A stretch of 64,000 nucleotides of DNA from Candidatus Moraniibacteriota bacterium. GTDB taxonomy: Bacteria > Patescibacteriota > Minisyncoccia > Moranbacterales > GCA-2747515. The DNA lies in contig CAMZLB010000031.1 in NCBI GenBank assembly GCA_947311515.1, positions 922 through 64,921 of the forward strand. Direction: 5' to 3'. The notes beneath the pieces are model-generated. The model was given only the letters and a program-made list of their open reading frames with translations, was not told where the DNA came from and did no database searches. Positions 1 through 64,000 of this stretch are shown here, one piece after another (within the stretch, counting starts at the first letter, position 1; each line of letters starts with the position of its first letter). Both the position numbers and the translations under genes were made by a program.

Positions 1-1038
1 TTCACCATCTCTTATTTCACCGACCATTATAACATCAGGATCTTGTCGCAAAATACTACGTAATCCACTCGAAAAAGTATATCCAATCTCTGGCTTAACT
101 TGTGACTGATTTATACCTGGTATAAAGTACTCAACTGGATCTTCTAGTGTTATTATATTTCCATCTTCACCATTCAAAATACTCAAGAAAGCATATAAAG
201 TAGTTGATTTACCTGAACCTGTTGGTCCCGTCATAAGAATCATTCCAAAAGGATCCCTGATATGTTCCATAAACATTTCATACTGAGAACCCATCAAACC
301 TAACTTTTCTAAATCAAATGACTGCCTATCTTTTTCCAATACACGCATAACAATTTTTTCGCCCTCAACTACAGGCAATGTCGATACACGAAAATCAACA
401 GCGCTACCTTTCTCTATTATTCTGAAACGACCATCTTGAGGCTTTCTCTTCTCATCAATTTTAAGTGAAGATAGAATTTTAATTCTAGAAGTTACTGCTC
501 TACCTACGTCAGATGGAAATGTCAATGAAGCATGTAAAATTCCATCAATTCTAAACCTAACTCTGTAAACCTTATCAATTGGTTCTATATGAATATCGGA
601 AGCACCTCCTTCAAGTGCGTGTTTTATAATAACTTGTACAAGTTTTGACACTGGAGCTTCTCTCAAATTTTCTAACGAAGAAGACTCTACGACATTTGAT
701 TTACGACCCTTTACTCCATCCAATAACTCATCTTCTTCTCCTAATGCTTGAACAGCACTTGCAACAGCCTTTTCTGTAGACTTATAAAAACCAAGTAACT
801 CTTCGAGTGTACCTTTATCTACAAGATATGATTCAATGCTTAAATCATCTTTTTGTGCCATAAAACGTAAAATATTCAAGGCATTAAGATCTTGAGGATC
901 TAACATTGCAACTCTAATAACACCTGTTATTTCATCTTTTTCAAAGGCTACCATACCATACTTCTTTGCAATATCTTCTGACATTAATTGTATGATATGA
1001 GATTCAACTTTTTTTGGAGCAACTCTCAAGAACGGCAT
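1..1038 (-). CDS. pilB: Type IV pilus assembly ATPase PilB/GspE family (3' end runs off window; start ATG at 1036-1038)
   Basis: Minus-strand translation gives MPFLRVAPKK... with a GspE N-terminal domain. Walker A motif ILMTGPTGSGKSTT at about 215-260. C-terminal ...IMVGEIRDGE at window edge. Not in ORF table because no stop in window. Confidence 0.85.
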   Translation of the reverse strand, partial: MPFLRVAPKKVESHIIQLMSEDIAKKYGMVAFEKDEITGVIRVAMLDPQDLNALNILRFMAQKDDLSIESYLVDKGTLEELLGFYKSTEKAVASAVQALGEEDELLDGVKGRKSNVVESSSLENLREAPVSKLVQVIIKHALEGGASDIHIEPIDKVYRVRFRIDGILHASLTFPSDVGRAVTSRIKILSSLKIDEKRKPQDGRFRIIEKGSAVDFRVSTLPVVEGEKIVMRVLEKDRQSFDLEKLGLMGSQYEMFMEHIRDPFGMILMTGPTGSGKSTTLYAFLSILNGEDGNIITLEDPVEYFIPGINQSQVKPEIGYTFSSGLRSILRQDPDVIMVGEIRDGE

Positions 1039-1122
1039 ATTTAATTTTTCTGCTCTTTCCCTTAAACTTTCTACATTATTATTTTTTTGTTTTTCTTGAT
1101 TCACAAAATTATTTTTAATTTA

Positions 1123-1827
1123 CTAAGGCATAAATGGATTTTGTCTAGCCTGCACTTGAGCTTCTATATCTATAACTCTATTTACTTTATTTTTAATTTT
1201 TGTAATTTTTGCATAATCAACATCACCCAATATTTTCACATCATTTATATTTCCAACTGATGAACTAGTATTAAAATAATCAAATGACAATGTTAACATT
1301 AATTGATCTGATGTAGTTGTTTCTTTTTCTGAATTTACTTTCATTACTTCAATACTTCCTGCGGTAAATGCATAGAGCCTATTCATAATAAACACTCTTT
1401 CTATAAATTTATATATATTTTCATAAGTACCTGTAACTACCATACTACTTTCTACCTTTTCAATTTTTTTCAAATCTGATTCATCTTCTCTCTTTACTGT
1501 ATTTGTATTTTTGGAATTGAAACTTAGTGACGTTAGAGTGACACCACTTTCTATAGCATGTCTTGATATAATATTTATAAGCTTATCCTCTTCAACCTCT
1601 TTCGGAACAAAATTATTCAGAAATCCCTGTTCCGCTTTATGATTATTTGAATCGCTAATAAATTTTTTTAAAATAGCTAAATCTTTATTTAACTTTGCCT
1701 TTCTATCTTCTTGATTTTTGATCTCTTCCTTAAGTGATGCATTTTCTTTAAAAGTTGGCACAATGAACACAATAGTTGAATATATTGCTATTATTATAAC
1801 AAAAGGAAATAGAATAATTTTACTCAT
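1123..1827 (-). CDS. PilO-like pilus assembly protein (N-terminal TM plus coiled coil)
   Basis: 234 aa. N-terminal TM helix MSKIILFPFVIIIAIYSTIVFIV, followed by coiled-coil region. Sits between the PilN-like ORF and pilB in the same minus-strand operon. Confidence 0.4.
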   Translation of the reverse strand: MSKIILFPFVIIIAIYSTIVFIVPTFKENASLKEEIKNQEDRKAKLNKDLAILKKFISDSNNHKAEQGFLNNFVPKEVEEDKLINIISRHAIESGVTLTSLSFNSKNTNTVKREDESDLKKIEKVESSMVVTGTYENIYKFIERVFIMNRLYAFTAGSIEVMKVNSEKETTTSDQLMLTLSFDYFNTSSSVGNINDVKILGDVDYAKITKIKNKVNRVIDIEAQVQARQNPFMP

Positions 1828-2016
1828 AATTTAATTGATATTGATTATTTATTTGAATAATTTCTTTATTGAACTTATCCCTAATTAAACTTGATGAATT
1901 TTTACTACAGTGTTGTTAAAAAAGTCTAGAAATACCGCAGTATTAGTAACATTTTTTTTAACAAGCTATAATAAAAATTAATACACTTAATTTAAGACTT
2001 GTTTAGAGATTAGTTA

Positions 2017-2607
2017 TTATACGCCAAAAGGTCGTTTGTCAGATCCAACTTCTCTCAAAATTAACTCTGCCGAAAAAACCTTTCTACCAGTCTCTTCATC
2101 AACACTGATGTCCGATACACTCACCTTACTAAAAGTCTCATTATTCTTCCATGAACGAACCTGTGCAGCTAATACATCATCAGTTTCTGCATCTCCTGTA
2201 ATCATTATCATCTGTCCGCCAATATCTGAATCATTCATGTTTTTGTCTTCTGCGTACTCCAATGAAATTAATACAACTCTTGGAACCATCCCATTTCCTA
2301 ACTCAGTTAATATTTTTTCCAATCCTTGCTGTTTATGCAAAAAATACTCCACAGCTAAAACAGAAAAAGCCTTCTGAGAATTTTCTGCGAGACCTTTTTT
2401 GATTTGAGTTTCTATGTCTTCCGCTTCCTTAATTACACCAGCCAACTTTACTTCAGTTTGTTTTTTTATATAAAATGCAACACCATAAGTTGCTACCACA
2501 CTCACCAAAACCACAAACGCAAACACTAAACTAGCTGAAGCAAGTTTAGTTTTTCTATATTTTACTTTATCAGAATTAGGACTTCTAAAACTTACACCTG
2601 ATGCCAT
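2017..2607 (-). CDS. PilN-like fimbrial assembly protein
   Basis: 196 aa. Short cytoplasmic N-terminus, single TM (LVFAFVVLVSVVATYGVAFYI), periplasmic domain. Downstream of pilM on the same strand. Confidence 0.4.
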   Translation of the reverse strand: MASGVSFRSPNSDKVKYRKTKLASASLVFAFVVLVSVVATYGVAFYIKKQTEVKLAGVIKEAEDIETQIKKGLAENSQKAFSVLAVEYFLHKQQGLEKILTELGNGMVPRVVLISLEYAEDKNMNDSDIGGQMIMITGDAETDDVLAAQVRSWKNNETFSKVSVSDISVDEETGRKVFSAELILREVGSDKRPFGV

Positions 2608-3088
2608 ATACTTTTATTTATTTTAAAAATTATACCCAGAAATATTATTAATTTAACATATTATCGCAAAACTATAAAGTGACCAAGTCTTGCTATAGCT
2701 AATCACTAAAAAAATAATAAATTTTTTCTTATCTATATAATACCACACTTTTAGATTTAAAAAAACCTTAGAATTATCTCAATTATTTATCATTAAGATG
2801 AATTCTCTTTCTTAAACTTAGCAAAATGATTTTCATATTAAAAACGATCCTTGATATTTTATTATTCACATTTTCAATAGATAAATCATATTTTTTGATA
2901 ATATCCGTGCCACTGATGTTCCTCCTATACCAGCATCATTCCAATCAAAGTCTAATTTTTTTACTACTTTTTAAATGCCTAATTCACTTTTACCTTATAT
3001 TTCAATACATGTTTCACAAAAAGGTCGTGTATTTATAATTATCTCAATATTATCTAAATTCCCAAATTTCACGTTCAGTCTCTTGAAA

Positions 3089-3292
3089 TTATTTTTCTTT
3101 TAATCCTAAATCTATTGCAAAACAACAAGCTTTTTGAAAATCTAAAACTTCTATTCCTGATTCCTTTTTATAACTGTCTAAATAGCTAATCTTTAAAGCC
3201 ATTGTTATCTTATCATTTCCTTCATCTTTCACTCTAGCATATTTATAATTAGCATCAATATTGATCAGAGGCAAAAATATCATTCTTTTCAT
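3089..3292 (-). CDS. Hypothetical small protein (67 aa) in pilM-pilN gap
   Basis: ORF only; no recognisable motif. Confidence 0.15.
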   Translation of the reverse strand: MKRMIFLPLINIDANYKYARVKDEGNDKITMALKISYLDSYKKESGIEVLDFQKACCFAIDLGLKEK

Positions 3293-3401
3293 GAAAATTT
3301 GAAACTTTGTTTTTTTTACACAGACCTTACTTAATTTTCTTCTGACATCTTCTTTATCTATATTGAAAAATTTAACCTCATATTCTATGTGTATAGTATT
3401 T

Positions 3402-4448
3402 TTATTTATCTAATCCATGTAATGCTAGCCCAGCTGCAACACAATACGAAGAATCTAAAACTATAGGATTTCCTGATTTATCTTTAAATGTACTTTTTAT
3501 ATATTTCATAGGATCAGCTAAATTTACAGGAGAACCAAGTTCTCTTTCTAAGTAACTATCTATCCCTTTCATTTTAGAGGAACCTCCTGCAATAATAGTT
3601 TCATCCAAAAAATCAATATTTTGTATTTTTTTCATACGATTTATCTCAGATACTATATAATCAATTGATGGAAATTCTAAAGATGTTACTCCCTCCAAAA
3701 GATTCTTATCTGATTCCTTCATCTCACGTGCTCTTTTGGATGAAATTTTCATATTATCTGCGATAGAATTAGTTAAATCAATACCTCCTATATCAATATT
3801 TCTATTAACTCGAACTATTCCATTCACAAGCAATACTAAATTCGTAGTTTTTGCACCAATATCAGCAAGCATCAATACCTTTTTTCCACTATTTTTTGCT
3901 AAAATTCTTGAAAGTGAAAAAGTTTCTAACTCTAATAACTCAACATCTAAATTCGTACCTTTCAGCAAATTATCATAATACGAAACTTCTGTCTTTGGAG
4001 CTGCTACCAAAAGAACTTTCATAGTATTTTTATTAGTCTTTTCTTCATCATTTTCTAAGCTTTCTATAATTTCCCAACTTACATTTACATCATCTAATGG
4101 CATAGGAATATGTTTTACAGACTCATATTTAATAGCTTTTGCTAATTCTTCTTCTGTCATTTTTGGAAAATCCACCATCATTACAAGTCCATTGAATGCA
4201 GGTATAGCGACGCTAACTTTTTTTGAATGTAGCTTTAATTTACTCAATAAAGCCTCCAGTCCTTCTTTTAATAAAACTGAATAATCATTATCACGATCTA
4301 GAAGACTTTTTTTTGCTTTATCCAAAATAACTTGACCATAATTAACCAAGTTAGCTTTTCCTTTTACAATTCTTATCTCAACAACTTTAATACTACGAGT
4401 ACCAAAGTCTATTCCTAAAAAATATTCGCCATTAGAGCCAAAAAACAT
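3402..4448 (-). CDS. pilM: Type IV pilus assembly protein PilM (actin-like ATPase fold)
   Basis: N-terminus MFFGSNGEYFLGIDFGTRSIKVVEI matches the PilM/FtsA-like phosphate-1 motif. 348 aa. First gene of the pil cluster. Confidence 0.8.
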   Translation of the reverse strand: MFFGSNGEYFLGIDFGTRSIKVVEIRIVKGKANLVNYGQVILDKAKKSLLDRDNDYSVLLKEGLEALLSKLKLHSKKVSVAIPAFNGLVMMVDFPKMTEEELAKAIKYESVKHIPMPLDDVNVSWEIIESLENDEEKTNKNTMKVLLVAAPKTEVSYYDNLLKGTNLDVELLELETFSLSRILAKNSGKKVLMLADIGAKTTNLVLLVNGIVRVNRNIDIGGIDLTNSIADNMKISSKRAREMKESDKNLLEGVTSLEFPSIDYIVSEINRMKKIQNIDFLDETIIAGGSSKMKGIDSYLERELGSPVNLADPMKYIKSTFKDKSGNPIVLDSSYCVAAGLALHGLDK

Positions 4449-4536
4449 ACACTATATAGAAAGAAATTAAATTTATTTTTCATCATCATTTAAATTCAGT
4501 ATACCATAGAAATAACTCTATACAAAAAAACTATTT

Positions 4537-5817
4537 TTACTTACTTTTTACATTAGCTATATCTTCAAATTTACTTTTCATAGTTGGATTTCCTCGTGTT
4601 ACTTTTTTTATAGTCAAGGTCTCCGCTTTAGCATTAGCAAGACGAAGATTATTTTCTGATGACCATAAAGCATCTTTTGTTTTTTGTAAATGATTTATAG
4701 TTTTATCTATTTCATCGATAGCTGTTTTGAATTTACGACTTGCTAGATCATAATTTTTTGCAAACCCTTCTTTAAATTTATTCATATTATCCTCAAAGTC
4801 ACTAATATCAATATTCTGATTTCTTACTAAAGCGAGTTCAACCTTGTATTTTAGCGAATTTAAGGCAGCATCACGAAGTATCGTAATGATTGGAATAAAA
4901 AACTGCGGTCTAATTACATACATTTTTGGGTACTTATAAGAAACATCAACTATACCGGAATTGTAAAGTTCACTTTCTATTTCCAATAGAGAAACAAGTA
5001 CTGCATATTCACATTTTTTATTTATTCTATCTTTATTGAGTTTTTGTAGAAAATCTTCATTTTTCTTCTTATTCAAAGTTTTTTCTTCTTCATTTTTCAT
5101 TTCAAACATTATAGAAATAATTTCATTTCCTGATTCATCAGTTTCACGATAAATATAGTCACCCTTATTTCCACCACTAACATCATTATCCTTTTCAAAA
5201 TAGGAATTTTGAAAAGCAGTCGCACGGAGCTTATTAAATTCAGTTTCACAGTGTTGTTCAAGTGTTTCACCGATCATTTTTGTAGAAAGCTTAAGTTTCA
5301 TGTCCTTACGAAGAGCAATTTCTTCATCTCTTGCTTTGATTATTTCATCTTTTGCTTTAATTTTTGCAAAAAACTTTTCCTCTATAGATTTCTCCAATAA
5401 TTTTTTCTCTATTTCTTTATTTCTTAATTCACTAATTAACTTATCTCGTTCTTTTTCTATTTTTATTGTAGCTTGTATTATATCAATTTTTTTTTCTGCA
5501 TTAACTTTATCAAGTTTTGAATTTAATTCAGAAATTTCAATATTTTTTCTTGTTATTTCTCCATTTAATTCATCTTTTAATTTAGAGTGTAGATTTGATA
5601 TTTCTAAATCTTTTTTTGCAATTTTTTCTTGTAACTTATTCTCAAGGTTAACTCTTAAGAGTTTAATTTCACTATCTTTCTCTTTTTCTATAGATTTTAA
5701 TCTATCATGAATTTCTTCACTAAATTGACTATCACGAACTTGTTTTACTATGCTAGCAAAGTCAGTTTCATCAATTTTGAAAAGCTTCTTACAATGTGGA
5801 CATTTTATATCTTTCAT
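4537..5817 (-). CDS. DUF2130-like protein: N-terminal CxxC zinc-ribbon, long coiled coil, conserved C-terminal domain
   Basis: [29 protein letters not shown] at the N-terminus. About 150 aa of K/E-rich heptads. C-terminal block ...[11 protein letters not shown]...[13 protein letters not shown]... recalled as DUF2130-type. Confidence 0.4.
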
Positions 5818-5929
5818 ACCTTTTTAGTTTAATTTAATTTATTATATCATAAATATTACTTTAAATTATATTCATAAAAAATTGAAAAATGAGTATTGCA
5901 TAATTCATGCTAAATAGACTTTAAAAACA

Positions 5930-6619
5930 TTATAAATGTTCTTTACTAATAATATTCCAAAGAATTGTATCTAAGTGTAATTCTGGGACATTTAATTTAA
6001 ATGAAATAGTTTTGTAAAAATCTTTAATATTTACTTTAGAATTTTTATTAAATTTTTTATATATTTTTATAAGTCTACTATCTATCGGAATCCCTAAAGA
6101 AGTTGGAAAAATTTCATTATAATTAAAAACATTTCTAGCGGAATAAGAAAACATTTTAACAGCAAAAACAATAGTTTTTGCATCTTTTTTTTGTTTCATT
6201 ACTTTTGATAGATCCAATGCAAAAATATCCATATTTTTATAGTAAAATTCGAATGCTTTATTATTTAACATAGAATAATTATCTATAAATTTATCTATTC
6301 TTTTAATTTTAATATTTACTAATCTTTTATTATTTTTAGAATTAGTTAAAAAAATAATCAAAACCTCTTTTACTTGCTGTAATGTATTCACATCCTTATC
6401 CTTTGTGTACTTATAAAATTCTTCCCAATAATCCTCACCATTTCCAGATAATTGATAACAAATAAGTGCATTTAAAATTACTAACTGAAAATATATTTTA
6501 TTTTTGAAGTTTTTTTCTTCGTATAATTTATTTACAGCTATAAATTGTCTATCAGATTTTTCAATTTTTAATATTTCGTTTAAAGAGTATTCTTTGAGAA
6601 TTTTATATAATTGTTCCAT
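5930..6619 (-). CDS. Possible AGOG-family N-glycosylase/DNA lyase-like protein (HhH)
   Basis: 229 aa, all-helical character. Candidate catalytic Lys (AVKMFSYSAR) about 27 aa before LGIPIDSRL (HhH-Asp-like). Assignment from memory, unverified. Confidence 0.3.
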   Translation of the reverse strand: MEQLYKILKEYSLNEILKIEKSDRQFIAVNKLYEEKNFKNKIYFQLVILNALICYQLSGNGEDYWEEFYKYTKDKDVNTLQQVKEVLIIFLTNSKNNKRLVNIKIKRIDKFIDNYSMLNNKAFEFYYKNMDIFALDLSKVMKQKKDAKTIVFAVKMFSYSARNVFNYNEIFPTSLGIPIDSRLIKIYKKFNKNSKVNIKDFYKTISFKLNVPELHLDTILWNIISKEHL

Positions 6620-6694
6620 TTTTGCAAAATTAAAATTAAAGACAGACTCTGTAAAGTATGTTAATATAGATATATAATATATTATTTTACTAGT

Positions 6695-8395
6695 ATGAAA
6701 TCAATAAGGCAAGTTTTACTTATTATCTTTGTTATAATTTTTCTACCCTATTATTCTTATGCACAAGAACGAATAATAAAATTTGATGTTGATATAACAA
6801 TGAATCCTAATTCAAATATAGATATAACAGAAACGATAAAGTACGACTTTTCTATACAAAAAAAACATGGAATATACAGAACTATTCCTGTTAAATACAA
6901 AACTGACTTAGGACTAAGAAGAAACCTAAAAATAAAAAATATTTCCGTAGTTGATGAAATGGGTAACTCCTATAATTTTAAAAAAATTAATGATGGTAAT
7001 AACATTAAAATACGTATAGGTGACGCCGATAAAACAATAACAGGAACTCATACTTATGAAATATCTTATACTATACTCGGTGCTATCAATTACTTTGACA
7101 ATCATGATGAGCTTTACTGGAACATTACTGGAAATAATTGGGATCTTCCAATTGATTCTGTGAGTGCAATGATTCATTCTTCCGGAATTGAAAAAATTGA
7201 ATGTTATAAAGGGACTGAAAATAGCAAGGAAACTTGTAATAAAAAGTTTTTTAATGAAACTTATGCAGATTTTAAAGATTTAGATTTTTCTCCTAATGAG
7301 GGAATGACAATTGTAGTAGGTATATCCAAAGGAATCATACAAGAAATGACTACTATTGAAAAAATATTGCAGTTTTTACTTAATAATTCACTCGAACTTC
7401 TATTTCCTATTGTTACAATTATTGCTCTATTTACTCACTGGTGGAAATTTGGACGAGACTTTAAATCTGACAAATCTATAGTTCCTACATGGGAAATTCC
7501 AAATAATTTACGACCTGGTGAACTTGGTATAATAATTGATGAAACTTTTGACTCAGAAGATTTTTCTTCCATTGTAATTGACTTAGCTGTGCGTGGCTAT
7601 ATCACTATAAAACAAATAAATACTAGTGTTTTATTTTTAAAATCATCCGACTATGAATTAACTTTATTAAAAAATAATTCTGATATATATTCAGATAATT
7701 CACTAGAACAATATGAGCGAGACTTCTTAGTAGCATTTTTTGGTAGTCAAAAAAAAGTCTTAATTTCGAGTAAAAAACAGAAATTTAGCAAAACATATCA
7801 AAAGTTAACATCACAAGTTTATGAAAAAATTAGTGGAAATTACTTCACAAAGAATCCTAAAAAAGTTGCTTTAAAGTATGGGTTTTATGGTATAATTTTT
7901 ATAGTTTTTATAAGTATAATTGGTAGTATATTCAATAATTTAATCCTGATAATAACTGGCTGGCTTGGAGGAACTTTTATAATCATAGGATATGGAAAAC
8001 TGATGATAAGAAGAACCCACAAGGGAACTGAAACAAGAGATCAAATAGAAGGACTTAGGATGTATCTCAAAACTGCCGAAAAAAGACAATTAGAATTCTT
8101 AAATGCCCCAGAAAAAAATGCAAAGCATTTTGAAGAAATGTTACCATATGCAGTAGCACTAGGCGTTACAAAAGAATGGGGAGAACAATTTAATGATTTA
8201 ATACAAAAAGAACCTAAATGGTTGAATAATGGCGCTAACGATTTTAATGCATCAACATTTGGCTCTGCTATGTATAATTTTACTAAATCAAGCTCTAGTT
8301 CCTTAAGTTCTTCCAAGGCTTCTAGTAGCGGAAGTGGCTTCTCTGGCGGTAGTTCAGGTGGAGGTTTTGGTGGTGGAGGTGGTGGTAGCTGGTAA
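6695..8395 (+). CDS. DUF2207-family membrane protein with Gly/Ser-rich C-terminal tail
   Basis: Signal/TM MKSIRQVLLIIFVIIFLPYYSYAQ. Large extracytoplasmic N-terminal domain, central TM helices. C-terminus SSSSLSSSKASSSGSGFSGGSSGGGFGGGGGGSW is typical of DUF2207. Confidence 0.55.
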   Translation: MKSIRQVLLIIFVIIFLPYYSYAQERIIKFDVDITMNPNSNIDITETIKYDFSIQKKHGIYRTIPVKYKTDLGLRRNLKIKNISVVDEMGNSYNFKKINDGNNIKIRIGDADKTITGTHTYEISYTILGAINYFDNHDELYWNITGNNWDLPIDSVSAMIHSSGIEKIECYKGTENSKETCNKKFFNETYADFKDLDFSPNEGMTIVVGISKGIIQEMTTIEKILQFLLNNSLELLFPIVTIIALFTHWWKFGRDFKSDKSIVPTWEIPNNLRPGELGIIIDETFDSEDFSSIVIDLAVRGYITIKQINTSVLFLKSSDYELTLLKNNSDIYSDNSLEQYERDFLVAFFGSQKKVLISSKKQKFSKTYQKLTSQVYEKISGNYFTKNPKKVALKYGFYGIIFIVFISIIGSIFNNLILIITGWLGGTFIIIGYGKLMIRRTHKGTETRDQIEGLRMYLKTAEKRQLEFLNAPEKNAKHFEEMLPYAVALGVTKEWGEQFNDLIQKEPKWLNNGANDFNASTFGSAMYNFTKSSSSSLSSSKASSSGSGFSGGSSGGGFGGGGGGSW

Positions 8396-8836
8396 TTATA
8401 ACTATTATTTTATAACATTACTACTATCAATTCATAACAATTTAGTTGTTAAATTTATTTAAAAGATTTTTAATGTTACTACTTAAAAAACATCATTTTT
8501 AACTTTATTATTAATAGAGTGCGGATAATGCTATGAAGATAAAATTATATTTTAAAAAATCACTCTAACAAGTTTTCAGAAAAAAACTTTTACAAAATTA
8601 ACTTTGAAAGAAACCAAGGATTCGCTATGGAAGTAAGACTTTCAACAAAAGGATTGAATATACTAGAAACATATATAAAAGTGTTTGTAATAAATAAAAA
8701 AAGTTATAAAAAAAGAAAAACATTACAAATCAACATTCTGCTAAATTTAAAATATAAAAAAAGTAAAATACAATCAATAAAAACACCTATACTGCAGGTG
8801 GCTATAATTTAATAGTTTGTGTAACTTATACTTTCG

Positions 8837-9145
8837 TTAATGTGGTAACATATCAATATTTCCTACATATATCGTAAACATACAACCCCCAAATAAAAGC
8901 AAAGGGATTCCTATGCTTCCTATCAAGAATCCAATTAGTATATATTTTGTATCTGCTCTATTATAGATAATTATAATCAAAAAAGGTATAGCTAACACAA
9001 TCAATATAGGAAGAAATAAAAATGATATCCAAAGTGGTATTGAAATTAGTATTCCTAATATTAGGTATTTACGTTTTTTGTACCTAAGATTTAAATCATT
9101 TGATTTATTATCTATATTTTTTCTATCTATCTCTTTATTTTTCAT
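8837..9145 (-). CDS. Small integral membrane protein (102 aa), last gene of the rSAM-MTase-lgt operon
   Basis: Basic N-terminus then 2-3 TM helices. 19 nt downstream of lgt. Confidence 0.3.
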   Translation of the reverse strand: MKNKEIDRKNIDNKSNDLNLRYKKRKYLILGILISIPLWISFLFLPILIVLAIPFLIIIIYNRADTKYILIGFLIGSIGIPLLLFGGCMFTIYVGNIDMLPH

Positions 9146-9164
9146 ACTTTTATTATAACATAAC

Positions 9165-9941
9165 TCAAGCTAAAAAACACTTTGCGATTCTTTTTTTTAT
9201 AAAAACAAAATATATAATTATACAAAAAGACAATAGTTGAAATAAGGTTAAATTAAAAAATATTCTTGGCTCAACTCTAATAAACTCAATAAAAAATCTA
9301 TAAGAAAAATAATATATCATGAACATATCAAATAATTCACCATCTTTTGAATTATTTCTCAGCTTTATATTAATAACAACAAACATTAATAATAAAAATA
9401 CTATTTCATAAATTTGTGTTGGATGTCTCGATACACCATCACCAAAATCAACTCCCCACGGCAATTTTGTTTGCACACCGTAACAACACCCCCTCAAATA
9501 ACATCCTACTCTACCTATACCTATGCCAGCAATTATTCCTGGTACAATATTATTACCCAATCTATATTTTATTCCAATTTTATTTTTAATATAAAAAACT
9601 GCCAAAGTTCCGCCAATTAAACCACCAACTATAGTACGTCCCGAAATAATTATCCCTATATTTCCTTGAAAATTATTAATAATTTCTGGAAAATAATAAA
9701 TCCAAATAGGAATCTTTGCACCAACTATACCACCCAAAATACCAAAAAGAACTATTTCAAATAAATATTCATGTTTATATTTATCTTTATTACGAGTGTA
9801 AAAAAAAGTTATTATTATTCCTAATATTATTCCAAGAGAAACAAAAAAAGCATATGATTGTACAGTATAACTTCCTATGTGAAAAAGTTCCGGTCTAATT
9901 CCCCACCCTTCAATGTGTTCGTGATTATGTAAATCAATCAT
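9165..9941 (-). CDS. lgt: Prolipoprotein diacylglyceryl transferase
   Basis: GRVGCYLRGCCYG, PWGVDFGDGVSRHPTQIYE (Lgt signature HPTQxYE). Polytopic membrane protein, 258 aa. Confidence 0.85.
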   Translation of the reverse strand: MIDLHNHEHIEGWGIRPELFHIGSYTVQSYAFFVSLGIILGIIITFFYTRNKDKYKHEYLFEIVLFGILGGIVGAKIPIWIYYFPEIINNFQGNIGIIISGRTIVGGLIGGTLAVFYIKNKIGIKYRLGNNIVPGIIAGIGIGRVGCYLRGCCYGVQTKLPWGVDFGDGVSRHPTQIYEIVFLLLMFVVINIKLRNNSKDGELFDMFMIYYFSYRFFIEFIRVEPRIFFNLTLFQLLSFCIIIYFVFIKKRIAKCFLA

Positions 9942-10531
9942 TTTTTATTAATTTTAATTAAATTAGGAAAAAACATACCAACTTCTTTTGTGTATTGATT
10001 ATAATCTTCAAAATTAACTTTTAAAAGTTTTTCTTCTTGTTTAGCTCTATAAAACATAAAAGGAATAAAAACTATAGTTGTTAATATAAATACCAAATAA
10101 TTTGAATATATCATACTAGAAGCATAAAACATCCATATAATTGAAGCGTATAAGGGATGCCTAACAATTTTATATGGACCTGTTGTTACTAAATTATGAT
10201 TTTTATATATTTTTATTTGATTTGCCCAATTTTTACCAAGATAATGTCTACCCCAAATATTAAACCACGTTCCAAAAACCATAAGTATCAATCCTATGAC
10301 TACCTGATATATTGTAGTATATTCAAAAGATCCTATTTTAAAACGTAAAAATAAATAAATCAAAATAAAAAATATAGTCATACTACCTGTTTCCACTATA
10401 CTACTTTTTTCTTTTTTGACTTTATTTTTATATTGAGAATAATCCATAAAATTAAATAGTATAGCCAAAAAAATAACAAAAATACAAAAACCAACGATAA
10501 AATTAATGATTATAACACTTTGTATTATCAT
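9938..10531 (-). CDS. ICMT/PEMT-family membrane methyltransferase (isoprenylcysteine carboxyl methyltransferase-like)
   Basis: LVTTGPYKIVRHPLYASII ... EEKLL...FEDYNQY matches the ICMT/phospholipid-methyltransferase C-terminal motif. 5-6 TM helices. ATGA 4-nt overlap with lgt. Confidence 0.65.
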   Translation of the reverse strand: MIIQSVIIINFIVGFCIFVIFLAILFNFMDYSQYKNKVKKEKSSIVETGSMTIFFILIYLFLRFKIGSFEYTTIYQVVIGLILMVFGTWFNIWGRHYLGKNWANQIKIYKNHNLVTTGPYKIVRHPLYASIIWMFYASSMIYSNYLVFILTTIVFIPFMFYRAKQEEKLLKVNFEDYNQYTKEVGMFFPNLIKINKK

Positions 10532-10535
10532 ATAA

Positions 10536-11918
10536 TTATAGTTTATCTCTATAAAACATATTATAAGTAGAAAATGGCATCTTTTTTAAATCTGGTGTGA
10601 TTATATGAACACAATCTTTTTTTACAGATTTAATATCAAAATTATAAACATCCACAAATGAAGTTACTGTAATTCTAAAAAAATTGTCATTTACATAATC
10701 GACTCTTTTTTGCTTTGATTGTAGTAATATCTTTGGATCAATGATAGATGCCATCTTTTTCATTGAATTCATGCATCCACCAGAACCCTTACAGCTAAAA
10801 ATTGGTTTAATTAAGTCCTTTGCTATATCCTCCATTGTAAATGTAAGTGTATTTTTTATGTTTGGTAAATAAGTTTCTATTTCTATATCATCCATAACAG
10901 ATTTCCATTTTCCTTCTTTAATTCTTTTAAAAAAAGAAATTGCAACCCTATCAATATCACAAGGCAATGGTATAAAATTATCAGTCTTTATCATTTTATT
11001 TGTTTGTTTTTCTATATCATTTAAAATACCTGTCAATGTTGAACGTTTCGTTATATTTTTTCTAGGCATTCTACCAAAAAAAGCAACTGGTTGAAAATTT
11101 ATACCACGAATCATTTTCTGATTCATTCCAAATTTTACTATCTCACCAACTTCATTATCATTAATACCATTTTCTATAGTAGCAACTAATGTTATAGGTA
11201 TATTGTATTTTGCTAAATTTTCAATAGCCTTATTTTTTATTTTCAACAAATCTCGTCCTCTAATTTTTTTTAAAACTTCCGCACTAAAACTATCAAACTG
11301 TAAATATATTTCAAAACCATTACTAAAGATATTAGATATTTTTTTTACAAATTCAATATCCTCTGCAAGTCTAATTCCATTTGTATTTAACATTACATAT
11401 TTAAATCCTTTTTTAGAAGCTAACTTTAGTATCTCTACTATTTGAGGATGAGTAGTTGGCTCTCCACCAGAAATTTGTAATATTTCAGCATTTCCATATT
11501 CAGAATCTATATAAAAATCCATCATTTCTTCTATTTTTTTTAAATCCAAAAAATCTCCTTCATTTGAATTAGCATAACACAAAGGACATCCTAAATCACA
11601 ATTATTGGTAACCTCAATTAAACCTATACATGTATGTTGTTCATGATCGGGACACAGCCCACAGTCAAATGGACATCCGTTTTTTATTTTTGTTTGCGTT
11701 TTACATTTTGTTCCTGGCTTATCATATTTTTTTCTATTTAAGTAATATTGTCCATCTTTTTCCAAAAGTTCTTTTTTTATACCATGCTTTAAACAATTTT
11801 TTAAAATAAAAACAGAACCATCTTCTAAAATAATTTTGGCATTTATTCGTTCTAAACACTTTTCACAAATACTAATCGTAGCTTCTATAAATAAATATTC
11901 CTTTTCATTCATAAACAT
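10536..11918 (-). CDS. Radical SAM enzyme with extra N- and C-terminal Cys-rich regions
   Basis: CDLGCPLCY (CX3CX2C). GGEP SAM motif (ILQISGGEPTT), LNTNG. N-terminal CEKC..C..C and GCPFDCGLCPDHEQHTC. C-terminal CKGSGGCMN. 460 aa. Confidence 0.8.
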   Translation of the reverse strand: MFMNEKEYLFIEATISICEKCLERINAKIILEDGSVFILKNCLKHGIKKELLEKDGQYYLNRKKYDKPGTKCKTQTKIKNGCPFDCGLCPDHEQHTCIGLIEVTNNCDLGCPLCYANSNEGDFLDLKKIEEMMDFYIDSEYGNAEILQISGGEPTTHPQIVEILKLASKKGFKYVMLNTNGIRLAEDIEFVKKISNIFSNGFEIYLQFDSFSAEVLKKIRGRDLLKIKNKAIENLAKYNIPITLVATIENGINDNEVGEIVKFGMNQKMIRGINFQPVAFFGRMPRKNITKRSTLTGILNDIEKQTNKMIKTDNFIPLPCDIDRVAISFFKRIKEGKWKSVMDDIEIETYLPNIKNTLTFTMEDIAKDLIKPIFSCKGSGGCMNSMKKMASIIDPKILLQSKQKRVDYVNDNFFRITVTSFVDVYNFDIKSVKKDCVHIITPDLKKMPFSTYNMFYRDKL

Positions 11919-11978
11919 TATTAAATAATAACCTCACTTACAAAGTATACCATAAAAATATTTCATTTTTTTTAAATT

Positions 11979-13238
11979 TTACTTTAAATAATCCTTATCT
12001 CGTAATTCTATATGATAAGTTATTGCAAATCTATGAGCCTCTTCTCTTAACTTTTCTATCAACTTTAAATTTGTTTTTATGGATGACTTAATCGGAAATT
12101 TTCTCGACTCATACACATCCACTTTTTTTCTAGTTAATCCTTTTGCAACTGAAAGTAATCCAATTGTTACACCAGATAATCCAAAGTCATTCATCAATTT
12201 TTCTCCCATATTTAGATGCCCTTGACCACCATCCAAAATTATAGTATTTGGAACTCCCCAATCATCTAAATGATTAAATCTTCTAGCTAAAACTTCCCTC
12301 ATAGCCCCCACATCATCTATTCCAACTATATATTTAATTTTAAACTTTCTATATTTACTAGTATCAAGCTTACCTCCAATAGCTACAACCATAGAAGCTA
12401 CCATATATTCACCGTCAATATGAGATATATCATAACATTCTATTCGCTCTTTTAAAATATTAAAAGGATCTTCTTTTTTCAATAGAGCTATGTCATTTAT
12501 ATGCATTAGAGAATATAATTGTTTTTTTACTAAATTTGCTTTTTCAAATTCCTGTTTTTGTGCATAACTTTTCATTTCTCTTTCTAATTCCTTTATTATC
12601 TTCTTTTTATGACCTGTTAAAAATAAAGAGACATTTCTCATATTTTTCTTGTAATCCTTTTCAGTTATATTGTCATCATAAGGACCTGGACATAATCCTA
12701 TTTGATACGATAAGCATCCTTTTTCAGTTCTTTCACTTCGATTATGAAATGGAAAAATTTTTCTAATAATTTTTAGAGCAATTCTCATATTTTCAGTAGA
12801 TGTATAAGGTCCAAATTTTCTTCCTTCAATAATTTCTTTTGTTTTATTTTTTGTTTTTTGAAAATCTGTTTTCCTAAGAATCAAAACTCTTGGAAATTTT
12901 TCTTTTGTTATTAAAAAATATGAGTAAGTCTTATCATCTTTACCTTCTATATTAAATTTTGGTTGATATCTTTTTATGTATTCAGCTTCCAGTATAAGAG
13001 CTTCCAAAACACTATCTGTTTTGATAATTTCTAAATCAAATATTTTATCCACAAGTTTTTTCATTCTAGTGCCTCGACTTTTTTCTTCTTGTCCACTAAA
13101 ATATTGATTAACTCTATTTTTGAGAGATGTTGCCTTTCCTACGTATAAAATTTTATTTTCAAAAGATTTAAAAATATAAATTCCCGAAGTTTTGGGAAGA
13201 TTTCTTATCTTTTTCAAAACTTTTATTTCAACTTTCAT
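11979..13238 (-). CDS. uvrC: Excinuclease ABC subunit C, short form lacking C-terminal (HhH)2 domain
   Basis: GIY-YIG N-terminus (SGIYIFKSFENKILYVGKATSLKNRVNQYF). UVR-like FEKANLVKKQL. RNase-H-like endonuclease block ECYDISHIDGEYMVASMVVAIGGK...YRKFKIK. Ends right after that domain, 419 aa. Confidence 0.8.
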   Translation of the reverse strand: MKVEIKVLKKIRNLPKTSGIYIFKSFENKILYVGKATSLKNRVNQYFSGQEEKSRGTRMKKLVDKIFDLEIIKTDSVLEALILEAEYIKRYQPKFNIEGKDDKTYSYFLITKEKFPRVLILRKTDFQKTKNKTKEIIEGRKFGPYTSTENMRIALKIIRKIFPFHNRSERTEKGCLSYQIGLCPGPYDDNITEKDYKKNMRNVSLFLTGHKKKIIKELEREMKSYAQKQEFEKANLVKKQLYSLMHINDIALLKKEDPFNILKERIECYDISHIDGEYMVASMVVAIGGKLDTSKYRKFKIKYIVGIDDVGAMREVLARRFNHLDDWGVPNTIILDGGQGHLNMGEKLMNDFGLSGVTIGLLSVAKGLTRKKVDVYESRKFPIKSSIKTNLKLIEKLREEAHRFAITYHIELRDKDYLK

Positions 13239-13241
13239 TTA

Positions 13242-14390
13242 TCACTTTAAATCCTTTATAGGTACACATATTTCACCATGACATAGTTCATTAGAACTAC
13301 ATCCCGTATGTCCATCGCACTCTCTTGGAAGTTTTTCACCATTATCATTCTTTTTTATTTCTTTTATATCAGTAGGAGTTACCATCATATCTTTATCATA
13401 AAATGGTTTTTTTACATATAGTGCATTAATAGGATCAACGTAAAACATATCTATAACTGGATCACCTTCCTCTAAAGTCATAGCATAGTATGCTCCTGGA
13501 TATCTAGGACTTTTCTTTATTCCGGGAAGTGTGTAATATTTAACTCCTTCGTGTATTCCGAAATATCTTCTTTCTATATGTCCACAAAAAACTGCTTCTA
13601 CATTGTATTTTGAAAGCAAATTCATAACCTCATCCTTATTTGCAACTGAATTTTTAGATGTAAATTTAGATGAAACTAAAGAGTGATGCATAAAAATATA
13701 AACATGTTTATTAGTTTTCAACTTATTTTCAAGCCAAGCCATATTTTCTTTTGAAACAAATCCTGGTATATAATCTCCTGCTACTGGATTTTGAGGTGTA
13801 CCTCCTTTTTTGTGATAATTTGCATCCAATATTATAAATCTATAGGGTCCATTATCTATTGATTTATTTATATAATCAATATCTAAAGCCTTTTGAAACT
13901 GTCTCCTAGAAACTGAACGTAAGTCATGATTTCCAATTGTCCAGTAAGTAGACTTTCCAATTTTATCCATCTCTTGCTTTATAAGTTTGAGTTCTTCTAT
14001 TCCTACATCAAGAGGAACCTTGGTTCCTTCAATTATATCTCCTATATGAACTATAAACTCAGGTTGAAAACTATCCATTTCTTTTTTAAAATCTTCAAAT
14101 ATCTTTTTATATTTATCTGGAATATAAACATCTGTAGCAGAACCTTCCCTATTTACTCTCTTTGAATTCAAATGTGTATCAGTTATAAGTCCTATTTTTA
14201 TAGACTCACCCTCTAATGAAACTTTATTTTCCCATAGTGGAATTTCTTTCTTCACCGGAAGAGGCCATTTACCGAAATGCTCATATTCAGGAGTATCATA
14301 GGAATTGAAATACCAAATATACGAACCTACAGCTAAAAACGTAGCACCTAACAACATAGCACCCAATAGCATGACAATATATTTTATCAT
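13242..14390 (-). CDS. Calcineurin-like metallophosphoesterase, membrane-anchored/secreted, Cys-rich C-terminus
   Basis: N-terminal TM. Motifs GLITDTHLN, HIGDIIEG, GNHD, CGHIERRY. C-terminal ECDGHTGCSSNELCHGEIC. Confidence 0.7.
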   Translation of the reverse strand: MIKYIVMLLGAMLLGATFLAVGSYIWYFNSYDTPEYEHFGKWPLPVKKEIPLWENKVSLEGESIKIGLITDTHLNSKRVNREGSATDVYIPDKYKKIFEDFKKEMDSFQPEFIVHIGDIIEGTKVPLDVGIEELKLIKQEMDKIGKSTYWTIGNHDLRSVSRRQFQKALDIDYINKSIDNGPYRFIILDANYHKKGGTPQNPVAGDYIPGFVSKENMAWLENKLKTNKHVYIFMHHSLVSSKFTSKNSVANKDEVMNLLSKYNVEAVFCGHIERRYFGIHEGVKYYTLPGIKKSPRYPGAYYAMTLEEGDPVIDMFYVDPINALYVKKPFYDKDMMVTPTDIKEIKKNDNGEKLPRECDGHTGCSSNELCHGEICVPIKDLK

Positions 14391-14489
14391 TTTTAAAATA
14401 ATAATATTTAAAAATATTTATTTTTACATATTATGTAAACAAAAATACTATATATATATAGTAACACATTTCATATCTAAGTTAAACTA

Positions 14490-17330
14490 TTACTTTAAAA
14501 TTTCATATAAATATTTTGCTGTTTCTGATTTATCTCTATAACTTACAATATCTTCTGGAGTACCACTAATAATAACCTTTCCTCCTCCACTTCCACCTTC
14601 TGGTCCCATATCTATTATCCAATCAGCTGTTTTTATCACATCCATATTATGCTCTATTACAACTACAGTATTACCAGATTCTCTGAGTCTCCGTAAAACA
14701 TGCAATAATTTATCCACATCTGCAAAATGTAATCCAGTAGTAGGTTCATCCAAAATATAGAGAGTTTTTCCTGTAGCCTTTTTTGCAAGCTCTGTAGCAA
14801 GTTTAATTCTCTGTGCTTCACCTCCAGACAAAGTCGTTGCACTTTGACCTAAGAGAATATATCCGAGTCCCACATCTTTAAGTGTACTTAGAATAATTTC
14901 AATTCCATGATATGATTCAAAAAATTCAACAGCTTCATTTACAGTCATTTTAAGTATATCTGAAATAGTCTTATTTCTATAAGTAACTTGTAATGTTTCT
15001 GAATTATATCTTTTGCCTTTACATATATCACAAGGTAAAAACACATCCGCCATAAATTGCATCTCAACTTTCAGATATCCATCACCAGAACAATGATCAC
15101 ATCTTCCACCATGTACATTAAAGCTAAATCTACCTGCTTTGTACCCTCTCATCCTTGAAGACTTCGTATTTGCAAATAAATCTCTCACAGCTGTAAACAT
15201 TCCAGTATATGTAGCAGGATTTGAGCGTGGAGTTCTGCCTATTGGAGATTGATCTATCATTATCACCTTATCAATATTTTCAAGTCCTAAGATCTCTTTA
15301 TGTTTTCCAGGTCGCTTCCTACTTTTCATGACTTTATTTGAAACTCCTCTGTACAATATATCTTCCACAAGAGTACTCTTACCGCTTCCACTCACTCCAG
15401 TAACAACTGTAAAAAGTCCCAATGGAAAAGTTACATTTATGTTTTTTAAATTATGCTCATTTGCACCAATTACCACTAGAGATTTTTTTCCTTTAATTTT
15501 TTTTCTAAATGCAGGAATTTCAATTATTTTTTCTCCTGTTAAATATTTTGCTGTTATGGAATTTTTATTTTTCATAACTTCATTTGGTGTGCCTGCTGCA
15601 ACAATTTGCCCTCCATGCTTTCCTGCTCCTGGTCCAATATCCACCAAGAAATCTGATGCACGCATAGTTTCTTCATCATGTTCTATCACGATAACACTGT
15701 TTCCAAGATCTCTTAAATAGAGCAAGGTTTCTAATAATTTAGAATTATCTCTTGCATGAAGTCCAATTGAAGGCTCATCAAGAATATAAAGTACTCCTAC
15801 AAGCCGTGAACCAATCTGACTAGCAAGTCTAATTCTCTGTGCCTCTCCACCAGATAAAGTATGAGCACTTCTAGATAAACTCAAATATCCAAGACCTACC
15901 TTAGACAAAAATGTCAATCGATTTATTATCTCTTTGATAATTCTAGAACCTATTAATTTTTCAGTTTCACTTAATTCAAGATCTAAAAAATATTTTTTAG
16001 TTTCTTCGATTGTCATAGATGACACATCTGAAATATTTTTTTCTCCAATATTAATCCATAAAACCTCTTCTCTGTAACGACTGCCATTACATTTTTTACA
16101 TGGCTTTTGAGACATATATTGCTCTATATCTTTTCTGACATTATCACTTTCTGTTTTTCTATATCTCTCCTCCAAAAATCCTACAACACCTTTCCATTTT
16201 ATATTAAACTTCCATATACTTCCCTTTGAGCTTCTGATTTTTACAGGTATTTCATCATATTCCTCATCACCATTCATAAGAATATTAAATTTATTTTCTT
16301 TAAAATCCTTAATTCTTACATTTTCATCTATGTTATAGTACTCCATAACAGCCTTAAGAATTCCACCATAATACCCATTTTTCTTCTTATTGCTCCATGG
16401 CAAAATTCCACCTGCTGCAACTGTTTTGCTCGTATCATCTATTATCATACTTAAATCTATTTCCTTTTTAGCTCCAAGTCCTTCACATGCGTCACATGCT
16501 CCATAAGGAGAATTAAAACTGAAAAGTCTAGGCGCTAATTCTGGAAATGTTATTTTAGGATGTTTCGCACATGCCATTTTTTGGTTAAATATGTCTGACT
16601 TTCCATCTTTTTTAATCATCACCATACCTCCTGCAATTTTTAGCGATATTTCAACAGCTTCGAAAATTCTTGAAATATTATCTTCATTTATTTCTATGGT
16701 ATCTACCACTACTTCTATATCATGTTTTTTATATCTATCCAATTTCAAATCGCTTACATCATCTAAATTGTACTTCTCTTTATTTATATATGCATCTACA
16801 AATCCCCTATCCCACATATCCGACAATAACTTAAGATAAGTCCCTTTTCTAAATCTAACTATAGGAGCAAGAATTTCACATTCTTTTCCATTTCCAAAGT
16901 CCATAATCTGCGTAACTATTTCATCAGTAGAAAGTGCAGTTATTGCAGTTGAACACTTAGGACAGTAAGGTATTCCAATCTTTGCATATAAAAGTCTTAA
17001 ATAATCCTGAATTTCCGTAACTGTTCCAACTGTAGAACGAGGATTATGCGATGTAGTTTTTTGATCTATGCTAATAGCAGGAGAAAGTCCTTCTATCATA
17101 TCCACATCTGGCTTATCTATCTGACCCAGAAATTGACGTGCATAACTAGATAAACTTTCCAAATACCTTCTCTGACCTTCTGCAAAAATAGTATCAAACG
17201 CAAGAGTTGATTTTCCACTTCCTGAGAGTCCTGTAAACACAACAAAAGAGTCACGAGGAATTGTAAGATTTATATTTTTTAAATTATGCTCTCTAGCTCC
17301 TTTTATAACTATTTCATTTTTTTTATTCAT
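14490..17330 (-). CDS. uvrA: Excinuclease ABC subunit A
   Basis: MNKKNEIVIKGAREHNLKNI..., GLSGSGKSTLAFDTIFAEGQRRYLESLSSYARQF. Two ABC modules with zinc-finger inserts. ORF table starts 35 codons earlier at 17435, but the conserved N-terminus fits the Met at 17328-17330. Confidence 0.93.
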   Translation of the reverse strand: MNKKNEIVIKGAREHNLKNINLTIPRDSFVVFTGLSGSGKSTLAFDTIFAEGQRRYLESLSSYARQFLGQIDKPDVDMIEGLSPAISIDQKTTSHNPRSTVGTVTEIQDYLRLLYAKIGIPYCPKCSTAITALSTDEIVTQIMDFGNGKECEILAPIVRFRKGTYLKLLSDMWDRGFVDAYINKEKYNLDDVSDLKLDRYKKHDIEVVVDTIEINEDNISRIFEAVEISLKIAGGMVMIKKDGKSDIFNQKMACAKHPKITFPELAPRLFSFNSPYGACDACEGLGAKKEIDLSMIIDDTSKTVAAGGILPWSNKKKNGYYGGILKAVMEYYNIDENVRIKDFKENKFNILMNGDEEYDEIPVKIRSSKGSIWKFNIKWKGVVGFLEERYRKTESDNVRKDIEQYMSQKPCKKCNGSRYREEVLWINIGEKNISDVSSMTIEETKKYFLDLELSETEKLIGSRIIKEIINRLTFLSKVGLGYLSLSRSAHTLSGGEAQRIRLASQIGSRLVGVLYILDEPSIGLHARDNSKLLETLLYLRDLGNSVIVIEHDEETMRASDFLVDIGPGAGKHGGQIVAAGTPNEVMKNKNSITAKYLTGEKIIEIPAFRKKIKGKKSLVVIGANEHNLKNINVTFPLGLFTVVTGVSGSGKSTLVEDILYRGVSNKVMKSRKRPGKHKEILGLENIDKVIMIDQSPIGRTPRSNPATYTGMFTAVRDLFANTKSSRMRGYKAGRFSFNVHGGRCDHCSGDGYLKVEMQFMADVFLPCDICKGKRYNSETLQVTYRNKTISDILKMTVNEAVEFFESYHGIEIILSTLKDVGLGYILLGQSATTLSGGEAQRIKLATELAKKATGKTLYILDEPTTGLHFADVDKLLHVLRRLRESGNTVVVIEHNMDVIKTADWIIDMGPEGGSGGGKVIISGTPEDIVSYRDKSETAKYLYEILK

Positions 17331-17712
17331 ATCTTTTATATAATTTTCTTTAGTAAGATTTAAAAAGAAAGGTTTAGTGTAATAATTTATAATAAATGAT
17401 AATTTACTATTATATGTCAAATTTAAATTCCCCAATTACTAGAATTTCAGTTTTTAATTTAAACATAATATAGGAATAAATATGCTCAGTCCCTACGATA
17501 ATTTGAATTATTTACTAATGTTTATTTTTTTTACAAATAACAAGTATTTCTATTCCTAAATTTGAGTAATTTTTAAATTTAAATTAAGTTTTTAACAAAA
17601 AACGCAAAATATTACGTCTCCACTACATATCCAAAAGCTCTTTTCTCTTTTGAAATATGTTTATTCATCAATACTTTGTTAGTATATCATATTATTTTTA
17701 AACAAAGAAAAA

Positions 17713-17756
17713 GAGAAGATTTTTTTATTGTGTAATTTTACACAAAACCTTCTCTA
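17713..17756 (-). terminator. Rho-independent terminator-like nested inverted repeat downstream of 17760..18230 gene
   Basis: AGAGAAG...TTGTGTAA-tt-TTACACAA...CTTCTCT followed on the minus strand by a T-run. Confidence 0.45.
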
Positions 17757-17759
17757 TTT

Positions 17760-18230
17760 TTAGTAGCGTCGCCCTCCTAGCCTGTCTAATATTTCAGATA
17801 CAGATCTCGATATAGATCTTCCGGAATCTATTATGATTCCTCTACTAGCCTCTGTGGCAGCACCACTTATGGTATTTCTGTTATGTTCCGCTTCTACTCT
17901 AACCCAAGATTCAGCTGTATATGCAGCAGCCGCAGAGTTTCTTATATCCTGTGCTTCCCGCGCTTGAACCTCTCTCCAATCTGTGCCATAGGTACTCTCA
18001 TATCGTGATGAGCGAGCACTCATCACAGATTGAGGATTATTCCAGTGACTATTTGGATATCCACTCATACTAATAGGAGTTCCAAGATATTGTTGAGATA
18101 ATCCTCTTGTGTCTCTATTGTATGTATCCTGTACACTCCCATTATTTGGATATAAAGCAGTACATGCATTAAAAGTTAGAGTTAGTAAAACTAAAGCTGT
18201 TGAAAATAATGGTATATTTCTCTTTCTCAT
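17760..18230 (-). CDS. Small secreted protein/possible lipoprotein, compositionally GC-rich (foreign-looking)
   Basis: Signal peptide MRKRNIPLFSTALVLLTLTFNAC. S/R/A-rich mature part. Local GC visibly far above the 28% background (e.g. gtagcgtcgccctcctagcctgtc, gcagccgcagag). Confidence 0.5.
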   Translation of the reverse strand: MRKRNIPLFSTALVLLTLTFNACTALYPNNGSVQDTYNRDTRGLSQQYLGTPISMSGYPNSHWNNPQSVMSARSSRYESTYGTDWREVQAREAQDIRNSAAAAYTAESWVRVEAEHNRNTISGAATEASRGIIIDSGRSISRSVSEILDRLGGRRY

Positions 18231-18275
18231 TATTATCTCCTTATTTATATTTCGTTGTTAAATAACGATACTTTT

Positions 18276-18304
18276 ATTGTATACCATACTAATACATTTG
18301 TCAA
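18276..18304 (-). promoter_or_regulatory. Near-consensus sigma70-type promoter (TTGACA-17-TACAAT) for the GC-rich small gene, with AAGGAGA SD at the start codon
   Basis: Minus-strand read: TTGACAaatgtattagtatggtaTACAAT, then about 35 nt, then AAGGAGATAATAATG. Confidence 0.45.
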
Positions 18305-18338
18305 GTATACTGATATTAGTATATTTTACAAAAATTTA

Positions 18339-18965
18339 CTAATACATATATTTTATAAAGTTATTAAAATAATCATCTCTAGTATAAAATTTTTCAAAAT
18401 TAATTTCTTTTAACTGACTTCCTCTTATATCAGATATAGCCAAAATTGTAAGTTCTGTAATTATGTAAAAATACTTATTACAAAAATCATTCAATGATTT
18501 ATCACAAAAATTTATATTTTTTTTTGCAAATCCATGTAACAAATTGTGGTGCTTTATAGTATTTATAATTATATTTTCCTCTAAGCCTGATAATTTAAAT
18601 ATTTTTAATATATTTTTAACTTTTTTAGCGCCTAATTCCTCATGTCCCACACATGATGAAATATCATCAACTAAACTAAAAGTCTCTGGCTTGGCTATAT
18701 CATGAAACAGTATTGATACAAATAATAATTCTTTTCTAGTATGTTTATCTATTTTTTGATTGAGATATTTACCCACTTCAGAATTTTTATTTTTAAAAAA
18801 AAAATCTTCATATTCTTTTAATGCATTTATAGAATGATTAAAAACAGAGTCATTATTATGACCATTATTATTTTCAATACAATTTTTTAGCTTATAAAAT
18901 TCTGGTAACTCATTGCAGAAATCGCCACTTTGTACTCTATCCACACTCAAATCTGAAATTTTCAT
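18339..18965 (-). CDS. HD-domain phosphohydrolase-like protein
   Basis: H...LFHDIAKP...HEELG...HHN pattern. 208 aa. Confidence 0.45.
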   Translation of the reverse strand: MKISDLSVDRVQSGDFCNELPEFYKLKNCIENNNGHNNDSVFNHSINALKEYEDFFFKNKNSEVGKYLNQKIDKHTRKELLFVSILFHDIAKPETFSLVDDISSCVGHEELGAKKVKNILKIFKLSGLEENIIINTIKHHNLLHGFAKKNINFCDKSLNDFCNKYFYIITELTILAISDIRGSQLKEINFEKFYTRDDYFNNFIKYMY

Positions 18966-19312
18966 ATATTTGTTTATTGTATAATTTATCTACATATCAC
19001 CACTAACATGATAACAAACATACAAAACAAAAACATTCTTTAATACTTTATAACATTTAGAAATACAAGTTATTTTATTTATCAAGTATATTAAATCATA
19101 TTAAAATACTATATTTCATCCAATTAAAATTTTTAGATTTTTATAAAAAATCGAAATCTTAAATAGCTCATAAGTCTAATTTTCAGATAAAAAACAAACC
19201 TTAAAGGTTTAATTAATTTTACTTATTTTCAAAATGATATTATATATGTAGATTACATATTATTAAAATCACTATTTAAATAATATAATACTTTCTACAT
19301 AATACAACTAAA

Positions 19313-20380
19313 TCAATTATGCAAATGTTTTTCTGTAAATTTAAAACTTTCTTTTAAGTTTGAGAAATCTTTATTTATTTTAGATTTATATTCTATGATA
19401 TCCTCACCCATAAAGACCATCCTTGGCTTAGTTTTTCTATTTTTTATACTTATAATCTCAAATTTTCCAAATGCATAATTAATCACAAAATACCCAAATT
19501 CTGATTTAACAACACCCTTTATTCTGTAAAAATTTTTCTTAGGATACTCTGAAAGAATTGTCTCAAGTTTATCTTTTGTGTAATTTTCTTTTGGTAAAAT
19601 TTCTATTAAATCCACTTCCATTTCTTGATGATAAAAATCGGTAACAATTTCACTACTATTAAACACTTTTGTATCCAGTCCAAATACAAGACTAGGATTC
19701 ACCTTTCCTCTATCTGTGAAAATTTTAGGTGTATCTAAGTTTATTTCATACACGTCATCCAGATTATCTTCTAAAGTTTCTTCATCTAAATCTTCATGTT
19801 TATTTATAAGTATTAAATCAGTATACCTTACCTGAAGTTTAAGTGTAAAACTCTTATCTAAATATCCAGAAAAATTCTCTGCATCTATAACAGTTATTAT
19901 TCCATCAATTTTTAGTCTATCATCCTTATTTATTTCAAAAACTACTGGAGCAGGTGTAGATGAACCAGAAGTCTCTATAATTATCCTATCAGGCTTACTA
20001 GCTATCAACTCATCAAGTGCATCACTTAAAGCACTCAACATGACATGACAAATACAGCCTTGAAGCATTTCCTTTACTAGGGTTGTATTTTCCAATTTTG
20101 CAAGTTCTGTGTCCACTCCAGTACTTCCTATTTCATTTTTTAGCCATGCAATTTTATAATCAGAACCCATACTTTTCATGAGTTTTGTGATGACTGTAGT
20201 TTTTCCAGAACCTAAGTATCCTGTAAATATAGTAACTGGAATTATATCTATTTCATTCTTTTTTTTAGTCTCTTTTTTCTGTTTTTTTTGTTTTTTAAAA
20301 GTTTTTTTATCATTGTCCCATATTTCTAATTTTAACTCTTCTAATTCTTCCGATGCCAAAAATGGTGATACATATTTCAT
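19313..20380 (-). CDS. COG0523/CobW-family G3E GTPase (metallochaperone-like)
   Basis: P-loop IFTGYLGSGKTT. GCICH metal-binding motif (LQGCICHVM). C-terminal CobW_C-like domain. K-rich N-terminal extension. Confidence 0.75.
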   Translation of the reverse strand: MKYVSPFLASEELEELKLEIWDNDKKTFKKQKKQKKETKKKNEIDIIPVTIFTGYLGSGKTTVITKLMKSMGSDYKIAWLKNEIGSTGVDTELAKLENTTLVKEMLQGCICHVMLSALSDALDELIASKPDRIIIETSGSSTPAPVVFEINKDDRLKIDGIITVIDAENFSGYLDKSFTLKLQVRYTDLILINKHEDLDEETLEDNLDDVYEINLDTPKIFTDRGKVNPSLVFGLDTKVFNSSEIVTDFYHQEMEVDLIEILPKENYTKDKLETILSEYPKKNFYRIKGVVKSEFGYFVINYAFGKFEIISIKNRKTKPRMVFMGEDIIEYKSKINKDFSNLKESFKFTEKHLHN

Positions 20381-20462
20381 ACTATATATTATAGCATCTT
20401 TTAGATTTCAAAAAAACCTCCTAAAATATACTAAAAAGAAAAAGTTACATTGAGCTCATCTT

Positions 20463-20547
20463 GTGCCGCGGGTGGGACTTGAACCCACACGACTGTTTAG
20501 GTCAAGGGATTTTAAGTCCCTCGTGTCTACCAATTCCACCACCGCGG
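20463..20547 (-). tRNA. tRNA-Leu (anticodon TAA), long variable arm
   Basis: GCCGCGGTGGTGGAATTGGTAGACACGAGGGACTTAAAATCCCTT...GGTTCAAGTCCCACCCGCGGCA. 7-bp acceptor. Anticodon loop CTTAAAA. Confidence 0.85.
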
Positions 20548-20633
20548 CATTTTTCTAAATACTATTTATATAATACTACAATTTTTTAATATTTTCAAAT
20601 AATTATTAGTTATTTGAAAATATTAACACACTG

Positions 20634-20704
20634 AGGTCGCGTCCGGACTTGAACCGGAGTAAAAGGTTTTGCAGACCTGTGCCTAACCGCTCGGCCACGC
20701 GACC
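20634..20704 (-). tRNA. tRNA-Cys (anticodon GCA)
   Basis: GGTCGCGTGGCCGAGCGGTTAGGCACAGGTCTGCAAAACCTT..TCCGGTTCAAGTCCGGACGCGACCT. Anticodon loop CTGCAAA. T-arm GGTTCAAGTCC. Confidence 0.8.
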
Positions 20705-21194
20705 ATGTAATCATATTATCAAATAACTTCATTAAAGTCAATCAATGCCTCCAAGAAAATAGCGAACCAATCTCCCTATAAAACATTTGAGCAAGTGCAA
20801 GTCCTTTAAAACGTTTATATGGAGATATTAATTGATTAAATATTCAGCTTTGATATTTCCTCCTCCATAATTTTACTAAAATCAACCCCATTAAAAAATT
20901 AGATTCAATTACCATTTTTCATTATTACCTTCTCCATAGGATTAATGTAGTACTGTATCTTAGACATATTCAAAATTAATATAGTGCTTCAGCCATATGA
21001 ACAAGGATTTATCTATGAACAACGTCAGTACAATAACACCACTTTTCTTATTATTTTTATACATTAGTTATTTTATATAAACATCACAATTAATTATTAA
21101 ACTTAGGTCCATCTTATTTATTTAATAACAAACTAATTTTTATGGATAACTTAATAATGTTATACTTAAAAATATAAAAAACATAATTTAAAAA

Positions 21195-22520
21195 ATGCTA
21201 CCCACAACAAGAAAAAAACTTCAGAATTATTTACTTTATTCTTTTGTTTTCTTATTACCTTTACAAACCATATTTATTTTTCGTGAGATATTTTTTGAGA
21301 GTGAAAAATGGCAATACGGTACAATAGGTATCTATATGTCAGATATCATTCTAATTTCTTTAATATCATACAGCTTTACATCTTCCAAAGAATTATTATT
21401 TAATTATTTTAAAAAAAATAAATGGATTACAGGTGTATCTATTTTACTTATATCATTAAACTTTCTATCTTCCATTTGGTCATTAGATTCTATCTTATCA
21501 ATTTATTTTTCAATCAAGCTTCTTCTTTCTATATGTTTATTTTTTGTGTTACAAATCACTAATTTCAATGTAAAAACTTTAATTTTAATATTTATAAGTA
21601 GTGTTTTTTTTCAAAGTATTATAGGTTTTTTTCAATTTATTATTCAAGATACTTTTTCTTTTAAATACTTAGGACTAAAGCAGTACACTATATGGCAAGG
21701 AGGAACTTCCGTAATGACTTCTGAAAGTGGTAGATGGCTACGAAGTTACGGCGGAGAAGATCATCCCAATATACTAGCACTACTACTATTTACTGCAATA
21801 TTACTTTCTATTTATCTGTATATATTATATGAGAAGAATTCATTGTTATTAAAAATATTTCTACTTTTAAGTATTAGTTTATTTAGTGTAACAGTACTGC
21901 TCACCTTTTCTAGAAATATTTGGCTAGCTTTTATTGTAGGACTTACATTTATGATAATATTTTTATTTTTAAAAAATAAAAATCTATTCAAAAGAATTTT
22001 TATCCCTATAATCTTGGTATTTGCTACATCTATCATTATCACATTAACCTACAAAGATTTATTTTTTGTACGTATATCTAATGACACATTAACATCTCAT
22101 AATTCTATATCAGATAGAGCAATCTACATTGTACATTCCATATCTTTATTAAAAGAACATTTATTTTTTGGCACAGGGATTGGAAACTATACAAACTCAA
22201 TATATAATCTAGAGAAAAATAAATATCCTATTTGGCATTATCAACCAGTTCATAATATATACTTACTTATATTTGTAGAGCTTGGCTTAATTGGTTTTTT
22301 TCTTTTAATATTCTTTATCATATTTAATCTAAAGAACATCTATTCACAAAAAAATAAAATTGATTTTACTCAATTTATATTTATATTAATTTTTTTCTTA
22401 TTTTTGATGATTTCTTTACTTGACCATCTCCTTTGGACTTCACATATTGGACTATTACTTATATTTTTAATTTTTGGAATTAGCGTAAAGCCTATACCAC
22501 TTTCCAACCACCACCTTTGA
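21195..22520 (+). CDS. O-antigen ligase/polymerase (Wzy_C)-like polytopic membrane protein
   Basis: About 12 TM helices. LLTFSRNIWLAF motif resembles Wzy_C (S-R-x-x-W). 441 aa. Confidence 0.4.
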   Translation: MLPTTRKKLQNYLLYSFVFLLPLQTIFIFREIFFESEKWQYGTIGIYMSDIILISLISYSFTSSKELLFNYFKKNKWITGVSILLISLNFLSSIWSLDSILSIYFSIKLLLSICLFFVLQITNFNVKTLILIFISSVFFQSIIGFFQFIIQDTFSFKYLGLKQYTIWQGGTSVMTSESGRWLRSYGGEDHPNILALLLFTAILLSIYLYILYEKNSLLLKIFLLLSISLFSVTVLLTFSRNIWLAFIVGLTFMIIFLFLKNKNLFKRIFIPIILVFATSIIITLTYKDLFFVRISNDTLTSHNSISDRAIYIVHSISLLKEHLFFGTGIGNYTNSIYNLEKNKYPIWHYQPVHNIYLLIFVELGLIGFFLLIFFIIFNLKNIYSQKNKIDFTQFIFILIFFLFLMISLLDHLLWTSHIGLLLIFLIFGISVKPIPLSNHHL

Positions 22521-23472
22521 GAGTGACGATTTTTCCATTAATTTCAAATCCACTTGCAAGCTTATGTCCACCACCACCAAACATCCTTGCAATTTTAGAT
22601 ACATCTACATCCGTATTACTTGGCGCACGAATATTTCCTCTTATTCTGTTTTCACCTATTTGAAATAAAAACAATGAAGCTTTTACACCCGGAACAGTTG
22701 AAAGAATACTAGCTACTTCTTTTACTTCTTCTCCAGTTAAATTTCTACCCTGTAAGTCTTCTGTAGTTACAGCTGTTACAATTAGCCCCTCTTTCTTAAA
22801 AAGTTTCGCATTCTCCAGTGCGCCTCCCCATGCATTGAGGGTTTTAATTTTTTGATTTGAAAATGTTGTATTTACTATTCTAGAAACATTTGCTCCATGC
22901 TTTACCAAATCTGCAGAAGCAGCTAATGTTCTAGAGCTAGTATTACTGTGTTGAAAAATTCCAGTATCTCCAATAATACCAGTCATGTAACTTATTGCGA
23001 CAAATTGAGATAATATCAATCTTTCAAATTTTGCAAAATGATACAAAATTTCTGATGTGGATGAAAAATCTGCATCAACTATATTTATATCTACTTCCAT
23101 AGTTATGTCATGATGATGGTCAATCGCAGCTATAACGCATTTTTTTTCTAATCTATCAATTATTGATTCAAAACCTCTTTCAACACTGTCACAACCAACC
23201 GCTAAATCAAACTTGGAATATTTTAAATCATTAGGATGTATAAATTCATTTTTACCCAAAATCTTATCCAAAAACTCTGGTTGCTCATTATAGCAACCTA
23301 TCGTGACATCAGCATTATAATTTTCCTCTATATATCTCTTAAATCCTACTACGCTACCACACGCATCTGGATCAGGTCTAGTGTGTGCGAAAAGTAATAT
23401 TTTTTTTGCATTCTTTATGGAATAACTAAGTGTATTAAATTCTTTCTGAAATGTCTTGAAAGGCATGACCAC
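22492..23472 (-). CDS. nrnA: DHH/DHHA1 phosphoesterase (NrnA-like oligoribonuclease/pAp phosphatase)
   Basis: LLFAHTRPDPDACGS, AIDHHHD, GGGGHKLASG (DHHA1). Confidence 0.8.
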   Translation of the reverse strand: MVMPFKTFQKEFNTLSYSIKNAKKILLFAHTRPDPDACGSVVGFKRYIEENYNADVTIGCYNEQPEFLDKILGKNEFIHPNDLKYSKFDLAVGCDSVERGFESIIDRLEKKCVIAAIDHHHDITMEVDINIVDADFSSTSEILYHFAKFERLILSQFVAISYMTGIIGDTGIFQHSNTSSRTLAASADLVKHGANVSRIVNTTFSNQKIKTLNAWGGALENAKLFKKEGLIVTAVTTEDLQGRNLTGEEVKEVASILSTVPGVKASLFLFQIGENRIRGNIRAPSNTDVDVSKIARMFGGGGHKLASGFEINGKIVTLKGGGWKVV

Positions 23473-23484
23473 TGTTTATTCTGG

Positions 23485-23820
23485 TTAAAATTCGTTATCT
23501 TGAATTAGTTCATCTAAACTATCTACATCCTCACCAACACCACTATAAACAAATACTATTTTTGGTAAGACTTTGAGATGTAATTTTTTATTTATTCTTT
23601 TTTGTAAGAGATTTCTCTCATGCCCCAATGTCTTCATAGTATAATCTTTTTGTTCAGTAGGAAAAACACTTATAAAAATTTTCGTAAAACTAAAATCAGT
23701 AGAAGTATCCACTTTTATAACTGTAGCAAATACTCCAGGCTTAAAATCTATAATTTCACTTATAAGTCCTGTGAGCTCATGTTGAATCACGGAATTAACT
23801 CTTCTCATCCTTTCTGACAT
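23485..23820 (-). CDS. rbfA: Ribosome-binding factor A
   Basis: MSERMRRVNSVIQHELTGLISE... About 110 aa, KH-like. Confidence 0.75.
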   Translation of the reverse strand: MSERMRRVNSVIQHELTGLISEIIDFKPGVFATVIKVDTSTDFSFTKIFISVFPTEQKDYTMKTLGHERNLLQKRINKKLHLKVLPKIVFVYSGVGEDVDSLDELIQDNEF

Positions 23821-23851
23821 ATTTTCTTATTTTTAAATTATATTAATTTTG

Positions 23852-23923
23852 TGTCCTTGGTAGGAATCGAACCTACATCTAATCCTTAGGAGGGACCTAT
23901 TCTATCCGTTGAACTACAAGGAC
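23852..23923 (-). tRNA. tRNA-Arg (anticodon CCT)
   Basis: GTCCTTGTAGTTCAACGGATAGAATAGGTCCCTCCTAAGGATTAGATGTAGGTTCGATTCCTACCAAGGACA. Anticodon loop CTCCTAA. T-loop TTCGATT. Confidence 0.7.
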
Positions 23924-24024
23924 TTTCACTAATACCTAACTATACCCCACTTTTACATATTGTACAAGTAAATTAAAAAAATAGCAAAAAGATGTAGACT
24001 TTGTAAAATAACTAGCAAAAAAAA

Positions 24025-24792
24025 TTATACTAAATTTTTATCTATTTTTATTAATTCAGCTATTAATTTTTTTCTAACATCCTTAGCATAAGGATTGAAT
24101 TTTTGAATTGTTTCAAAAAGCTCTTTAGTATTTAATGCTGTATCTATATGCAAAGAATACATTATTCTATACGAATATGTTTTTAATTCATCATCTATTA
24201 AATCAAAAGACTTAAGACCTTCTCCAAGAAAATGAGTTAACGCTTGCACCTTTGCCATTCTCTTATCATGCTCATCTCCACTCATCTGACATATTTCAAA
24301 ACCAATGCCTTTTATGTAATTCATTATATTTTCAAGTTCCTTCTTATCCCCTGATACGTTTGAAATAACTACTTTTAAATTTGTTAATTTCTTTTCGATA
24401 GAAGGAACTCCAAACATTGGATGCGTTCCTATTATTTGATTATTTGGAAATTTATCTTTTAATACCTTTAATGGATAAATTTTTACTGATGAAACATCTA
24501 GTATAACCGATTTTTCTGATATCAATCTTTTTAATTCATTTACTGAATCTTTCAAAAATTGCACTGGTACGCCAAAAATAATATAATCAAAAAATGGAAA
24601 TGTATCTTTTATAATTTTTTTATTTTTATCTCTTTTTAGAATTCTTATATTATCTATATTTCCACCAAATTTTATATCAATATTCTTTACCTCACTTCTA
24701 TTATGAATATATATTTCAAAATCCCTTGATAAAAAATCAACCATCAGTTTACCAAATATTCCATAACCCACTACTAATACTTTTTTTTGCAT
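24025..24792 (-). CDS. Prephenate/arogenate dehydrogenase-like NAD(P)-binding protein
   Basis: Rossmann VLVVGYGIFGKLM at the N-terminus. GTHPMFG motif. Confidence 0.5.
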   Translation of the reverse strand: MQKKVLVVGYGIFGKLMVDFLSRDFEIYIHNRSEVKNIDIKFGGNIDNIRILKRDKNKKIIKDTFPFFDYIIFGVPVQFLKDSVNELKRLISEKSVILDVSSVKIYPLKVLKDKFPNNQIIGTHPMFGVPSIEKKLTNLKVVISNVSGDKKELENIMNYIKGIGFEICQMSGDEHDKRMAKVQALTHFLGEGLKSFDLIDDELKTYSYRIMYSLHIDTALNTKELFETIQKFNPYAKDVRKKLIAELIKIDKNLV

Positions 24793-25139
24793 AATTTAAA
24801 TTAAATTCATAACATTCAGCAACAAATAAAAACTAGTGATACTATTACCATTTCTATAAAAAACTAACAAAATAAATAACAATACTAATTTCCTATTATA
24901 ACTCCTTTATTTAAAAAATATCATGAACCTTCATTATTCTCAAATGAAGTTAATTCATATTTATTTGTAAAAAATTATTATTTTCATCTATTCTAGTTTT
25001 TAATCAAAAATAATTACTAACCTGATAATGATTATTTAATTATACCACACCAAAAGAAAGAAAAAGTTATTCCTAAACACAAAAAATACTGAATCTATAT
25101 CAGTATTTTTTGTGTTTTAACTTTATTTAATTTGTCTGT

Positions 25140-25520
25140 GCATAGAATGCTGGCGCTCCATCTGTAAATTCGAAGTCATGATATTTATTTAATATCTTAT
25201 CCCTGTCAGCTATTCCTCTTGTATAAAGTTGCATTCCAGTTCTTGTGTTATATAAGCGGTATATTGGAGTTGTTCCATCATCTGTTAGAGATGTATAAAA
25301 TGCTAGTGCTCCATCTGTGAATTCAAAGTCATGATATTTGTTTAGTATTTTATCTCTATCAGATACTCCTCTTGTGCATAGTTAAGCTCCTGTTTTGGTA
25401 TTGTATAAACGATACATTGGCGTTTCACTATCTGCAAAAACATTACCAGCTATAAACATCATATCCATCATTGGCAAAATGTACAAAAACTTTTTCATAT
25501 TATTATATCATTTTTTTAAA
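25140..25520 (-). pseudogene. Small secreted tandem-repeat protein (YRLYN-x-TG...YT...DRD...GA-AFY repeats) interrupted by in-frame TAA
   Basis: Minus-strand: MKKFLYILPMMDMMFIAGNVFADSETPMYRLYNTKTGA*LCTRGVSDRDKILNKYHDFEFTDGALAFYTSLTDDGTTPIYRLYNTRTGMQLYTRGIADRDKILNKYHDFEFTDGAPAFYAQTN*. Two 153-bp tandem DNA repeats. TAA sits exactly where the second repeat has CAA (Gln). Confidence 0.55.
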
Positions 25521-25921
25521 AAACAATTATCATCTGTACAATTTAAGCTTAAATATCTCTTTAAAGTTATTAAACATCAATAGAGACATAAACAAGCAGA
25601 TACAAGGAACTTATTAAGAAATGTCTGTAGAACTCTAAAAATTATTATTTTTATTATTTTTCTTAAAATACAACTTATAAAAACACTACAAATAAAGGCT
25701 TCTGAAAATGTATTTGGATTTATTTTTTAAATTTTTAATGATAAATTAGTTTTGCAGTCTCTCCTAAAAAATAAAGCTCAATGATTTGCATTATGTGTAC
25801 TCCATAATATTTACAAGATGCGTAAAGAATTAATAGTTAATCCAATATAGAAAGCTGTTTTATGTGTGGTGTAAAAGTGATAAATGATACTAAGATGGCT
25901 TAAAATATTTCAAAAAATAAA

Positions 25922-25946
25922 AAATCAACCAAATATAGGTTGATTT
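25922..25946 (-). terminator. Hairpin (AAATCAACC-aaatata-GGTTGATTT) followed on minus strand by T-run; likely terminator for ABC-F gene
   Basis: 9-bp perfect stem. Minus-strand 3' flank is TTTTTATTTTTT. Confidence 0.4.
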
Positions 25947-26091
25947 TAGGTTTATCGGTTTACTTAGGAACTCCAGAGAAACTCCTTAATCTAATAGAGT
26001 TCATATCTTAAATATCAAAAAAACTTTGCAAAAAATTATGTCCCATAAAAATAATTTAAGTAAAAGGTTCTTAGTATACTAAAAATAAAAA

Positions 26092-27543
26092 CTATTTATT
26101 CAAATCTAATTCTTCATCGATTCTTATTTTATCTACAAATTCATCCACATGAGAAACTAAAATCATAGCCCCTTTATAAGCGTCTAAAGCTTCCGCAATA
26201 AATGGAATATGTCTAAAGTTTATATGATTTGTAGGCTCATCCAAAATCAATAGCCCTGGTTCCAATAATACAAGTTGTGCAAAAGCAACTAATCCCTTTT
26301 GTCCTTCTGATAAACTTCCAATTTTTTCTTCCATTAAATCATTTTTTATCAAAAATCCTGCAGCAACCCTTCTCATATGTTCTTCTTCTTTTTTACGCAT
26401 AACACTCATAAGAGAATCATAAATCGTACTATTAAAATCCAATGTAGAAAAATCTTGCCTATAATATCCAATTCTGATCCCATCTTTAACATGTTCTCCC
26501 TTTGCTTGACCTGACGCAAGCCTTTCAAGTAATGTAGTTTTTCCTATTCCATTTGGACCTTTCAAAATTAAATGTTGATTTTTTTTGAGCACTATATCAA
26601 CCTCTTTTATAACAACTTCTCCCTCTCTCATAACACTAAGTTCCGTAAGCGTTAAAATATTACCATTTATATCTTCCTGAACTGGAATTTGAAAAGGTCT
26701 TATAGCCTTATCTTCTTTTCTGACCTCAACCTTAGATTCTTCCATCTCTTTAACTTCATCTCTAAGTTTCTTTGCAAGAAGTCTCATCTTACCACCCTTA
26801 TTTTGAAAATAATTTATTTTTTCTTTATTATCTTTGATTTTCTTCTCAAATTGAGCATTTTTCTTTTTTTCTTTTTCTACTCTAGCCGCAATTTCTTCTA
26901 CAACTGTATAATAATCTCCTACATACTGTTCTACCGTTCTAGTATAAATATCCAAATACAAGACTCCATCTGTAAAAGTATTCAAAAAATCAGCATCATG
27001 AGAAATCACAACGCAAGTTTTTTCATACATCATAAGAAATGACATAAGATGGGCAATTCCATCTGCATCCAAATTATTAGTTGGTTCATCTAGTAAAAGT
27101 ATGTCTGGTTCTTGAATTAAAGCAGAAGCCAATAACAAGCGTGCTTGCTGACCACCAGAAAACTCTTCTACTTTTTTATCGATAGAGATCTTCAAATTTA
27201 CAATTTCCAAAACCTCTTTTATTTTTCTGTCTAATTCATAATCTTCTCCCTTGAAATAACTAGCAAAGAAATCCCTGACAGTTATAGAAAGTTGATTTCG
27301 TGGCATAACCTGTTGAGAAACAGCAATACTAAGTCCTTGATTTATATTAATTCCACCATTTTCTGGCTTTAAATCTCCCATTATCAATTGAAAAAGCGTG
27401 CTTTTTCCTGCTCCATTTTGTCCCATAAGAGCAACCTTTGAACCTTGTCTTAGTGCAAATGAAACATCATCCAATGTTTTATGTCCATTTTCATACTCAA
27501 ATGAAACATCCTTGAACCTAAGCGCAATATCTTGTGTACTCAT
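26092..27543 (-). CDS. ABC-F family ATPase (tandem ABC domains, no TMD)
   Basis: LMGQNGAGKSTLFQ and LKGPNGIGKTTLLE Walker A motifs. Two LSGGQ-like signatures (FSGGQQARL, LSEGQKGLV). K/E-rich interdomain linker. 483 aa. Confidence 0.8.
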   Translation of the reverse strand: MSTQDIALRFKDVSFEYENGHKTLDDVSFALRQGSKVALMGQNGAGKSTLFQLIMGDLKPENGGININQGLSIAVSQQVMPRNQLSITVRDFFASYFKGEDYELDRKIKEVLEIVNLKISIDKKVEEFSGGQQARLLLASALIQEPDILLLDEPTNNLDADGIAHLMSFLMMYEKTCVVISHDADFLNTFTDGVLYLDIYTRTVEQYVGDYYTVVEEIAARVEKEKKKNAQFEKKIKDNKEKINYFQNKGGKMRLLAKKLRDEVKEMEESKVEVRKEDKAIRPFQIPVQEDINGNILTLTELSVMREGEVVIKEVDIVLKKNQHLILKGPNGIGKTTLLERLASGQAKGEHVKDGIRIGYYRQDFSTLDFNSTIYDSLMSVMRKKEEEHMRRVAAGFLIKNDLMEEKIGSLSEGQKGLVAFAQLVLLEPGLLILDEPTNHINFRHIPFIAEALDAYKGAMILVSHVDEFVDKIRIDEELDLNK

Positions 27544-27921
27544 AAATTAATATCAATTACTTTAATGTTCCTTATTTTACACCAAAAATCCTATATTGTA
27601 AAGCATATTTCATGTTAATTACTAAAAAATATCATACCTGACAAAATTTAGAATTAATTCAAGTAAGACCTATAACACACAACTTACAAAAACCCTATAA
27701 ACAAAAGTTCTTTAGGAATACCTGAATTGATTATAAAACTTTATAATATTTTTTTCTTCTTCAACATAATATTCATTAAATCTGTATTAACCAACCTTAC
27801 TCAAATAACTACTCAAATTAAGTGTATTTGAGACAAGCTTATCATACCCAATAATTTTTAAGTTCTTTTTAGACAAATTTTAACTATCTAATTTATATTA
27901 TAAATTTATTTAATAACAATG

Positions 27922-28872
27922 TTAAAATTTCATTATAAACATCTCAAGTGCAGTTTCTGTATCAAACTTTCCTATTTTTGAGTTAGTATAGATTTCCAAA
28001 AGCATAGAATGTGCACTTATTAGTCTTTCCTTATTTAATTTTCTTACTATAGGTAATGCTTTTTGAACCACATAAGGATGTAGCTTTGTAGATTTAGAAA
28101 TTATATTTTTATCAAAGATTCCTCTTTCACATTCTCCTATAACTGCTATCATAGTCCTAACTTGATAAACATACATTCCATGTATTTTATTTGGACTATC
28201 GCCTGACATAATTTGCTTTTTAAAACTAGACAATGCTTTTAGTTTATTTTCTGAAGTTAGCGATTCCACAGTATCAAAAATACTTGCATTCATCTGTCCA
28301 TTCACAAGTAACTCTATATCATTTTTTGTAATTTCTTTACTATCCGCATAAATTGCAAGCTTTTTAATTTCAGATAATAATTTATACAAATTATTATCAC
28401 CTAATAAATTCAACAAAAAATTTAAAGTATCTCTACTAAGACTAGCATTATTATTTTTAATTTCTTCTTTCGCCCACTTAACTAATTCTTTATCATCTAA
28501 AGATTTAAATTCATAAGTATCACTAGAATTAGTCAATAACCATTTAAATAATACAGCATTTTTGCGAGGATTAGTATATTCACAAATAATAATCACATCC
28601 TGAAAATCTGATTTTTCTAAAATACTTTTAATTTTTCTTTGATTTTCAGAACTTACTGATGAAAACACATTTTTTACAATTATCATTTTCTGTACAGAAA
28701 ACAAACCTTGGGAATTTATTAAATTCTCAAGGTTTTCTATATTTGAACTCTCTTCAAAATCACAAACTTCAAAACTACTACCACTTGGATTATTTTTCAA
28801 AAAATCTTCAGTTAAATTTTTGATTTTTTTTGATAATCTAAATGACTCATCTCCATACAAAAATAATATCAT
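27922..28872 (-). CDS. holA: DNA polymerase III delta subunit-like
   Basis: MILFLYGDESFRL... N-terminal clamp-loader delta pattern. 316 aa alpha-helical C-terminus. Sits upstream of ABC-F and downstream of the lipoprotein. Confidence 0.5.
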   Translation of the reverse strand: MILFLYGDESFRLSKKIKNLTEDFLKNNPSGSSFEVCDFEESSNIENLENLINSQGLFSVQKMIIVKNVFSSVSSENQRKIKSILEKSDFQDVIIICEYTNPRKNAVLFKWLLTNSSDTYEFKSLDDKELVKWAKEEIKNNNASLSRDTLNFLLNLLGDNNLYKLLSEIKKLAIYADSKEITKNDIELLVNGQMNASIFDTVESLTSENKLKALSSFKKQIMSGDSPNKIHGMYVYQVRTMIAVIGECERGIFDKNIISKSTKLHPYVVQKALPIVRKLNKERLISAHSMLLEIYTNSKIGKFDTETALEMFIMKF

Positions 28873-28875
28873 AAA

Positions 28876-30099
28876 TTACTTTAAGGTAGCTTTTTTATCA
28901 ATAGATTCCTCTTCTATTCTCTCTTTATATTCATCAGCATCTTCATAGCTAGCATGCTTGTCATGACCTAATACATGCATCCATATTTGACCTGGAACAA
29001 AATGAACTTCATATCCATCTTTATCATAAAATTTGAATCCCTTACCCATACCTTTATCTTTTTTCCATGTGCCTTTTATATATTCTCCATTCATAAATAT
29101 CTTTGCTTCTCCCTCAAATTTTGTGTCAAACCAAGGATCTCCAAGTTGCATATTTGGATATCCTCCATTATCATTCTTTTTATGAAACATATCTACGCCT
29201 TTCCATGGATCCTCAAGTCCAATAGATACATAATCTTTTTCAGAATACCAAGCTTCTTTTTTGGTAATTATTACTATAAGATTTTTTGGTGCATACTGCT
29301 TCTTTGTTTCAAAATCTATATCAGGCTTACCAAATATAAATCTCTTGTAATCATTTGTTTCTGGGTCATATTCATAAGTAACTCTGTATGGCTTTTGAAA
29401 TTTAACTACTAACTTTCCATATTCTGGTCGTTCTTTTCTACTTAAGTCTCCTTGATGATTAAAACCTTCCATTTTTGATTCCTTATCATAACCAGCTGCT
29501 TCTGCAACACTTATAAGAGCTGGAATACTTGTAGAAGCTTTTTCCAATTGACTCATAGGACCTTCTCTTCGAAAGCATGCTTCACCTCCAGATGGAGGCA
29601 CTTCCCCATTACAATCTATATGATCTACAATTTTTCTCTGCAAAAACGCTTTTGTAACGCTTGACCCTCCCCATGGTACAAATATTGCACCAAATGAATC
29701 TGCTACAGATAAATTATCGATACGTCCACTACGCATTGGACCCACTATTTCTGGCGTATTACACTGAAATATTCCCATAATCCTAGGTTGCCCATGCATA
29801 GGTCTATGTGGCATCTCCAAAACAAAATCTGCTTGTGATAGATTTGCAAAATATTGTCTAGCACTCTGATCACCAGAATACATTACAGCAAACGGTCGTT
29901 TATTATTATTCGGACATTCTAATCCTGTTATCTTTGATGCGTTCACTGGTAAATCATATGGTATATATTTCTTTGATTCTTTAATTTCTACTACTTTTTC
30001 TTTTGATACATTAATTTTTTGCTCATTTTTTTTCCCACAACCTGACAATATAACAATACAGACAAGCGAAATCACTCCCAATTTAAATAGTTTATTCAT
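28876..30099 (-). CDS. Lipoprotein, DUF3048-like
   Basis: Lipobox ILSGC after signal peptide. Motifs NKRPFAVMYSGDQSARQ...ADFVLEMPHRP...RIMGIF recalled as DUF3048 N-domain pattern. Confidence 0.4.
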   Translation of the reverse strand: MNKLFKLGVISLVCIVILSGCGKKNEQKINVSKEKVVEIKESKKYIPYDLPVNASKITGLECPNNNKRPFAVMYSGDQSARQYFANLSQADFVLEMPHRPMHGQPRIMGIFQCNTPEIVGPMRSGRIDNLSVADSFGAIFVPWGGSSVTKAFLQRKIVDHIDCNGEVPPSGGEACFRREGPMSQLEKASTSIPALISVAEAAGYDKESKMEGFNHQGDLSRKERPEYGKLVVKFQKPYRVTYEYDPETNDYKRFIFGKPDIDFETKKQYAPKNLIVIITKKEAWYSEKDYVSIGLEDPWKGVDMFHKKNDNGGYPNMQLGDPWFDTKFEGEAKIFMNGEYIKGTWKKDKGMGKGFKFYDKDGYEVHFVPGQIWMHVLGHDKHASYEDADEYKERIEEESIDKKATLK

Positions 30100-30324
30100 A
30101 CTATATTACTTATAATTTATTTTATTTATATATCTATATTATCATTCAATTTCATTATTATCAATATATTAAAGAGAAGTTACAAAATTAAATCATTAGT
30201 AAAAATCAAGAAAATAAATCTAAATTAGATTATCAAAAGCCTTTGTTTGTAAGATTTTGCAAGTTATCTTCTACAGAAAAATTGAAAATAGTAATTTTTA
30301 GAATCTCTCCTTAAAGCATAATTA

Positions 30325-32979
30325 TTATAGTTCTCCCCAGTGCTTACCTATTGCAACATCTACCACAAGTGGCACTTTTAATTTATAAACTCCTTCCATA
30401 ATTTTTTTTACATTCTCACTCACTTCTTTTATATTTTTTTCTGGTACTTCAAGTATTATTTCATCGTGAATCTGCAATACTATTTTTACTGAACCGTCCT
30501 TAAATTCATTTTGTAAATATTTATAAACTTCGATCATTGAGAGTTTCATAATATCAGCTGCAAGTCCTTGGACAGGCATATTTATAGCAGCTCTTTCACC
30601 CATCGCTCTAAGCATTGAATTTTTTGATTTTAGTTCAGGTGTGTATTTTCTCCGACCAAATATTGTTTCCACATAACCAAATTCATGTGCATTATCTTTT
30701 GTCTTATCTATATATTTCTTTATTCCATTAAATTTTTTGAAATATTCATCTACAAATTGTCTAGCTTTATCAATTTCTAAATTAGCATTCTTTGCAAAAC
30801 TCCTTATGCCCATTCCGTATATTAATCCAAAATTTAGCTCTTTCGCATTAAATCTCTCCTCCTTGGTTATTTCATTCATTTTTTTTCCCAAAACACTCGC
30901 AGAAGTAAAGGTGTGAATATCTACAGAATTATTGAATGCATTTATCATTTCAGAATCTTCTGCAATATGCGCTACACACCTCAAATCAATTTGAGAATAA
31001 TCAACCCCCATTAGAACATTTCCATCTTTAGACACAAAACACTCTCTTAAAGCCTTTCCTATTTCTGTTCTAACTGGTATATTTTGCAAATTTGGATTCG
31101 AAGATGACAATCTTCCTGTAGAAGTCACGACTTGATTGAATGTTGAGTGAATTCTTCCGTCAGATGCTACTAATTTTGGCAGAGTATCTATATAGGTAGT
31201 TTTTAATTTAAATAATTCCCTATAAAGTTCAATTTCTTTTATAATAGGATGTTTACTTCTTAATTTTTCAAGCTCACTAGCTGAAGTAGAATATCCCGTT
31301 TTTGTTTTCTTGATTCCTTTAGTTGATAAATTTAATTCGTCAAATAAAACTACTCTTAATTGTTTTGTCGAATTAATATTAAATTTCTTTTCTGCAAAAA
31401 CATATATATCAGATGTAAGCTTTGAAAGCATTGAATTTACCTGAATTGATTGTTTTTTGGCTACATCCTTATCAAATTTTATACCAGCTCTTTCCATGTT
31501 ATAAAGTACTTGTAGTATAGGTATTTCCATTTTATTTAAAAGTGTTTTAATATTTGCATTTTTATCCTGAGATTTGATTGTTTTTTCTATATCTTTTACA
31601 AATTGCTTATGCAATAAATAGATATCATTTGCTTTTTGAGAAATTATATTTATTTCAAATTTATTATCTCGAAAATCCAAAATTAACTGAGAATCTTTTT
31701 TAAAATACTCTCTATTCCTACCAAGGATATTAAAAACAAGTTGCTCAAAATCAATTTTTTTACCTGTATTCAAAACATAAGCTTCCAAAAGCACGTCAGA
31801 ATAAATGTTCACATGTTCAATTTTAACTTCATCACACAAATATTTAAAACTTTTTACATCATATGTAAAAAATTTAATTTTATTACTCCTAAGAAAATTT
31901 TTAATATCTATCTCTGAATTTTTGTTAAATGGGAAATAATATGATTTGTTTTCCAAAGATAAGCACACACCCTGCAACACAGAGTTATATATATCCAAAA
32001 CAATACTAACCTCATTGCCCTCTATTTGTTTCGCTATAGTATCTTGAATTTTATTTTTTTCTACTATTATATTTTCAAAGACCTCCTCCATCTCTTCTGT
32101 TTTAGGAAGTCTTTTTAATAAACTTTTAAATTCATATTTTTGGAACACCTTCCTTGCTCCACTCATAGAAATTTCAGAAATTTTAGCCTTTTCCAAATCC
32201 AATTCAATATCTAAGTCAATTTTTATTCTTCCAAGTTCTCTAGATAAAAATGCAATTTTCTTATCACTTATAAGCTTATTTCTAATACCTTTTTTAATTA
32301 AGTCATTATCAATATTTTTGTAAATCCCTTCTAATGTGCCAAATTTAGACAATAAACTCACAGCACCTTTATCTCCAATTCCTTTTATTCCTGGTATATC
32401 ATCACTAGAATCTCCCCTAATTCCTTTGTAGTCTATAACTTGCTCTGGTGTGATTCCCATTTTTTCTATAACTAATTCTCTATCGTACAAAAGCATGTCC
32501 TGAATGCCTCTGGACATAGTAAAAACACTTACATTATCATTTACTAATTGAAGAGTGTCTTTATCTCCTGTAACTACTATAGTATTTAAACCTTTTTGTG
32601 TAGCTTTTAGAGTCAGCGTTCCTATCACATCATCAGCTTCTACATTTTTCATTTTTTTAATAGAAATATTCATAGCACTTACAACTTCTTGAGTTAGTGC
32701 AAATTGTGGACCTAATTCTTCTGGGGTCTCCTTACGCTTTCCTTTGTAATCTGGAAACATTGTATGACGAAAATTTTTTCCCGATTCATCAAAAGCAGCT
32801 ATCAAATAATCTGGTTGAAATTTTTCCAAAACTGACAGCAATGTAGAAATAAATCCATAAACTGCATTTGTCTGAGTTCCGTCATCTAGAATTAGTGGTG
32901 GTATGGCATGAAAAGCTCTGTGTATAATAGCATTTCCATCAAGGATCATTAATGTTTTATTGTTATTTTTTTTATTCAT
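30325..32979 (-). CDS. polA: DNA polymerase I
   Basis: 5'-nuclease N-terminus (LMILDGNAIIHRAFHA, GIKGIGDKGA). Polymerase motifs RFNAKELNFGLIYGMG and VLQIHDEIILE. 884 aa. Confidence 0.95.
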   Translation of the reverse strand: MNKKNNNKTLMILDGNAIIHRAFHAIPPLILDDGTQTNAVYGFISTLLSVLEKFQPDYLIAAFDESGKNFRHTMFPDYKGKRKETPEELGPQFALTQEVVSAMNISIKKMKNVEADDVIGTLTLKATQKGLNTIVVTGDKDTLQLVNDNVSVFTMSRGIQDMLLYDRELVIEKMGITPEQVIDYKGIRGDSSDDIPGIKGIGDKGAVSLLSKFGTLEGIYKNIDNDLIKKGIRNKLISDKKIAFLSRELGRIKIDLDIELDLEKAKISEISMSGARKVFQKYEFKSLLKRLPKTEEMEEVFENIIVEKNKIQDTIAKQIEGNEVSIVLDIYNSVLQGVCLSLENKSYYFPFNKNSEIDIKNFLRSNKIKFFTYDVKSFKYLCDEVKIEHVNIYSDVLLEAYVLNTGKKIDFEQLVFNILGRNREYFKKDSQLILDFRDNKFEINIISQKANDIYLLHKQFVKDIEKTIKSQDKNANIKTLLNKMEIPILQVLYNMERAGIKFDKDVAKKQSIQVNSMLSKLTSDIYVFAEKKFNINSTKQLRVVLFDELNLSTKGIKKTKTGYSTSASELEKLRSKHPIIKEIELYRELFKLKTTYIDTLPKLVASDGRIHSTFNQVVTSTGRLSSSNPNLQNIPVRTEIGKALRECFVSKDGNVLMGVDYSQIDLRCVAHIAEDSEMINAFNNSVDIHTFTSASVLGKKMNEITKEERFNAKELNFGLIYGMGIRSFAKNANLEIDKARQFVDEYFKKFNGIKKYIDKTKDNAHEFGYVETIFGRRKYTPELKSKNSMLRAMGERAAINMPVQGLAADIMKLSMIEVYKYLQNEFKDGSVKIVLQIHDEIILEVPEKNIKEVSENVKKIMEGVYKLKVPLVVDVAIGKHWGEL

Positions 32980-33100
32980 AATATAATATTACCATATTTA
33001 CAAATAAATAGTACTTTACAAGAAACACTTATTACATTATAATATATACATGACTTTGTCATAATTGTTATTTAAAAATAAAAAATAAAAAGGATTAACC

Positions 33101-33817
33101 ATGCAAATAAATCATATATTATTTGACATAGACGGCTGTTTAACAACTAAAAAATATGAATCTTTAGACTTAAAAAGTCTAACCTACATAAAAGAACTAC
33201 TATATGAAATACATTGCTCAAAAAGTTTCTGTACAGGCAGAAGCCAGCCATATGTAGAACTAATGGGGCAAATATTAAACATAAAAGCCACAACGGTTCC
33301 AAATATTTTAGAGCATGGTTGTATTTTAAATACAACCACTGATAGTAGTGATTTTTGTGTTATAAATCCAAAAATAACACAAAAAAGCATATGGGAGATG
33401 AGACGCATAAGAGATACTTTAAGTAGGAATTCCAAATGCGTACTTGAACCTGGAAAAGAAATATCCTTATCTTTAAATCCTGTAACCACCATGGAGGACT
33501 TAGAGAAAGTTGTGAACAATATTCCTAATATTCATAACTTCAGTGTGAAGATATCAGCGGATTCCATTGATATCTCTCCAGAAGGGATATCAAAAGGAGG
33601 AGCAATCCTTGAGGTATTCAAAAATCCTAACGGCATACTTGCCATCGGAGACTCAGAGGGGGATCGAACTATGTTAGAAATAGTCGAATTCCCTGCATGT
33701 CCAGCAAACGCATCTCAAAGAATTAAAAAATTAGTTCTTTCAAGAAAGGGATACGTATCAAACAAAAACAATGCTGAAGGAGTTTTAGACATACTAAAAC
33801 ATTTCTTCACTCAATAG
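33101..33817 (+). CDS. HAD-superfamily (IIB/Cof-like) phosphatase
   Basis: Motif I ILFDIDGCLT. Motif IV GDSEGDRTML. Cap domain between. Confidence 0.7.
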   Translation: MQINHILFDIDGCLTTKKYESLDLKSLTYIKELLYEIHCSKSFCTGRSQPYVELMGQILNIKATTVPNILEHGCILNTTTDSSDFCVINPKITQKSIWEMRRIRDTLSRNSKCVLEPGKEISLSLNPVTTMEDLEKVVNNIPNIHNFSVKISADSIDISPEGISKGGAILEVFKNPNGILAIGDSEGDRTMLEIVEFPACPANASQRIKKLVLSRKGYVSNKNNAEGVLDILKHFFTQ

Positions 33818-33839
33818 ACCCTTAATTTAATAGGGTCTA
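33815..33839 (+). terminator. Stem-loop overlapping stop codon of HAD gene (TAGACCCT-9 nt-AGGGTCTA) then U-rich
   Basis: 8-bp stem seen directly. Weak T-tract after. Confidence 0.35.
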
Positions 33840-33902
33840 TTATATTGATTAAATCTATTATATTATATACAATATATATGATAATAAACTTAATGCCAAA
33901 CT

Positions 33903-34625
33903 ATGTCAGGACACAATAAATGGTCTTCAATCAAACATCGCAAAGGTGCTCAAGATGCGAAACGTTCAAAAATTTTTTCTCGTATAGCAAAAATGATAAT
34001 TGTCTCAGCTCAACAAGGCGGTGGGGATCCTGAAATGAATAATTCTTTAAAACTACTATTACTACAAGCAAGAAAAGCTAATATGCCTAAAGATAATATA
34101 GAAAGAGCTATAAAAAGAGGCACAGGAGAAGGTGGAGATATTATAAAATTTGAAGAGGTATCCTATGAAGCTATGGGACCTGATGGTTCTGCTATAATAA
34201 TAAATTGTACAACGGATAATACTAACAGAGCTTTAACCGAAGTAAAAATTGCTCTCAAAAAAAATGGTGGTAAATTTGTACCTAGTGGTAGTGTAAGTTT
34301 TCAGTTCAAACATTTAGGCCATATTGTTATATCTACAGATGATTTAGACAGTGCAGAGCTATCCGCTATAGAAGCAGGTGCTGAAGATATAGAAAGAGGT
34401 GAAAATGAGCTCTTAGTAATAACAGAGCCAACAGAATTACATACAATTCGTGAAAATTTAGAAAAAGATGGATTTACGATAGAAAAAGCTGAACTTACTT
34501 ATACTTCACAACAACCTGTAATTTTATCTGAAGCTTCCTTAGAATCATTCATCAAGCTCAAAGAAGCTCTTGAAGATGTTGATGATGTTCAAGATATTTT
34601 CGACAACGTAACCAATTCTAACTAA
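33903..34625 (+). CDS. yebC: YebC/PmpR-family transcriptional regulator
   Basis: MSGHNKWSSIKHRKGAQDAKRSKIFSRIAK... canonical YebC N-terminus. 240 aa. Confidence 0.9.
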   Translation: MSGHNKWSSIKHRKGAQDAKRSKIFSRIAKMIIVSAQQGGGDPEMNNSLKLLLLQARKANMPKDNIERAIKRGTGEGGDIIKFEEVSYEAMGPDGSAIIINCTTDNTNRALTEVKIALKKNGGKFVPSGSVSFQFKHLGHIVISTDDLDSAELSAIEAGAEDIERGENELLVITEPTELHTIRENLEKDGFTIEKAELTYTSQQPVILSEASLESFIKLKEALEDVDDVQDIFDNVTNSN

Positions 34626-34638
34626 GATTTGTTCAATA

Positions 34639-36396
34639 CTATTGCATCTCGTATATTCCCATATCAACCGTCAAAACACTATCACCATCTCCGTCTATAA
34701 TTCTAGTATTTTCATCTGCGTCAAAAACTGGTAAACCAATTAAAGCAGTATTATCCCCTGAATCAATTGCAGGCGAGGAACTTAAAGTATGATAATCATC
34801 AATTGCTTGGAATAACGGATCACATGATAGTAATTTAATTCCTGTTGGCAAAGTAAATCCATTATTCCAAAAAAGCGAATTTGAAAAATTAAAATTTAGT
34901 GGGTAAGTTCCTGCTTGATAATTTGTTATATTTGTAACTATACTATTTATCATCTTATTTAAATTGTTAGTTCTGTCTGTATCAAAAAGATAATTACCAC
35001 CATCTATTGTGCAATTTACAAAACTATTGTCATATACTTCAGATTCTCTGTTGTAATCCATAAAATTAATAACAGCTCCTATCGTATCCTTAAAAAGACT
35101 ATTGTAAAATATATTATTATTTCCAGTATACATTGCATCATCATCTTCACCTATAACATCTAAAAAAATTACAGCGGAATATGTACCAATAGTTTTTACA
35201 TTTTCAAATAAATTATTATTTGCTCCATCTCTGACCACGAATCCGTCACCGCCTATTGCTGTGCAGTTTTTAAATATATTATTTTGTACTCCACTATGTC
35301 TGACATAAAATGCCGCATTATCTAAATTTTTTGCGATACAATTCTCTATTAAGTTTCCTTCGCCAATCCCTTTTATACCAATACCCGCTCCTCCATGATC
35401 CAAATTTCCAACACGCTCAATATAAGAATTTTTTACCACATTATTATTTCCATGTATATGAATATAATAATCAGTAGAAGCGTCATACTCATCATCGTCA
35501 CAATAAACTTTTACACTATCCAATGTATTATTATCTCCATATATATCAATTCCCTCTGAACCACCATTTACTATAATTGAATTTTTTATAAGATTTTCAC
35601 TTCCATGATTCATATTAATTCCACTACCTGAATATCCATGAATATCTCCAAATGTTTTTCCTATAATGTTTTCTACAAAATTATACTTTGTTTCAGTAGA
35701 CCACCAATGAACTCCTACTTCATAATTTGTAATTTGAAAATTTTTGATATGTACATATTTGTTACCACTCAATTCAAAAGCTACTCCAGATGTTCTATCT
35801 CCTCCATTAAGCGTAGGCATAACGGATGAGTTTACACCATCTCCATATTGCCACCAATCATTTCCAATCACATCCCCAGGGTATAACTTACACCCTTCAA
35901 ATGTAATATTTTTAGATTCTGACACTCCACTATTTGCAAATGTTATATTTTCACTTCCATAATTTCCTGATTTCACATATACAATATCACCTGCATTCAA
36001 TGTTTGAGCTGCATTCTGAATAGTTTTCCATGGAGCATCTACAGATAATCCATCATTTAAATCACTACCTTCTGTGTCAACATAATAAACATTTTGATAA
36101 TGTGCTTCACACCATTGCGTACCGTCCATACTAAGACCTAATGACTCTCTGAGTATTAACTGTGCGTCTACCGTATTAGACACACCATCGCAATTAACAT
36201 CTCCAGTTACAAAAGAATTTTTCCAATCAGTCGATGACATATCCAAATTTAATGACTTTCTCAAAACAAGTATAGCATCCATTGAATTAGTACTTGAATC
36301 AAAATTCACATCATGTCTTATAGAAAAGGCACTTACTTCATTAAATGAAAATATTATTGCAAACACGATACATAAGATAGATATCCTTAGAAGCAT
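34639..36396 (-). CDS. Secreted right-handed parallel beta-helix protein with two N-terminal dockerin-like repeats
   Basis: Signal peptide. DVNFDSSTNSMDAILVLRKSLNL and GDVNCDGVSNTVDAQLILRESLGL resemble dockerin-type Ca-binding repeats. Then many N-x-x-x-N/G-rich PbH1-like turns (NNVVKNSYIERVGN, NIFKNCTAIGGDG...). Confidence 0.5.
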   Translation of the reverse strand: MLLRISILCIVFAIIFSFNEVSAFSIRHDVNFDSSTNSMDAILVLRKSLNLDMSSTDWKNSFVTGDVNCDGVSNTVDAQLILRESLGLSMDGTQWCEAHYQNVYYVDTEGSDLNDGLSVDAPWKTIQNAAQTLNAGDIVYVKSGNYGSENITFANSGVSESKNITFEGCKLYPGDVIGNDWWQYGDGVNSSVMPTLNGGDRTSGVAFELSGNKYVHIKNFQITNYEVGVHWWSTETKYNFVENIIGKTFGDIHGYSGSGINMNHGSENLIKNSIIVNGGSEGIDIYGDNNTLDSVKVYCDDDEYDASTDYYIHIHGNNNVVKNSYIERVGNLDHGGAGIGIKGIGEGNLIENCIAKNLDNAAFYVRHSGVQNNIFKNCTAIGGDGFVVRDGANNNLFENVKTIGTYSAVIFLDVIGEDDDAMYTGNNNIFYNSLFKDTIGAVINFMDYNRESEVYDNSFVNCTIDGGNYLFDTDRTNNLNKMINSIVTNITNYQAGTYPLNFNFSNSLFWNNGFTLPTGIKLLSCDPLFQAIDDYHTLSSSPAIDSGDNTALIGLPVFDADENTRIIDGDGDSVLTVDMGIYEMQ

Positions 36397-36429
36397 AATA
36401 ATTAATATACATTTATTTTTAATATATTT

Positions 36430-37059
36430 TCAAGTTCTTTTAAACCTATTCACGTCATTCTTTATCATATTTATAATTTCTGGAAATTTTTCTACTCTGA
36501 AATGTCCATTTTTATCATTATATGTAAAAAATTTAGCATTATTTAATTTCTCTTCATAAGCATCTTTGTTAACAATAGGTACAATATCATCATCTTCTGA
36601 AAATAATAGGTACAAATTCTTTGCACAACTATCTAATTTAGATAGTTCCTTACCTAATATAAATCCACCACACGTTAAGTGATCCGACAATCCTTCACCA
36701 AACGGCGGAGCTATCAGGAATACAGATAATATATATTTTGGAAATTTATTTTCTGATAAATATTTTGCAAGAAATATTCCTCCTAGGGAGCATCCAATCA
36801 AAATTACATTATCCTCAAGTAATATGAAAAATCTTTCAAAATTAATTTTCCACTCTTCATATTTAGCATTTTCTCTTAGTGGCATTCTTGGACTTATAAT
36901 ATCAAAACACTTACCCAACTCATAACTTAAATATTCCTGATTCCATTTCTTTTTTTCCTGACTTGATATATTTCTTGTTTTTAAATAATTTAAATAATCA
37001 CTTTCTCTCTTAAAAACTGTTCCTCCGTGAATAAAAAATATTTGTGTTTTTTTCTCCAT
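36430..37059 (-). CDS. Alpha/beta-hydrolase fold serine esterase-like protein
   Basis: GCSLGG nucleophile elbow. 209 aa. Confidence 0.5.
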   Translation of the reverse strand: MEKKTQIFFIHGGTVFKRESDYLNYLKTRNISSQEKKKWNQEYLSYELGKCFDIISPRMPLRENAKYEEWKINFERFFILLEDNVILIGCSLGGIFLAKYLSENKFPKYILSVFLIAPPFGEGLSDHLTCGGFILGKELSKLDSCAKNLYLLFSEDDDIVPIVNKDAYEEKLNNAKFFTYNDKNGHFRVEKFPEIINMIKNDVNRFKRT

Positions 37060-37221
37060 AGTTTTTTAAATGATGTCTAAAATAAACTTGTCCCTAAATA
37101 AGCTTTTAAAGGAAATTTGATGAATTCTTGCTACAGAGCTATTAAAAAATTATTAATAATTCCCCATAGTTATTAACAGATAAATCTTCTGTACTGCAAT
37201 AATCATAGTAAGTTTACTGAT

Positions 37222-37556
37222 TCCAAAAAAGCCTCAAAATGGTGATGTTCTGTAATATAGCAATTTACAACAACTTTAAACTTATTAACTCCATACTTTT
37301 CTAAAAATTCTAGTAAATTTATTATTCTTATACCTATATTTATAATAGTACAATTATCATTATATACAAAACATTCTTCTAATCCATCTACAAGTAATTC
37401 ATCTATCTCTATAGCAATAACCCTTTTGCCAGTTTAAAAAAGTTTTTTACTAGAGTTAATTCTCCTATATTATAACTTAACCCTCCAATACATCTTAACA
37501 TATACTATGTCTTCCAAGATGCCTTCATCATATAAAAATTTTATCTAATAGATTTA
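37222..37556 (-). pseudogene. Degraded duplicate of the 5' third of rsmA/ksgA
   Basis: 37222-37556 aligns by eye to 39617-39985, e.g. shared ...tagtacaattatcattata...tcttctaatccatctacaagtaattcatctatctctatagcaata.... Translation retains VIAIEIDELLVDGLEE...YNDNCTIIN but has stops and loss of the GPGGG SAM motif. Confidence 0.7.
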
Positions 37557-37726
37557 TAATACTAGTAATTATTCTAAATAAATCTATAATTAATAAGCTT
37601 AAAGATACCTATCTTTAAGAGATGACAAAATAAAACATTTAAAAACTTCGGAAGCAGATAAAAAATGCAAATAGACTTTTTTTATTAAAATGTTATTATT
37701 AAAATAATAAAAATTTAAAAATTAGT

Positions 37727-38941
37727 ATGTTTAAACCAGAATTAAACTTAGCAAAGCAAATAATTGATAAATATGGCACACCTATTTATGTTACAGATAC
37801 ACAAACCATAAAAGATAAATCTAGCTTAATAAAAAATGCATTTTCTAACTTAAATATGAAAATTTTTTATGCTATAAAAGCTAACTTTAATCCTCATATA
37901 GTAAAAATAATAAAAAATAGTGGAATTTATGGAATTGATGCTGTATCAGTAAATGAAATTATATTAGCTCTTGAACTAGGATACACTTCAGAACAAATAA
38001 TTTTTACACCAAGTAATCCAAGTGATGATGATATGCTACAAGTTGGAAAATTAAATATATTACAAAATTTAGGGTCTATTTCTGAAATAAAAAGATTTGG
38101 AAAAATGTTTAAAGGATGTGAGATATCCATAAGAATTTGTCCAGAACTAGGTGCTGGAGAATCTAAAAAAGTTACAACTGGAAATATAGAAAGTAAATTT
38201 GGTTTATCAATTAGTGAGATAGACAAAGTAAAAACTATATGTAATAAATATAATATAAAAATAGTTGGCATTCATAGTCATATTGGATCTGGATTTTATA
38301 ATTCAAAAATTTTTAAACAATCTGTTACCGCAGTTTGTAATATAGCTAAAAAATTTAAATATATTAAATTTTTAGATTTTGGAGGTGGTTTTGGAGTTCA
38401 ATATAATCCAAATAACATTCCTATTAATTTAAACGATTTTGCAACTTCTATAAAATATACTATTAATAAATTTACAAAATCTTATAAACATCCAATAGAA
38501 TTAAGAATTGAACCTGGTAAATTTTTAGTATCTCAATCTACTGTCTTATTAACAAGAATAACCACTATAAAAGAAAAAGGTAATATAACCTTTGTTGGAG
38601 TTGATTCTGGATTTCACAATCTAATTCGTCCTGCTATGTATAATGCCTATCATCATATTATAAATTTATCGAAACAAAATAAAAATAAAAAGTTAGTTCA
38701 AGTCGTAGGAAATGTATGTGAATCTGGTGATATTTTTAATAAAAAAATTAAACTCAATGATCCACAGGAAGGCGATATACTAGCCATATTAACTACAGGA
38801 GGTTATGGCAGTAGTATGAGTTCAAACTATAATCTACATAACTTTGCTCCAGAAGTTTTAGTTACAGATAGAAAATTCAAACTAATAAAGAAAAAACAAA
38901 CTTTTGAGCAAATTATGTCTAACTTTATTGACTATAAGTAA
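37727..38941 (+). CDS. lysA: Diaminopimelate decarboxylase (PLP fold-III decarboxylase family)
   Basis: FYAIKANFNP, GGGFGV, CESGD motifs. 404 aa. Confidence 0.75.
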   Translation: MFKPELNLAKQIIDKYGTPIYVTDTQTIKDKSSLIKNAFSNLNMKIFYAIKANFNPHIVKIIKNSGIYGIDAVSVNEIILALELGYTSEQIIFTPSNPSDDDMLQVGKLNILQNLGSISEIKRFGKMFKGCEISIRICPELGAGESKKVTTGNIESKFGLSISEIDKVKTICNKYNIKIVGIHSHIGSGFYNSKIFKQSVTAVCNIAKKFKYIKFLDFGGGFGVQYNPNNIPINLNDFATSIKYTINKFTKSYKHPIELRIEPGKFLVSQSTVLLTRITTIKEKGNITFVGVDSGFHNLIRPAMYNAYHHIINLSKQNKNKKLVQVVGNVCESGDIFNKKIKLNDPQEGDILAILTTGGYGSSMSSNYNLHNFAPEVLVTDRKFKLIKKKQTFEQIMSNFIDYK

Positions 38942-39195
38942 CTTATGCGCAAATTATACATATTTCATGTTTGACAATATTTTTATTTTGTTTATGGTCT
39001 AATTGAGAGATTGCAAGTAATTTCAAATAATAGAGTAAGAATTATTTTTGTACTTTATTAATTAAAATGTAAAAGTAGCTTTCTTTCTGCTAATAACCAA
39101 AAAACTACAAACTATTTTCTTTATTTTTATGAGAATCTATCTAAAATCTATTGTTTTTTCGAAATTTTCGTATTTTTAGACAGGTTCTAAAAAAA

Positions 39196-39987
39196 TTATA
39201 ATATTTTATATAATTCTTTCCACTTATTAACAGATAATTCTTGTGCTCTAACTGTTGACTTAAGATTTATTGATGCTAGTTTTTTTTCTATAATCAATTT
39301 ATCTAATTTCAAGCTATTTGATAAATTGTTTACAAGTTTTTTTCTCTTTGCACAAAAACCTGACTTCACAATTTTAAAAAACTTTTTCTCATCAACTTTT
39401 TCAAATTTTCTAATTATAGTTGATATTTTTATAACAGCACTATCTACTTTTGGAATTGGCTCAAATGACTCAGCTTTAACTGTAAATAAATACTCTGGCA
39501 ACCCATAAAATTGCACAGAAACTGCAAGAATACTCATATCCCCAACTCTAGCACATATACGTTCAGCAACCTCCTTCTGCACCATAACAATCATATCTGT
39601 AGGCTGAGTAATTAATTCCAAAAAAAGTCTCAAGATTGATGACGTTATATAGTAGGGCAAATTTGCAACAACTTTATATTTATCAATTGCATACTTTTCT
39701 AAAAGTTCTGGTAAATTTATCCTTCTTATGTCTGCATTTATTATAGTACAATTATCATTATACTCAAAACGCTCTTCTAATCCATCTACAAGTAATTCAT
39801 CTATCTCTATAGCAATAATCCTTGCACCAGTCTGCACAAGTTTTTCAGTCAGAACTCCTCCTCCTGGACCAATTTCTATTATAACTTCATCTTCTGATAT
39901 ATCTGAAACATCTATCATATCCTCTAAAACACCTTCATCATGCAAAAAATGTTGTCCAAGAGATTTTTTATGTTTAATTTTTTTCAT
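39196..39987 (-). CDS. rsmA: 16S rRNA (adenine1518/1519-N6)-dimethyltransferase
   Basis: KKSLGQHFLHD, EIGPGGGVLTE, NLPYYITS. Confidence 0.9.
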   Translation of the reverse strand: MKKIKHKKSLGQHFLHDEGVLEDMIDVSDISEDEVIIEIGPGGGVLTEKLVQTGARIIAIEIDELLVDGLEERFEYNDNCTIINADIRRINLPELLEKYAIDKYKVVANLPYYITSSILRLFLELITQPTDMIVMVQKEVAERICARVGDMSILAVSVQFYGLPEYLFTVKAESFEPIPKVDSAVIKISTIIRKFEKVDEKKFFKIVKSGFCAKRKKLVNNLSNSLKLDKLIIEKKLASINLKSTVRAQELSVNKWKELYKIL

Positions 39988-40020
39988 TATATTTTATCTA
40001 ATTTTTCAAAAAAGAAAAAA

Positions 40021-40139
40021 GAGATTGGGTTTTGTGTGTAGTTTTGGTTGATGATGGAGATGGGGTTACTTCTGTACTATATTTAAATAAAGTACACAAG
40101 TAACCTCCTCTCCAATCATTTCAAACTACTTCCAATCTC
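40021..40139. repeat. About 120-bp imperfect inverted repeat (nested hairpin) between clpP and rsmA
   Basis: Outer GAGATTGG (40021-40028) / CCAATCTC (40132-40139). Inner GGGGTTACTTCTGTACTATATTT / AAATAAAGTACACAAGTAACCTCC. Locally GC-richer than flanks. Confidence 0.45.
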
Positions 40140-40205
40140 TTAATTACATTATAAATAACTATGTTATCCTTGTCAATAAGATTTTGTGGATAAACTGTGC
40201 ATAAC

Positions 40206-40799
40206 TTATCTTATAATTTTATCAACTAATCCATACTTAACAGCTTCCTTAGCGTCTAGATAATTATCTCTATCTGTATCTTTTTCTATTTTCGAAACTT
40301 TTTTCCCAGTATGTTTCGCTAGAAGCTTATTTAATAAACTTCTAGTTTTCAAAATATGTTTTGCATGTATATCTATATCACTAGCCTGTCCTTGTGTGCC
40401 TCCTAGTGGCTGATGAATCATAACTTCTGCATGAGGTAATATCTTGCGCTTACCCTTTGCTCCAGAAGTCAGCAAAAAAGCTCCAGCACTAGCTGCCATA
40501 CCCACGCAAACAGTAGAAACATCTGGCTTTATATGCTGAATAGTGTCATACATTGCAAGAGCACTAGAAACTGAACCTCCTGGTGAATTTATATACAAAG
40601 TTATATCTTCCCTAGGGTCCTGAGCTGTCAAAAATAGTAGCTGAGCTATAATTATATTAGCCACTTCATCATTTATCTCACCTGTAAGAAATATAATCCT
40701 ATCCTTAAGGAGTCTAGAATATATATCATATACTCGTTCCATATTTCCAGACTTTTCTATTACAGTTGGTATAAGATAGTTACTGTTTTGTTGTATCAT
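40206..40799 (-). CDS. clpP: ATP-dependent Clp protease proteolytic subunit
   Basis: [34 protein letters not shown]. Ser-His-Asp triad context. Confidence 0.95.
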
Positions 40800-40802
40800 A
40801 CT

Positions 40803-42101
40803 TTAATAACTAATAATCTCATCAAAAGTTTTCTTATTCAACATTGTCATCTTCGTATAATTATATAATCGCTGCGTATCTATATTACTTTCCATATCTT
40901 CCATGCCTTTATACTTTGCTAAAACTTTATTCATTTCAGTCTCTATTTCTTCAGTTTTGACTTCTATTTTCAATTCTTCACCAAGCTTTGTTATAATAAG
41001 TGAACCTACTATCCTATTTGTAGCTTGAGGAGTCCAATCTTTTTGCAAATCATTTCTATTTTTTCCTATTTTTTCCAAATGATCATCTAAAGCTACACCA
41101 CTCATCTGAAGTTGTTGTTCCATTTCGCTAACCATAACATCCAATTCCTCTTGAATCATATTTTTTGGTACTTTTACATCCATTTTTTCTATAAGTGTTT
41201 CCAATATAGAAGTTCGTTTTTTTTCTATTAATTGATCTTCTCTTTCTTTTTGCATCCCCTCTCTCATATTTTTCTTAAGGTCATTCAATCCTTTTATATC
41301 CTTTCCTAAAGTTTTTGCAAAATCATCATCTACCTTTGGTATTATTCTTTCTTCAACAACTATCAATTTAACTTCAAATGTCGCCTTTGATCCAGCTAAA
41401 TGTTTTGCATGATAATCCTTAGGAAATTCTAGTTCAAATACTTTCTCATCATCTTTTTGCATCCCTATAACTTTATCTTCAAAGCCAGGTATAAATGTTC
41501 CACTACCTAAGACTATAGTGTGTTTTTTGCTCGTTCCACCTTCAATTACAACACCCTCTTTCTTCACAGTAAAATCAATTTTTACAGCATCTCCTTTTCT
41601 TGCTTTTCTATCAACTTCTTTCAATTCTACCCTGGACTCTGCAAGTTTTTTGAGCTCATTGTCTACATCAGAATCTTTAATTTCTGTATTTTCTTTTGCA
41701 TTTTCTTTATTGATTTCTTTTATTATTTTTTTCCAATCTTTTGGCAAGTTAATTTCAGGAATAAGTGAAATTGTCATATCAACTTCCACCTCATTTCCTT
41801 CTGCAATTTTTTTAACTTGCACTTCTGGCGATCCTGCAAATTTATAATTTCCTTCCTTTGCAATCTCATTATACTTTTTAGTAAGTTCAATATTTACTAT
41901 CTCAGCAAGTATCTGAGGTTTATCCACCTGAGAGCTAGCAACATCAACAGGAACATGACCTTTTCTAAAGCCCTTCACTGATACATTTTTTGATGCTTTT
42001 TTTACAGACTCATTAAAGTCGTTTTCTAAATCACTCCATGGAATTTTAAAATTAACCAAAATTTCCGTTTCTTTTTCTTCTATTTCATGCGACATATTCA
42101 A
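40803..42101 (-). CDS. tig: Trigger factor
   Basis: GFRKGHVPVDV signature. PPIase-like middle domain. 432 aa. Sits immediately upstream of clpP. Confidence 0.9.
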   Translation of the reverse strand: MNMSHEIEEKETEILVNFKIPWSDLENDFNESVKKASKNVSVKGFRKGHVPVDVASSQVDKPQILAEIVNIELTKKYNEIAKEGNYKFAGSPEVQVKKIAEGNEVEVDMTISLIPEINLPKDWKKIIKEINKENAKENTEIKDSDVDNELKKLAESRVELKEVDRKARKGDAVKIDFTVKKEGVVIEGGTSKKHTIVLGSGTFIPGFEDKVIGMQKDDEKVFELEFPKDYHAKHLAGSKATFEVKLIVVEERIIPKVDDDFAKTLGKDIKGLNDLKKNMREGMQKEREDQLIEKKRTSILETLIEKMDVKVPKNMIQEELDVMVSEMEQQLQMSGVALDDHLEKIGKNRNDLQKDWTPQATNRIVGSLIITKLGEELKIEVKTEEIETEMNKVLAKYKGMEDMESNIDTQRLYNYTKMTMLNKKTFDEIISY

Positions 42102-42118
42102 TAAATTTTTAAAAATAA

Positions 42119-42664
42119 TTACTTAGTTTTTCCAAACTTTTCTTCGTATAATACAATAGACTTTTCAACTGCTAAAATTGCATCCTCTTTTCCTTTGTAT
42201 CCTTTAATTACAACCTCACCCTTTTCTCCTTTTTTAAGTTCTTTGTATGTCTCAAAAAAGTGAACATACTCCTTAAGCGAATGTTTATTCAAATCAACTA
42301 AATCATGTACATCATCCCATCTTTTATCGTCTACTGGAACTCCTATGACTTTATAATCTGATTCTCCACCATCAATCATTTCCATAATTGCAATAGGCCT
42401 CACCCTGACAAGTATCCCAACATTTAAAGGAAATGTAGCAAGAACAATAACATCTAAAGCATCTCCATCCTCCCATAAAGTCTGTGGCACATAGCCATAA
42501 TCAAAGGGATATGGATGAGAAGAATAATTTGCTCTATCAAGTGCAATTAAACCAGTGTCTTTATCGATTTCATATTTATTTGGAGAATTCTTTGGAATTT
42601 CTATTATTACATTTATTTCTTTTGGTATATTTTTTCCTCTTGATACATCATGCCATAAATTCAT
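42119..42664 (-). CDS. ppa: Inorganic pyrophosphatase (family I)
   Basis: EIPKNSPNKYEIDKDTG, DGDALDVIV. Confidence 0.9.
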   Translation of the reverse strand: MNLWHDVSRGKNIPKEINVIIEIPKNSPNKYEIDKDTGLIALDRANYSSHPYPFDYGYVPQTLWEDGDALDVIVLATFPLNVGILVRVRPIAIMEMIDGGESDYKVIGVPVDDKRWDDVHDLVDLNKHSLKEYVHFFETYKELKKGEKGEVVIKGYKGKEDAILAVEKSIVLYEEKFGKTK

Positions 42665-42711
42665 ATTTTTATTATTAACTATTATTTTATAAAATCAAAT
42701 CTACACAACGC

Positions 42712-43923
42712 CTATTCACTAACTGGTGACTTAATTCTACTATCTTCTCCACTCTCATTTTCCACATCTAAATCCCATCCAGTTAATTTTACAGCAAGTC
42801 TGACATTTTGACCCCGTTTTCCAATTGCAAGTGACAACTGATCATCTGGTACAATAACCTTAGCTCTCTTCATGTCTCTATCTAGTTCAACTGAGATTAC
42901 TTGCGCAGGAGATAATGCCGATGTTATAAATTCTTCCATGTTTGCATTCCATTCTATAATATCAATTTTTTCTCCACCAAGAGACTCTATAACAGCATTT
43001 ACTCTCACACCTTTTTGTCCAACGCATGAACCCACTGGATCTATGTCTTCGTCTTCTGTATAAACTGCTATTTTACTTCTTGAACCAGCCTCCCTAGAAA
43101 CTGCCTTAATTTCAACTGTTCCTGCAAATATTTCAGGAACCTCCATTTCAAATAAGCTCCTAACCATTTCTGCATGAGTTCTTGAAAGTTTAACTCCTGG
43201 TCCTCTTGAATCTATCTCTACAGCCTCTATATAAACTTTAATATATTGTCCTACATCATATCTTTCGCCTCGCACCTGGTCTCTAGGAAGTAATACCCCT
43301 ATAGATTTTCCAAGATCTATAAATACTGTTTTACCTTCTATTCTGTGAACTTTTCCATTTACAATTTGCCCCTCTTTCTCTTTGTTCTCATTATAAAGAA
43401 TTTCTCTTTCTGATTCACGAACTCTTTGAATTATAACTTGTTTTGCAGTTTGAGCTGCTACACGCCCAAAATCTGTATATGTTGGCAATGGTTCTTCTAT
43501 GCTATCACCTAATTCTATATTTTCGTCGCTCTTAAGTGCCTCACTTAATAAAATATCTCTTTCCTCATTAAATCTAGGCAGTTTAATTTCTTCTTTTTCC
43601 GAGTCTTCTGCTTCATTCTCATTTAAAAATTTTGAATCTTCACCTTCGATCTTATTCTCTTTATTATCCTCATCTGCTTCTGAATCAATAAATTCACGAG
43701 TTGTCTCATCTACCACTTCTTTTACAAGCCAAAATTTCATATCCCCATTAACACCAGTAAGTTCTGCACGTATATTTTGACCACGTTCCCCATATTCCTT
43801 TTTGTATGCTGCTGCAAGAGCTGCCTCCACAGTAAGAAGAAGACTTTCCTTATCAATACCCTTTTCTTCTGCAAGCGCATTTATTGCTCCAGTGAAATCT
43901 CCAAAAGAATTTTGTTCTTTCAT
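42712..43923 (-). CDS. nusA: Transcription termination/antitermination factor NusA (with acidic insertion)
   Basis: N-terminal NusA domain, S1, two KH (GQKGVRVNAVIESLGG, GKRGQNVRLAVKLTGW). About 70-aa D/E-rich insert at residues about 70-140. Confidence 0.9.
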   Translation of the reverse strand: MKEQNSFGDFTGAINALAEEKGIDKESLLLTVEAALAAAYKKEYGERGQNIRAELTGVNGDMKFWLVKEVVDETTREFIDSEADEDNKENKIEGEDSKFLNENEAEDSEKEEIKLPRFNEERDILLSEALKSDENIELGDSIEEPLPTYTDFGRVAAQTAKQVIIQRVRESEREILYNENKEKEGQIVNGKVHRIEGKTVFIDLGKSIGVLLPRDQVRGERYDVGQYIKVYIEAVEIDSRGPGVKLSRTHAEMVRSLFEMEVPEIFAGTVEIKAVSREAGSRSKIAVYTEDEDIDPVGSCVGQKGVRVNAVIESLGGEKIDIIEWNANMEEFITSALSPAQVISVELDRDMKRAKVIVPDDQLSLAIGKRGQNVRLAVKLTGWDLDVENESGEDSRIKSPVSE

Positions 43924-44294
43924 ATTTTTTTTAAAATCTAATTAATTTCTATAATATTTTATACTACTTATCTCTTAATGTGTTTCAAGAAAAATCAATA
44001 TAGGGTAAAAAAAATGAGAGTTCTTTCGAATCCCTCCTACCCTTATTATTATTATAACAAAAATCTATACTATGTCAATAAAATACAAAAGAATATCTAA
44101 TAATATAGATAGCCATAATAATTTAGAGTCTGGGAACTTTAGACACAAATTTGCATGTAGTCTTATATTGATTCTTGATTCATTTACATCTATTAACGCT
44201 GTTATTATTACTTTATTTTAATCTAATAAAAAATCCAGTTATTGCAAGTGTAATTCCTGTAATTATAAATACATTGTTTTAGTTTTTATAATTT

Positions 44295-45227
44295 TTATAT
44301 TTTTATTTCTTCAATTTCATAATTATCAAACTCTATATCCATAAAATCCGTCCTAATTCCAGCATGACCTTTATTCAAAATCGCCTCCCCTCCATAACTT
44401 TTTCCATCATCTATTGCTTCTAAAACTAATTCCCAATTTTTGTTATTTTCTTTATCAACAAATACTTTAATTTCAACTTGATTATTATTAATTGTTTTGA
44501 CTTCACTTCGAACACCGACCCATTTATTAACAGGTAATAAATTTGGATTTTTGTCCCTATTGTATTCTCCATCAAAAATTTTCTTTTCCGCAAGTGTGTA
44601 ATACTTTGTTTTATATTTCTTTTTTATTATCACTTTTCCATCAACTCTAATACCTGTGTAATACAAATTAAATCCATTTTGATAACGATTAAAAAGTAAC
44701 AAACCATTTGACTCTCTCCTATGCTTATCTTTACTCAAATTATATTTTTTAATTCTATAATATACTTCCTGACTAAAATTTTTCCACCTTGACTTTGTAA
44801 CTAATCGAAAAATATTTTGTGGATAATAACCACCATCTGTTTCATTTGGAATATCATTTTTTCCTTTAGAAAACCTTATCTGCCATTTTGAACCTTTTTC
44901 TAATGGTCCAAAAATTGTTCTACCAATACCATCTTCAGAATATAAAAAGGCTCCTGAATTAACCCACCAATCAGCATTTTCACTTTTTTCTATTTTACCA
45001 GTTTCTTCTAAAATAAAGTTTTTTGAAAAATTTTCGAAAAAAATATCATTTTTTATTACTAATTCTGTAATGTCAATTTTATTATCATTAGTACTATTTC
45101 TAACTAAACTAATATTTTCTTGCATGATTAAATTCTCCTTATTATTAAAATTAAAAAAAATAAATACTAAAGATAATACTATAAAAATTATAAGATATTT
45201 AATCATTTTATTCTTTTTTTTAAACAT
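44295..45227 (-). CDS. Secreted protein, possibly LamG/DUF1080 (3-keto-disaccharide hydrolase)-like
   Basis: Signal/TM anchor. C-terminal GHAGIRTDFMDIEFDNYEI resembles DUF1080 terminal motif. Weak. Confidence 0.3.
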   Translation of the reverse strand: MFKKKNKMIKYLIIFIVLSLVFIFFNFNNKENLIMQENISLVRNSTNDNKIDITELVIKNDIFFENFSKNFILEETGKIEKSENADWWVNSGAFLYSEDGIGRTIFGPLEKGSKWQIRFSKGKNDIPNETDGGYYPQNIFRLVTKSRWKNFSQEVYYRIKKYNLSKDKHRRESNGLLLFNRYQNGFNLYYTGIRVDGKVIIKKKYKTKYYTLAEKKIFDGEYNRDKNPNLLPVNKWVGVRSEVKTINNNQVEIKVFVDKENNKNWELVLEAIDDGKSYGGEAILNKGHAGIRTDFMDIEFDNYEIEEIKI

Positions 45228-45449
45228 TGACTTCTTTTATGATTATTTTGCTATTGTTCATTTCAAAACAAATTTCACCAATTTAATTAACTCATTTTTG
45301 CTAATTTTATTTGTCAGCATTTACCACGTTATTTACATTTCTTCCAAATAAAAAAATAATTGTTCTAAATAGTATTCCCATCTATTCCTTTATGTGACTT
45401 AACTGTATTATAGTAATTTACAAATCCTATCAATTCTTTTTTTATGATA

Positions 45450-46390
45450 TCTATTTTTAAATTCAGTTTTGTTATATCACATTTACATTAAAGTTTTAAT
45501 CATTCTTTCTGTCTTTCCATTAGTCCATGAATGTTTAATTTTATAAATCTTTGCTCAATATTATTACTTCTACATTTTAACATAAAAGCATATTTCTCAC
45601 TATTTTCTTTGTCTTTCGACATCTAGATTATCAAAATGAGTTAGTAAAAGTTCAAAGTTACACTGAAGTGTCCTAATTAATTTTTGTAATTTCTTGTATT
45701 GTTGATGTTCCTCAGTGTACTTCAATTTATCTAAACTTGAAATAGCTTCTTGTTTTATTTTAGAAAAAAAGAATTTTCTCAGTAAGGTTTTTAATTATTT
45801 TACTCTTAGTCCTTACAGAAGGAATTATTTGTCTAGCTCTAGAATATTTATGAAATACACATAACTGTACCTTTGGAAAAACTTATCTAAGACTTTTAGT
45901 GATCCCATATATCCATCACAGTGAAAATCTTTATGGTACTAGGTAAATCTCACTAAGAACTGATTTTATGAGATTTGAGTATAACTCAGAGCTTTCTTCG
46001 AGAAATACTTTTCAATTGATAATATCTAATGTTTTAATATCAAATAATATCAGAAAAACAATATCCTTATCTCTGTATTTTAACCAAGTTCCATCTAGGG
46101 CATAGTAACCTAACCTAATTGAATTTAGCCATTTAGTAATTTCAAATTGCTCAGGAATTCTTTCGATGTATTGTTCAAAATATTTTATTAAAACTTTTTT
46201 TAGTAAGACACTTTTATTAAACCAACTACTAAATATTTTATAAACACTATTTAAATAAAGCGATTGTAAATATATCCCTAATTTACCCTAAGAATAACCT
46301 AAAATCAATGTTTTGAAACTACTAATTGATTACCAGTGTCTAAAATTTAGACAACTAGCACGATCTCCTTGTTTGCCCCATACAAAATTA
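45450..46390 (-). mobile_element. Degraded IS256-family (mutator-type) transposase remnant, multiple frameshifts/stops
   Basis: Minus-strand fragments in different frames: YALDGTWLKYRDKD (first D region), FHCDGYMGSLKVL (second D), VFPKVQLCVFHKYSRA (compare the IS256-family motif Q-R-C-x-x-H-x-x-R-N). No ORF above 60 aa. Confidence 0.5.
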
Positions 46391-47277
46391 TTAATAAATT
46401 TTAATAAGCTTTGCTCGATAATATAGACGTTTTAATGAAGTATATTTTGGTGTGCAAGTATATAAAGTTAGTATTGGTTCATCAGTTTTTTTAAGAATTT
46501 CTTCAACTCCTTTATCATTTGGTTTAACCACTCCACTTTCAACAATTTCATACTCAAAAACATGCTGATCATAATGTACTTTTACTTTGTCACTTTTTTT
46601 AATTTGTCTAAATCAATAAAAGCTGTTCTAGCCGGATTATTTCCAAATTTCCAGCGATGTCCTGATATTACTAAATTTCCTTTTTCGCCCAGCATAGCCA
46701 TAGTTTTATGTCGGCCCAGACCTCTGTCCAAATCACTATCTTGAATTCCATTAACAATTGGAGCTTTTATTTTTACTTTCTCTGTATTCACTTCCAACCA
46801 AAATGTCCCCAAATCAGCTTCAGTAAACTCTTTTTTCTTTTCTTTTTTTTGATTATCACTTCCCTTATCATTTTTAACTTCCACTACTACCTCCTGGCTA
46901 TCAACATCTTTTCTCTCATCTACAGCAACATTTCTTTCTCCAAAAAACCACATCCAAAATAAAATATAGCCAACAACAAAAACTAGTAATATAATCCATT
47001 TTTTGTGTTTGAAAGTAATCACTTTAAGCCATTTTAAAATAGCCTTTAGACGACTAATAATCTTATCACTGAATTTATTTTTCTGCCAAATTTTCTTAAT
47101 TTTATCAATCCAAATTTTGCACCAAGGTTTAATTTTTTGTATCAACAAAACATATTTTTTCCGAGAAAAATTATAAATTTTAACCAATCTTTTTTTAATA
47201 CTAGTAATATTCTTACTTACAAATTTCCACACCATTTGTATATATTTTTTTACTATATTAAAAATTTTATTAGACAT
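46391..47277 (-). pseudogene. Sortase-family transpeptidase, split by frameshift at poly-A7 tract
   Basis: N-terminal TM. ...APIVNGIQDSDLDRGLGRH...GNLVISGHRWKF... ends at 46582. Downstream, shifted by -1: DKVKVHYDQHVFEYEIVESGVVKPND...ILTLYTCTPKY (TLxTC catalytic Cys) to stop at 46391. Adding one A to the A7 run at 46594-46600 fuses both parts. Confidence 0.65.
46594..46600 (-). repeat. Poly-A(7) homopolymer (T7 on plus) at the sortase frameshift site
   Basis: cacTTTTTTTaatttg on plus strand. Confidence 0.6.
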
Positions 47278-47635
47278 TGACTTTGGATACTTAGTTGATA
47301 TGGATAATACTAAAAACTAGAACATTCTTAAAAAATTAAGTTAAGCGTGGAAAGGTCCAATCTTTGCAAAGCCACACATACTTCGTAGTTTTAGTGAAAT
47401 AGGAACAGATAAATATTAAGACTAGAACTTTGCACGCGAATATAAGCATATAATCTAGCAAAGATTCGACCTCCACATTCACCAAATTCCTGTAAGGATT
47501 AGTTTCTACAAATGTCAAACTTTTCCTCATAAACAACCTATTTTTGCGTGCGAACTGTTGATACTTTTTTTTATTCTATCATAAAAATTTTCTAATTTAA
47601 ATAAATTTTATCATAGAACTATAGCTACACATATT

Positions 47636-50600
47636 CTAAAATATTTCAGAGCTTTTAACAATCTCCCAAATAGTTTTCCACCAATTCTCTCCAGTTTTAG
47701 CTAGTTTCTCTTCAGTATTGTTATAACCAAAGTCTGCTTTAGTATAATCCTGTCCTTCTCTTAAAGTCAATTTAATTTTATTGTTTAAATTACCACCTTT
47801 TTCATAGGTTTCTATAAAATGTCTCACATCATGTTTTTTTACAATAACTTTAAACTTACCTTTTGGAAGAATATCAAATTTATATTTACCATACTTATCG
47901 GTCTTTGTTTTCCAAATGTAATCATCATCAGTGCCAAATTTATTGTCTGGCCCAACCCAAATCAATTTAACATGAATATCTTCTAATCCTTTCTCATCTT
48001 TATCTTGTTTACCATCTCCGTCTTTGTCCAACCAAATGTAATTTCCGATGGAACTATCTCTCTCAGCTTTTTCTGTTCTATTCCATACTGTCTGATCTTC
48101 CCCGTTGATAGTATCATTATCCGTTACTACTGGTTCTTGTCCTCCAGTAATATCATCACTAAAATCTCCATCACCATTAGCATCCCAATGAGCACTAGCT
48201 TGATTTTCTACAGTTTTCATTTCAGCAGGAACAGTTGTCCTGTAAACCAAAACAACTTCATTTAAAGAATCATCTTCATTAGTCCCTCTTGGATCTGGAG
48301 CGATATCTCCTTCCCACCTCACCCTATTTTCCGCCACATCGTAGGTACAAACTGAAGTTACAGAAGCACCTCTTGCCTCACAAGTAAAACTATTTGCTAC
48401 GTAGGTCGTTCCAGCTGGAACATCATCGAGAATTTGTGTAGCAATAGCCGTCATATTTCCGTCGTTAATCCAAACCATTGTCCATTCTATTTCATTCTCT
48501 CCAGTTTCTCCAACAGTTTTTATAGCATGGGGTGGATCAAAAACATTAGCGTAAAGAGCATAAAATCCAGCATCTATAGATGTATTATTTTCTCCAGAAT
48601 GCAAATGTACAACATCCGTTGTTAATGTATTAATATTGATATCACTATCTTTTGTTGTGTCTCCACCTTGATTTTTATCAGTTGGATTATGATCTGCTGG
48701 TGGTGTAAATTGCACTTGATAATCGCCTGGCAAAAGATTTTCAAAAAGATAATCTCCATTTGAGCCAGTAGTTATAGTATAGGGTGTCCCAGGATTAGCT
48801 GGATCGTCAACTGGATTTCCTGCTCCATCCAATAATTCTACTAAAATACCTTCTAAGCCTGGTTCCCAATCTTGTTGAATACCATCCCTTTGATCATCTC
48901 GCCAAACTTTATCGCCAAGAGAAACCTGCTGCGATATACCTGCATCCAAAGAAGTTACTATGTCTCCAGAAGCCAATGTTACAACATCACTTCGCTTAGT
49001 CACAACATCTATATCAGAATCTATAGTGTCATCGCCTCCGACATTCTGTATTGAAACGCTATATCCATTTGGCAAATTTAATTCTATTTGATATTGCCCT
49101 GGCATTAAATGGATAAACTCATATTCACCATTGACTCCAGTGACTACCGTGTAAGGAGTGCCTGGATTATTTGGATTGTCCACTGGATTACCATCTCCGT
49201 CTAAAAGTTTTACTACTACTCCCTCTGCACCATTTTCTCCTGCATCCTGCAAACCATTAAGATTATCATCTAGCCAAATTTTATCTCCGATAGTAACTGT
49301 TTCATACATCCCCGTATCAATCGTATTATTATCCTCATTGACTTCCAAGCTAATAGTATCCGTCGTACCTACCTGTCCATTAATATTTGTTACATCTGAA
49401 TCAACAGCATCATCACCTCCTTGATTAGCTGGAGAATAAGAATGATTTGCTGAGGCAGTAAACCTTACACGATAATCTCCATGATTTAAACCTTCAAATA
49501 AATACCATCCATTAACATCTGTTGTTACTACATATGGTTGTCCATTTACTGGATTGTTCACAGGATTTCCTGCTCCATCTAATAATTCAACTTGCACTCC
49601 TTCCAATCCATTCTCGCCAGCATCCTGAATACCGTTAGCATTACTATCTGTCCATACTCTATTACCAATAGAACTGCCCACAATGCTAACCGCTTCTGAA
49701 TTAGACAATACGGGTAGAGTAACTCCTGTAGCCGAAGCACCTGCTGAATTAGAATAAATATCTCCGGACAAATTATTTTCTATTTTCATTTTCAATTGCA
49801 ATTGACACGTAGCGTCTGCCTCCATAGATGGACCTACTGCTCTCACAGCTGTTACATCACTTCGATTCATTCCAGATGGAGGATCAGTCATAGTTCCTTC
49901 TTGCCAAATTGTTTGTGCGCCACCAATAACGTTAGCTAGACCAACACTTGGCGCAATATTAATGTTAGTTGGCATCTCCGTTGTGTAATAGTATTTAACA
50001 CCCCCATTTACAGAAATATCACATAAAGCTGGTGATTCTGGATGGGCGACTAAAGACATAGAAGTAAATTCTTCAGTACCATGATAATTAGTTCCAGGAT
50101 TTCGTTCCACGGTAATATTATTAAAATGTATCGCCCCTGTATTTCCATCTCCTGTAAAAGGTAGAATATCAATCACATCTAAATCTGTTAAATCTCCTGG
50201 TTTTCCATTTCTAAAATCAACTAAATAATCAATGTCCTGACTAGCTACCGTACGTTCTCTTTGAGTAGCGCCCACTGTTGATTTAATAATATTTAAACTA
50301 GCTGGCACTGAGATATTTATTCCTACTTCTGATTGCGCTTGACTTACCACAGTAAAATCAGTTGAAACTTCTATAGTTGTAACATTATTAGCAATACCCA
50401 CCGGTGCTGAAGCTTTTACTTTTGCTTCATAAACAATATCTGAAAAATTACCGTTAGCACCTACTACCCCAAAATCCCATAACAAAACTGTATTTACGTT
50501 ATCATCACAGGTAAGTGAAACATCAACATCGTTACAAGTACCAATAACCGGCTCATTGGCTCCTGTTGTACTTCCATCAATATATTCAAATCCTTCCGGT

Positions 50601-51817
50601 AAAACATCTTTAATGACCAAATGCCCACTTTCAGCAAGACCAGCATCATTTGTATAAGTATAAGCTAAAGTATAAGAGACTGTATCACTAGGCACAGCTG
50701 TGGAGGTTGAAGCTGTCTTATTTATACGCGCTTTTGCCCCTGTAAATGTCACTCTATCTCCTCTTGTACCAATTATGGCATCTGGATATTGATTAGGAAT
50801 ATAATTTGTCCCAATAAAAGCATTGTTATTTATTTTATAAGCAAAACAATTAACAATTTCATCTCCATACTGTAGTGGTTGCCCGGTTAATAAATCATTT
50901 GTGCGCACCTTATGATTTAGCCACATAAATAAATAAGCTCCTGGCGGATGAACTACCCCATTGCGAAGTTTAATTTTTATTTTTGTCACCGAACCAATCC
51001 CTTGAGAGTCTGCTCTAGCCTCATCAGCTGTTGCAAACCACCCCCCTATTCCATTACATTCATTTTCAATTTCAGTTTTATATGAAACTGTTTGATCTCC
51101 ACCTCGTGAAGGAAGCCAAGAATTATCTACATAACGAGCCGAATATTCAAATTCATAAGGACCGGGGCTGGCACTATCGCTATAGTCACCGGAATCATGA
51201 CCTATATAATATTTTACTGGATCTGCATTGTTGTTATGAGCATAACCATTATAGCTTGTCTGTATACCAGTATAAAATTGATTGTCTTCAATATCTTGAA
51301 TTTCTAATCGATAAGCATCAATAACATCGCACATCTCCTCTGTAAAATCAGTTCCTCCTGTATTAGTAGAACGTATATTTGTAGAAAATTCATAACCACT
51401 ATTAACCATTCCTTCTCCCGTTCGAACACCCATAGCCCCTCCTGGCCAACTCCAAACACTCGAAGTGTCACCACGATAATATTTACCGAAAGATCCTCGT
51501 AAACCATACAAGGTTAGAGAATAGTCATTATCATTTTCTGATTCATGATTAGCTCCAAAATTTGAATTACCCGTTGGTGTAGTTGGGTCAAAACTTCTTA
51601 ATTTATTTTTTGTTAGCAATACTCCATCATCACTGTTTCCCGTAACACCATAATTTCCTGCTTCAACATCCGAAAGAGGTACAAAAACATTTACCGAACC
51701 AATAGCCGCTATTGCCCTACTGGCTGGCAAATCTCCTCCTGTATACATTTTTGTTGGATAATTATTTAAAGTAGCATCCACATGCGAAACTGTTACACCA
51801 ACATCAGTTCCGCTCAC
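47636..51817 (-). CDS. Giant cell-surface protein, C-terminal 1393-aa segment. Contains a DUF11-like domain, 3.5 SdrD-B/Cna-B-type repeats and a C-terminal LAKTG motif.
   Basis: Tandem about 120-aa units starting GNRVWTDSNANGIQDAGENG..., GDKIWLDDNLNGLQDAGENG..., GDKVWRDDQRDGIQ.... Partial fourth unit GNYIWLDKDGDGKQD. ...EEKLAKTGENWWKTIWEIVKSSEIF end. ORF begins at GTG directly after an in-frame TAA. Confidence 0.7.
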   Translation of the reverse strand: MSGTDVGVTVSHVDATLNNYPTKMYTGGDLPASRAIAAIGSVNVFVPLSDVEAGNYGVTGNSDDGVLLTKNKLRSFDPTTPTGNSNFGANHESENDNDYSLTLYGLRGSFGKYYRGDTSSVWSWPGGAMGVRTGEGMVNSGYEFSTNIRSTNTGGTDFTEEMCDVIDAYRLEIQDIEDNQFYTGIQTSYNGYAHNNNADPVKYYIGHDSGDYSDSASPGPYEFEYSARYVDNSWLPSRGGDQTVSYKTEIENECNGIGGWFATADEARADSQGIGSVTKIKIKLRNGVVHPPGAYLFMWLNHKVRTNDLLTGQPLQYGDEIVNCFAYKINNNAFIGTNYIPNQYPDAIIGTRGDRVTFTGAKARINKTASTSTAVPSDTVSYTLAYTYTNDAGLAESGHLVIKDVLPEGFEYIDGSTTGANEPVIGTCNDVDVSLTCDDNVNTVLLWDFGVVGANGNFSDIVYEAKVKASAPVGIANNVTTIEVSTDFTVVSQAQSEVGINISVPASLNIIKSTVGATQRERTVASQDIDYLVDFRNGKPGDLTDLDVIDILPFTGDGNTGAIHFNNITVERNPGTNYHGTEEFTSMSLVAHPESPALCDISVNGGVKYYYTTEMPTNINIAPSVGLANVIGGAQTIWQEGTMTDPPSGMNRSDVTAVRAVGPSMEADATCQLQLKMKIENNLSGDIYSNSAGASATGVTLPVLSNSEAVSIVGSSIGNRVWTDSNANGIQDAGENGLEGVQVELLDGAGNPVNNPVNGQPYVVTTDVNGWYLFEGLNHGDYRVRFTASANHSYSPANQGGDDAVDSDVTNINGQVGTTDTISLEVNEDNNTIDTGMYETVTIGDKIWLDDNLNGLQDAGENGAEGVVVKLLDGDGNPVDNPNNPGTPYTVVTGVNGEYEFIHLMPGQYQIELNLPNGYSVSIQNVGGDDTIDSDIDVVTKRSDVVTLASGDIVTSLDAGISQQVSLGDKVWRDDQRDGIQQDWEPGLEGILVELLDGAGNPVDDPANPGTPYTITTGSNGDYLFENLLPGDYQVQFTPPADHNPTDKNQGGDTTKDSDININTLTTDVVHLHSGENNTSIDAGFYALYANVFDPPHAIKTVGETGENEIEWTMVWINDGNMTAIATQILDDVPAGTTYVANSFTCEARGASVTSVCTYDVAENRVRWEGDIAPDPRGTNEDDSLNEVVLVYRTTVPAEMKTVENQASAHWDANGDGDFSDDITGGQEPVVTDNDTINGEDQTVWNRTEKAERDSSIGNYIWLDKDGDGKQDKDEKGLEDIHVKLIWVGPDNKFGTDDDYIWKTKTDKYGKYKFDILPKGKFKVIVKKHDVRHFIETYEKGGNLNNKIKLTLREGQDYTKADFGYNNTEEKLAKTGENWWKTIWEIVKSSEIF
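48840..49690 (-). repeat. Tandem about 360-bp coding repeats (SdrD-B-like domains) inside the giant surface protein
   Basis: Three successive units identifiable at DNA and protein level (about 49690, 49330, 48965). Units diverged, not identical. Confidence 0.6.
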
Positions 51818-51832
51818 ACTACAATTTACCTT

Positions 51833-52534
51833 TTAAACTCCCTGATTTTGTGGTATATGCTGGTCTGTGTTAGCTTCATGAATTGAACCTGGTCCACTAA
51901 AAGTTATAGGGTTAGCGCTACCAACATAGCCATCTTGCACGTCATAACGACCATTCATATCGCATCTAACCAACTGCGCATTAGGAGAAATTTCATCCAA
52001 CTGATCTGTAAAAGTAAAGGTGACATCATTTCCCATGGATTCATTCCCCAATAAAGAATAAGTGTTATCCGTTGTACCAACTACCTCATCAGTTTTAATA
52101 TAAAAAATATAATTTAATATATAACCATCAACTTCAGGAGTATTAGGATCCCCATCATCATCATAAGTCATTCCCGTATAAGATCTATACAAACCTTTTT
52201 GCAAATTCCATCGGGGTGACGCTGTAACTGTCAAAGAATATCCATCCGTATCATCAGAAACGGTTGTAGCATTTTGCCCAGAAACTTCAAAAGAAATATC
52301 TCCAGGAGTTGCTCCATTTGGAGTACCCCCCAACACTCTTGCTGTAAATAATAAATCCTCAGCATAAGTAGCTGTATTAGTAAAATTATTTCTAACACAA
52401 GTGAGGGTTAATTTGTCCTGAGAAATACTTGATTGATTTGAATCACAAGAACCTGGTAAATTTGTCCATTCATATTCCCCCGTGGCTGGCAAGGTTCCAA
52501 CTATAGCAACCTCTTCCTCTGGACCATTTTGCAC
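51833..52534 (-). CDS. Middle segment (233 aa) of the same giant surface protein
   Basis: Same frame as 47636..51817, separated only by TAA at 51833-51835 (...QNQGV*KVNCSVSGTDVG...). T/S/G/N/D-rich beta-type composition. Confidence 0.55.
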   Translation of the reverse strand: MQNGPEEEVAIVGTLPATGEYEWTNLPGSCDSNQSSISQDKLTLTCVRNNFTNTATYAEDLLFTARVLGGTPNGATPGDISFEVSGQNATTVSDDTDGYSLTVTASPRWNLQKGLYRSYTGMTYDDDGDPNTPEVDGYILNYIFYIKTDEVVGTTDNTYSLLGNESMGNDVTFTFTDQLDEISPNAQLVRCDMNGRYDVQDGYVGSANPITFSGPGSIHEANTDQHIPQNQGV

Positions 52535-52875
52535 ACCATTCCAACTCCAACCAGCTGATACCTCAAATACATCTTCGTCCTCACTATCAAATCACCACTA
52601 TAGGTATCATCACTGGGATCACTAGTGGTTCCATTGTTAGAATATCCTGGGTCATTAGCAAAATCACAACCGTCCGTTGGGTCAGCTGGACAAATATTAA
52701 CATCATTAACTAAATCGCCAACATTATTTAAAGGTCCTTTTATCCCGCCAGTCTGAGTGTATTTAGTTGTTATATTTAAACTAGCTGCGAAAGCATTATC
52801 TAGTGAGTACACAAAAACCCCACTAATGATAATAGTCATTATCAACAACTTACCTAAAATATTTTTCATTTTCAT
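52501..52875 (-). CDS. N-terminal segment (signal peptide plus first 100 aa) of the giant surface protein
   Basis: MKMKNILGKLLIMTIIISGVFVYSLDNAFA signal peptide. Reading continues in the -1 frame at about 52585-52595 (...DDTYSGD | FDSEDEDVFEVSAGWSWNG...) into the 233-aa ORF. Confidence 0.55.
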   Translation of the reverse strand: MKMKNILGKLLIMTIIISGVFVYSLDNAFAASLNITTKYTQTGGIKGPLNNVGDLVNDVNICPADPTDGCDFANDPGYSNNGTTSDPSDDTYSGDLIVRTKMYLRYQLVGVGMVCKMVQRKRLL

Positions 52876-52910
52876 TTTTTATATTGTTATTATTTTTCTA
52901 AGATATTTAT

Positions 52911-52941
52911 ATTATACCACCCCCCCCTTTAGCTATAGCAA
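52911..52941 (-). promoter_or_regulatory. Candidate promoter of giant surface protein gene: TTGCTA-19 nt-TATAAT with G8 homopolymer inside spacer
   Basis: Minus-strand read: TTGCTAtagctaaaGGGGGGGGtggTATAATataaatatcttagaaaaataataacaatataaaaaATG. C8 on plus at 52920-52927. Confidence 0.45.
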
Positions 52942-53079
52942 GTTATCATAAGGCGAATATCTGCTTTTTATTCAGATTATAACACTTACTAAGTAGTCAG
53001 CTTTACAATACAGACCTGATTAATCAAAAAAGATTTTTTGGATATACCATCATATTCTCCAAAGCTTAATCCTACAGAT

Positions 53080-53514
53080 TTATTTAATTTTTTCAATGTC
53101 TACAATAAGTGTTGTTTCTGGTAAATATCTGATTATTAATTTAGAATCTTTGCTATAAAATTGACTTATTAATCTATCTACATAACTATTTCCATTTTCA
53201 CAAATTAAACTTTTTCGTGCAAAGAAAAACCAAGTTGCTTTTTTTTGAAAATGTATTTCAGATAAAACACAAGTATTTTTCTTAATATATTGTTCCTTCT
53301 TAGATAAATAACCAATAGTATCTAAAAATAATGACTTCTGAGGAATTAACCAAATAAGTAGCACTGTAATTGCAAATCCCCTTACTACATTATCTATAAT
53401 AGCTGTTCTTATGCCATATTTAGTAATAAAACTTGGATTTATAATTACTGTTACGAGTATAAGAATCCCAACTGCAGCAATTAACCAATTTTTAATTAAA
53501 ATATAAGTTATCAT
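53080..53514 (-). CDS. Membrane protein, possibly bacterial PH-domain (YdbS/DUF304-like)
   Basis: Two N-terminal TM helices then about 90-aa soluble domain. Weak assignment. Confidence 0.25.
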   Translation of the reverse strand: MITYILIKNWLIAAVGILILVTVIINPSFITKYGIRTAIIDNVVRGFAITVLLIWLIPQKSLFLDTIGYLSKKEQYIKKNTCVLSEIHFQKKATWFFFARKSLICENGNSYVDRLISQFYSKDSKLIIRYLPETTLIVDIEKIK

Positions 53515-53605
53515 CTAATTTCCTTTATTTTTTATTGGAATATTACTTATTTTTGACTTCATTACTAGGCATTTTAACATATTTTCTTATTTAATACTAT
53601 AGACA

Positions 53606-55057
53606 CTAGATTATTTTAGTTCCTAATAATTTTAATTTTTTGCCATTTTTTGTAGAACCTAATACACTTACAACTAAATCATCAGTAAGCAATATCTTTT
53701 TGTCCTTTGCGTCAAGTACAAGCTGTTCAAGACAATCTCTACGTAACTTGTCAGGTGAATATAAAAACGGAGTTACGCCCCACACCAATGATAGTTGCCT
53801 GTATGTAACTATATTATCAGTAGCAACTAGTATCATTCTTTGTGGTCTTTGTTGAGAAAGCAATCTTGCAGTAAATCCCGTTTCTGAATACATAACTATA
53901 GCTTTTGCCTCCATTTCTTTTGCAAATTTATATGTAGACTTAGCAATTTTAGATTCTTCTGAATTCATATCCATACTAACATCAGTTACCAAATCATCAT
54001 AGGTACTAGCTTCTGTTTCTGTGGAAATATGAGACATTATTGAAACAGCTTCAATCGGATACTTTCCTACAGTAGATTCAGCGCTAAGCATAGTAGCATC
54101 CGTGAGGTCTATAACTGAATTTGTTACATCTGCAATTTCTGCTCTAGTTGGACGAGGATTAAATTCCATACTAGCCAACATTTGTGTTGCCACAATAACT
54201 GGCCTTAAATATTTGCGACATTTCAGAATTATATCTTTTTGAAAAAGTGTAACATGAACAGGATTAACTTCTATTCCTAAATCTCCTCTTGCAACCATAA
54301 CTACATCAACTTCTCTCAAAATTGCATCTAAATTTTCAAGTGCCTTCTTACACTCAATTTTTGCAATAATTTTTGGTAAATTATCATCTCTACCTAATTG
54401 TTGTTTCATTCTATTTCTCAAATCTATAACATCCTCAGCGGTACGAACAAATGAAAAAGCCACAAAATCAACGTTTTGCTCTAGTGCAAATTTTAAATCT
54501 TTTAAGTCCTTTTTTGTAAGAGTTGATAATGGAATAATAGCATCTGGAATATTCACACCTTTATGATTTTTTACGACTCCTCCAGCAATTACCTCTGTAA
54601 GTATGTGCTCATCGTGCTTATCTAAAACATTCAATACCATTAGTCCATCTTCTACTAAAATCTCATATCCAATTTCAATATTTTTTATAATTTTAGGACA
54701 ATCTAAAATAATAACCTTATTTTCTTTTTTTAACTCATCTATATATTCATCACTAGAATTTATGTCACATATTCTAACTACATCTCCTTCTAAAATTTCT
54801 AATTCTTCACTCATTAATGTTCTAACTCTTGGTCCTTGTAGATCAGCAATAATTCCAATATTTGTATTTAATTTTTTACCAATTTCTCTAACATTTTTCA
54901 TAACTCGCTCATGCCAACTATATTCTCCATGAGAAAAATTAAATCTTGCAACATTCAATCCTGACTCAATCATCTCTTCTATAACTTGAGATGATTCAGA
55001 TGCTGGGCCAATTGTAGCAATAATTTTTGTTCTTTTATTTATTATTTCTTTTTTCAT
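53606..55057 (-). CDS. pyk: Pyruvate kinase
   Basis: KIIATIGPASESSQVIEEMIESGLNVARFNFSHG. MVARGDLGIE. 483 aa. Confidence 0.9.
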   Translation of the reverse strand: MKKEIINKRTKIIATIGPASESSQVIEEMIESGLNVARFNFSHGEYSWHERVMKNVREIGKKLNTNIGIIADLQGPRVRTLMSEELEILEGDVVRICDINSSDEYIDELKKENKVIILDCPKIIKNIEIGYEILVEDGLMVLNVLDKHDEHILTEVIAGGVVKNHKGVNIPDAIIPLSTLTKKDLKDLKFALEQNVDFVAFSFVRTAEDVIDLRNRMKQQLGRDDNLPKIIAKIECKKALENLDAILREVDVVMVARGDLGIEVNPVHVTLFQKDIILKCRKYLRPVIVATQMLASMEFNPRPTRAEIADVTNSVIDLTDATMLSAESTVGKYPIEAVSIMSHISTETEASTYDDLVTDVSMDMNSEESKIAKSTYKFAKEMEAKAIVMYSETGFTARLLSQQRPQRMILVATDNIVTYRQLSLVWGVTPFLYSPDKLRRDCLEQLVLDAKDKKILLTDDLVVSVLGSTKNGKKLKLLGTKII

Positions 55058-55155
55058 TTTTTTTATTTTAGATTTAAGTACTTATCTTTATTATAAAGCA
55101 AAACACACTATACAAAAAGTATAGCATGTTTCTTTTTAAGCGATCTTAAAAAAAT

Positions 55156-55494
55156 CTACTTATCTAAAATGTGAATTCCTCCTATTACAGGAACTTCCTT
55201 CATCTCTCCATTTGATGCAGCTATAATTCCTATTATCCAAAATACAAAGACCGCGATATTTATCAACCATCCTATAACTGGAATAAACGTCATTACAAAT
55301 CCAACTAAAAGAAGTAACAAACTTTGATTCGCATGAAACTTTGCAAAAGGACTGTCTTTTGCATCTGTTAATAAAGGTATAAAAAATACAAGATATGCAA
55401 GCATAGCCATTGTTTTATTTTTTTCCACATCTTCTGACGTAGCTTTTAGTACAGCATCCTGTACCTCTCCTTGTTGTGTTTTTTGTTCTTCCAT
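55156..55494 (-). CDS. DUF4870-like small membrane protein
   Basis: KDSPFAKFHANQSLLLLL motif then two TM helices. Confidence 0.4.
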   Translation of the reverse strand: MEEQKTQQGEVQDAVLKATSEDVEKNKTMAMLAYLVFFIPLLTDAKDSPFAKFHANQSLLLLLVGFVMTFIPVIGWLINIAVFVFWIIGIIAASNGEMKEVPVIGGIHILDK

Positions 55495-55565
55495 TTAAAG
55501 CACCTCCTTTCTAAAAAATTATCAAACCGTATTTAAATTATACCATTATTTCAAAATAAAGGCTA

Positions 55566-56042
55566 TCACAAATTATAATAGCCATTGCTTAAATTATTAC
55601 TTTCATGTATTTCATTTTCTATCTCAATAGGGATATTTTCATTTGCCCTAGTAACTCCAGGATATTTCCATGCACTTATAATCAAAATACTTTTTTGATT
55701 TTTAAATAAATTTTCAAATTTTTCTGGAATATCTAAATTAATTAATTTTTCTATTTCTATATATTTATACATCACCCAAATCTCATTACTCCAAGTTTTT
55801 TTATTAGTCTTTTTATCCATCCTTATTGATTGTGGTTGAACAGCAAGAACTATCTTATCCAAAAAGTTTTTCTCTATTCGAAGTGGATTTTTTATAATTG
55901 AACGAACACGGCTTTCAGTAATTCCGTAATGTTTCATTTTTTCCTTAGAATGAATTGTCCACTTATATAAGTTTGAATTTTTTGGCTCTTTCCATCTCAT
56001 ATTAAATATCTCCATACTTATCAATTCCTCTAAGTCTTGCAA
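55566..56042 (-). CDS. Hypothetical protein (158 aa); real start probably at an internal Met near 56000 to avoid 41-nt overlap with htpX
   Basis: ORF only. Confidence 0.3.
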   Translation of the reverse strand: MQDLEELISMEIFNMRWKEPKNSNLYKWTIHSKEKMKHYGITESRVRSIIKNPLRIEKNFLDKIVLAVQPQSIRMDKKTNKKTWSNEIWVMYKYIEIEKLINLDIPEKFENLFKNQKSILIISAWKYPGVTRANENIPIEIENEIHESNNLSNGYYNL

Positions 56043-56919
56043 TTCTTTCCTCTATAGGAGGATGTGTTGAAAACATTTTTCTTATCTTTTTACTACCAAA
56101 GGGGTTACTTATAAATAAATGTGCTGTAGCCTCAGTTGCCCTATCTAATGGTTTACCACTTCTGCTAATTTTTTCCAATGCTGAAGCCAAACCTTCTGGA
56201 TTTCCTGTTAAATACGCACCTGTTGCATCTGCTAAAAATTCTCTCTTTCTAGAGATAGACATTTGCAAAATTGTTGCCACGAATGGAGCAACAAACATAA
56301 GTACTATTCCTATTATTAAAGTAATTACTCCTCCTCTCCGATTATTACCAGAACCTCCAAAATGTATTATTCTAGCACTCATAGAAATAGTACTTGCAAA
56401 AACAACTGCAATTGTACCTATTAAAACATCCCTATTTGCAATGTGTGACATTTCATGTGCTGCAACACCTATAATTTCCTCCTTATTAAGAGCTTTCAGT
56501 AAACCAGTAGTAAATACGACGACTCCTTTACTTTGATTTCTACCAGTTGCAAAAGCATTAAATGCTGAATCTTCAATTATTCCAATTTTTGGGGTAGGCA
56601 ATCCAGCAGCAATTGCAACATTATCAACTATATCATAAAGTTTCCTATTATTTGAACGTTCGATTATTTTTGCTCCGGATGTCTTGAGTGCTATACTATC
56701 AGAAAACCAGTATGTCCCCACACTTGTAAAAATAGAACCAAATCCAGCAATAATCATGATAAATGGTGATTCTAAGTACACAGACATTATATAACCAACT
56801 CCAAGTATCATACCTCCCATAATAATCAACAAAGACCAAGTTTTTGAAATATTACTTACTTTGTGAGAATACAATGACTTATTTTCTTGTTTCATATTAT
56901 CTAAATTATTTCTTCCCAC
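56002..56919 (-). CDS. htpX: Zinc metalloprotease HtpX (M48)
   Basis: HEMSHIANRD (HExxH), TM helices. C-terminal ...FSTHPPIEERI. Confidence 0.85.
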   Translation of the reverse strand: MGRNNLDNMKQENKSLYSHKVSNISKTWSLLIIMGGMILGVGYIMSVYLESPFIMIIAGFGSIFTSVGTYWFSDSIALKTSGAKIIERSNNRKLYDIVDNVAIAAGLPTPKIGIIEDSAFNAFATGRNQSKGVVVFTTGLLKALNKEEIIGVAAHEMSHIANRDVLIGTIAVVFASTISMSARIIHFGGSGNNRRGGVITLIIGIVLMFVAPFVATILQMSISRKREFLADATGAYLTGNPEGLASALEKISRSGKPLDRATEATAHLFISNPFGSKKIRKMFSTHPPIEERIARLRGIDKYGDI

Positions 56920-57683
56920 CCAACTTCTTCGTCCCTAAGCGTTAAAATTTCATATCCATCTTCTGTTATTAAAATAGTATGCTCCCACTGAGCACTAAGC
57001 GACATATCTTTAGTTACAACAGTCCAATTATCTTCCAATACTAAAGTCTCTTTTTTTCCTGCATTTATCATTGGCTCTATAGTAAAAATCATACCTTTTT
57101 TTATAACTTCACCAGTATTAATTTTTCCATAGTGCAACACCATTGGAGGCTCATGGAATGCTTTTCCGATTCCATGTCCACAATAATCCCTAACGATAGA
57201 GTATTTATTTGACTCTGCATATTGTTGTATTACATATCCGATATCTCCTAATTGTATACCTGGCTTTAGAATTTTAATACCTTCATACATTGCAATTTGT
57301 GATGCGCTGCATATTTTTTTACTCTCTAAACTTGCATTTCCCACTATAAACATTTTACTAGTATCTCCATGATAACCATCTTTTTTTACTGTTATATCAA
57401 TATTCAAAATATCACCATCTTCGAGAATTCTACTATCTGGTATACCATGACAAACCACATTATTTACAGAAGTGCATATTGATTTTGGAAAACCCTTATA
57501 ATTAAGAGGTGCTGGAATTGCTTTTTGTTCCTTACAGATAAAATCATGGCATATTTTATCAAGTTCTTTTGTAGAAATTCCTACTTTTACAAAAGGCTCT
57601 ATCATGACTAAAACTTGAGACGCTAATTTTCCCACGATTCTCATTTTTTTTATTTGATCTTCTGTTTTTATAATTATGGACAT
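56901..57683 (-). CDS. map: Methionine aminopeptidase type I
   Basis: GHGIGKAFHEPP, FTIEPMI, metal-ligand D/D/H/E/E pattern. 260 aa. Confidence 0.9.
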   Translation of the reverse strand: MSIIIKTEDQIKKMRIVGKLASQVLVMIEPFVKVGISTKELDKICHDFICKEQKAIPAPLNYKGFPKSICTSVNNVVCHGIPDSRILEDGDILNIDITVKKDGYHGDTSKMFIVGNASLESKKICSASQIAMYEGIKILKPGIQLGDIGYVIQQYAESNKYSIVRDYCGHGIGKAFHEPPMVLHYGKINTGEVIKKGMIFTIEPMINAGKKETLVLEDNWTVVTKDMSLSAQWEHTILITEDGYEILTLRDEEVGWEEII

Positions 57684-57874
57684 ACCTTCATTATTTATTT
57701 AAATAAAAACCTAAAAATACAGATTTTTATAATTCAAAATATCCCACCTATTACCTAAAGAACGTCTAATATCTCACTTTCTCACTAAAATTTTTAAATT
57801 ATTTAGTAGAAATAATGAAAATTAAGGAGAACTATTGGGACATTTTGGATGAAATTATAGATTTTAGACAAATT

Positions 57875-58456
57875 CTAAAAACTAACTTTTGGTGCACTTT
57901 TTTCTGTATCTGCTATTTCAAAAAATTCTCTTTTTGCAAAATTAAACAATCCAGCAATTATATTACTAGGAACTGTCTCTACTTTTATATTATAATCCCT
58001 CACTGTGCCATTGTAATACCTTCTAGCTGACTGAATTGCAGATTCTGTATTTGTTAATTCATCTTGTAACTGAAGAAAGTTTTCATTAGCTTTTAAATCT
58101 GGATAATTTTCTGATACAGCTAACAACTTACCTAGAGCACCTGATAAACCTGATTGTGCTTGAGAAAATGCCACCATTTGTTCTGGTGTTACATTACTTA
58201 CATCTATATTTATAGATGTTGCTTTTGCTCTAGCTTCTACAACTTGACTTAAAGTCTCATTTTCATGAGTTGCATAACCCTTAACTGTTTCTACTAAATT
58301 TGGAATTAAATCATATCTTCGCTTAAGTTGAACGTCAATTCCACTCCAACCTTCCTCAACATTTGTACGTAATTTAACTAATCCATTATAAATTACAATT
58401 CCACCAAGCACCACGGCTATGCTAAAAATCATAATCATTGCAAAAATTCCAAACAT
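57875..58456 (-). CDS. lemA: LemA family protein
   Basis: N-terminal TM. YNGLVKLRTNVEEGWSGIDVQLKRRYDLIPNLVETVKGYATHE. Confidence 0.9.
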   Translation of the reverse strand: MFGIFAMIMIFSIAVVLGGIVIYNGLVKLRTNVEEGWSGIDVQLKRRYDLIPNLVETVKGYATHENETLSQVVEARAKATSINIDVSNVTPEQMVAFSQAQSGLSGALGKLLAVSENYPDLKANENFLQLQDELTNTESAIQSARRYYNGTVRDYNIKVETVPSNIIAGLFNFAKREFFEIADTEKSAPKVSF

Positions 58457-58538
58457 ATTACTTAATTATTTTTATTTACTACCCTTTATTATATACTAAT
58501 TTTCTAGATTTACCAAGAAATGTGCTATAATATAGATT

Positions 58539-59009
58539 ATGGATTTTATAATAGATTATAAGTTAATATTGATACCGCTCATTGTCATGAGTGTTGCTCA
58601 ACTTATGAAGTTTGGACGCTATGTTTTTAGACATGGTTTTGATTTTGAATACATGCTTACTCCAGGACATTTCCCAAGTGCACACAGTGCTTTTGTTACA
58701 TCTCTTATAATTTGTATCGGCTATTATGAAGACATTTCTAGTCCTGCCTTTGCTGTAGCTTTTGCAATTGCTTTACTTACCATATATGATGCACTTAGAA
58801 TACGGATAAATATTGGAATTCAAGGTAAAGTTTTAAATAGATTAGTATCTCAACTAGACGACCTAAAAGAAGTTGACAAAAAAACTTTTCCTCATCTCAA
58901 GGAGCGAGTTGGTCACTACAAAAGTGAAGTCTTAGGTGGCATATCTGTTGGATTACTAGTATCTACTATACTTATATATATCCTAGACCTAAGTTTTACA
59001 ATAACTTAA
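58539..59009 (+). CDS. Divergent PAP2-family membrane protein
   Basis: GHFPSAHSAFVTSL motif. 4-5 TM helices. 156 aa. Confidence 0.6.
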   Translation: MDFIIDYKLILIPLIVMSVAQLMKFGRYVFRHGFDFEYMLTPGHFPSAHSAFVTSLIICIGYYEDISSPAFAVAFAIALLTIYDALRIRINIGIQGKVLNRLVSQLDDLKEVDKKTFPHLKERVGHYKSEVLGGISVGLLVSTILIYILDLSFTIT

Positions 59010-59104
59010 AAAAGAAATTTCACATTTTTATCACAAGTATCTTATTTCTGATAAAATATGGAATTTATTTTTCATACTCAATTTTAATTATTTGCATACA
59101 TGAT

Positions 59105-60640
59105 ATGAAGTACTGTTTAGATATAAATTCAACAATTCCATTTATTTGTTCAAAAAACCTTCGAAAAATTGCAGAAAAAAACGTAGGTGAAAATAACATT
59201 TTAGATGTGTCTCAAGGTGAACCAGGTTACGGATTTTCTCCAAGTGCACGTTCTAGAAGATTTTTTGGTTTTTTAGCTTTTTTAGATATAGAATTCAATG
59301 ATTATAGAGTAAATAAATCATTTAGACAATTAAGCGAATCTCAATTAGATGAAATAGAAGATAGAATACTACATTCAGCTAACAAAAATTTTTCAGAAAT
59401 TATTGCTAAAGAACTTTTATCTGATTGGACATTTTTCATAAAAAAATTAGAGAATATTGCAGAAAAACAAAATCTTTGTATGGACAGATTTCAAATTATG
59501 CAAGAATTATTCAAGTATTCAAATTTAATGGGTGGTAGATACCCTCAACCAAATGGACATATTCTTTTAAATGCTACATTTGCACAGAACCATACAGAAC
59601 AACTCGGACTAGAAGTTAAACATCATGAGCTAATAACAACGATTGGTGCGGCTCACGCAATAGGAACAACATTTAAAGCTCTAGGAGATGAAGGAATTGG
59701 ATTTTTAAAAAATGGGGACTCCGTTGTGATGACTTCTCCTGTTTATGCTCCTTATAATGACATTTTTATAGAAAGAGGTATAAAAGTTCATTCATTATCA
59801 ATAAATCCAGACACTGGAACCCTAGAAAAAGAAAGCTTTGCAGAAATACAAAAACAATCAGACCAAATAAAAGCTATAATACTTATTTCTCCAAACAATC
59901 CAACTGGTTTCGAATCAAGTGATGAACTATTTGAATCTGTTATAAAACTAGCTAAAACTCACAATTCCATAATAATAACTGATGAAGTATATCTTGGTTT
60001 TTTTGAAAATGCAAAAAGTATTTCTAGTTACCCTGAAGCAAGAGAAAGATTAATACTAATAGACTCTATATCAAAAATTGAACGAGCAACGGGAGTTAGA
60101 GCTGGTAATATATACATATCTGACACTGCTAATGAATTTATATCAAATAATATATTAAAAGAATACTTTACTGAAAAAATTGATAATATTAGAAAATTAT
60201 TACAACTTGCTAAAAGTCCTGGTGGTAAAAATATAGGCATATTTCAACACATAACTGGAATTCCTGGACCGTCAGTTGCGATATCACTTTGTCATTTAAT
60301 ATTAGGAAAAGAAGAGAGAATTCATTATATAAATGCCCTCCATAAAAAATGTGACATCTTTTATAAGACTATCGGAATTAAACATAATGGGAATCAGTAC
60401 TATGGAATAATAAATTTAAATAAGATTGAATCTGATCGCTCAAAAAATAGAGATATTGAATTGATACTTGAAATATTAGCTGAAAAAGGCGTTGTTCTTA
60501 TGCCTGCAAATATGTTTTTTTCAGAAAGTGATAAAAATAATAAAGACAGAACTCGCGTGATGAGAATTAGCTTGCCAAATTTATCATTTGAAGATACCAA
60601 AAAAGCTGCTCAAATAATAAAGGAAACTTGCTCTATATAA
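59105..60640 (+). CDS. PLP-dependent aminotransferase class I/II with long N-terminal extension
   Basis: LISPNNPTG. SISKxxxxxGxRxG PLP-lysine motif (IDSISKIERATGVRAGN). 511 aa. Length and extension reminiscent of aspartate 4-decarboxylase-type enzymes (unverified). Confidence 0.65.
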   Translation: MKYCLDINSTIPFICSKNLRKIAEKNVGENNILDVSQGEPGYGFSPSARSRRFFGFLAFLDIEFNDYRVNKSFRQLSESQLDEIEDRILHSANKNFSEIIAKELLSDWTFFIKKLENIAEKQNLCMDRFQIMQELFKYSNLMGGRYPQPNGHILLNATFAQNHTEQLGLEVKHHELITTIGAAHAIGTTFKALGDEGIGFLKNGDSVVMTSPVYAPYNDIFIERGIKVHSLSINPDTGTLEKESFAEIQKQSDQIKAIILISPNNPTGFESSDELFESVIKLAKTHNSIIITDEVYLGFFENAKSISSYPEARERLILIDSISKIERATGVRAGNIYISDTANEFISNNILKEYFTEKIDNIRKLLQLAKSPGGKNIGIFQHITGIPGPSVAISLCHLILGKEERIHYINALHKKCDIFYKTIGIKHNGNQYYGIINLNKIESDRSKNRDIELILEILAEKGVVLMPANMFFSESDKNNKDRTRVMRISLPNLSFEDTKKAAQIIKETCSI

Positions 60641-60674
60641 TTTTAAAACCTTTCTAATTAGTTACTTTTCAAAA

Positions 60675-60706
60675 AATAAGACTTTGCTAAGTCTTATTTT
60701 TATTTA
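60675..60706 (+). terminator. Rho-independent terminator after aminotransferase gene
   Basis: AATAAGACTT-tgct-AAGTCTTATT perfect 10-bp stem followed by TTTATTT. Confidence 0.55.
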
Positions 60707-61431
60707 ACTCTCCATTTCTACTTCATTATCTTAAGTGTTACTATAACAGAGATTTTCAAAATATCATCTTACCTTCTTTTTTCTTTTATCTCCTTCCATT
60801 TTTTAAATTTGTTTTACTATAACATCTTTAAGAATTTTTAAACTTTTTTCATTTAAATAATCTTCTTAATTTTAAAAAATAAATCTATTATCCAACGAAT
60901 AAAAGTTTTCTTTTAATAAATCAAAGTTCCTTCATTTATTGTCTATCTTATACAAATCTTCACGTTTTTTAATATATCATTTTCTTCCTTGTGTTTTTTT
61001 AATCTCTTCTGTAACTTTTGCTTTCGCTTCAACTTCATTTATTTTCTTTCTTTTTTAATAAGTTTTGTTCTGTGAACAGTCTACTTTTCAATAAGATTCT
61101 TATCTTCTACTAAATTACTTTATTTTTGACGCAAATGTCTGATAACCCTTTCTATATCACTACCTAATTCTAAATATTTTAACAAGTTCGTGATAGTTTT
61201 CTTTAATTGAACAATAAACTTCATTCGTTTTAAAGTATTTTTTTTATTGACTACGCTATAATTAACGGAATATTATATTCTTTAAAATTCTCTCGTTGTG
61301 ACTGAAAAAAATTTTAAAATATATCTGAAACCTCCTCCCTTTTGCAAAATACAGCTTTGATATTTTTAAATAACTTTATGCACTCTTAATATCTACAATT
61401 TGTAAATATCTAACGTAAATTATGCTATAGA

Positions 61432-62790
61432 TTATTTATCAATCTTATCTAATTCTTCCATAACTACTTTCCTATCATCCCATGGCATATGTTCACCGTT
61501 TGCTTTTACTATGGCTTGTTCCGAACCTTTTCCTGTTATAAGAATAACATCACCTTTGTTGGATATTTTAAGAGCTTTTCTAATAGCCTTCCTCCTATCT
61601 AAAACCCTAAATAAATTTTTATTATCAACTTTCCCAGCATTCACAGCCCCATTTGCAACTGCATTTATTATATCCATTGGATTATCATCATAAGGATCTT
61701 CATCTGTCACTATCACATTTTTAGCTTTTTTTCCTGCAATAAATCCTATTTTTTCCATTCTATCTATATCTCTACCACCACCTGTTCCTCCGAGTACATG
61801 AATTATTTCATTGGGATTTAAAAATGATACAGTTTCATACAACTTAGTAATTGCAACTGGTTCAAATGCATAATCTACTATTATAGTAATTCCTAATTTA
61901 TTTGAAATTTTTTCAAGTCTTCCTGGTATCCCTCTGATTTTTTCTAAACCTTTTTTGATTTGTGTGTAATTTAAATTTAACGATTTAGCTACGCAACTAG
62001 ACGCCGCAATATTTGTGGCTGTAAAATCTCCCAATAATTTTAATTGAATTTTTTGATTATTCAAAGATATGAAAATTCCATCTTTATTTGTCTTTAGATA
62101 TTTATACACAATACATTCATTATTTGTATATCTGCATTTATTTTTAATTGTAAAATTTATTTTTTTTGGAACATTAAAATTTGAAAAATCTTTTGCATAT
62201 TTATCATCTTCATTTACTACGATAGTTTTTTTAACTTCAATTTTTTTTCCATTTGTATCAACTAAACTTTTATTTTTAGATTTTTCAAGATGTCTAAAAA
62301 GCTTAAGTTTTGCTTGTTTATAGTTTTCGAAACTTCCATGAGAATCAATATGTTCAGGATACAAGCCCGTAAAAACAAAAGTATCATAATTTATAAATCT
62401 ATGCCTAAACTGTACTACTCCCTCACTTGTAGTCTCAACTATAGCTACCTTACAACCACTTTTCACCATATCCCTTAGAATTTTTTGCGTAAAAAATCTC
62501 CCCACCATTGTCATTTTTTTATCATTTAACCATTCCTTTTTTCCATCATTAAACATCGCAGTAGAAGTATACCCAGTTTTTATACCTGCATTATTTAATA
62601 TGTTTGCAGTTAGAAATGTAACAGTAGTTTTACCAGTAGTACCTGTAACTCCCACAACAATAAGTTCATTACTAGGAAATCCATAGATCAATGCCGCAAA
62701 ACCATTCATTAGATAATGATATATTGGCTGGACTTTTCTAAAGAGTGTATTAGGAATACATTTTTTTATCAAAAATAAAACTTTTTTCAT
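61432..62790 (-). CDS. Mur ligase family protein (MurE-like UDP-N-acetylmuramoyl-tripeptide synthetase)
   Basis: VVGVTGTTGKTT P-loop. C-terminal GDVILITGKGSEQ. ORF table start 62862 overlaps femAB-like gene; Met at 62788-62790 (MKKVLFLIKK...) is more plausible. Confidence 0.65.
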   Translation of the reverse strand: MKKVLFLIKKCIPNTLFRKVQPIYHYLMNGFAALIYGFPSNELIVVGVTGTTGKTTVTFLTANILNNAGIKTGYTSTAMFNDGKKEWLNDKKMTMVGRFFTQKILRDMVKSGCKVAIVETTSEGVVQFRHRFINYDTFVFTGLYPEHIDSHGSFENYKQAKLKLFRHLEKSKNKSLVDTNGKKIEVKKTIVVNEDDKYAKDFSNFNVPKKINFTIKNKCRYTNNECIVYKYLKTNKDGIFISLNNQKIQLKLLGDFTATNIAASSCVAKSLNLNYTQIKKGLEKIRGIPGRLEKISNKLGITIIVDYAFEPVAITKLYETVSFLNPNEIIHVLGGTGGGRDIDRMEKIGFIAGKKAKNVIVTDEDPYDDNPMDIINAVANGAVNAGKVDNKNLFRVLDRRKAIRKALKISNKGDVILITGKGSEQAIVKANGEHMPWDDRKVVMEELDKIDK

Positions 62791-62797
62791 AACTTTA

Positions 62798-63751
62798 TTA
62801 TTTTTTAATTTTCTTTTTAATTGAAAGTAATGTTCTATAAGAGTTATAACTAAGTGGTACAATTACTAAATCATAAGAACCTTTAAATTTATAAATTTCT
62901 TCCTTTGGTGCAAATCCCTTCTTGAATCTAGTTATACCTTTTTTACCTGCGTTATCTGAATCTGGAAATACTCCACCAAAATCATAAAATTTACAATTCA
63001 TTTTTATTGCTTTTTTAAATGCTTCAAATTGAAGTAAAAATGGTGCCATTAAGTTTCTATAACTTTCACCTGTAGCACCGTGCAAATAAGTTGCTACACC
63101 TAAATAAAATGTAACTATATTCGCCGCTATGTAATTATCTTCAAATTTTGCAACAGCTAATGATATTAACTCCACTGGTATCTCCTTAAACATATTTAAA
63201 TAATGTTCTCTATTGTGAAAAACTACTCCTTTTCTCTTACTTGTATCCTTAACCATCTCAAAAAATGCATCAAATGCTCTCTCAAAATCTTCATCACCAT
63301 ATTTTATAAATTCAACCTGAACACCTTTTTTCTTTGCAAGTCTAACATTGTACCTAGTTTTTGATTTCATTCTCTTAAAAATCTCCTCTCCTGTCTCAGG
63401 AATTTTAATTATAAGATGATCTCTAGGTTGCATATCATGTGGAGATTCAATAATTTTAAATTTCTGCAACTTCTTTAATTGTTCTGAATTTTCAATATCC
63501 ATCCTAATCCATTTACATTTATTTTCTTTTGCGATTTTTATAAATTTTTCTATTAAATCCAAATGCTCATCAAATAATCTTGGGATATATAAGTATTTAC
63601 CTATAAATTTAATATTTTGAATAACACCAAATGCTTCTGTATTTAAATTTTTAGCATTCACTACCTGTTTTTTTTCCTTCCTGTAAATAGACGCCCAATA
63701 TTTTGATTGCAGTAGTCCTCCCTCTGATTTTACTTTATTATTTGATATCAT
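62798..63751 (-). CDS. FemAB/FemX-family peptidoglycan interpeptide-bridge peptidyltransferase
   Basis: N-terminal ...LLQSKYWASIYRKE... C-terminal GITRFKKGFAPKEE. 317 aa. Adjacent to Mur ligase. Confidence 0.65.
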   Translation of the reverse strand: MISNNKVKSEGGLLQSKYWASIYRKEKKQVVNAKNLNTEAFGVIQNIKFIGKYLYIPRLFDEHLDLIEKFIKIAKENKCKWIRMDIENSEQLKKLQKFKIIESPHDMQPRDHLIIKIPETGEEIFKRMKSKTRYNVRLAKKKGVQVEFIKYGDEDFERAFDAFFEMVKDTSKRKGVVFHNREHYLNMFKEIPVELISLAVAKFEDNYIAANIVTFYLGVATYLHGATGESYRNLMAPFLLQFEAFKKAIKMNCKFYDFGGVFPDSDNAGKKGITRFKKGFAPKEEIYKFKGSYDLVIVPLSYNSYRTLLSIKKKIKK

Positions 63752-63788
63752 GTTACAATGATACTATAAATATTAATTTATACAAAAT

Positions 63789-64000
63789 ATGGAACCTATA
63801 AGACTACAGAAATATTTAGCAACACTAGGCATTGGATCAAGACGTGGTATAGAGCAGATGATGATAGAAGGAAAAATAAAGGTTAATGGTAAAAAACCAA
63901 AACTTGGAGATAAGGTAACCTCTAGGGATAGAATATTAGTAGATGGAAAGAAAATAAAGCATACACCCGAACTAAAAAGACTAATAGCATTTCATAAACC
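63789..64000 (+). CDS. RsuA/RluB-type pseudouridine synthase, N-terminal S4 domain (3' end off window)
   Basis: MEPIRLQKYLATLGIGSRRGIEQMMIEGKIKVNGKK... Confidence 0.6.
   Translation, partial: MEPIRLQKYLATLGIGSRRGIEQMMIEGKIKVNGKKPKLGDKVTSRDRILVDGKKIKHTPELKRLIAFHK

Follow-up and report, generated by a model that had tools for sequence, protein, structure and literature searches.

A conserved membrane cassette of an Lgt-like protein, a Tes-like radical SAM enzyme and small membrane proteins, with one copy in Candidatus Moraniibacteriota

Results

Layout of the locus

The locus consists of four genes that encode a radical SAM enzyme (rSAM), an ICMT-like protein, an Lgt-like protein which we call LgtL, and a small membrane protein (Table 1). 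Calculated from the coordinates, there is a 4-nt gap between the rSAM and ICMT-like genes (10532-10535), a 4-nt overlap between the ICMT-like gene and LgtL (9938-9941) and a 19-nt gap between LgtL and the small protein gene (9146-9164); the ORF coordinates thus agree with the spacing on one strand that was given in the first-pass annotation. The hairpin with its T-run is likely the 3' end of the operon. We find the same four genes in unchanged order in the gene calls of public assemblies, and it is confirmed that they are genuine and form one copy of a wider cassette. By the window we mean the whole stretch of DNA that was analysed; within its 64 kb we found no second Lgt, no LspA and no DUF4395. 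A promoter scan returned 42 sites where 31 were expected, which is uninformative in AT-rich DNA.

Table 1. Features of the locus, in positions of the window
Feature	Positions	Strand	Remark
rSAM gene (460 aa)	10536-11918	minus	ORF call
ICMT-like gene (197 aa)	9938-10531	minus	ORF call
Lgt-like gene LgtL (258 aa)	9165-9941	minus	ORF call
Small membrane protein gene (102 aa)	8837-9145	minus	ORF call
Codons of lipobox-like L84-F-G-G-C88	8882-8896	minus	Read from sequence; Cys88 is TGT at 8884-8882
Terminator-like hairpin and TTTTT	8784-8800	minus	37 nt past the last stop codon of the four-gene set

The radical SAM enzyme

All motifs that had been listed for the rSAM at first pass (CX3CX2C, GGEP, an N-terminal CxxC together with CPxDCGLCPxH, and a C-terminal Cys pair) were found. 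Near the N-terminus there is a rubredoxin-type Cys/His motif, C18xxC21...C42xxH45, and further on the N-terminal [4Fe-4S] motif C82PFDC86GLC89PDH, with the cysteines C82/C86/C89 and the histidines H92 and H95. The radical SAM cluster motif is C107x3C111x2C114, GGEP occupies residues 151-154, and the C-terminal pair is C376x6C383. The cysteines of the rubredoxin-type, N-terminal and radical SAM motifs are invariant in an alignment of 74 relatives. We predict one rubredoxin site and three [4Fe-4S] sites, with C320, C376/C383 and C436 as a putative C-terminal metal cluster, and the protein is predicted to be soluble.

The rSAM matches the Pfam families Radical_SAM (81 bits) and Zn_ribbon_HMPTM (51 bits) and, among PDB entries, 7TOL with E=6e-79. 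Its AF2 model (pLDDT 78.6) aligns to 7TOL/7TOM across some 490 columns with a TM score of 0.76-0.78, and the best of the other rSAM structures reaches only 0.41. These two entries are structures of MJ0619, the GDGT-MAS/Tes enzyme. The first-pass annotation had suggested a role in lipid or lipoprotein tailoring, and the profile and structure searches indeed place the rSAM in the lipid-modifying Tes/GDGT-MAS clade and not in a tRNA- or rRNA-modifying family.

With GDGT-MAS the rSAM shares the full-length four-domain fold, the rubredoxin motif CX2CX20CX2H with identical spacing, an N-terminal CX3CX2C with a His, the radical SAM CX3CX2C and a C-terminal domain that bears Cys. However, the two are only about 33% identical. 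Cys438-Met439 of GDGT-MAS corresponds to Val418-Thr419 in the rSAM and Tyr459 to Ile439, whereas Cys320, which is invariant in the rSAM family, is a Ser in GDGT-MAS; Met439 and Tyr459 are reported to be fully conserved in 1000 archaeal homologues (Lloyd 2022, PMC9433317). Because Cys438, Met439 and Tyr459 are absent and Cys320 is found instead, the reaction of the rSAM may differ from tail-to-tail coupling. A further difference is that the rSAM is mostly bacterial and that its gene is linked to those of an Lgt paralogue and of small proteins bearing Cys. GDGT-MAS made in E. coli binds bacterial phospholipids (Lloyd 2022, PMC9433317).

On the curated NCBIfam Tes profile (NF045702, cut-off 450 bits) the window rSAM scores 315 bits and its relatives 265-324 bits. 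The best-scoring curated family is TrsS (NF045646), with 355 bits against a cut-off of 490. The alignment to TrsS runs end to end (rSAM residues 13-454 on model positions 2-431 of 441), but the rSAM has no selenocysteine and stays below the cut-off, in what is a comparison by family profile only.

The public (JGI) annotation names this protein '7,8-dihydro-6-hydroxymethylpterin dimethyltransferase'. We reject the identity as an HMPTM pterin methylase: MJ0619, from which the name comes, is GDGT-MAS, and the pterin activity was not reproducible (Lloyd 2022, PMC9433317). We also considered a kinship of the rSAM clade to MA_1114 of M. acetivorans, a Tes paralogue that gives no GDGT (Zeng 2022, PMC8941075); it is not established, there being no Methanosarcina protein in the top 120 of a search with the rSAM of locus L006. 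This locus belongs to a 'Methanosarcinales' MAG, an assignment that looks doubtful; the nearest relatives of its rSAM are CPR- and DPANN-type proteins.

The Lgt-like protein

LgtL matches the Pfam family LGT (PF01790) with 141 bits, the cut-off being 24.9, and lies under every NCBIfam Lgt equivalog cut-off (for example, 73.8 bits on TIGR00544 against 118.9); the LgtL of Paenibacillus scores 56.5 bits on TIGR00544. The only PDB fold match of its AF2 model (pLDDT 81.9) with E <= 0.001 is E. coli Lgt (5AZB, TM 0.67). In public records the protein is named 'prolipoprotein diacylglyceryl transferase'.

We aligned 62 relatives of LgtL to E. coli Lgt and counted residues in E. coli numbering. R143 and R239, both essential in Lgt (Hong 2025; Legood 2026), are invariant, as are Y235, G142, G145, G150, G154 and P197, and E202 is kept in 60 of the 62. 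The window protein reads GRVGC147YLRGC152C153YG, and LgtL proteins do not follow the canonical signature GRxGNFxNxExxG. According to published mutagenesis, E. coli Lgt needs Asn146; this residue is Cys in 62/62 relatives, E151 is replaced by L, C, I or V and H103 by V, L, M or I. The gene had been read at first as the first enzyme of lipoprotein maturation. With N146 changed to Cys, E151 and H103 lost and the equivalog cut-offs missed, it belongs instead to a divergent paralogue subfamily that is not canonical Lgt, although it retains the fold and both essential Arg. Since N146 is missing, LgtL could catalyse a chemistry other than that of Lgt. About 1,300 RefSeq genomes have two lgt copies (Legood 2026), and Lgt is reported absent from archaea (Hong 2025; Legood 2026).

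The ICMT-like protein and the two subtypes

The ICMT-like protein scores 59 bits on Pfam ICMT (PF04140; cut-off 24), 53 bits on PEMT and 80 bits on the NCBIfam isoprenylcysteine methyltransferase family, where the cut-off is 160. It matches PDB 4A2N with E=4e-13, and its SAM-binding motifs align to those of 4A2N (VRHPLYA/IRHPMYA for RHPxY and KQEEKLL/PKEEELL for EE). On these similarities it is classed as an integral-membrane SAM methyltransferase of the ICMT/PEMT family and as an accessory of one subtype of the cassette.

There are two subtypes, A and B, and the same division is seen in the order of the genes, in the LgtL motif, in where the Cys pair of the rSAM lies and in whether ICMT is present. 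The ICMT gene is present only at loci with the gene order rSAM>LgtL and is absent from type B, the larger subtype. The LgtL of type A has three Cys, of which the one at position 146 is common to all LgtL. The window locus is a type A copy. An ICMT-family gene is thus part of the operon in the window, as had been noticed at first pass, but the coupling is confined to one subtype: ICMT and DUF4395, a protein with a Cys-rich tail, are accessories outside the conserved core. This core consists of the Lgt-fold transferase with Cys146, the rSAM with GDGT-MAS/Tes fold and at least one small membrane protein.

Small membrane proteins

The small protein of the window belongs to no Pfam family, and a phmmer search of 1.84 billion representatives found only the 102-aa protein itself. 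Its residues 62-102 consist of NRADTK, 20 uncharged residues, LLLFGGC88 and a 14-aa tail with a final His. In CPR relatives we see LLIFGGC, LVLGGGC, LLVFGGC, FLIFGGC or LILGGC at the equivalent place. Nearly all cassette small proteins have a module of this shape, that is, basic residues, a stretch of 15-22 (about 18) uncharged residues, G-x-C or a small residue followed by Cys, and a tail of 3-14 aa. The tails past the Cys are short, hydrophobic and unconserved, except for a frequent terminal His.

The module was defined post hoc from inspected sequences, and with this definition it is found in 69 of the 98 small ORFs adjacent to a cassette, compared with 14/246 other small ORFs (Fisher p=8e-35). 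Later loci served as new cases, and the module is present in all eight that were retrieved after the motif had been defined (8/8). The small proteins fall into at least 13 clusters that are mutually unrelated in sequence and often lie in tandem, with as many as 5-6 divergent copies in an array (loci L009 and L023), so that the class is recognisable only via gene context and motif. The density of K+R is 5.5x higher ahead of the last helix than past the Cys, and because of this charge asymmetry the Cys is predicted at the outer face.

The cassette small proteins resemble the substrates of Lgt in that a basic segment is followed by an uncharged helix with a Cys at its end. Unlike in these substrates, the putative recognition module is not an N-terminal signal peptide but the C-terminal part of small polytopic proteins; only in the DPANN loci is it N-terminal. 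Since this lipobox-like module recurs at almost all loci in otherwise unrelated small proteins, the window protein, which had at first passed as a bystander, is a probable substrate of LgtL, and the module is the key to the locus.

Distribution and linkage of the cassette

In species-representative genomes, LgtL lies beside the rSAM at 73/80 loci, and four of the remaining seven are interrupted by contig ends, which leaves the pairing at 73 of the 76 informative loci. The other three (L062, L067 and L068) have the rSAM and small proteins without LgtL within 6 kb. The reverse search from LgtL led to the cassette in 3/3 cases. Furthermore, the pairwise identities of rSAM and LgtL co-vary (r=0.89, Mantel p<=0.001).

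The linkage is found in at least 10 phyla, among them CPR, DPANN archaea, Bacillales and Bacteroidota, so that the conservation of the neighbourhood, by which the first-pass annotation had proposed to judge the module, extends across phyla. Cultivable carriers include Paenibacillus, Heyndrickxia, Mucilaginibacter, Pedobacter, Flavobacterium and Mangrovibacterium. In a pattern scan with one genome per species the family was confirmed at no fewer than 594 stretches, and therefore in at least several hundred species. Further neighbour clusters are ordinary lineage-specific synteny (ABC transporters, peptidases, LeuRS), and among the neighbours of the cassette we found no conserved protease, exporter or immunity gene and no signal peptidase. 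We found no publication on the cassette in the literature where Lgt or a diacylglyceryl transferase is combined with a radical SAM enzyme or with tetraether lipids.

Discussion

We see an even chance that the small protein is the substrate of LgtL and that the rSAM tailors the lipid, the cassette as a whole being an undescribed system of lipid attachment and tailoring on a protein. The chemical steps, every one of which we infer, as we do the physiological role, would be the following. The last helix of the small protein would be inserted N-in to C-out, with the Cys at its outer end. LgtL would then, as Lgt does, move a diacylglyceryl-type lipid from a glycerophospholipid onto the Cys thiol. 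The rSAM would take a hydrogen from an alkyl-chain carbon, and its C-terminal cluster would form a C-C (possibly a C-S) bond, by which tails of the protein-bound lipid would be cross-linked, either intramolecularly or to a second lipid; LgtL and the rSAM could act in either order. In type A, including the window, the ICMT-family enzyme would methylate the product on a carboxylate, phosphate or thiol, and DUF4395, which the window does not have, would be a further accessory.

Several observations count against this explanation. The active sites of rSAM and ICMT need cytoplasmic SAM, whereas the Cys is predicted at the outer face. The cassette has no signal peptidase or other protease, three loci have no LgtL, and both N146 and the Tes residues are missing.

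Less probable, and in our judgement unlikely, is that the rSAM works on ordinary phospholipids as a bacterial synthase of tetraether or membrane-spanning lipids, which LgtL and the small proteins merely assist, for example by lipid delivery or by anchoring the rSAM to the membrane. Bacterial Tes homologues have been proposed for brGDGT synthesis (Zeng 2022, PMC8941075), and the full-length GDGT-MAS fold with its cofactor motifs would suit such a role, as would the acidobacterial carriers (Holophaga, L015, and Bryobacterales, L073). However, this explanation does not tell us why unrelated small proteins keep a signal-peptide-like helix and a Cys beside an Lgt-fold enzyme. In addition, the rSAM lacks the Tes hallmarks Met439/Tyr459 and misses the Tes cut-off, and the carriers include CPR and DPANN, which are without lipid biosynthesis genes according to Zeng 2022 (PMC8941075).

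The tandem arrays of divergent small proteins also bear on a somewhat more doubtful alternative, in which these proteins anchor or regulate a complex of LgtL and rSAM in the membrane and their Cys binds a metal or cluster or is joined by a disulfide to Cys146 of LgtL. Such arrays fit substrates better, and the charge asymmetry puts the Cys outside, away from the cytoplasmic rSAM, even though Cys146 is invariant (with three such Cys in type A), the tail of DUF4395 is rich in Cys, and an rSAM predicted to be soluble would need a membrane dock.

Multi-copy, hypervariable small genes are, on the other hand, what RiPP precursors look like, and the module is built like a lipoprotein signal peptide, where the cut falls just ahead of the Cys. 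The small protein could then be the precursor of a ribosomal lipopeptide, lipidated and cut before the Cys in the manner of signal peptidase II, with a lipopeptide of 4-15 residues set free. We consider this improbable: the cassette has no conserved protease, exporter or immunity gene, and the tails show little conservation beyond their terminal His. That a housekeeping Lgt and a pterin methylase are neighbours by chance, as the two public names would have it, is very hard to reconcile with a linkage over at least 10 phyla, the co-divergence of rSAM and LgtL, the Cys in place of N146 in all 62 relatives, the missed equivalog cut-offs and the origin of the HMPTM name in MJ0619.

Returning to lipid attachment and tailoring on the small protein, there is some resemblance to eukaryotic CaaX processing: in type A, the gene of an ICMT-family methyltransferase accompanies that of a thioether-type lipidation enzyme, and 3-14 residues separate the target Cys from the C-terminus. 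Here, however, the lipid transferase is Lgt-like and not a prenyltransferase, there is no gene for a CaaX protease, and the C-terminus is predicted to be extracytoplasmic, whereas ICMT acts on the cytoplasmic face.

The first-pass annotation spoke of a lipid or lipoprotein tailoring module without a described counterpart in model bacteria. This is a fair summary, because the rSAM falls in the Tes/GDGT-MAS clade and the linkage is conserved across phyla; the identity of the Lgt, the place of ICMT in the core and the role of the small ORF have had to be revised. Tentatively, and with less confidence than in the substrate relation itself, we suggest a protein-lipidation pathway that has gone unrecognised and is found widely among bacteria and also in DPANN. 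In it, LgtL would lipidate the Cys of a C-terminal helix and the Tes-like rSAM would staple the tails, giving a protein on a macrocyclic or membrane-spanning lipid.

If this pathway is real, many of the bacterial Tes homologues that are listed as candidates for brGDGT synthase would have another function. BLAST matches to Tes have served to infer brGDGT producers, and those in DPANN were flagged as 'unexpected' (Zeng 2022, PMC8941075); a large Tes-like clade that goes together with an Lgt paralogue and lipobox-bearing proteins would alter how such surveys are read. Lgt-type chemistry would reach C-terminal targets, and PF01790 genes would be located in archaeal MAGs, although Lgt is reported absent there. 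The idea is directly testable, because the carriers include cultivable genera such as Paenibacillus and Mucilaginibacter. For those CPR and DPANN organisms that depend on host lipids, the cassette points to a conserved handling of scavenged lipid.

Organisation of the locus

The locus in the window is one copy of a cassette that is widespread and apparently undescribed. The cassette consists of LgtL (our name for the Lgt-fold paralogue beside the radical SAM gene), a Tes-like radical SAM enzyme (rSAM) and lipobox-tailed small membrane proteins, joined in one subtype by an ICMT-like protein and sometimes by a DUF4395 protein. The first-pass annotation had described four tightly spaced genes, and the coordinates indeed give a 4-nt gap, a 4-nt overlap of the ATGA type and a 19-nt gap. 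The end of uvrC lies 60 nt upstream of the rSAM start, a hairpin with a T-run is found 37 nt past the last stop codon, and the next gene downstream is convergent on the opposite strand. The identical four-gene block is present in other public assemblies, where the 102-aa ORF is called as a gene. The window (G+C about 28%) is bacterial: it encodes PolA, NusA, trigger factor and MurE, and its named best matches are Patescibacteria (CPR) lineages.

Features of the cassette, of its surroundings and of related loci
Feature	Locus	Coordinates	Strand	Remarks
rSAM	window	10536-11918	minus	460 aa; Pfam Radical_SAM and HMPTM-type zinc ribbon
ICMT-like	window	9938-10531	minus	197 aa; Pfam ICMT/PEMT
LgtL	window	9165-9941	minus	258 aa; Pfam LGT
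Small protein	window	8837-9145	minus	102 aa; no Pfam family
His102 codon of small protein	window	8840-8842	minus	protein ends ...DMLPH
DUF2207 membrane protein	window	6695-8395	plus	convergent with cassette; long Ser/Gly-rich tail (...SSSSSLSSSKASSSGSGFSGGSSGGGFGGGGGGSW)
UvrC	window	11979-13238	minus	just 419 aa; GIY-YIG, UVR and RNase H-like domains present, C-terminal helix-hairpin-helix region apparently absent
AGOG (archaeal-type 8-oxoguanine glycosylase/lyase)	window	5930-6619	minus	Pfam 185 bits; genome otherwise bacterial, CPR-like
Surface-adhesin-like protein	window	47636-51817	minus	1393 aa; SdrC/SdrD-type and DUF11 repeats; sole G+C-rich stretch of the window (37-39% vs 25-32% elsewhere)
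DUF4395 protein	L001	5988-6443
DUF4395 protein	L083	7010-7459
DUF4395 protein	L086	7939-8358
Small-protein paralogue	L090	1106-1552		upstream of rSAM; C-terminal helix kept, Cys absent (…ILPPLLFFLAGLII…)

Linkage, distribution and subtypes

A scan with one genome per species found at least 594 relatives of rSAM, of which the best 80 loci were retained. These 80 come from CPR bacteria, Woesearchaeota and Pacearchaeota MAGs, Clostridia, Elusimicrobia, Verrucomicrobiota, Acidobacteriota, Planctomycetota and Cyanobacteria, and many of them from cultured Bacillales (Paenibacillus, Heyndrickxia, Neobacillus, Brevibacillus) and Bacteroidota (Mucilaginibacter, Pedobacter, Flavobacterium, Aquimarina). 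The comparison of gene neighbourhoods that the first-pass annotation had suggested shows that the linkage is conserved: using tblastn with the window proteins as queries, we found LgtL in 73 of these best 80 loci, and in four of the other seven the contig ends directly past the rSAM or ICMT gene. Pairwise identities of rSAM and LgtL are correlated (r = 0.89 across 59 loci, Mantel p <= 0.001), and a search begun from LgtL on long contigs led to the same cassette in 3 out of 3 cases. Among the neighbouring genes there was no other conserved neighbour.

The cassettes separate almost cleanly into two subtypes. Type A (11 loci, the window among them) has the order rSAM-ICMT-(DUF4395)-LgtL-small protein(s), an LgtL with GCxxxGCC and an rSAM Cys pair near residue 380. 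Type B (46 loci) has the order LgtL-rSAM-small protein(s), an LgtL with GRxGCFxxG... that is devoid of the GCC pair, and an rSAM with an LLCCLP motif at 391-392; ICMT is absent. Two further loci fall outside both groups, and one type A-like locus has no clustered ICMT ORF. The type A arrangement is kept in close CPR relatives (rSAM identity 75% and 58%), in a Gracilibacteria locus (genetic code 25), in the cultured Mangrovibacterium marinum and in another genome of 3.7 Mb.

Most type A cassettes encode, between ICMT and LgtL, a membrane protein of the DUF4395 family whose C-terminal tail carries CxxxxxxCC; the window, L081, L085 and L091 have none. The Cys triplet of type A LgtL hints at a thiol or metal relay. 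Another type A cassette, L006 (CAZKZU010000001.1), is labelled 'uncultured Methanosarcinales archaeon'. Its rSAM shares 69-75% identity with proteins of CPR and DPANN type, and none of the top 120 matches of this rSAM is a Methanosarcina protein; judged by these matches, the label looks doubtful.

The radical SAM enzyme

The profile search proposed in the first-pass annotation places TrsS (355 bits, cut-off 490) and Tes (315 bits, cut-off 450) nearest to rSAM among the curated NCBIfam families. The protein scores under both cut-offs and by those thresholds is therefore a member of neither; NCBIfam holds no model for its clade. The sole close solved structure is that of M. jannaschii GDGT-MAS (7TOL, E = 6e-79). 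An AlphaFold2 model built from 22 sequences (pLDDT 78.6) matches 7TOL/7TOM with a TM of 0.76-0.78 over about 490 columns, and every other radical SAM structure with a TM of at most 0.41.

GDGT-MAS has a rubredoxin site (C9X2C12X20C33X2H36), an N-terminal [4Fe-4S] cluster on C73/C77/C80 and a His, the radical SAM cluster, and a C-terminal cluster with the labile Met439; the conservation of Met439 and Tyr459 is complete in 1000 archaeal homologues (Lloyd et al. 2022, PMC9433317). The window protein has C18X2C21X20C42X2H45, C82/C86/C89 with H92/H95, and C107/C111/C114. All Cys of these three sites are invariant in 74 relatives, as are H45, H92 and H95 in the 22-sequence alignment. The C-terminal domain is different: Cys438-Met439 of GDGT-MAS align with Val418-Thr419 and Tyr459 with Ile439, and Cys320, invariant in the rSAM clade, corresponds to a Ser. 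Cys436 is common to both proteins; the window protein has a Cys pair at 376/383, and most other relatives have theirs at 391-392. In summary, rSAM keeps the GDGT-MAS architecture and probably all four cofactor sites, and as read from the alignment its ligand set is different at the cluster by which GDGT-MAS holds the lipid radical intermediate.

The Lgt-fold protein

The third gene had been taken for Lgt, and public records likewise label it prolipoprotein diacylglyceryl transferase. E. coli Lgt (5AZB) is the sole PDB fold match of the LgtL model with E <= 0.001 (TM 0.67; AF2 model pLDDT 81.9), but LgtL scores under every NCBIfam Lgt cut-off. In our alignment of 62 rSAM-linked relatives with E. 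coli Lgt, G142, R143, G145, G150, G154, P197, Y235 and R239 are invariant, Asn146 is replaced by Cys in 62/62, and Glu151 is replaced by a hydrophobic residue or Cys and His103 by V/L/M/I. In the window's subtype (type A) the signature reads GRxGCxxxGCCxG, with three invariant Cys; in the other it reads GRxGCFxxGx[x][DE]xT[YHF]. By these residues and scores, LgtL is a distinct paralogue subfamily of Lgt.

The small proteins

The first-pass annotation had passed over the last gene as a 'small membrane protein'. Nearly all loci have, downstream of the last enzyme gene and in the same orientation, between one and six small ORFs of 60-160 aa. They form at least 13 sequence clusters with undetectable similarity between lineages; NCBIfam has no model for them, and a search of 1.84 billion representatives found no homologue of the 102-aa protein. 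What they have in common is their ending: a K/R-rich segment, 15-22 uncharged residues (median 18), a small residue, a Cys and a tail of 3-14 residues (median 8). Examples are LIGFSTC (Mucilaginibacter), FLVNAACFG (Paenibacillus), GLGICG (Flavobacteriia), LLAFGAC and LLFMGSC (type A loci), LLIFGGC and LVLGGGC (CPR relatives) and, in the window, LLLFGGC88 followed by MFTIYVGNIDMLPH. A longer module, [KR][KR]Y[IL]xIG..S..P[LF]L[LV]FG[SAG]C, is common to the type A proteins. In the DPANN loci L007 and L009, with five or six tandem genes, the motif (LVFVGAC) is in an N-terminal signal-peptide-like helix.

A formal motif, drawn up after inspecting the counted sequences, is found in 69 of 98 cassette-adjacent small ORFs and in 14 of 246 other small ORFs of the same loci (Fisher p = 8e-35); of these 14, at least 10 are really cassette-adjacent and were overlooked by a crude adjacency rule. 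As an independent check, loci fetched later have the motif in 8/8 cases (12 of 13 adjacent small ORFs). The density of K+R falls from 0.26 per residue ahead of the last helix to 0.05 beyond the Cys, so that, by the positive-inside rule, the helix is predicted to run from N-in to C-out with the Cys at its outer end. A lipoprotein signal peptide is presented to Lgt in the same geometry.

Of the small proteins, 15 of 69 have His as their last residue, compared with 4% among all ORFs of these loci (p = 2e-7); besides the window, 13 other loci have it. The Cys-less paralogue in L090 may be a degenerate copy.

Possible function

The simplest account of these data is that the small proteins would be substrates of LgtL. 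Three observations point to it: the Lgt-fold enzyme retains the phosphate-binding arginines, unrelated neighbours all offer a lipobox-like Cys ending a signal-peptide-like helix, and LgtL is co-inherited with a radical SAM enzyme of a type that couples lipid tails. LgtL would act on the Cys-bearing proteins, and rSAM would modify the lipid either ahead of its transfer or afterwards; if it works like GDGT-MAS, this would be C-C coupling of alkyl termini within the lipid or to a second lipid. In type A only, the ICMT-family enzyme, in which the SAM-binding motifs known from the ICMT structure of M. acetivorans are retained, would add a methyl group to an acidic group or a thiol of the product. 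The first-pass reading of a lipid or lipoprotein module thus pointed in the right direction and erred in its detail.

The main difficulty is topology: rSAM and ICMT need cytoplasmic SAM, and the prediction puts the Cys on the outer face. Alternatively, the likeness of rSAM to GDGT-MAS could reflect a free-lipid, tetraether-type pathway, which would leave the recurrent Cys ending aside. The small proteins could also be anchors or cluster ligands, or the product could be a released lipopeptide. That these are ordinary genes adjacent by chance is contradicted by the conserved linkage. The changed ligands of the C-terminal cluster and the Asn146-to-Cys replacement mean that both enzymes may differ in activity from characterised relatives.

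Bacterial Tes homologues have been reported before: 456 were found by BLAST and proposed for brGDGT synthesis, and those of DPANN were termed unexpected (Zeng et al. 2022, PMC8941075); a 2025 survey tallies Tes matches in bacterial MAGs in a similar spirit. Neither Lgt nor lipoproteins come up in a 2026 review on radical SAM enzymes that modify lipids, and Legood et al. 2026 list about 1,300 genomes carrying two copies of lgt and mention no radical SAM partner. Our literature search found nothing linking the Lgt and Tes-like radical SAM families; TrsS was compared here by profile score. Legood et al. 2026 state that Lgt is absent from archaea, and according to Hong et al. 2025 an archaeal homologue is not known. 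The PF01790 Lgt-fold genes in L002, L007 and L009, MAGs labelled Woesearchaeota, Pacearchaeota and Nanoarchaeota, run against both papers, though these may be mis-binned CPR contigs. By analogy with its characterised relatives, the cassette would join two known kinds of chemistry, protein lipidation of the Lgt type and radical lipid chemistry of the Tes type.

Follow-up and report, generated by a model that had tools for sequence, protein, structure and literature searches.

The genomes of Patescibacteria (CPR) are small and gene-dense, and relics in such small genomes are expected to be deleted quickly. What, then, is the rsmA-like sequence that lies beside lysA in a Candidatus Moraniibacteriota bacterium, 2.4 kb away from an intact rsmA gene, and how did it come there? 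We studied it in a stretch of 64,000 nucleotides (hereafter the window), together with a sister strain and the corresponding loci of relatives. The rsmA-like sequence (psi-rsmA) is very probably a non-functional relic of a duplication of about 1 kb, comprising the clpP-rsmA spacer (S) and rsmA, which occurred within this lineage after the split from the nearest sampled relative and was linked to the gain of lysA.

A decayed copy of rsmA

The intact rsmA (ksgA) gene (39196..39987, minus strand), parent of the copy, encodes a protein of 263 aa with 230.9 bits to TIGR00755 (cut-off 171), and its best named matches, at 55-58% identity, are RsmA proteins from Moranbacteria and the Parcubacteria-group. 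When the 667-nt gap between a hydrolase gene and lysA (37060-37726) was compared with the whole window by blastn, there was one strong non-self match, between 37220-37555 and 39615-39966 (76.7% over 352 columns, E=7e-68); the remaining non-self matches of the gap were short and AT-rich (E>=2e-5). This is in good agreement with the sequence-only reading, which placed an rsmA duplicate of about 75-80% identity at 37222-37556. The 45-nt identical run that it quoted is exact at 37375 and 39773, and belongs to the longest exact run of the pair, 46 nt (37375-37420 = 39773-39818). Global pairwise alignment gave 303 identities in 385 ungapped columns (78.7%).

The copy is heavily damaged. RsmA matched it in tblastn at 56% identity over aa 14-115 (E=3e-30); two in-frame stops interrupt this match, beyond which the reading frame was lost. 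A 10-nt deletion removed GAAATTGGTC, which encodes E-I-G-P at the start of the GPGGG loop; SAM-binding motif I (G-x-G-x-G; EIGPGGG in rsmA) is thereby disrupted, with TAGGAGAATTAAC as the remainder. The stops and the loss of the loop that had been read from the letters are thus both real. Besides the 10-nt deletion there are at least six frameshifting indels of 1-5 nt (at least seven in all), and the ORF list contains no ORF of 40 aa or more on this strand of psi-rsmA. The C-terminal rRNA-binding domain is gone, since residues about 139-248 are deleted and only the last 15 or so codons are left. The sequence is a homologue of RsmA/KsgA, yet it has no uninterrupted ORF of about 260 aa, no motif I and no C-terminal domain. 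It derives from the family of RsmA/KsgA 16S rRNA (adenine1518/1519-N6)-dimethyltransferases (TIGR00755, PF00398) and their Erm paralogues, but cannot encode a member of it, because the loop, the frame and residues about 139-248 are broken or gone.

The copy as a whole extends from about the start codon to the aligned stop codon (37142..~37578, minus strand) and consists of two blocks. The 5' block (37186..37578, minus strand), recognised by blastn, tblastn and pairwise alignment, corresponds to rsmA from about codon 1/8 to codon 138; its homology is clear inward from 37555 and fuzzy in the 20 or so nucleotides of 37556-37578. The 3' block (37142..37185, minus strand) holds the last 15 or so codons of rsmA and the aligned TAA stop (37142-37144). 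Here 37142-37191 matches the final 50 or so nucleotides of rsmA (39195-39245) at 75% over 51 nt, collinearly and with the TAA stops aligned; in the multiple alignment this small piece was misplaced by MAFFT, and a deletion-aware alignment was used for it. Against the 3' 380 nt of rsmA, the block reached a local score of 40, compared with 20.4+-3.0 for shuffled sequences (0/500). Moreover, the junction in the sister strain, CAGAAGAATTATCTGTTAATAA, has 21 of its 22 positions in common with the rsmA 3' end. The two blocks are joined at 37185/37186, where about 334 nt equivalent to rsmA 39240-39573 are missing. The near-repeats GCAGAAG and GCACAAG border this loss, which looks like a microhomology-mediated deletion. 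As the 3' block ends with the aligned stop, the copy must once have spanned rsmA from near its start codon through its stop codon.

The sequence-only reading therefore needs correction in some respects. It rightly put the copy beside lysA on the same strand as rsmA, both rsmA copies being on the minus strand, but for this very reason the copy lies downstream of rsmA in the gene sense, not upstream. The core of its match holds, while the real limits are 37142 (3') and about 37578 (5'), beyond 37222-37556. Nor is the duplicate confined to the 5' region of rsmA: the 3' end with its stop is present after the deletion of about 334 nt, and a spacer of about 220 nt was duplicated too, as described below.

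The block around lysA and the inverted spacer copy

In four relatives (P0002, P0003, P0004 and P0005, recovered via a protein database; RsmA 81, 71, 67 and 65% identical, respectively), nusA-ppa-tig-clpP-rsmA faces yebC-HAD with no lysA and with 63-73 nt between rsmA and yebC. The outgroup loci for synteny were L022, L023/L024, L029 and L031; a scan of genome contigs with RsmA returned no relative above 45% identity (L001-L021), and none of these could be used to compare gene order. The window, on the other hand, has a lineage-specific block of 4,570 nt between the yebC stop and the rsmA stop (34626..39195). It contains a gene for a beta-helix/dockerin-like protein (34639-36396, minus strand; PF22842/PF13229), a gene for an alpha/beta hydrolase (36430-37059, minus strand; PF00561, or PF06821 in homologues), psi-rsmA, lysA for a diaminopimelate decarboxylase of 404 aa (37727..38941, plus strand; TIGR01048, 376.7 bits against a cut-off of 297.9) and a decayed copy of the spacer, S'. 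The absence of the block in the four relatives, where rsmA is directly followed by yebC, supports the earlier suggestion that a rearrangement had brought lysA beside rsmA-clpP-tig. The inserted segment is larger than lysA, however: it measures 4.57 kb and also includes the hydrolase and beta-helix genes.

Three of the block ORFs of 40 aa or more were taken as genes, and the other six, short ORFs of 54-114 aa, are contained entirely within these three; searches of the ORFs with Pfam and NCBIfam gave no integrase, transposase or other mobility, plasmid or phage gene. The same arrangement is repeated in independent assemblies (L026, L027, L028, L034, L035 and L036). Among them, L026 is an independent contig of 17.6 kb from the same strain, spans the region and is 99.994% identical, and L027, L028 and L036 confirm the rsmA-S'-lysA side. 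lysA is intact and under purifying selection, with 5/1/8 differences from the sister strain at codon positions 1/2/3. Its closest homologue (73% identical) lies in an unrelated accessory region with two hydrolase homologues (52-56%), one of which is frameshifted, and about 87 nt upstream of lysA can be aligned between the window and that locus. No rsmA-like sequence was found near lysA in L032 or L033.

The origin of the remaining part of the block became clear from the spacer between clpP and rsmA. The functional spacer S (39988..40205, minus strand, 218 nt) carries two TTATNCACA boxes plus a perfect TTGACA-17-TATAAT promoter, and in an alignment of five lineages, with RsmA proteins no more than 65-81% identical, its columns are on average 81% identical. 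It is also predicted to give a rod-like hairpin RNA of about 130 nt (-52.8 kcal/mol, z=-10.2), which terminates at a T-run immediately ahead of the rsmA ATG. Of the cells in the 46 predicted pairs, 95% are paired, and nine pairs show compensatory changes compared with 4.1+-1.4 in shuffles and 0-2 in slid controls. Rfam 15 searched over 33000-44000 at E<=1 gave only sub-threshold matches to miRNA hairpins (32.5 bits against a gathering threshold of 79). The duplicate has thus drawn attention to an RNA element upstream of rsmA that is conserved, structured and unannotated, and that may be of more interest than the duplicate itself.

The decayed copy S' (38942..39165, plus strand) was recognised by blastn, alignment and a covariance model. 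In blastn of the inserted block against the loci of the relatives, 38940-39112 (plus strand) matched the L023 spacer at 69% over 178 nt (E=2e-11). S and S' are 72% identical and align with a score of 67, compared with 21.9+-2.9 for shuffles (0/1000). The covariance model R1, built from five functional spacers, scores S' at 40.6 bits (E=4.6e-5) and also detects it in the sister strain. Apart from S', R1 recognised S only at the clpP-rsmA spacers of this clade; there was no convincing other copy in the 64-kb window (one weak match at 17688-17764, 26.9 bits, E=0.043) and no S element in L001-L021, L032 or L033. S' still carries DnaA-box-like repeats, a promoter TTGACA-16-TATGGT and an eroded form of the rod-hairpin RNA. 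Its fold is lost (z=-0.3), with 32 of the 46 pairs kept compared with 42-45 in the functional copies.

The borders of S' connect it to both neighbours. It starts immediately past the native stop of lysA, whose C-terminus FIDYK is common to the homologues, and the junction falls at TATAAG(A)TAA, where the 3' end of lysA briefly resembles that of clpP. At the other side, the end of S' corresponds to the rsmA start codon, and psi-rsmA begins within about 20 nt of that codon; given the blurred 5' limit of psi-rsmA, this fit is approximate. The orientation of S' is inverted relative to psi-rsmA, lysA stands between them, and the sequence upstream of psi-rsmA contains nothing resembling S. Since S' ends about where psi-rsmA begins, the duplicated unit is likely to have been the spacer plus rsmA, about 1 kb in total, which was later split by inversion; S' and psi-rsmA would then be the complementary halves of a single [S + rsmA] unit. 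Beyond the unit, no significant homology was found between the regions upstream of psi-rsmA and of rsmA or between those downstream of them, and the L022 rsmA-yebC spacer showed no significant match to either downstream region.

Decay and age of the copy

The sister strain (GCA_947313845.1) is represented here by two contigs, L034 and L035, which are 97.3-98.5% identical to the window. They have the same arrangement, and both of them stop inside the core of psi-rsmA, so that 37330-37406 are missing. With this part of the core left out, psi-rsmA differs between the strains at 21 of 373 positions (5.6%), compared with 3.6% in the lysA-rsmA spacer including S', 1.4% in the functional S and about 2.4% (77/3154) at the third codon positions of eight neighbouring genes; the 136 nt between psi-rsmA and the lysA start contain a single difference. 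Between the two sister strains, psi-rsmA has changed at the pace of silent sites or faster. Its 5.6%, against about 2.4% at the third positions of the neighbours, indicates that it is unconstrained. The relic can also serve to estimate the neutral rate locally. When the changes were polarised against rsmA, both strains had changed (13 vs 7). GC to AT changes (46) outnumber AT to GC changes (32) on a background of about 30% GC and so dominate per GC site. A count by eye in the alignment gave roughly 12 non-synonymous against 3 synonymous differences from rsmA within the in-frame core.

With regard to the source of the copy, we compared informative sites among psi-rsmA, the window rsmA and L022, using L023, L029 and L031 as outgroups. 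The counts were 20 for the pair of psi-rsmA and the window rsmA, 6 for the window rsmA and L022, and 1 for psi-rsmA and L022. Under a strict outgroup, psi-rsmA has 7 of 14 window-derived states and none of four L022-derived states. These sites and states indicate that the copy was made, once L022 had split off, from the rsmA of its own lineage or of a very close relative.

The decay is not uniform along the copy. A core at about 37250-37450 (minus strand) is about 86% identical to rsmA, and the flanks are only 62-66% identical. With the core taken as the best low-mismatch segment (about 209 columns), mismatches amount to 32 of 209 inside versus 77 of 183 outside, a contrast reached in none of 300 permutations. 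The core is also closer than the flanks to all four relatives (for L022, 78% in the core and 65% in the 5' flank), although among intact rsmA genes this segment is less conserved than the 5' flank (82% vs 92%). The core therefore appears several-fold "younger" than the flanks, probably because of gene conversion from the intact rsmA 2.4 kb away; selection on the core is the alternative. By rough Jukes-Cantor scaling, the flanks would place the duplication at about ten times the age of the strain split, and the core would correspond to about five times that age. The events can thus be dated, if approximately, relative to the strain split and the species split.

Possible routes, alternatives and known systems

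How might such an arrangement have arisen? Initially, a second [S-rsmA] unit would have been made, with lysA abutting the start of S' at the TATAAG(A)TAA microhomology, either by a Campbell-type single crossover of a circular fragment or by a tandem duplication that captured lysA at its junction. An inversion would then have parted S' from its rsmA copy; it may have been an illegitimate inversion of [lysA-S'], or a recombination between inverted S copies following an inverted insertion. The rsmA copy, left without a promoter, would have decayed by AT-biased mutation and deletion, and a core of about 200 nt may have been re-homogenised later by gene conversion from the intact rsmA. The new unit with its lysA junction, the inversion and the decay are common to all models considered, and two concrete routes can be drawn. 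In Route A, the single crossover or the tandem duplication would yield clpP-S-rsmA-lysA-S'-rsmA'-hydrolase, followed by the illegitimate inversion of [lysA-S']. In Route B, an inverted [lysA-S'-rsmA'] cassette would enter at the S/rsmA junction and the inverted S copies would then recombine, in which case the present psi-rsmA would be the original gene. Both routes fit the data. The hydrolase and beta-helix genes may have come earlier than lysA or together with it. There is no detectable inverted repeat at the proposed inversion breakpoints, and exact-pattern scans of metagenomes with the psi-rsmA/rsmA core and with a conserved motif of S found nothing. Neither an intermediate arrangement in any genome nor a circular donor molecule with the homologous segment and the cargo came to light, and the succession of events, the way in which the unit was duplicated and the inversion are therefore reconstructions.

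Several other explanations of psi-rsmA should be weighed against a relic of the [S + rsmA] duplication. A chance likeness of AT-rich, low-complexity sequences might be expected at 29% GC, where many short AT-rich blastn matches do occur (E=0.003-5), but its probability is negligible: the E value of 7e-68, far above any AT-rich background as the sequence-only reading had anticipated, is about 60 orders of magnitude beyond any other non-self match, the exact run reaches 46 nt, and the order and frame of RsmA are kept along the match (tblastn, 3e-30). Nor is there any real prospect that the copy is an artefact of a chimeric or collapsed repeat in a metagenome-assembled genome. Both sister contigs, L034 and L035, do end within the core, as assemblers do at repeats; but the 17.6-kb contig L026 from another sample spans the region at 99.994%, L027, L028 and L036 confirm the rsmA-S'-lysA side, and psi-rsmA is 21-23% diverged from rsmA, so that it does not stem from a collapsed or duplicated read set. 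A partial duplication of the first 120 or so rsmA codons would account for the confinement of the strong blastn match to rsmA nucleotides about 22-373. It is nevertheless unlikely, because the final 50 or so nucleotides of rsmA with the stop are directly joined to the 5' block (0/500 shuffles; 21/22 in the sister strain) and the upstream spacer was copied too, as S'. A processed (RNA-derived) copy had also been considered on account of its apparent ends at the borders of the coding sequence, and was dropped when S' with its promoter was found.

The other alternatives concern origin and function. That a foreign gene of the rsmA/erm type came from a distant donor on the same fragment as lysA and the hydrolase gene, and then died, would agree with the lineage-specific nature of the block, with the accessory setting of the closest lysA homologue (73%) beside hydrolase homologues and with the informative sites in the psi-rsmA flanks, which are ambiguous (4 vs 4). 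Overall, however, psi-rsmA groups with its own rsmA (20 sites vs 1 and 6) and has window-specific derived states, S' copies a spacer element restricted to a small clade, and L032 and L033 have no rsmA-like sequence by lysA. Any donor must then have been very closely related, a case that differs little from a local duplication, and we consider a distant foreign origin quite improbable. An Erm-type origin in particular was rejected since psi-rsmA is far closer to the resident rsmA. Even less probable is a functional relic, whether through a core that regulates lysA or rsmA as an RNA or DNA element or through an antisense transcript that enters rsmA from S'. In its favour, identity to rsmA is 86% in the core with flanks of 62-66%, S' retains a 10/12 promoter match aimed at the rsmA 3' end, and there is only one strain difference in the 136 nt between psi-rsmA and lysA. 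On the other hand, the psi-rsmA flanks and S' diverge between the strains at or above the silent-site rate, the fold of S' is lost (z=-0.3, 32/46 pairs), there is no ORF on the psi-rsmA strand, promoter-like matches are not enriched in the region (29 vs 24.5+-5.2 expected), and the core is more simply explained by gene conversion. It is similarly very doubtful that the locus works, or once worked, as a recombination module, in which the inverted S and S' around rsmA and the direct rsmA repeats around lysA, with a core kept alike by gene conversion, would flip rsmA from one promoter to the other or excise lysA, or that S' is read antisense into rsmA. If the antisense reading were true, the dosage of a ribosome-maturation enzyme would be modulated in a minimal genome. 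For the relic itself we expect no function of its own; at most it may serve as spacer DNA, possibly with promoter-like sequence, for lysA and the hydrolase operon.

Thus, psi-rsmA belongs to a well-known kind, the duplicated, non-processed pseudogenes. Like other duplicated pseudogenes of bacteria, it has an intact parent nearby, stops, frameshifts and an internal deletion, it has decayed with an AT bias at the neutral rate, and it is absent from the relatives. It differs from them in that it persists in a very small, gene-dense genome of Patescibacteria, that the leader was duplicated together with the gene and the copy was split and partly inverted around the newly gained lysA, and that it is a mosaic of decay ages, which suggests ectopic gene conversion. 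Our search for literature on pseudogenes and gene duplication in CPR found nothing on point.

After a Campbell-type integration, the inserted DNA is bordered by directly repeated copies of the homologous segment. Consistent with this, direct rsmA copies (37142-37578 and 39196-39987, both minus strand) flank lysA, and the copy with its native upstream region is functional while the promoterless copy has decayed. In contrast to a simple integration, the psi-rsmA/S' repeat is neither contiguous nor collinear. S' has the opposite orientation and stands across lysA from where this model would put it, and therefore at least one extra inversion must be assumed. Moreover, plasmid, phage and integrase genes are lacking, and the hydrolase and beta-helix genes are outside the repeats. 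The locus also resembles genomic islands inserted at the 3' ends of genes, in that the cargo block starts exactly at the rsmA 3' end and has a repeat of the gene inside. But the repeat is a whole gene plus its leader instead of a short 3' att site, it is situated in the middle of the block and not at the far end, and there is no integrase or transposase. An att duplication by an integrase island was rejected for the lack of an integrase and because the repeat comprises the whole gene.

As a pseudogene, psi-rsmA is ordinary and no phenotype is expected from it; its main interest is its setting in a very compact CPR genome. To our knowledge, gene gain in Patescibacteria (CPR) is poorly documented, and this locus is an unusually readable record of one such gain, with duplication, lysA junction, inversion, deletion, decay and likely gene conversion. 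The dead DNA that has been kept there amounts to about 660 nt, namely the 437-nt rsmA copy and roughly 220 nt of S'.

A hairpin RNA between clpP and rsmA

The clpP-rsmA spacer of the window contains a conserved rod-like hairpin RNA of about 130 nt on the minus strand (39995-40150). The promoter in front of it is perfect (TTGACA-17-TATAAT), and the hairpin RNA terminates in a T-run some 15 nt ahead of the rsmA ATG. Its counterparts are found in four relatives that lack the lysA block and have rsmA directly facing yebC (L022, 4091-4241; L023, 9840-9993; L029, 4040-4192; L031, 2396-2549). The predicted fold has an energy of -52.8 kcal/mol (z=-10.2), and 9 of its 46 pairs carry compensatory changes, a number reached in 0 of 500 shuffles. 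No matching family for this RNA was found in Rfam. It is a candidate for a novel leader, attenuator or small RNA that is specific to the Patescibacteria clade of the window. A covariance model of the spacer also gave a weak match elsewhere in the window (17688-17764, minus strand; 26.9 bits, E=0.043, GC 0.19), which is probably a chance AT-rich hairpin.

Directly upstream of the spacer promoter, two adjoining DnaA-box-like nonamers, TTATCCACA and TTATGCACA, are present on the minus strand (40185-40204). At the same place, L022 has two perfect TTATCCACA boxes, and L029 and L031 have TTATTAACA or TTATCAACA. Matches to TTATNCACA in the window number 10, against 4.7±2.2 expected.

Genes of the inserted block and their homologues

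The closest homologue of lysA (73%) resides on the contig L032, which also carries two homologues of the alpha/beta hydrolase of the window (1659-2245 and 6191-6811): the first is frameshifted and lies directly upstream of lysA, and the second is intact and lies 2.5 kb downstream. This gene arrangement indicates that lysA and this hydrolase family are found together in accessory regions of other Patescibacteria. With regard to the inserted beta-helix/dockerin-like protein (34642-36396), its N-terminal ~150 residues share 35% identity with the N-terminus (L023 446-898) of a surface protein of 1260 aa whose gene lies upstream of nusA in the relative L023, and this common N-terminus may be a secretion or anchoring module.

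Strain divergence, contig ends and strand composition

Between the window strain and its sister strain GCA_947313845.1, 9.1% of sites differ in the HAD-family hydrolase gene (33101-33817), at all codon positions and including an indel, whereas the flanking yebC and polA differ by only 0.7-1.5%. This disparity suggests allelic replacement of the HAD gene via recombination with a more divergent lineage.

The sister-strain contigs break in the less-decayed core of the dead rsmA duplicate, where L034 starts and L035 ends (window 37329 and 37407), leaving the equivalent of 37330-37406 unassembled. Assemblers typically break contigs at repeats in this way, and the sister strain may have a core that resembles rsmA even more closely than that of the window strain does. 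At the end of L028, an NCBI contig of 1.4 kb, a stretch of 39 nt (1349-1387) repeats window 39393-39431, internal to rsmA, exactly but in inverted orientation; this copy is most likely an artefact of fold-back during assembly.

The strands of the whole window differ strongly in composition (plus strand, C 11575 vs G 7078 and T 24260 vs A 21087). Most genes are on the minus strand, and across 30-45 kb the GC skew is negative nearly everywhere except in plus-strand genes.

Follow-up and report, generated by a model that had tools for sequence, protein, structure and literature searches.

A giant LAKTG adhesin and its neighbouring sortase form a probable, recently inactivated pseudogene pair in a Candidatus Moraniibacteriota genome

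The sortase gene is split between two reading frames

We analysed a 64-kb stretch of DNA from a Candidatus Moraniibacteriota bacterium (hereafter the window), in which a sortase gene lies next to a giant LAKTG adhesin gene on the minus strand. The 5' part of the sortase gene is an ORF of 231 aa (46582..47277, minus strand; ATG at 47277, stop at 46582), which ends in ...LDKLKKVTK* (...FIDLDKLKKVTK*). In its product, a long cytoplasmic helix rich in Lys is followed by a membrane anchor (~aa 92-114), and a linker then leads into the first half of the catalytic barrel. His207 is found in this ORF, within the motif LVISGHR (46674..46654). The 3' remainder (46391..46593, minus strand) continues in the -1 frame, reads DKVKVHY...ILTLYTCTPKYTSLKRLYYRAKLIKIY (DKVKVHYDQHVFEYEIVESGVVKPNDKGVEEILKKTDEPILTLYTCTPKYTSLKRLYYRAKLIKIY) to 46391 and encodes four strands of the barrel; both Cys275, in the motif TLYTC (46468..46454), and Arg284 fall within it. 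As encoded, translation that begins at the upstream ATG does not yield this remainder. A first, sequence-only reading of the locus had placed the N-terminal half, with its transmembrane anchor and LVISGHR, in the 231-aa ORF stopping at 46582, and these coordinates were correct; its assignment of the catalytic Cys half to the -1 frame as far as 46391 was likewise borne out.

Addition of one A to an A7 run at the junction of the two parts yields a fused sortase of 295 aa. The fused protein matched the Pfam Sortase family (PF04203) with 84.4 bits (cut-off 26.6; E = 7e-24) over model positions 4-124 of 125, and passed TIGR01076 with 71.2 bits (cut-off 39.35). Taken separately, the pieces were recognised by a family HMM with E values far beyond chance (2e-61 for the 5' piece and 1e-34 for the 3' piece). 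An AlphaFold model of the repaired sortase predicted a sortase barrel, with pLDDT >90 for the greater part of the catalytic domain and a helix at residues 92-114, and all the top PDB fold matches to this model were sortases. An eight-stranded barrel and an N-terminal membrane anchor are both present in the predicted structure. His207, Cys275 and Arg284 correspond to invariant columns of the homologue alignment. Because the frame break sits before strands 231-294, which bear Cys275 and Arg284, the 231-aa product must be inactive as an enzyme; the His-Cys-Arg triad is not on one polypeptide as encoded, and is whole in the repaired reading only.

The sortase carries a second lesion, which is missense (P196L). 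Codon 196 is CTG (Leu) in the window (46690..46692, minus strand) and CCA in the closest orthologues, and Pro occupies this position in 41/41 homologues.

The adhesin gene is interrupted at two sites

The LAKTG adhesin pseudogene spans 47636..52875 (minus strand) and would have 1746 codons once repaired. The repaired protein combines a signal peptide and a conserved head with DUF11/SpaA-like domains and four SdrD-B domains, and has LAKTG at its C-terminus. At present the gene consists of three ORFs on the minus strand (52875..52501, 52534..51833 and 51817..47636). Alignment with four orthologues located the two interruptions. At codon ~101 (52573..52574, minus strand) the orthologues read ACC AAT GAT (Thr-Asn-Asp) whereas the window reads ACG AA- GAT, a 1-nt deletion in the Asn codon. 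At codon 348 (51833..51835, minus strand) a C to T change gives an in-frame TAA where the four orthologues have Gln (CAA or CAG). Both lesions are away from any homopolymer, and the idea of a homopolymer-gated adhesin therefore fails. No full-length intact adhesin orthologue was seen among 13 matches, several of which were clipped by contig ends or uninspected.

Three other interpretations of the adhesin were rejected. A frameshift at TTT 52586-88 is contradicted by the orthologue alignment, which keeps the first frame through 'SGDLIVRT'. Horizontal acquisition, considered in view of the 37-39% GC of the gene, does not agree with a GC3 of 0.20-0.23, which equals that of the housekeeping genes. 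Truncation of the C-terminus, considered in view of the missing hydrophobic tail, is at odds with the conservation of the short tail in three orthologues.

The sorting motif LAKTG (47690..47704, minus strand) is followed by a 17-aa tail, ENWWKTIWEIVKSSEIF, which is kept in the closest orthologues. In the window (47636-47689) and in the related loci L002 (~425-473) and L003 (~775-822), no more than 15-17 residues of sorting signal follow LAKTG. This signal is Trp-rich and amphipathic (ENWWxx[IFV]WE[IMT]VK...), without a long hydrophobic stretch or a basic tail, and a canonical tail (LAKTGDNGLLWIIGLLPILGIGIKLKK...) is seen in relatives that are further removed. Given its conservation, the short tail is presumably functional.

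A run of eight G residues (G8; 52920..52927, minus strand) lies upstream of the adhesin start, directly 5' of TGGTATAAT (52911-52919). The latter resembles an extended -10 element, and with the run at eight G the spacer between TTGCTA and TATAAT is 19 nt. This is the sole G/C run of at least 7 in the 64-kb, 28%-GC window. Its length is equal in both of the Logan assemblies described below, and three orthologous adhesins have no such run upstream.

The adhesin and sortase form a conserved cassette

An alignment-based scan of JGI metagenomes and of the species genomes in GTDB gave 32 related sortase loci; a contig scan with the single protein had given no match. Loci with informative titles were mostly from Candidatus Moraniibacteriota, with some from Pacebacteria and other Patescibacteria, and the closest clade is ~93-97% identical to the window's sortase across the catalytic-domain segment from the His to the Arg. 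In 13 distinct related loci, what stands immediately upstream of the sortase is a giant ORF with an LAxTG end (LAKTG, LAVTG, LAQTG or LATTG), and this bears out the pairing of the sortase with the LAKTG adhesin that had been proposed from the window. The window and the relatives' loci have only the adhesin C-terminus and the sortase in common, and the flanking genes differ. Comparison of the loci supports the view that the LAKTG adhesin would be the cognate partner of the sortase, the two forming a conserved functional unit. Five cassette-bearing GTDB MAGs (L004, L013, L015, L017 and L019) are titled Micavibrio, Bdellovibrionales or Gammaproteobacteria (TPA_asm), and are probably mislabelled bins.

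An enzyme placed next to its own substrate is also seen in srtB-isdC and in class C pilus islands, and a pair that is conserved as a unit while its flanks differ is found in dedicated sortase-substrate cassettes. Unlike srtB-isdC and the pilus islands, the cassette in the window has as its substrate one giant adhesin that bears SdrD-B repeats and is not a pilin, and its clade has the unusual short sorting-signal tail.

Elsewhere in the window, ~48 other ORFs gave end-to-end Pfam matches, and none of them was split. The intact genes include those for PolA, UvrA, NusA, trigger factor, pyruvate kinase and a MurE-like ligase, as well as FemAB, PilM, M24 and M48 peptidases and Lgt. Three frame-breaking lesions are thus found in ~6 kb, as against none in ~45 kb; by our own arithmetic, the probability of this is (6/51)^3, or ~0.002, if lesions were evenly spread. 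Overlapping same-strand pairs at 55.5-57.7, 61.4-63.8 and 3.1-4.4 kb were considered as further split genes and rejected, as they encode distinct full-length Pfam domains. Neither a second sortase nor another LAxTG-ended ORF was found within the 64-kb window. Searches gave no tRNA or Rfam element close to the locus, and no terminator-like site in 46.2-53.2 kb. The 1.15 kb directly 3' of the sortase (45237-46390) has no ORF >91 aa, gave no Pfam, tRNA or Rfam match, and is without similarity to the genes that flank the sortase in relatives.

The sortase resembles class E enzymes in its substrate

The LAxTG-type substrate had led to a description of the sortase as following the class E pattern. 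This holds for the motif, which is class-E-like, and an LAxTG substrate is indicated by genomic association, both by the adjacent LAKTG and by the 13 related loci. Membership of the class did not hold, however, as the sortase scored 90.2 bits against the NCBIfam class E model NF033747 (cut-off 160), although this was the top-scoring subclass. Scores against the class D models NF033746 (70.9 bits, cut-off 165) and NF058671 (84 bits, cut-off 140) were also too low; class D and class C scores nearly match that of class E, and the generic sortase model alone is passed. The best solved relative is a class D enzyme, CpSrtD of Clostridium perfringens (PDB 4D70), which ranks first both by sequence (E = 2.4e-15) and by fold (31% identity, rmsd 2.3 A), and solved SrtE structures were weaker sequence matches (2e-8 and 2e-5). 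A fold search did not separate classes A, D and E, with SrtE tying with class A close behind CpSrtD.

Tyr229 in the beta3/beta4 loop of SrtE1 has been proposed to select Ala at P3, and its equivalents are F92 in CpSrtD and A104 in SaSrtA (PMC5148588). The A104H mutation is reported to shift the specificity of SaSrtA towards LAETG; CpSrtD does not process LAETG (PMC5148588), whereas the window's sortase family is paired with LAxTG substrates. In the window's sortase, His190 (codon 46708-46710) is invariant in 42 family members, and in the sequence alignment it aligns gaplessly with the CpSrtD Phe, replacing the class E Tyr; this Phe is at chain position 91, and was taken as the F92 of PMC5148588. 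The position corresponds to the S3 subsite, and in this family the preference for Ala at P3 may be set by His190.

The class E enzymes SrtE1 and SrtE2 of Streptomyces coelicolor and SrtE of Thermobifida fusca share the LAxTG signal with the window's cassette family, and have an N-terminal cytoplasmic segment and a membrane anchor, as does the window's sortase. Their hosts are Actinobacteria, whereas the host of the window's sortase belongs to the Patescibacteria. We conclude that the sortase is a Patescibacteria-type LAxTG enzyme and not a curated member of class E, and that, judged from its sequence, the intact enzyme would probably work like class E on LAxTG.

Independent assemblies show the same lesions

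A Logan contig of 1650 nt from run ERR4221283 is 100% identical to 45727-47376, junction included, and an 18-kb Logan contig from run ERR4221282 shows 1 mismatch in 10.7 kb, with the sortase called at 231 aa. The broken sortase, the three-piece adhesin and the G8 are alike in the two Logan assemblies, and all four lesions are identical in the two separate runs, each of which was assembled by k-mer methods. Among 5.8 billion protein clusters, the sole near-identical cluster consists of truncated forms of 217/231 aa (Logan, NCBI), and no intact near-identical sortase allele was found in this collection. The sortase therefore shows what defines a pseudogene, that is, disruption relative to intact orthologues that is also present in independent data.

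The lesions could be artefacts of sequencing or assembly, in which case the genes would be intact in the organism, with the indels and the stop being consensus errors. MAG assemblies may have indels near homopolymers, and related adhesins in other metagenomes are likewise interrupted. However, the independent k-mer assemblies of the two runs agree over all four lesions, of which one is a substitution and one a missense change, and splits are absent from the ~48 other ORFs. Since the assemblies of two runs show the same split, assembly error is very unlikely, and we regard an artefact as close to negligible.

The A7 run has its normal length at the sortase junction

The junction (46593..46600, minus strand) consists of the A7 run at 46594-46600, which reads cacTTTTTTTaat on the plus strand, and a leftover G at 46593 that belongs to the Gly229 codon. 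The coding-strand codons of the run are ttA AAA AAA (Leu-Lys-Lys). The closest intact orthologues have an identical A7 (TTA AAA AAA) followed by GGA GAT (Gly-Asp). Where these orthologues read AAAAAAA GGA GAT, the window reads AAAAAAA G-T GAC, with one base of the Gly229 codon missing. In each of the 32 related sortase loci the reading frame continues unbroken across the junction. As intact orthologues carry the same A7, this is the normal in-frame length of the tract. The gene had been described as split exactly at the A7 run, which is right as to position, but the tract itself is unaltered.

Gly229 is present in 41/41 sequences of the protein alignment, and is replaced by Ser, Asp or Asn in 3 more distant related loci; Ser229 is found in one distant relative, L046. 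The more parsimonious account is that the lost base would be the G of GGT, since a change from A8 to A7 in a hypothetical AGT ancestor requires one additional non-synonymous step. A/T runs of at least 7 number 142 in the 64-kb window and five in the sortase gene, and 5% of positions in the gene lie within or beside such a run. Because these runs are abundant, the adjacency of the break to the A7 is just mildly surprising.

A homopolymer-gated sortase had been suggested at this junction, and with it coordinated phase variation of surface display. In that case, slipped-strand switching between A7 and A8 would turn the sortase on and off reversibly, perhaps in coordination with the G8 in the adhesin promoter. 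One added A does restore the sortase frame, the 3' half of the gene is still open and conserved, and an orthologue with Ser229 exists; moreover, a frameshift that abuts a homopolymer, with a second homopolymer (the only long G/C run of the window) at the -10 region of the partner gene, is reminiscent of the poly-G and poly-A contingency loci of Neisseria, Campylobacter and Mycoplasma. However, unlike the tracts of contingency loci, the A7 is invariant among relatives and samples and has the wild-type, in-frame length: 0/32 related loci vary or frameshift there, the A7 and the G8 are the same in the assemblies of both runs, and an exact-pattern scan of JGI metagenomes gave no tract-length variants of the window's sortase allele. 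Even with A8 restoring the frame, the ON allele would retain P196L and G229S, both at positions that are invariant in the 41 aligned homologues, and an intact near-identical allele is missing from the protein collection. Also unlike contingency loci, the cassette has further lesions that are irreversible, as no change in tract length can undo the adhesin nonsense codon or its non-homopolymer deletion. Neither gating of the sortase nor coordinated switching of the pair agrees with these data, and we consider reversible phase variation distinctly unlikely.

Selection on the sortase remainder and the age of the lesions

On the branch leading to the window, the changes 3' of the sortase break comprise 6 synonymous and 2 non-synonymous substitutions (dN/dS ~0.09), which departs from neutrality with P~0.0015 by our own binomial estimate and points to purifying selection, and the 3' part has no secondary stop. 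For the adhesin C-terminus, dN/dS is 0.32-0.36 in all pairs, and is no higher in the window than in intact relatives. Since dN/dS is still low, the lesions are probably young relative to the split from the nearest relatives. P196L is the sole hint of relaxed selection.

A low dN/dS would also be expected if the 3' part continued to be translated by slippage. Such recoding could supply a low level of full-length G229S sortase, either through -1 ribosomal slippage on A_AAA_AAA or through transcriptional slippage on the A7. The sequence ttA AAA AAA fits the X_XXY_YYZ pattern of a slippery heptamer, its register is right for a shift into the -1 frame used by the downstream ORF, and the conserved, stop-free 3' part is what recoding predicts. 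Lysine-codon heptamers and long A runs are known to slip, for example in dnaX and in IS elements, and in endosymbionts with AT-rich genomes genes are rescued by slippage during transcription; an A7, however, is short for efficient transcriptional slippage. Features that would accompany programmed frameshifting were not found. The 94 nt 3' of the junction fold no better than shuffled sequences (z -0.57) and so gave no stimulatory RNA structure, inspection of the sequence upstream of the junction gave no Shine-Dalgarno-like element, and the frameshift is not conserved among homologues, as all 32 loci are in frame, which leaves nothing 'programmed' about it. In addition, the sole nearby substrate, the LAKTG adhesin, is itself dead. 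We strongly doubt that recoding explains the split.

Different parts of the cassette show different relationships to the relatives. In the adhesin C-terminus (47654-48114), dS is ~0.25 between the window and L002 and ~0.6 between L002 and L003. In the sortase (46400-46983), the outlier is the window, and L002 and L003 hardly differ from each other. This mosaic signal suggests that recombination may have occurred within the cassette.

Probable joint inactivation of the adhesin and sortase

Taken together, these results indicate that the adhesin and the sortase are probably a recently and jointly inactivated pseudogene pair, and not a homopolymer switch. The 'joint decay' that had been offered as the other option fits the lesions in both genes, the intact junctions of the relatives and the absence of damage from the other ORFs in the window. 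The ancestral arrangement would have been a dedicated sortase-substrate cassette of a low-GC, Moraniibacteriota-like member of the Patescibacteria, in which the giant LAKTG adhesin precedes a membrane-anchored sortase of its own. In the adhesin, the deletion at codon ~101 cuts the signal peptide from the rest of the protein, and together with the TAA at codon 348 leaves no secreted full-length product. In the sortase, the loss of one nucleotide at the Gly229 codon, 3' of the native A7, brings in the stop after 231 residues. Loss of one partner, whichever came first, would have made the other dispensable, and the inactivation events are likely to have been recent.

In annotation, the two genes ought to be marked as pseudogenes, and a class E label is not warranted for the sortase. 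The pair itself represents routine, freshly formed pseudogenes. The analysis also documents a conserved cassette of a giant LAxTG adhesin and its own sortase across the Patescibacteria, with an invariant His at the position of the Ala-recognising Tyr of class E enzymes. Repeated loss or interruption of this cassette in related lineages bears on the remodelling of attachment surfaces by episymbiont-like bacteria.

The opposite possibility is that the cassette is switchable and not dead, with slippage at the A tract (genomic, transcriptional or ribosomal) supplying the sortase and the G8 tuning the adhesin promoter. We give this little credence. If true, Patescibacteria would gain their first described surface switch of the contingency type, and the adhesin interruptions on L023, L024 and L027/L028 would reflect selection for fast loss and regain of a surface structure.

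Those sequences, the closest homologues of the adhesin head, are interrupted separately from the window's gene, by an in-frame TAA on L023 (2848-2850) and by frameshifts on L024 (~5180-5245) and L027 (~1745-1755, equivalent to ~1720-1730 on L028). The interruptions on L023, L024 and L027 represent three metagenomic lineages and lie at different places, none of them at a homopolymer. The adhesin-head homologues on L027 (ERZ23491300 scaffold_1102) and P0052 have outer-membrane beta-barrel and HP_1247-like neighbours, and the source of one such contig names it Sulfurovum sp. Patescibacteria may therefore share the head domain with Campylobacterota, or mis-binning may account for these contigs.

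Follow-up and report, generated by a model that had tools for sequence, protein, structure and literature searches.

A probable, recently inactivated adhesin–sortase gene pair in a Patescibacteria genome

Three ORFs lying one after another on the minus strand of a 64-kb stretch of DNA from an ultrasmall Patescibacteria (CPR) bacterium (the window) pose a simple question: are they the remains of an adhesin gene that has recently died, a gene that is switched off reversibly, a gene that is decoded by programmed recoding, or an intact gene that has been assembled wrongly? The ORFs (52875-52501, 124 aa; 52534-51833, 233 aa; 51817-47636, 1393 aa) are all present as described in the initial annotation, and its proposal that they are collinear parts of one gene is borne out by tblastn with an intact homologue, P0002. 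Two segments were recovered, residues 1-97 mapping to 52869-52576 and residues 99-1751 to 52573-47639, the latter running straight through an in-frame TAA; with E = 0, such collinearity is far beyond chance. The second and third ORFs share one frame, as had also been noted, with only the TAA at 51835-51833 between them. A look-up of the 124-aa product of the first ORF found no record. The parts of the gene are these:

52576-52875, minus strand: adhesin segment 1, in the original frame, with the signal peptide (residues 1-100, ending ...GDLIVRT); from tblastn with P0001 and P0002, which stops at 52576, and homologue alignment
52573-52575, minus strand: frameshift lesion; AA (52575-52574) is left of a conserved Asn codon, AAT, with a T lost between 52574 and 52573
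51836-52573, minus strand: second adhesin segment, carrying residues 102-347 and shifted by -1 from the frame of segment 1; from the tblastn HSP that runs from 52573 on and homologue alignment
51833-51835, minus strand: premature TAA stop at codon 348, from CAA (Gln), CAA being the aligned codon in L030, L002 and L004
47636-51832, minus strand: adhesin segment 3 (residues 349-1746 and the TAG stop); from Pfam, NCBIfam, coordinates, tail hydropathy, and a structure model with fold search

Intact homologues exist elsewhere. P0001 (1,642 aa, 62% identity) and P0002 (1,771 aa, 61% identity, same architecture) are both full-length and align end to end with the adhesin, although the protein search that was used failed to return the window's own fragments and is thus non-exhaustive for an intact allele in the same species. 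The closest homologue, L030 (65%), shows no synteny with the window outside the adhesin gene. Much closer comparison is afforded by a sister strain (GCA_947313845.1, L037), which is ~95% identical.

When one T and one C are restored, the adhesin becomes a clean 5,238-nt ORF of 1,746 codons with no other stop. The signal-peptide-like start recognised earlier in the first ORF holds up: MKMK is followed by a hydrophobic core (Kyte–Doolittle 2.11) and then AFA/AS, by inspection a Sec signal peptide (MKMKNILGKLLIMTIIISGVFVYSLDNAFA/AS) whose position is conserved among homologues. The rest of a conserved β-rich N-terminal module falls in segment 3, which also contains a repeat of DUF11 type at about 50725-50369, four SdrD_B domains with starts at roughly 49672, 49294, 48922 and 48052, and the motif LAKTG. 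The SdrD-B content that had been proposed is matched by Pfam in four stretches (327.1 bits, where the cut-off is 29.7), and the DUF11 content by NCBIfam model TIGR01451 (44.5 against 24) but not by Pfam, where DUF11 scores 22.8, under its cut-off of 24.6. The N-terminal module (roughly 1,060 aa) belongs to an unnamed family drawn mostly from Campylobacterota MAGs, and in the fold search its nearest neighbours were the Ig-like domain chains of the Gram-positive adhesins PrgB and Antigen I/II. Recent horizontal transfer was considered as the source of the gene's high GC content (37-38% vs 29%) and rejected: its GC3 of 0.19-0.23 is unexceptional beside the other ORFs, which average 0.18 and reach 0.28, and the surplus sits in codon positions 1 and 2 and so reflects amino-acid composition.

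LAKTG (47704-47690) is the sole L[PA]xTG in the window with a short tail, but the product does not quite end with it, as had been supposed, since 17 non-hydrophobic residues come after. A sortase sorting signal is tripartite, consisting of the motif, a hydrophobic segment and a positively charged tail (PMC4155245). Intact P0002 also carries LAKTG, followed there by a hydrophobic segment and an RRF tail (best 15-aa Kyte–Doolittle value 2.11, net charge +6), whereas in the adhesin the same hydropathy and charge check found neither a canonical hydrophobic segment nor a positive tail after the motif (ENWWKTIWEIVKSSEIF; 0.05 and -1). The sister strain shares this defective tail. The LPXTG-anchor models of NCBIfam match neither the adhesin nor intact P0002.

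What, then, broke the reading frame? The initial annotation placed the frameshift in a T3 run, ggtgatTTTgat (52591-52589). The true site lies ~16 nt further downstream, at 52575-52573: the frame of segment 1 runs on past the TTT through the conserved GDLIVRT, and it is the next codon, Asn codon 101, that is short of one base. The sister strain keeps this codon as AAT, within ACGAATGATG; the window has ACGAA-GATG instead, the T having been lost from between A and G, outside any homopolymer. The aligned codon is AAT in L030 and L004 and AAC in L002, the Asn is nearly invariant among 15 homologues, and tblastn skips one residue there. Lengthening T3 to T4 also restores the frame and was rejected as a repair, for it yields FDSEDE where all homologues have L[IV]VRTN. 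Neither allele of the site was matched (0 hits) when JGI metagenome contigs were scanned for the exact pattern. The second lesion is a C>T substitution, judged against the three closest relatives (L030, L002 and L004), and Gln occupies the position in 11 of the 15 homologues. The genome uses the standard code, in which Gln is encoded here by 329 CAA and 110 CAG codons, and in several of the ORFs that end in TAA the stop precedes the next start by just 3-4 nt.

Directly downstream lies a second damaged gene:

46391-47277, minus strand: sortase gene, one nucleotide short at 46593-46592; from Pfam, TIGR01076, homologue alignment and Logan contigs

The called sortase ORF stops at 46582, and the catalytic Cys (TLYTC) is found further downstream in another frame, which ends at 46391. 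At the lesion, GT is left of an invariant Gly codon, adjoining an A7 run (46600-46594). Once repaired, the 295-aa protein matches the Pfam Sortase profile without interruption over positions 4-124 of 125, passes TIGR01076 and aligns across KLKKGDKV with eight intact homologues of 299-304 aa. An A7>A8 slip was also considered as the origin of the lesion; because the Gly is invariant in the eight aligned homologues and the slip gives Ser, loss of G from GGT is the more parsimonious. Within the 64-kb window, a putative cognate sortase gene adjoins the adhesin, an adjacency conserved in L002, but is frameshifted ahead of the catalytic Cys. The frameshifted sortase was absent from the earlier reading of this DNA, as were the defective sorting tail and a promoter-region G8 tract described below. 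A consensus scan of 46300-53100 found no terminators.

All three lesions are base-for-base alike in the NCBI contig and in the Logan assemblies of ERR4221282 (15,520 nt matching, with one mismatch, at 57515) and ERR4221283 (3,912 and 1,650 nt at 100% identity), the sortase lesion being present in contigs of both runs. This agreement is one of assembly consensus, beneath which minority intact alleles are possible, and the two runs, which have consecutive accessions and probably sample one population, rule out random error rather than a fixed, population-specific state.

The sister strain carries damage of its own. Its adhesin has a CAA>TAA change at the equivalent of 52435-52433, in a different Gln codon, together with an in-frame 3,750-nt deletion, joined at 52168/48418; the contig that carries it is 1,876 nt long, and misassembly is possible. 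Between the two strains dS is 0.073; with ~2 nonsense hits expected per 1% neutral divergence, inactivation would appear to be recent. The corresponding dN/dS of 0.42 (N-terminal 0.21, C-terminal 0.52) comes from only 55 differences and neither proves nor excludes long-term relaxation.

Taken with the intact homologues, the presence of the lesions in two runs and the sister strain's intact Asn and separate nonsense mutation, these observations favour the first of the possibilities raised initially, a recently inactivated adhesin. We put at roughly 85% the probability that the locus is a recently dead gene pair, adhesin and adjacent sortase having been pseudogenised by ordinary mutations, with the adhesin broken independently in the sister strain. 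The ancestor would have made a secreted surface protein of ~1,746 aa in which a Sec signal peptide was followed by ~1,060 aa of chained Ig-like β-sandwich domains, the DUF11-type repeat among them, then by four SdrD-B domains and LAKTG, with its sortase encoded directly downstream. Three mutations damage the pair in the window strain: loss of a T at codon 101, C>T at codon 348 and a single-base loss from the sortase gene, upstream of its catalytic Cys. With these lesions, translation from the native start is predicted to end after 124 residues; the 1,393-aa ORF has no signal peptide, the sortase ORF is missing the active site, and neither adhesin nor sortase is expected to function. Relaxed selection is the probable cause. 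The window holds at least one further pseudogene with the same type of mutation, a DUF5648 gene with CAA>TAA. Two other remnants, at 46420-45228 and 3400-2780, look transposase-like and CYTH-like by eye only, and a Pfam search of their stop-masked translations returned no match.

One further element lies upstream of the adhesin:

52911-52941, minus strand: putative promoter, read from the sequence, 35 nt upstream of the ATG

The candidate elements are TTGCTA (52941-52936), a 19-nt spacer containing G8 (52927-52920) and an extended -10, TGgTATAAT (52919-52911). A consensus promoter scan missed them because the spacer exceeds 18 nt, and the promoter-like count in 46300-53100 was not above that of shuffles (36 vs 28.4 ± 5.8). 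G8 is the sole G/C run of at least 8 in the 64 kb (0.13 expected; window 28% GC). Both Logan assemblies likewise have G8 and the sister strain G9, and no G tract is found upstream of distant homologues. This is the only feature at the locus that resembles a contingency locus.

Adhesins are important for epibiotic growth (PMC10633639). A more elaborate reading would have the module as a former host-attachment factor of an episymbiotic Patescibacteria population, once tuned by the poly-G tract and now disappearing from coexisting strains in parallel because its loss brings an advantage, for example as a way of evading a phage, a predator or recognition by the host, or following a change of host. 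We consider this unlikely. If true, it would represent natural adaptive loss of a surface protein, and simple-repeat contingency control, in the CPR.

Less probable still is that the adhesin is a phase-variable contingency gene caught in the OFF state and switched by reversible changes in simple-repeat length. Surface adhesins are classic targets of such switching, Neisseria porA/opc and Mycoplasma vlp being familiar phase-switched surface genes, and the unique G8 tract, one base longer in the sister strain, lies between the two elements of a plausible promoter with an extended -10. Slippage, however, is unable to reverse a C>T substitution or the loss of a T whose neighbours are A and G, and the promoter could at most have been phase-variable before the gene died. 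Both Logan consensus assemblies have G8, with no length heterogeneity visible, and the G8/G9 difference is what ordinary indel divergence would produce, the same upstream region having 4-nt and 10-nt indels. Both alleles, moreover, have spacers of 19-20 nt, against the 16-18 nt of the σ70-type scan consensus. A phase-variable repeat within the coding sequence, as the initial annotation envisaged, fares worse, the lesions being one substitution and one deletion outside repeats and the T3/T4 mechanism resting on a misplaced site. The 12 top-ranked results of a literature search included no paper joining phase variation with Patescibacteria or CPR.

It is very improbable that the organism has an intact gene and that the lesions are consensus errors. 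Indel errors can occur in MAG assemblies and the sortase lesion does touch an A7 run, but homopolymer error, which had been suggested, does not account for the adhesin: its deletion lies outside any homopolymer, the TAA is a substitution and three assemblies agree at all three lesions. The other Pfam-checked ORFs give complete domains, no more split genes are seen among ORFs of at least 90 aa, and the sister strain's adhesin shows real inactivating mutations.

Programmed recoding, in which -1 frameshifting or transcriptional slippage plus readthrough of TAA as Gln would give regulated, low-level full-length protein, is the least credible explanation: an in-frame TAA does replace Gln three times (in the adhesin, the DUF5648 gene and, at a different codon, the sister's adhesin), UAA readthrough by near-cognate tRNA-Gln is known at low level and the sortase shift adjoins A AAA AAA, but AGG ACG AAG ATG holds no X XXY YYZ slippery heptamer, the shift is not conserved (the sister strain and 15/15 homologues are in frame), TAA is the commonest stop in the window and terminates 30 of its 50 ORFs, the three tRNAs in the 64-kb window (Leu(TAA), Cys and Arg) include no suppressor, nonsense mutations are expected to arise most often by CAA>TAA in an AT-rich genome that favours C>T and encodes Gln mainly by CAA, and the invariant Gly of the sortase points to loss of G from GGT.

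For annotation, the three ORFs and the truncated sortase are best recorded as two pseudogenes, not five proteins, and this organism should not be credited with a functional adhesin on the strength of the 1,393-aa ORF. Alone, the locus opens no new question, its only noteworthy features being that loss occurred in parallel and that the putative promoter has a poly-G tract. Homopolymers in promoter spacers underlie phase variation of Neisseria meningitidis porA/opc (poly-G/C) and Mycoplasma hyorhinis vlp (poly-A). As in those systems, a strain-variable and compositionally unusual tract (G8/G9) lies here between the candidate -35 and -10 of a surface-protein gene; unlike them, the tract has one consensus length, G8, in both runs, the spacer measures 19-20 nt whichever allele is taken and the gene appears irreversibly inactivated.

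In its signal peptide, long β-sandwich region, tandem SdrD_B domains, LPXTG-like LAKTG and adjacent sortase gene, the adhesin is like the MSCRAMM-type Sdr proteins of staphylococci, and it partially matches the NCBIfam models SdrD and SdrC (score 171, against family cut-offs of 1,700-2,500). It differs from them in having no Ser-Asp repeat and no A-domain match, an unnamed N-terminal module, a defective tail, a disrupted gene and a host among the Patescibacteria.

The closest parallel for the decay itself lies in lactic acid bacteria, where loss of sortases and sortase-dependent proteins (SDPs) is well known: six of 10 SDPs are pseudogenes in Lactobacillus salivarius UCC118, and Streptococcus thermophilus CNRZ1066 and LMG 13811 have a truncated sortase and no SDPs (PMC3619620). 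The present case differs in belonging to a CPR phylum, in being seen in metagenome assemblies only and in being very early (2 + 1 lesions in an otherwise clean 5.2-kb ORF and its neighbour); as such it is a small, clean data point, a very early pseudogene pair in a reduced CPR genome that fits the load of 5-10% pseudogenes in Parcubacteria MAGs (PMC11188291). Yet as in the lactic acid bacteria, sortase and substrate would have been lost together, by frameshift and nonsense mutation, in a reducing genome and through strain-specific lesions.

The adhesin gene in this window is interrupted twice, and we judge it, at a probability of roughly 0.85, to have been recently pseudogenised. This was the first of the options offered by the initial annotation, and it is supported by the lesions themselves, by intact homologues and by concordant assemblies. 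The three ORFs lie exactly where they had been placed:

52875-52501, minus strand, first ORF
52534-51833, minus strand, second ORF, overlapping the first in a different frame
51817-47636, minus strand, third ORF, in the frame of the second, with a TAA (51835-51833) between them

A homologue search using the joined N-terminal 1,067 residues identified two intact relatives, each undamaged across the full query (100% coverage): P0001, from a Paceibacterota MAG (1,642 aa, 62% identity), and P0002 (1,771 aa, 61% identity). Thirteen further matches showed 34-49% identity. In tblastn, P0002 residues 1-97 align with 52869-52576 and residues 99-1751 with 52573-47639, the latter in a single alignment spanning the TAA without a break. 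The ORFs are thus consecutive, collinear parts of a single 1,746-codon gene.

The window is AT-rich (~29% GC) and coding within it is standard-code: 50 long ORFs contain no in-frame stops and terminate with TAA (30), TAG (13) or TGA (7). The best named relatives of its DNA polymerase I are from Candidatus Moranbacteria/Moraniibacteriota (~53% identity), which places the organism among the Patescibacteria (CPR). Plus-strand GC skew is strongly negative and uniform over 1-64000 and nearly all genes lie on the minus strand. The minus strand is thus the probable leading strand, and C>T changes there would favour CAA>TAA nonsense mutations.

The frameshift had been assigned to ggtgatTTTgat (52591-52589), but homology puts it at an Asn codon instead. 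Both frames are free of stops across 52591-52504, so that the site cannot be fixed from the sequence of the window alone. The motif GDL.[VI]RTND.F...[AS]W is present in all 15 aligned homologues, whilst the window has GDLIVRT in the frame of the first ORF followed by DVFEVSAGWSW in that of the second, the Asn codon being reduced to AA at 52575-52574. Among the closest relatives this codon is AAT at two loci (L030 and L004) and AAC at a third (L002); most Asn codons in the window are AAT (1,022, against 111 AAC). We take as decisive the comparison with L037, a sister-strain contig of 1,876 nt (GCA_947313845.1; ~95% identical to the window), which has GAGGACGAATGATGTATTTGAGG against GAGGACGAA-GATGTATTTGAGG in the window. 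Read against this contig, the window has lost a single T between A and G, and with these neighbours a homopolymer slip is ruled out. At the position of the premature TAA, 11 of 15 homologues have Gln and the closest three (L030, L002 and L004) have the codon CAA; on this alignment, the stop arose from CAA by a C>T nonsense change.

That the lesions might be sequencing or assembly errors, as the initial annotation allowed, is contradicted both by their nature, none of those in the adhesin being of a kind prone to systematic error, and by three concordant assemblies. The window is part of a 69,343-nt NCBI contig; the Logan assembly of run ERR4221282 contains 15,520 nt of the same sequence with one mismatch (57515), outside the adhesin locus, and that of ERR4221283 contains 3,912 nt at 100% identity spanning both adhesin lesions and 1,650 nt at 100% identity spanning a lesion in the adjoining sortase gene. 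Programmed frameshifting or readthrough would give full-length adhesin, but there is no slippery heptamer at the site and the shift is not conserved, while TAA is the main terminator and no suppressor tRNA is found among the tRNAs of the 64-kb window. Phase variation through the coding sequence, also raised previously, is excluded by the types of lesion. One upstream feature does resemble a contingency element:

52927-52920, minus strand, G8 tract within the spacer that separates the TTGCTA and TGgTATAAT elements of a candidate promoter upstream of the adhesin start

This is the sole G/C run of at least 8 in the 64 kb (0.13 expected) and is G8 in the assemblies of both runs and G9 in L037; no G tract was found upstream of the distant homologues. 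We regard it as a possible phase-variable promoter element that may have affected expression in the past, but it is unable to rescue the coding lesions.

The sister strain bears on the age of the pseudogene. In L037 the Asn codon is intact and a different lesion is present:

L037 (CAMZNO010000112.1) 733-735, CAA>TAA nonsense codon, equivalent to window 52435-52433

Near position 1000, L037 joins the equivalents of ~52168 and ~48418 with in-frame loss of 3,750 nt and a 13-nt imperfect microhomology (GGAAYGACYTAYG) at the junction; this deletion might be a misassembly. Whether or not the deletion is real, the nonsense codon is an independent hit. Restoring one T and one C to the window gives an ORF of 5,238 nt with no further stop, in which ~2 nonsense mutations are expected per 1% neutral divergence. 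Given a synonymous divergence between the strains of 0.073 (dN/dS 0.42), we infer from these rough numbers that inactivation is much younger than the strain split.

Decay extends to the sortase and to the sorting signal:

47277-46391, minus strand, sortase gene, frameshifted by one base missing at 46593-46592, upstream of the catalytic TLYTC Cys
47689-47636, minus strand (L037 1719-1770), tail after LAKTG, lacking a hydrophobic segment or positive charge in both strains

The front half of the sortase (ORF 47277-46582, 231 aa) lies directly downstream of the adhesin, the remainder, including TLYTC, being in another frame that ends at 46391. When joined, the two give a single continuous Pfam Sortase match (profile 4-124 of 125), pass NCBIfam TIGR01076 and align over the junction with intact 299-304-aa homologues. 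KLKKGDKV is present in 8/8 of these; the window reads AAA AAA GT GAC, one base short, the lost base being most simply a G of GGT. Assemblies of both runs contain this lesion. As a sortase also lies directly 3' of the P0002 adhesin, gene order marks the pair as a conserved module. The tail itself, ENWWKTIWEIVKSSEIF-stop, has a best 15-aa hydropathy of 0.05 and a net charge of -1, compared with a hydrophobic segment (2.11) and charge of +6 in P0002. The tripartite sorting signal (PMC4155245) is thus incomplete and appears defective and, since the sister strain has the same tail, this defect predates the strain split and is older than the other lesions.

Damage is seen at one further locus and is possible at two more:

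25498-25127, minus strand, small secreted DUF5648 gene with two repeats and an in-frame TAA (25384-25382)
46300-45230, minus strand, candidate degraded transposase, seen by eye, with many stops (e.g. ...YNTVKSHKGIDGNT...)
3400-2780, minus strand, candidate degraded CYTH-like gene (IEYEVKF...), seen by eye, lacking a start codon and interrupted by several stops or changes of frame

In the DUF5648 gene, the second repeat has CAA where the first has TAA and the Pfam match bridges the stop; a third assembly (GCA_947313875.1, 98.9% identical) shares the TAA and the truncated ORF. Judged by its own repeats, it is the window's second CAA>TAA pseudogene to have encoded a secreted protein. Counting the one in L037, the three CAA>TAA events fit the mutation bias expected in an AT-rich genome using CAA for Gln. 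The other two stretches look like possible older gene remnants, with no Pfam match to their stop-masked translations. A Logan contig (L001) terminates at 46298, adjoining the candidate transposase.

As to the ancestral protein, the predicted SdrD_B domains are found (four, 327 bits, Pfam); for the DUF11-like repeats, NCBIfam TIGR01451 (DUF11-type repeat) scores above cut-off and Pfam DUF11 is sub-threshold. An AlphaFold model of residues 1-1067 (mean pLDDT 77.8) is nearly all beta, and its best Foldseek PDB matches are chains with Ig-like domains (PrgB, the Antigen I/II C-terminus, integrin legs and alpha-2-macroglobulins), at low TM-scores, as expected of flexible multi-domain models. Together these features fit a stalk-like surface adhesin, a resemblance rather than a family assignment. 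The ~1,060-aa N-terminal module occurs chiefly in Campylobacterota MAGs (Sulfurovum, Campylobacteraceae), with few copies in Paceibacterota, Gracilibacteria and one Pseudobdellovibrionaceae MAG (the closest, 65%). C-termini vary by lineage: some have LAKTG with a sortase, others PG_binding_1 domains, and others an IPTLN-type motif ahead of a hydrophobic stretch and basic residues. This distribution points to an ancient transfer of an attachment module between phyla. The gene is 37-38% GC, with the excess in codon positions 1 and 2; its GC3 (0.19-0.23) is in line with the rest of the genome, which makes any transfer an old one.

With three verified and two possible pseudogenes among ~55 genes, the window falls within the 5-10% reported for Parcubacteria MAGs (PMC11188291). 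Concurrent decay of sortases and sortase substrates is well known from lactic acid bacteria (PMC3619620), and what is seen here is an event of the same kind, notable only for its early stage and the independent hit in the sister strain.

Follow-up and report, generated by a model that had tools for sequence, protein, structure and literature searches.

A G8 tract of variable length beside a putative extended -10 promoter in an apparently decaying adhesin-sortase locus of a CPR bacterium

The stretch of DNA analysed here, hereafter the window, spans 64 kb of the genome of a CPR bacterium (Candidatus Moraniibacteriota) and has a GC content of 29.1%. On its minus strand, an intergenic region of 204 nt, bounded by the stop codon of an upstream ORF, carries a candidate promoter with a run of eight G residues. 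Downstream lie three consecutive ORFs of 124, 233 and 1393 aa that together make up an adhesin gene, and then the two parts of a sortase gene. The features of the locus, in the direction of transcription, are as follows.

53080-53514, minus strand: upstream neighbour, an ORF of 144 aa with no assigned function
52976-52984, minus strand: distal extended -10 element, TGTTATAAT (TGTTATGAT in sister strain L014)
52936-52941, minus strand: TTGCTA, putative -35 element with a 4/6 match to TTGACA (TTGGTA in L014)
52928-52930, minus strand: A3 run abutting the G tract on its 5' side (A4 in L008, a contig with no other difference)
52920-52927, minus strand: G8 homopolymer (G9 in sister strain L014)
52911-52919, minus strand: proximal extended -10 element, TGGTATAAT, conserved in 5/5 assemblies
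52501-52875, minus strand: adhesin fragment 1, 124 aa, with the signal peptide and a conserved N-terminal region
51833-52534, minus strand: adhesin fragment 2, 233 aa, terminated by an in-frame TAA codon (51835-51833)
47636-51817, minus strand: adhesin fragment 3, 1393 aa, with DUF11, four SdrD_B repeats, SpaA-like domains and a C-terminal LAKTG motif
46582-47277, minus strand: N-terminal part of a sortase, 231 aa, class-E-like, with the His region, adjoining the adhesin
46391-46531, minus strand: C-terminal sortase fragment, 46 aa, with the catalytic TLYTC motif, in a different frame

The adhesin begins with a signal peptide (the N-terminus reads MKMKNILGKLLIMTIIISGVFVYSLDNAFA) and continues through an uncharacterised region of about 700 aa that precedes DUF11. 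Pfam identifies four SdrD_B repeats (E = 1e-98), SpaA and DUF11, and LAKTG lies 17 aa from the end of the protein. In plan the protein is like the staphylococcal Sdr/MSCRAMM adhesins, which also combine a signal peptide, SdrD_B repeats, DUF11 and SpaA-like Ig folds with an LPXTG-like motif near the C-terminus and an adjacent sortase. However, the common ground is confined to the B-repeat domains, and the scores fall far under the NCBIfam cut-offs for SdrC and SdrD. Unlike Sdr proteins, the window adhesin has an N-terminal 700 aa from an uncharacterised family with further members in Sulfurovum-like contigs; the tail that follows LAKTG (ENWWKTIWEIVKSSEIF) is short and weakly hydrophobic; and the gene is disrupted.

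We recovered the locus in four other assemblies by exact-protein and cluster look-ups. In the Logan assembly of ERR4221282 (L006/L009, 18 kb) there is one mismatch in 17.7 kb, at window position 57515, and the Logan contig of ERR4221283 (L007, 3.9 kb) is identical to the window. A contig of NCBI assembly GCA_947313875.1 (L008, 1.3 kb) is 100% identical over 1310 nt save for one extra A. The fourth assembly, GCA_947313845.1, was found by cluster look-up and represents a sister strain (L014, 1.9 kb) with about 95% DNA identity; positions 1-1876 of this contig correspond to window 53159-52162 joined to 48412-47531. A literature search on the sample accessions returned nothing.

These assemblies, together with more distant homologues, define two lesions in the window copy of the adhesin gene. 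A 1-nt deletion between 52574 and 52573 shifts the frame after 'LIVRT'; L014 reads ACGAATGATG there and the window ACGAAGATG, and homologues carry an uninterrupted YSGDLIVRTNDxF…W(N/S)WNG. At the position of the in-frame TAA that ends the second fragment, homologues have Q, K, E or T. Homologues with 43-53% identity span the rebuilt N-terminus continuously, across both lesions, and both lesions are reproduced in the Logan assemblies. The sister strain is free of the window frameshift and has lesions of its own, namely a nonsense mutation at codon 148 (TAA for CAA) and a deletion of 3.75 kb, in frame, between the imperfect 13-nt repeats GGAATGACTTATG and GGAACGACCTACG. The adhesin gene is thus a pseudogene, with separate inactivating events in two lineages. 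We considered and rejected two ways in which the breaks might be only apparent. An alternative genetic code is at odds with the other ORFs of the window, which are long and uninterrupted under table 11, and a programmed frameshift is at odds with the deletion site, which has no slippery heptamer and is undeleted in the sister strain.

The sortase gene is broken in a similar way. Its frameshift falls within an A7 run at 46594-46600, where the plus strand reads T7; it is also present in the Logan assembly and would be repaired by A8. The adhesin-sortase module as a whole is therefore degraded. Beyond the sortase remnant, about 1.2 kb of DNA (45230-46390; GC 18-28%) contains no ORF of at least 100 aa, the longest that lies largely inside it being 49 aa, and is flanked on the other side by a 310-aa ORF of unassigned function. 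Both Logan contigs stop within this segment, at window position 46298.

The closest relatives of the N-terminal 700 aa of the adhesin (proteins P0001-P0004; loci L010-L013 and L015) are 43-59% identical to it. Several of them are interrupted as well in their assemblies: L010 has an in-frame TAA after residue 880 (2851-2865), the L012 homologue has a 1-nt frameshift at about 5190-5410, and the L011 homologue is truncated (5979-6062). Counting the window and L014, there are three independent in-frame TAA stops in the family. The homologue contigs share a different gene order, with genes of ~620 aa and ~310 aa upstream, and have AAGGA ribosome-binding sites. A cassette shared between these loci and the window was rejected since the 310-aa ORF of the window is unrelated. 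One of the homologue contigs is annotated Sulfurovum, so the family spans CPR and Campylobacterota, although codon usage in the window copy is native (GC3 0.20). The G tract does not mark the edge of a horizontally acquired island, given that this GC3 of the adhesin equals the genome norm (0.18 ± 0.03); the higher GC of the gene (37-40%) is due to codon positions 1 and 2.

The intergenic region upstream of the adhesin was singled out in a preliminary description of this DNA, which placed a G8 homopolymer in the spacer of a near-consensus promoter and proposed that slipped-strand changes in its length switch expression of the surface protein. Its coordinates and arithmetic are correct when the minus strand is read directly. 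The order on that strand is GATAAC, TTGCTA, TAGCTAAAGGGGGGGGTGG, TATAAT, ATAAATATCTTAGAAAAATAATAACAATATAAAAA and ATG. A spacer of 19 nt (52935-52917; TAGCT AAA GGGGGGGG TGG) separates TTGCTA (52941-52936) from TATAAT (52916-52911), the G8 run occupies 52927-52920 (C8 on the plus strand), and the adhesin ATG at 52875 is 35 nt downstream of TATAAT. The claim that this is the only long G/C homopolymer was also borne out, for the C8 is the single G/C run of at least 7 in 64 kb; just two C6 runs occur in the window (51041-51046 and 52326-52331), both within the adhesin gene. The tract does separate a -35-like hexamer from a perfect -10 hexamer, ahead of a gene for a protein with a signal peptide and SdrD_B, DUF11 and SpaA domains and with a sortase next to it. 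The adhesin gene itself is not intact, having a frameshift and a nonsense codon here and separate breaks in the sister strain.

Two elements had been overlooked. The dinucleotide TG at 52919-52918 turns the -10 hexamer into an extended -10 element, TGGTATAAT, and a second extended -10 element, TGTTATAAT, lies 65 nt upstream of the first. We consider the proximal TGGTATAAT most likely to be the core of the promoter, and the match of TTGCTA to a -35 element is probably coincidental. In L014 the hexamer at the -35 position is TTGGTA and the distal element is TGTTATGAT; TGGTATAAT is retained. The 5' leader of L014 also carries a 10-nt tandem duplication (AAAAATAATA). An 8-bp palindrome, GCTATAGC (52931-52938, minus strand), overlaps the putative -35 element and the spacer. 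In the sister strain it is disrupted (GGTATAGC) and hence unlikely to be a conserved operator.

Other identities for the tract and its surroundings were tried and set aside. The 221-nt intergenic RNA folds no better than shuffled sequences (z = -0.75), a terminator scan returned nothing in the promoter region, and no inverted repeat pairs with the G tract, all of which speaks against a terminator or hairpin. As for known RNA elements, Rfam reports three tRNAs over the window and nothing else. The end of a repeat or mobile element was rejected too, no repeat family being present.

How the tract might act depends on how promoters are built in this genome. The motif TGNTATAAT occurs 21 times in the window against 10.3 expected, a count reached in 1 of 100 shuffles. 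Eleven of the 21 copies are intergenic, though intergenic DNA makes up 20% of the window, and 8 of these copies precede a gene start on the same strand by 7-130 nt. Enriched, intergenic and gene-oriented, TGNTATAAT behaves as a promoter signal. Only one of ten intergenic TGnTATAAT sites has a -35 hexamer that scores at least 4/6 at a distance of 16-18 nt; the other nine score at most 3/6. The one site with a recognisable -35 hexamer (at 44059; promoter 44051-44078, minus strand) is a near-perfect TTGACA-16-TATAAT with a TG extension. Promoters in the window, predicted like their start sites from consensus, would therefore be of the extended -10 type and largely independent of a -35 element. 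Since nine of the ten intergenic TGnTATAAT sites do without a -35 hexamer, spacer length is unlikely to gate transcription, and with such a grammar a switch based on spacer length loses its mechanistic core.

The number of chance occurrences expected also bears on the tract. A G8 or C8 run is expected 0.13 times per window and is present in 9 of 100 dinucleotide shuffles, and the arrangement TTGNNA-19-TATAAT has four copies in the window against 1.33 expected, the other three being intragenic. The statistical weight of the tract against chance is modest. Our consensus promoter scan omits the site because it accepts spacers of 16-18 nt only and the spacer here is 19 nt.

Comparison across assemblies, as the preliminary description had proposed, reveals that the tract varies in length. 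The window, L006/L009 and L007 carry the allele AGCT-A3-G8-TGG, L008 carries A4-G8 with its extra A at the tract boundary, and L014 carries A3-G9; these alleles are read from consensus contigs and represent two lineages, several of the same-strain assemblies may share reads, and the L008 and L014 contigs are short enough for error to be possible. Over the roughly 22.9 kb compared within the strain, nothing differs apart from the SNP at 57515 and the indel at the tract boundary. Between the window and L014, the tract holds one of the four gap openings in the alignment; in the intergenic part of that alignment, 14 positions are substituted, and there are two further indels, of 4 nt and 10 nt, each within an A/T-rich run. 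No allele has a spacer of 16-18 nt, all of them measuring 19-20 nt, so that the 17-nt optimum predicted to follow from the loss of two G residues has no counterpart among the observed alleles.

The tract is specific to this species rather than a feature of the adhesin family. At five homologue loci (L010-L013 and L015), the DNA ahead of the gene is AT-rich and has no G/C run of at least 6. An exact-flank DNA search of JGI metagenomes, in which the gap at the tract was left variable, gave 0 hits, and a protein-guided metagenome scan gave one homologue, 59% identical, without the tract upstream. In a GTDB genome scan with the pyruvate kinase gene located 0.7 kb upstream, the nearest genomes (Candidatus Moraniibacteriota MAGs with 75% and 57% identity) lack the locus downstream. 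These matches place the window in a CPR genome of the Parcubacteria group.

Could the tract nevertheless operate a phase-variable promoter, in which slippage reversibly alters the distance between -35 and -10 elements so that the adhesin is expressed at a low level with G8 or G9 and at a high level with G6 or G7? Several features are what such a switch would look like. The tract is placed precisely between a hexamer that contains TTG and a perfect -10, ahead of the gene for a secreted SdrD_B/DUF11 protein; it is the sole G/C run of at least 7 in 64 kb; and its length varies among close relatives. The layout is like that of the opc promoter tract of Neisseria (PMC6389960) and of the intergenic G/C tracts of Campylobacter (PMC8355987). 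However, the spacer measures 19-20 nt in all three alleles, and an 'ON' length is not among them. The -35 hexamer is a 4/6 match that is not conserved in L014, predicted promoters in this genome are extended -10 elements that lack a -35 hexamer, and TTGNNA-19-TATAAT is expected more than once per window by chance. Homologues lack the tract. With two adhesin lesions here, two others in the sister strain and a broken sortase, a switch would control nothing. Thus, of the proposal in the preliminary description, the position of the tract and its variation between strains hold, and a functional, alternating -35 spacing and an intact target gene do not. We regard a switch in operation as highly doubtful.

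In Neisseria meningitidis, porA has a poly-G tract in the spacer between its -35 and -10 elements. The opc promoter of the same species has a poly-C tract (PMC6389960). As at our locus, a G/C homopolymer lies between -35-like and -10 hexamers ahead of a surface-protein gene, and length changes of one base shift the spacing. The Neisseria porA and opc systems differ in that the -35 element is functional, tract lengths cycle through the optimal spacings and the genes are intact, whereas here the spacer is always 19-20 nt, the -35 is doubtful, the -10 is extended and the gene is dead. Another parallel is nspA, where a homopolymer directly upstream of the -10 also differs by one base between related strains. 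The alleles behaved as fixed strain differences for which phase variation was undetectable in the assay used (PMC6389960). In contrast to the present locus, nspA is a functional gene, and an effect of 5A versus 6A on its expression has been demonstrated.

The behaviour of long G runs in an AT-rich genome is documented for Campylobacter jejuni, a mismatch-repair-deficient species in which G8 tracts are hypermutable, with 1e-4 to 1e-3 changes per division and a bias towards insertion (PMC8355987). C. jejuni is like the present genome in its AT-rich composition (about 30% GC), the rarity of its G/C runs of at least 8 and the surface structures that these affect, and its insertion bias would fit a change from G8 to G9 here. 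Unlike the window, with one tract in 64 kb of a CPR genome, Campylobacter has dozens of tracts per genome, mostly inside ORFs, and a documented deficiency in mismatch repair.

The alleles might also have a trivial origin: a G run that arose by chance, ordinary divergence between G8 and G9, and an A4G8 allele produced by a mistake in assembling or sequencing a short contig of low coverage. Illumina reads are prone to error near G runs, and the L008 and L014 contigs are 1.3 and 1.9 kb long. A G8 or C8 run is present in 9 of 100 shuffles, and the intergenic alignment with L014 has 14 substitutions and further indels of 4 nt and 10 nt. Against this, the tract boundary is where the sole indel of the same-strain comparisons (about 22.9 kb) lies, one of the four gap openings in the sister-strain alignment falls inside the tract, and G/C runs of at least 8 are known hot spots of slippage (PMC8355987). 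Chance and error together make, in our judgement, a distinctly unlikely account.

A further possibility is historical. The tract may have tuned an intact ancestral adhesin until the promoter drifted, or was driven by selection, to a long spacer and low expression, after which the module, no longer needed, decayed. The tract and the proximal extended -10 element are kept in both lineages, and the lesions arose independently after the split; since the coding lesions postdate the split and the tract is common to both lineages, the ancestor would have had an intact gene together with the tract. Both G alleles are above the optimal length, which is consistent with the reported insertion bias of G8 tracts. 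However, there is no sign that a -35 element ever mattered in this genome, and conservation says little, because at 5% divergence eight G residues would be kept by chance with a probability of about 0.66 (0.95^8). Moreover, look-ups in JGI, cluster and metagenome data found no relative that combines an intact gene with a shorter tract. We hold a relic of this kind to be unlikely.

The reading that we favour, with confidence a little above even, is that a slippage-prone G8 run lies beside a -35-independent promoter of a decaying adhesin-sortase module, and that changes in its length are now neutral and no switch is in operation. The G8 run would abut the extended -10 element TGGTATAAT ahead of what was probably a gene for a giant, sortase-dependent surface protein. 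Both the G run and the adjoining A run appear to drift in length among very close relatives (A3G8, A4G8, A3G9), with slippage as the presumed origin of the polymorphism. The TGGTATAAT promoter probably still fires without a -35 element. We infer both this use of the promoter and the absence of a present regulatory consequence. Three considerations weigh against an expression switch: transcription would rely on TGnTATAAT and not on a correctly spaced -35 element, all alleles keep the weak TTGCTA 19-20 nt away and hence beyond range, and the adhesin and sortase are pseudogenes. Some room for an effect is left, even so. The tract adjoins the TG and could modulate the extended -10 promoter by shifting the upstream DNA, high-frequency variation within the population could be what the A4G8 allele reflects, its contig being identical in all other respects, and cells outside the sample may carry intact adhesin alleles.

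Attachment to host cells is the presumed way of life of CPR bacteria, and variation of their surfaces is almost undescribed. A far-reaching interpretation of the locus would make it the first contingency locus in CPR/Patescibacteria, tuning a giant sortase-anchored adhesin, perhaps for host attachment, with different tract alleles in co-occurring strains and with repeated adhesin inactivation as a mark of strong, fluctuating selection on attachment; we think this quite improbable. If it were a true switch, the contingency-locus strategy of host-adapted pathogens would extend to an ultra-small environmental symbiont, and there would be a simple sequence marker to seek in thousands of MAGs. Our literature search found no report of slipped-strand phase variation in CPR bacteria, the nearest CPR case being that of a hypervariable repeat gene from a Gracilibacterium (PMC6851277). 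If confirmed, such a locus would be a novelty for CPR, though the type of mechanism is already well known. The more solid result is the repeated and independent loss of the adhesin-sortase module, through a frameshift, nonsense codons, a deletion and a frameshift in an A run of the sortase gene, and the G tract is one more unstable site within this decaying locus.

The promoter survey yielded some further observations. The near-perfect promoter at 44051-44078 lies 128 nt upstream of nusA (42712-43923), and after it come a G-rich segment and a T8 run (GGGTAGGAGGGATTCGAAAGAACTCTCATTTTTTTTACCC). The nusA leader has no Rfam match, and the segment upstream of nusA could be a leader or attenuator. 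TGnTATAAT boxes occur 6-8 nt before start codons at 58523-58531 (plus strand), 20388-20396 (minus strand) and 9152-9160 (minus strand), and a further box (5841-5849, minus strand) lies 24 nt before a start codon. The spacing of 6-8 nt from the ATG implies that the corresponding transcripts would be leaderless mRNAs. A Shine-Dalgarno-like motif precedes about 9/49 genes; its absence before the adhesin is thus normal here, and we rejected the idea that the annotated adhesin start is false for that reason. Extended -10 promoters, often leaderless and poor in Shine-Dalgarno motifs, should be useful signals for annotating CPR genomes.
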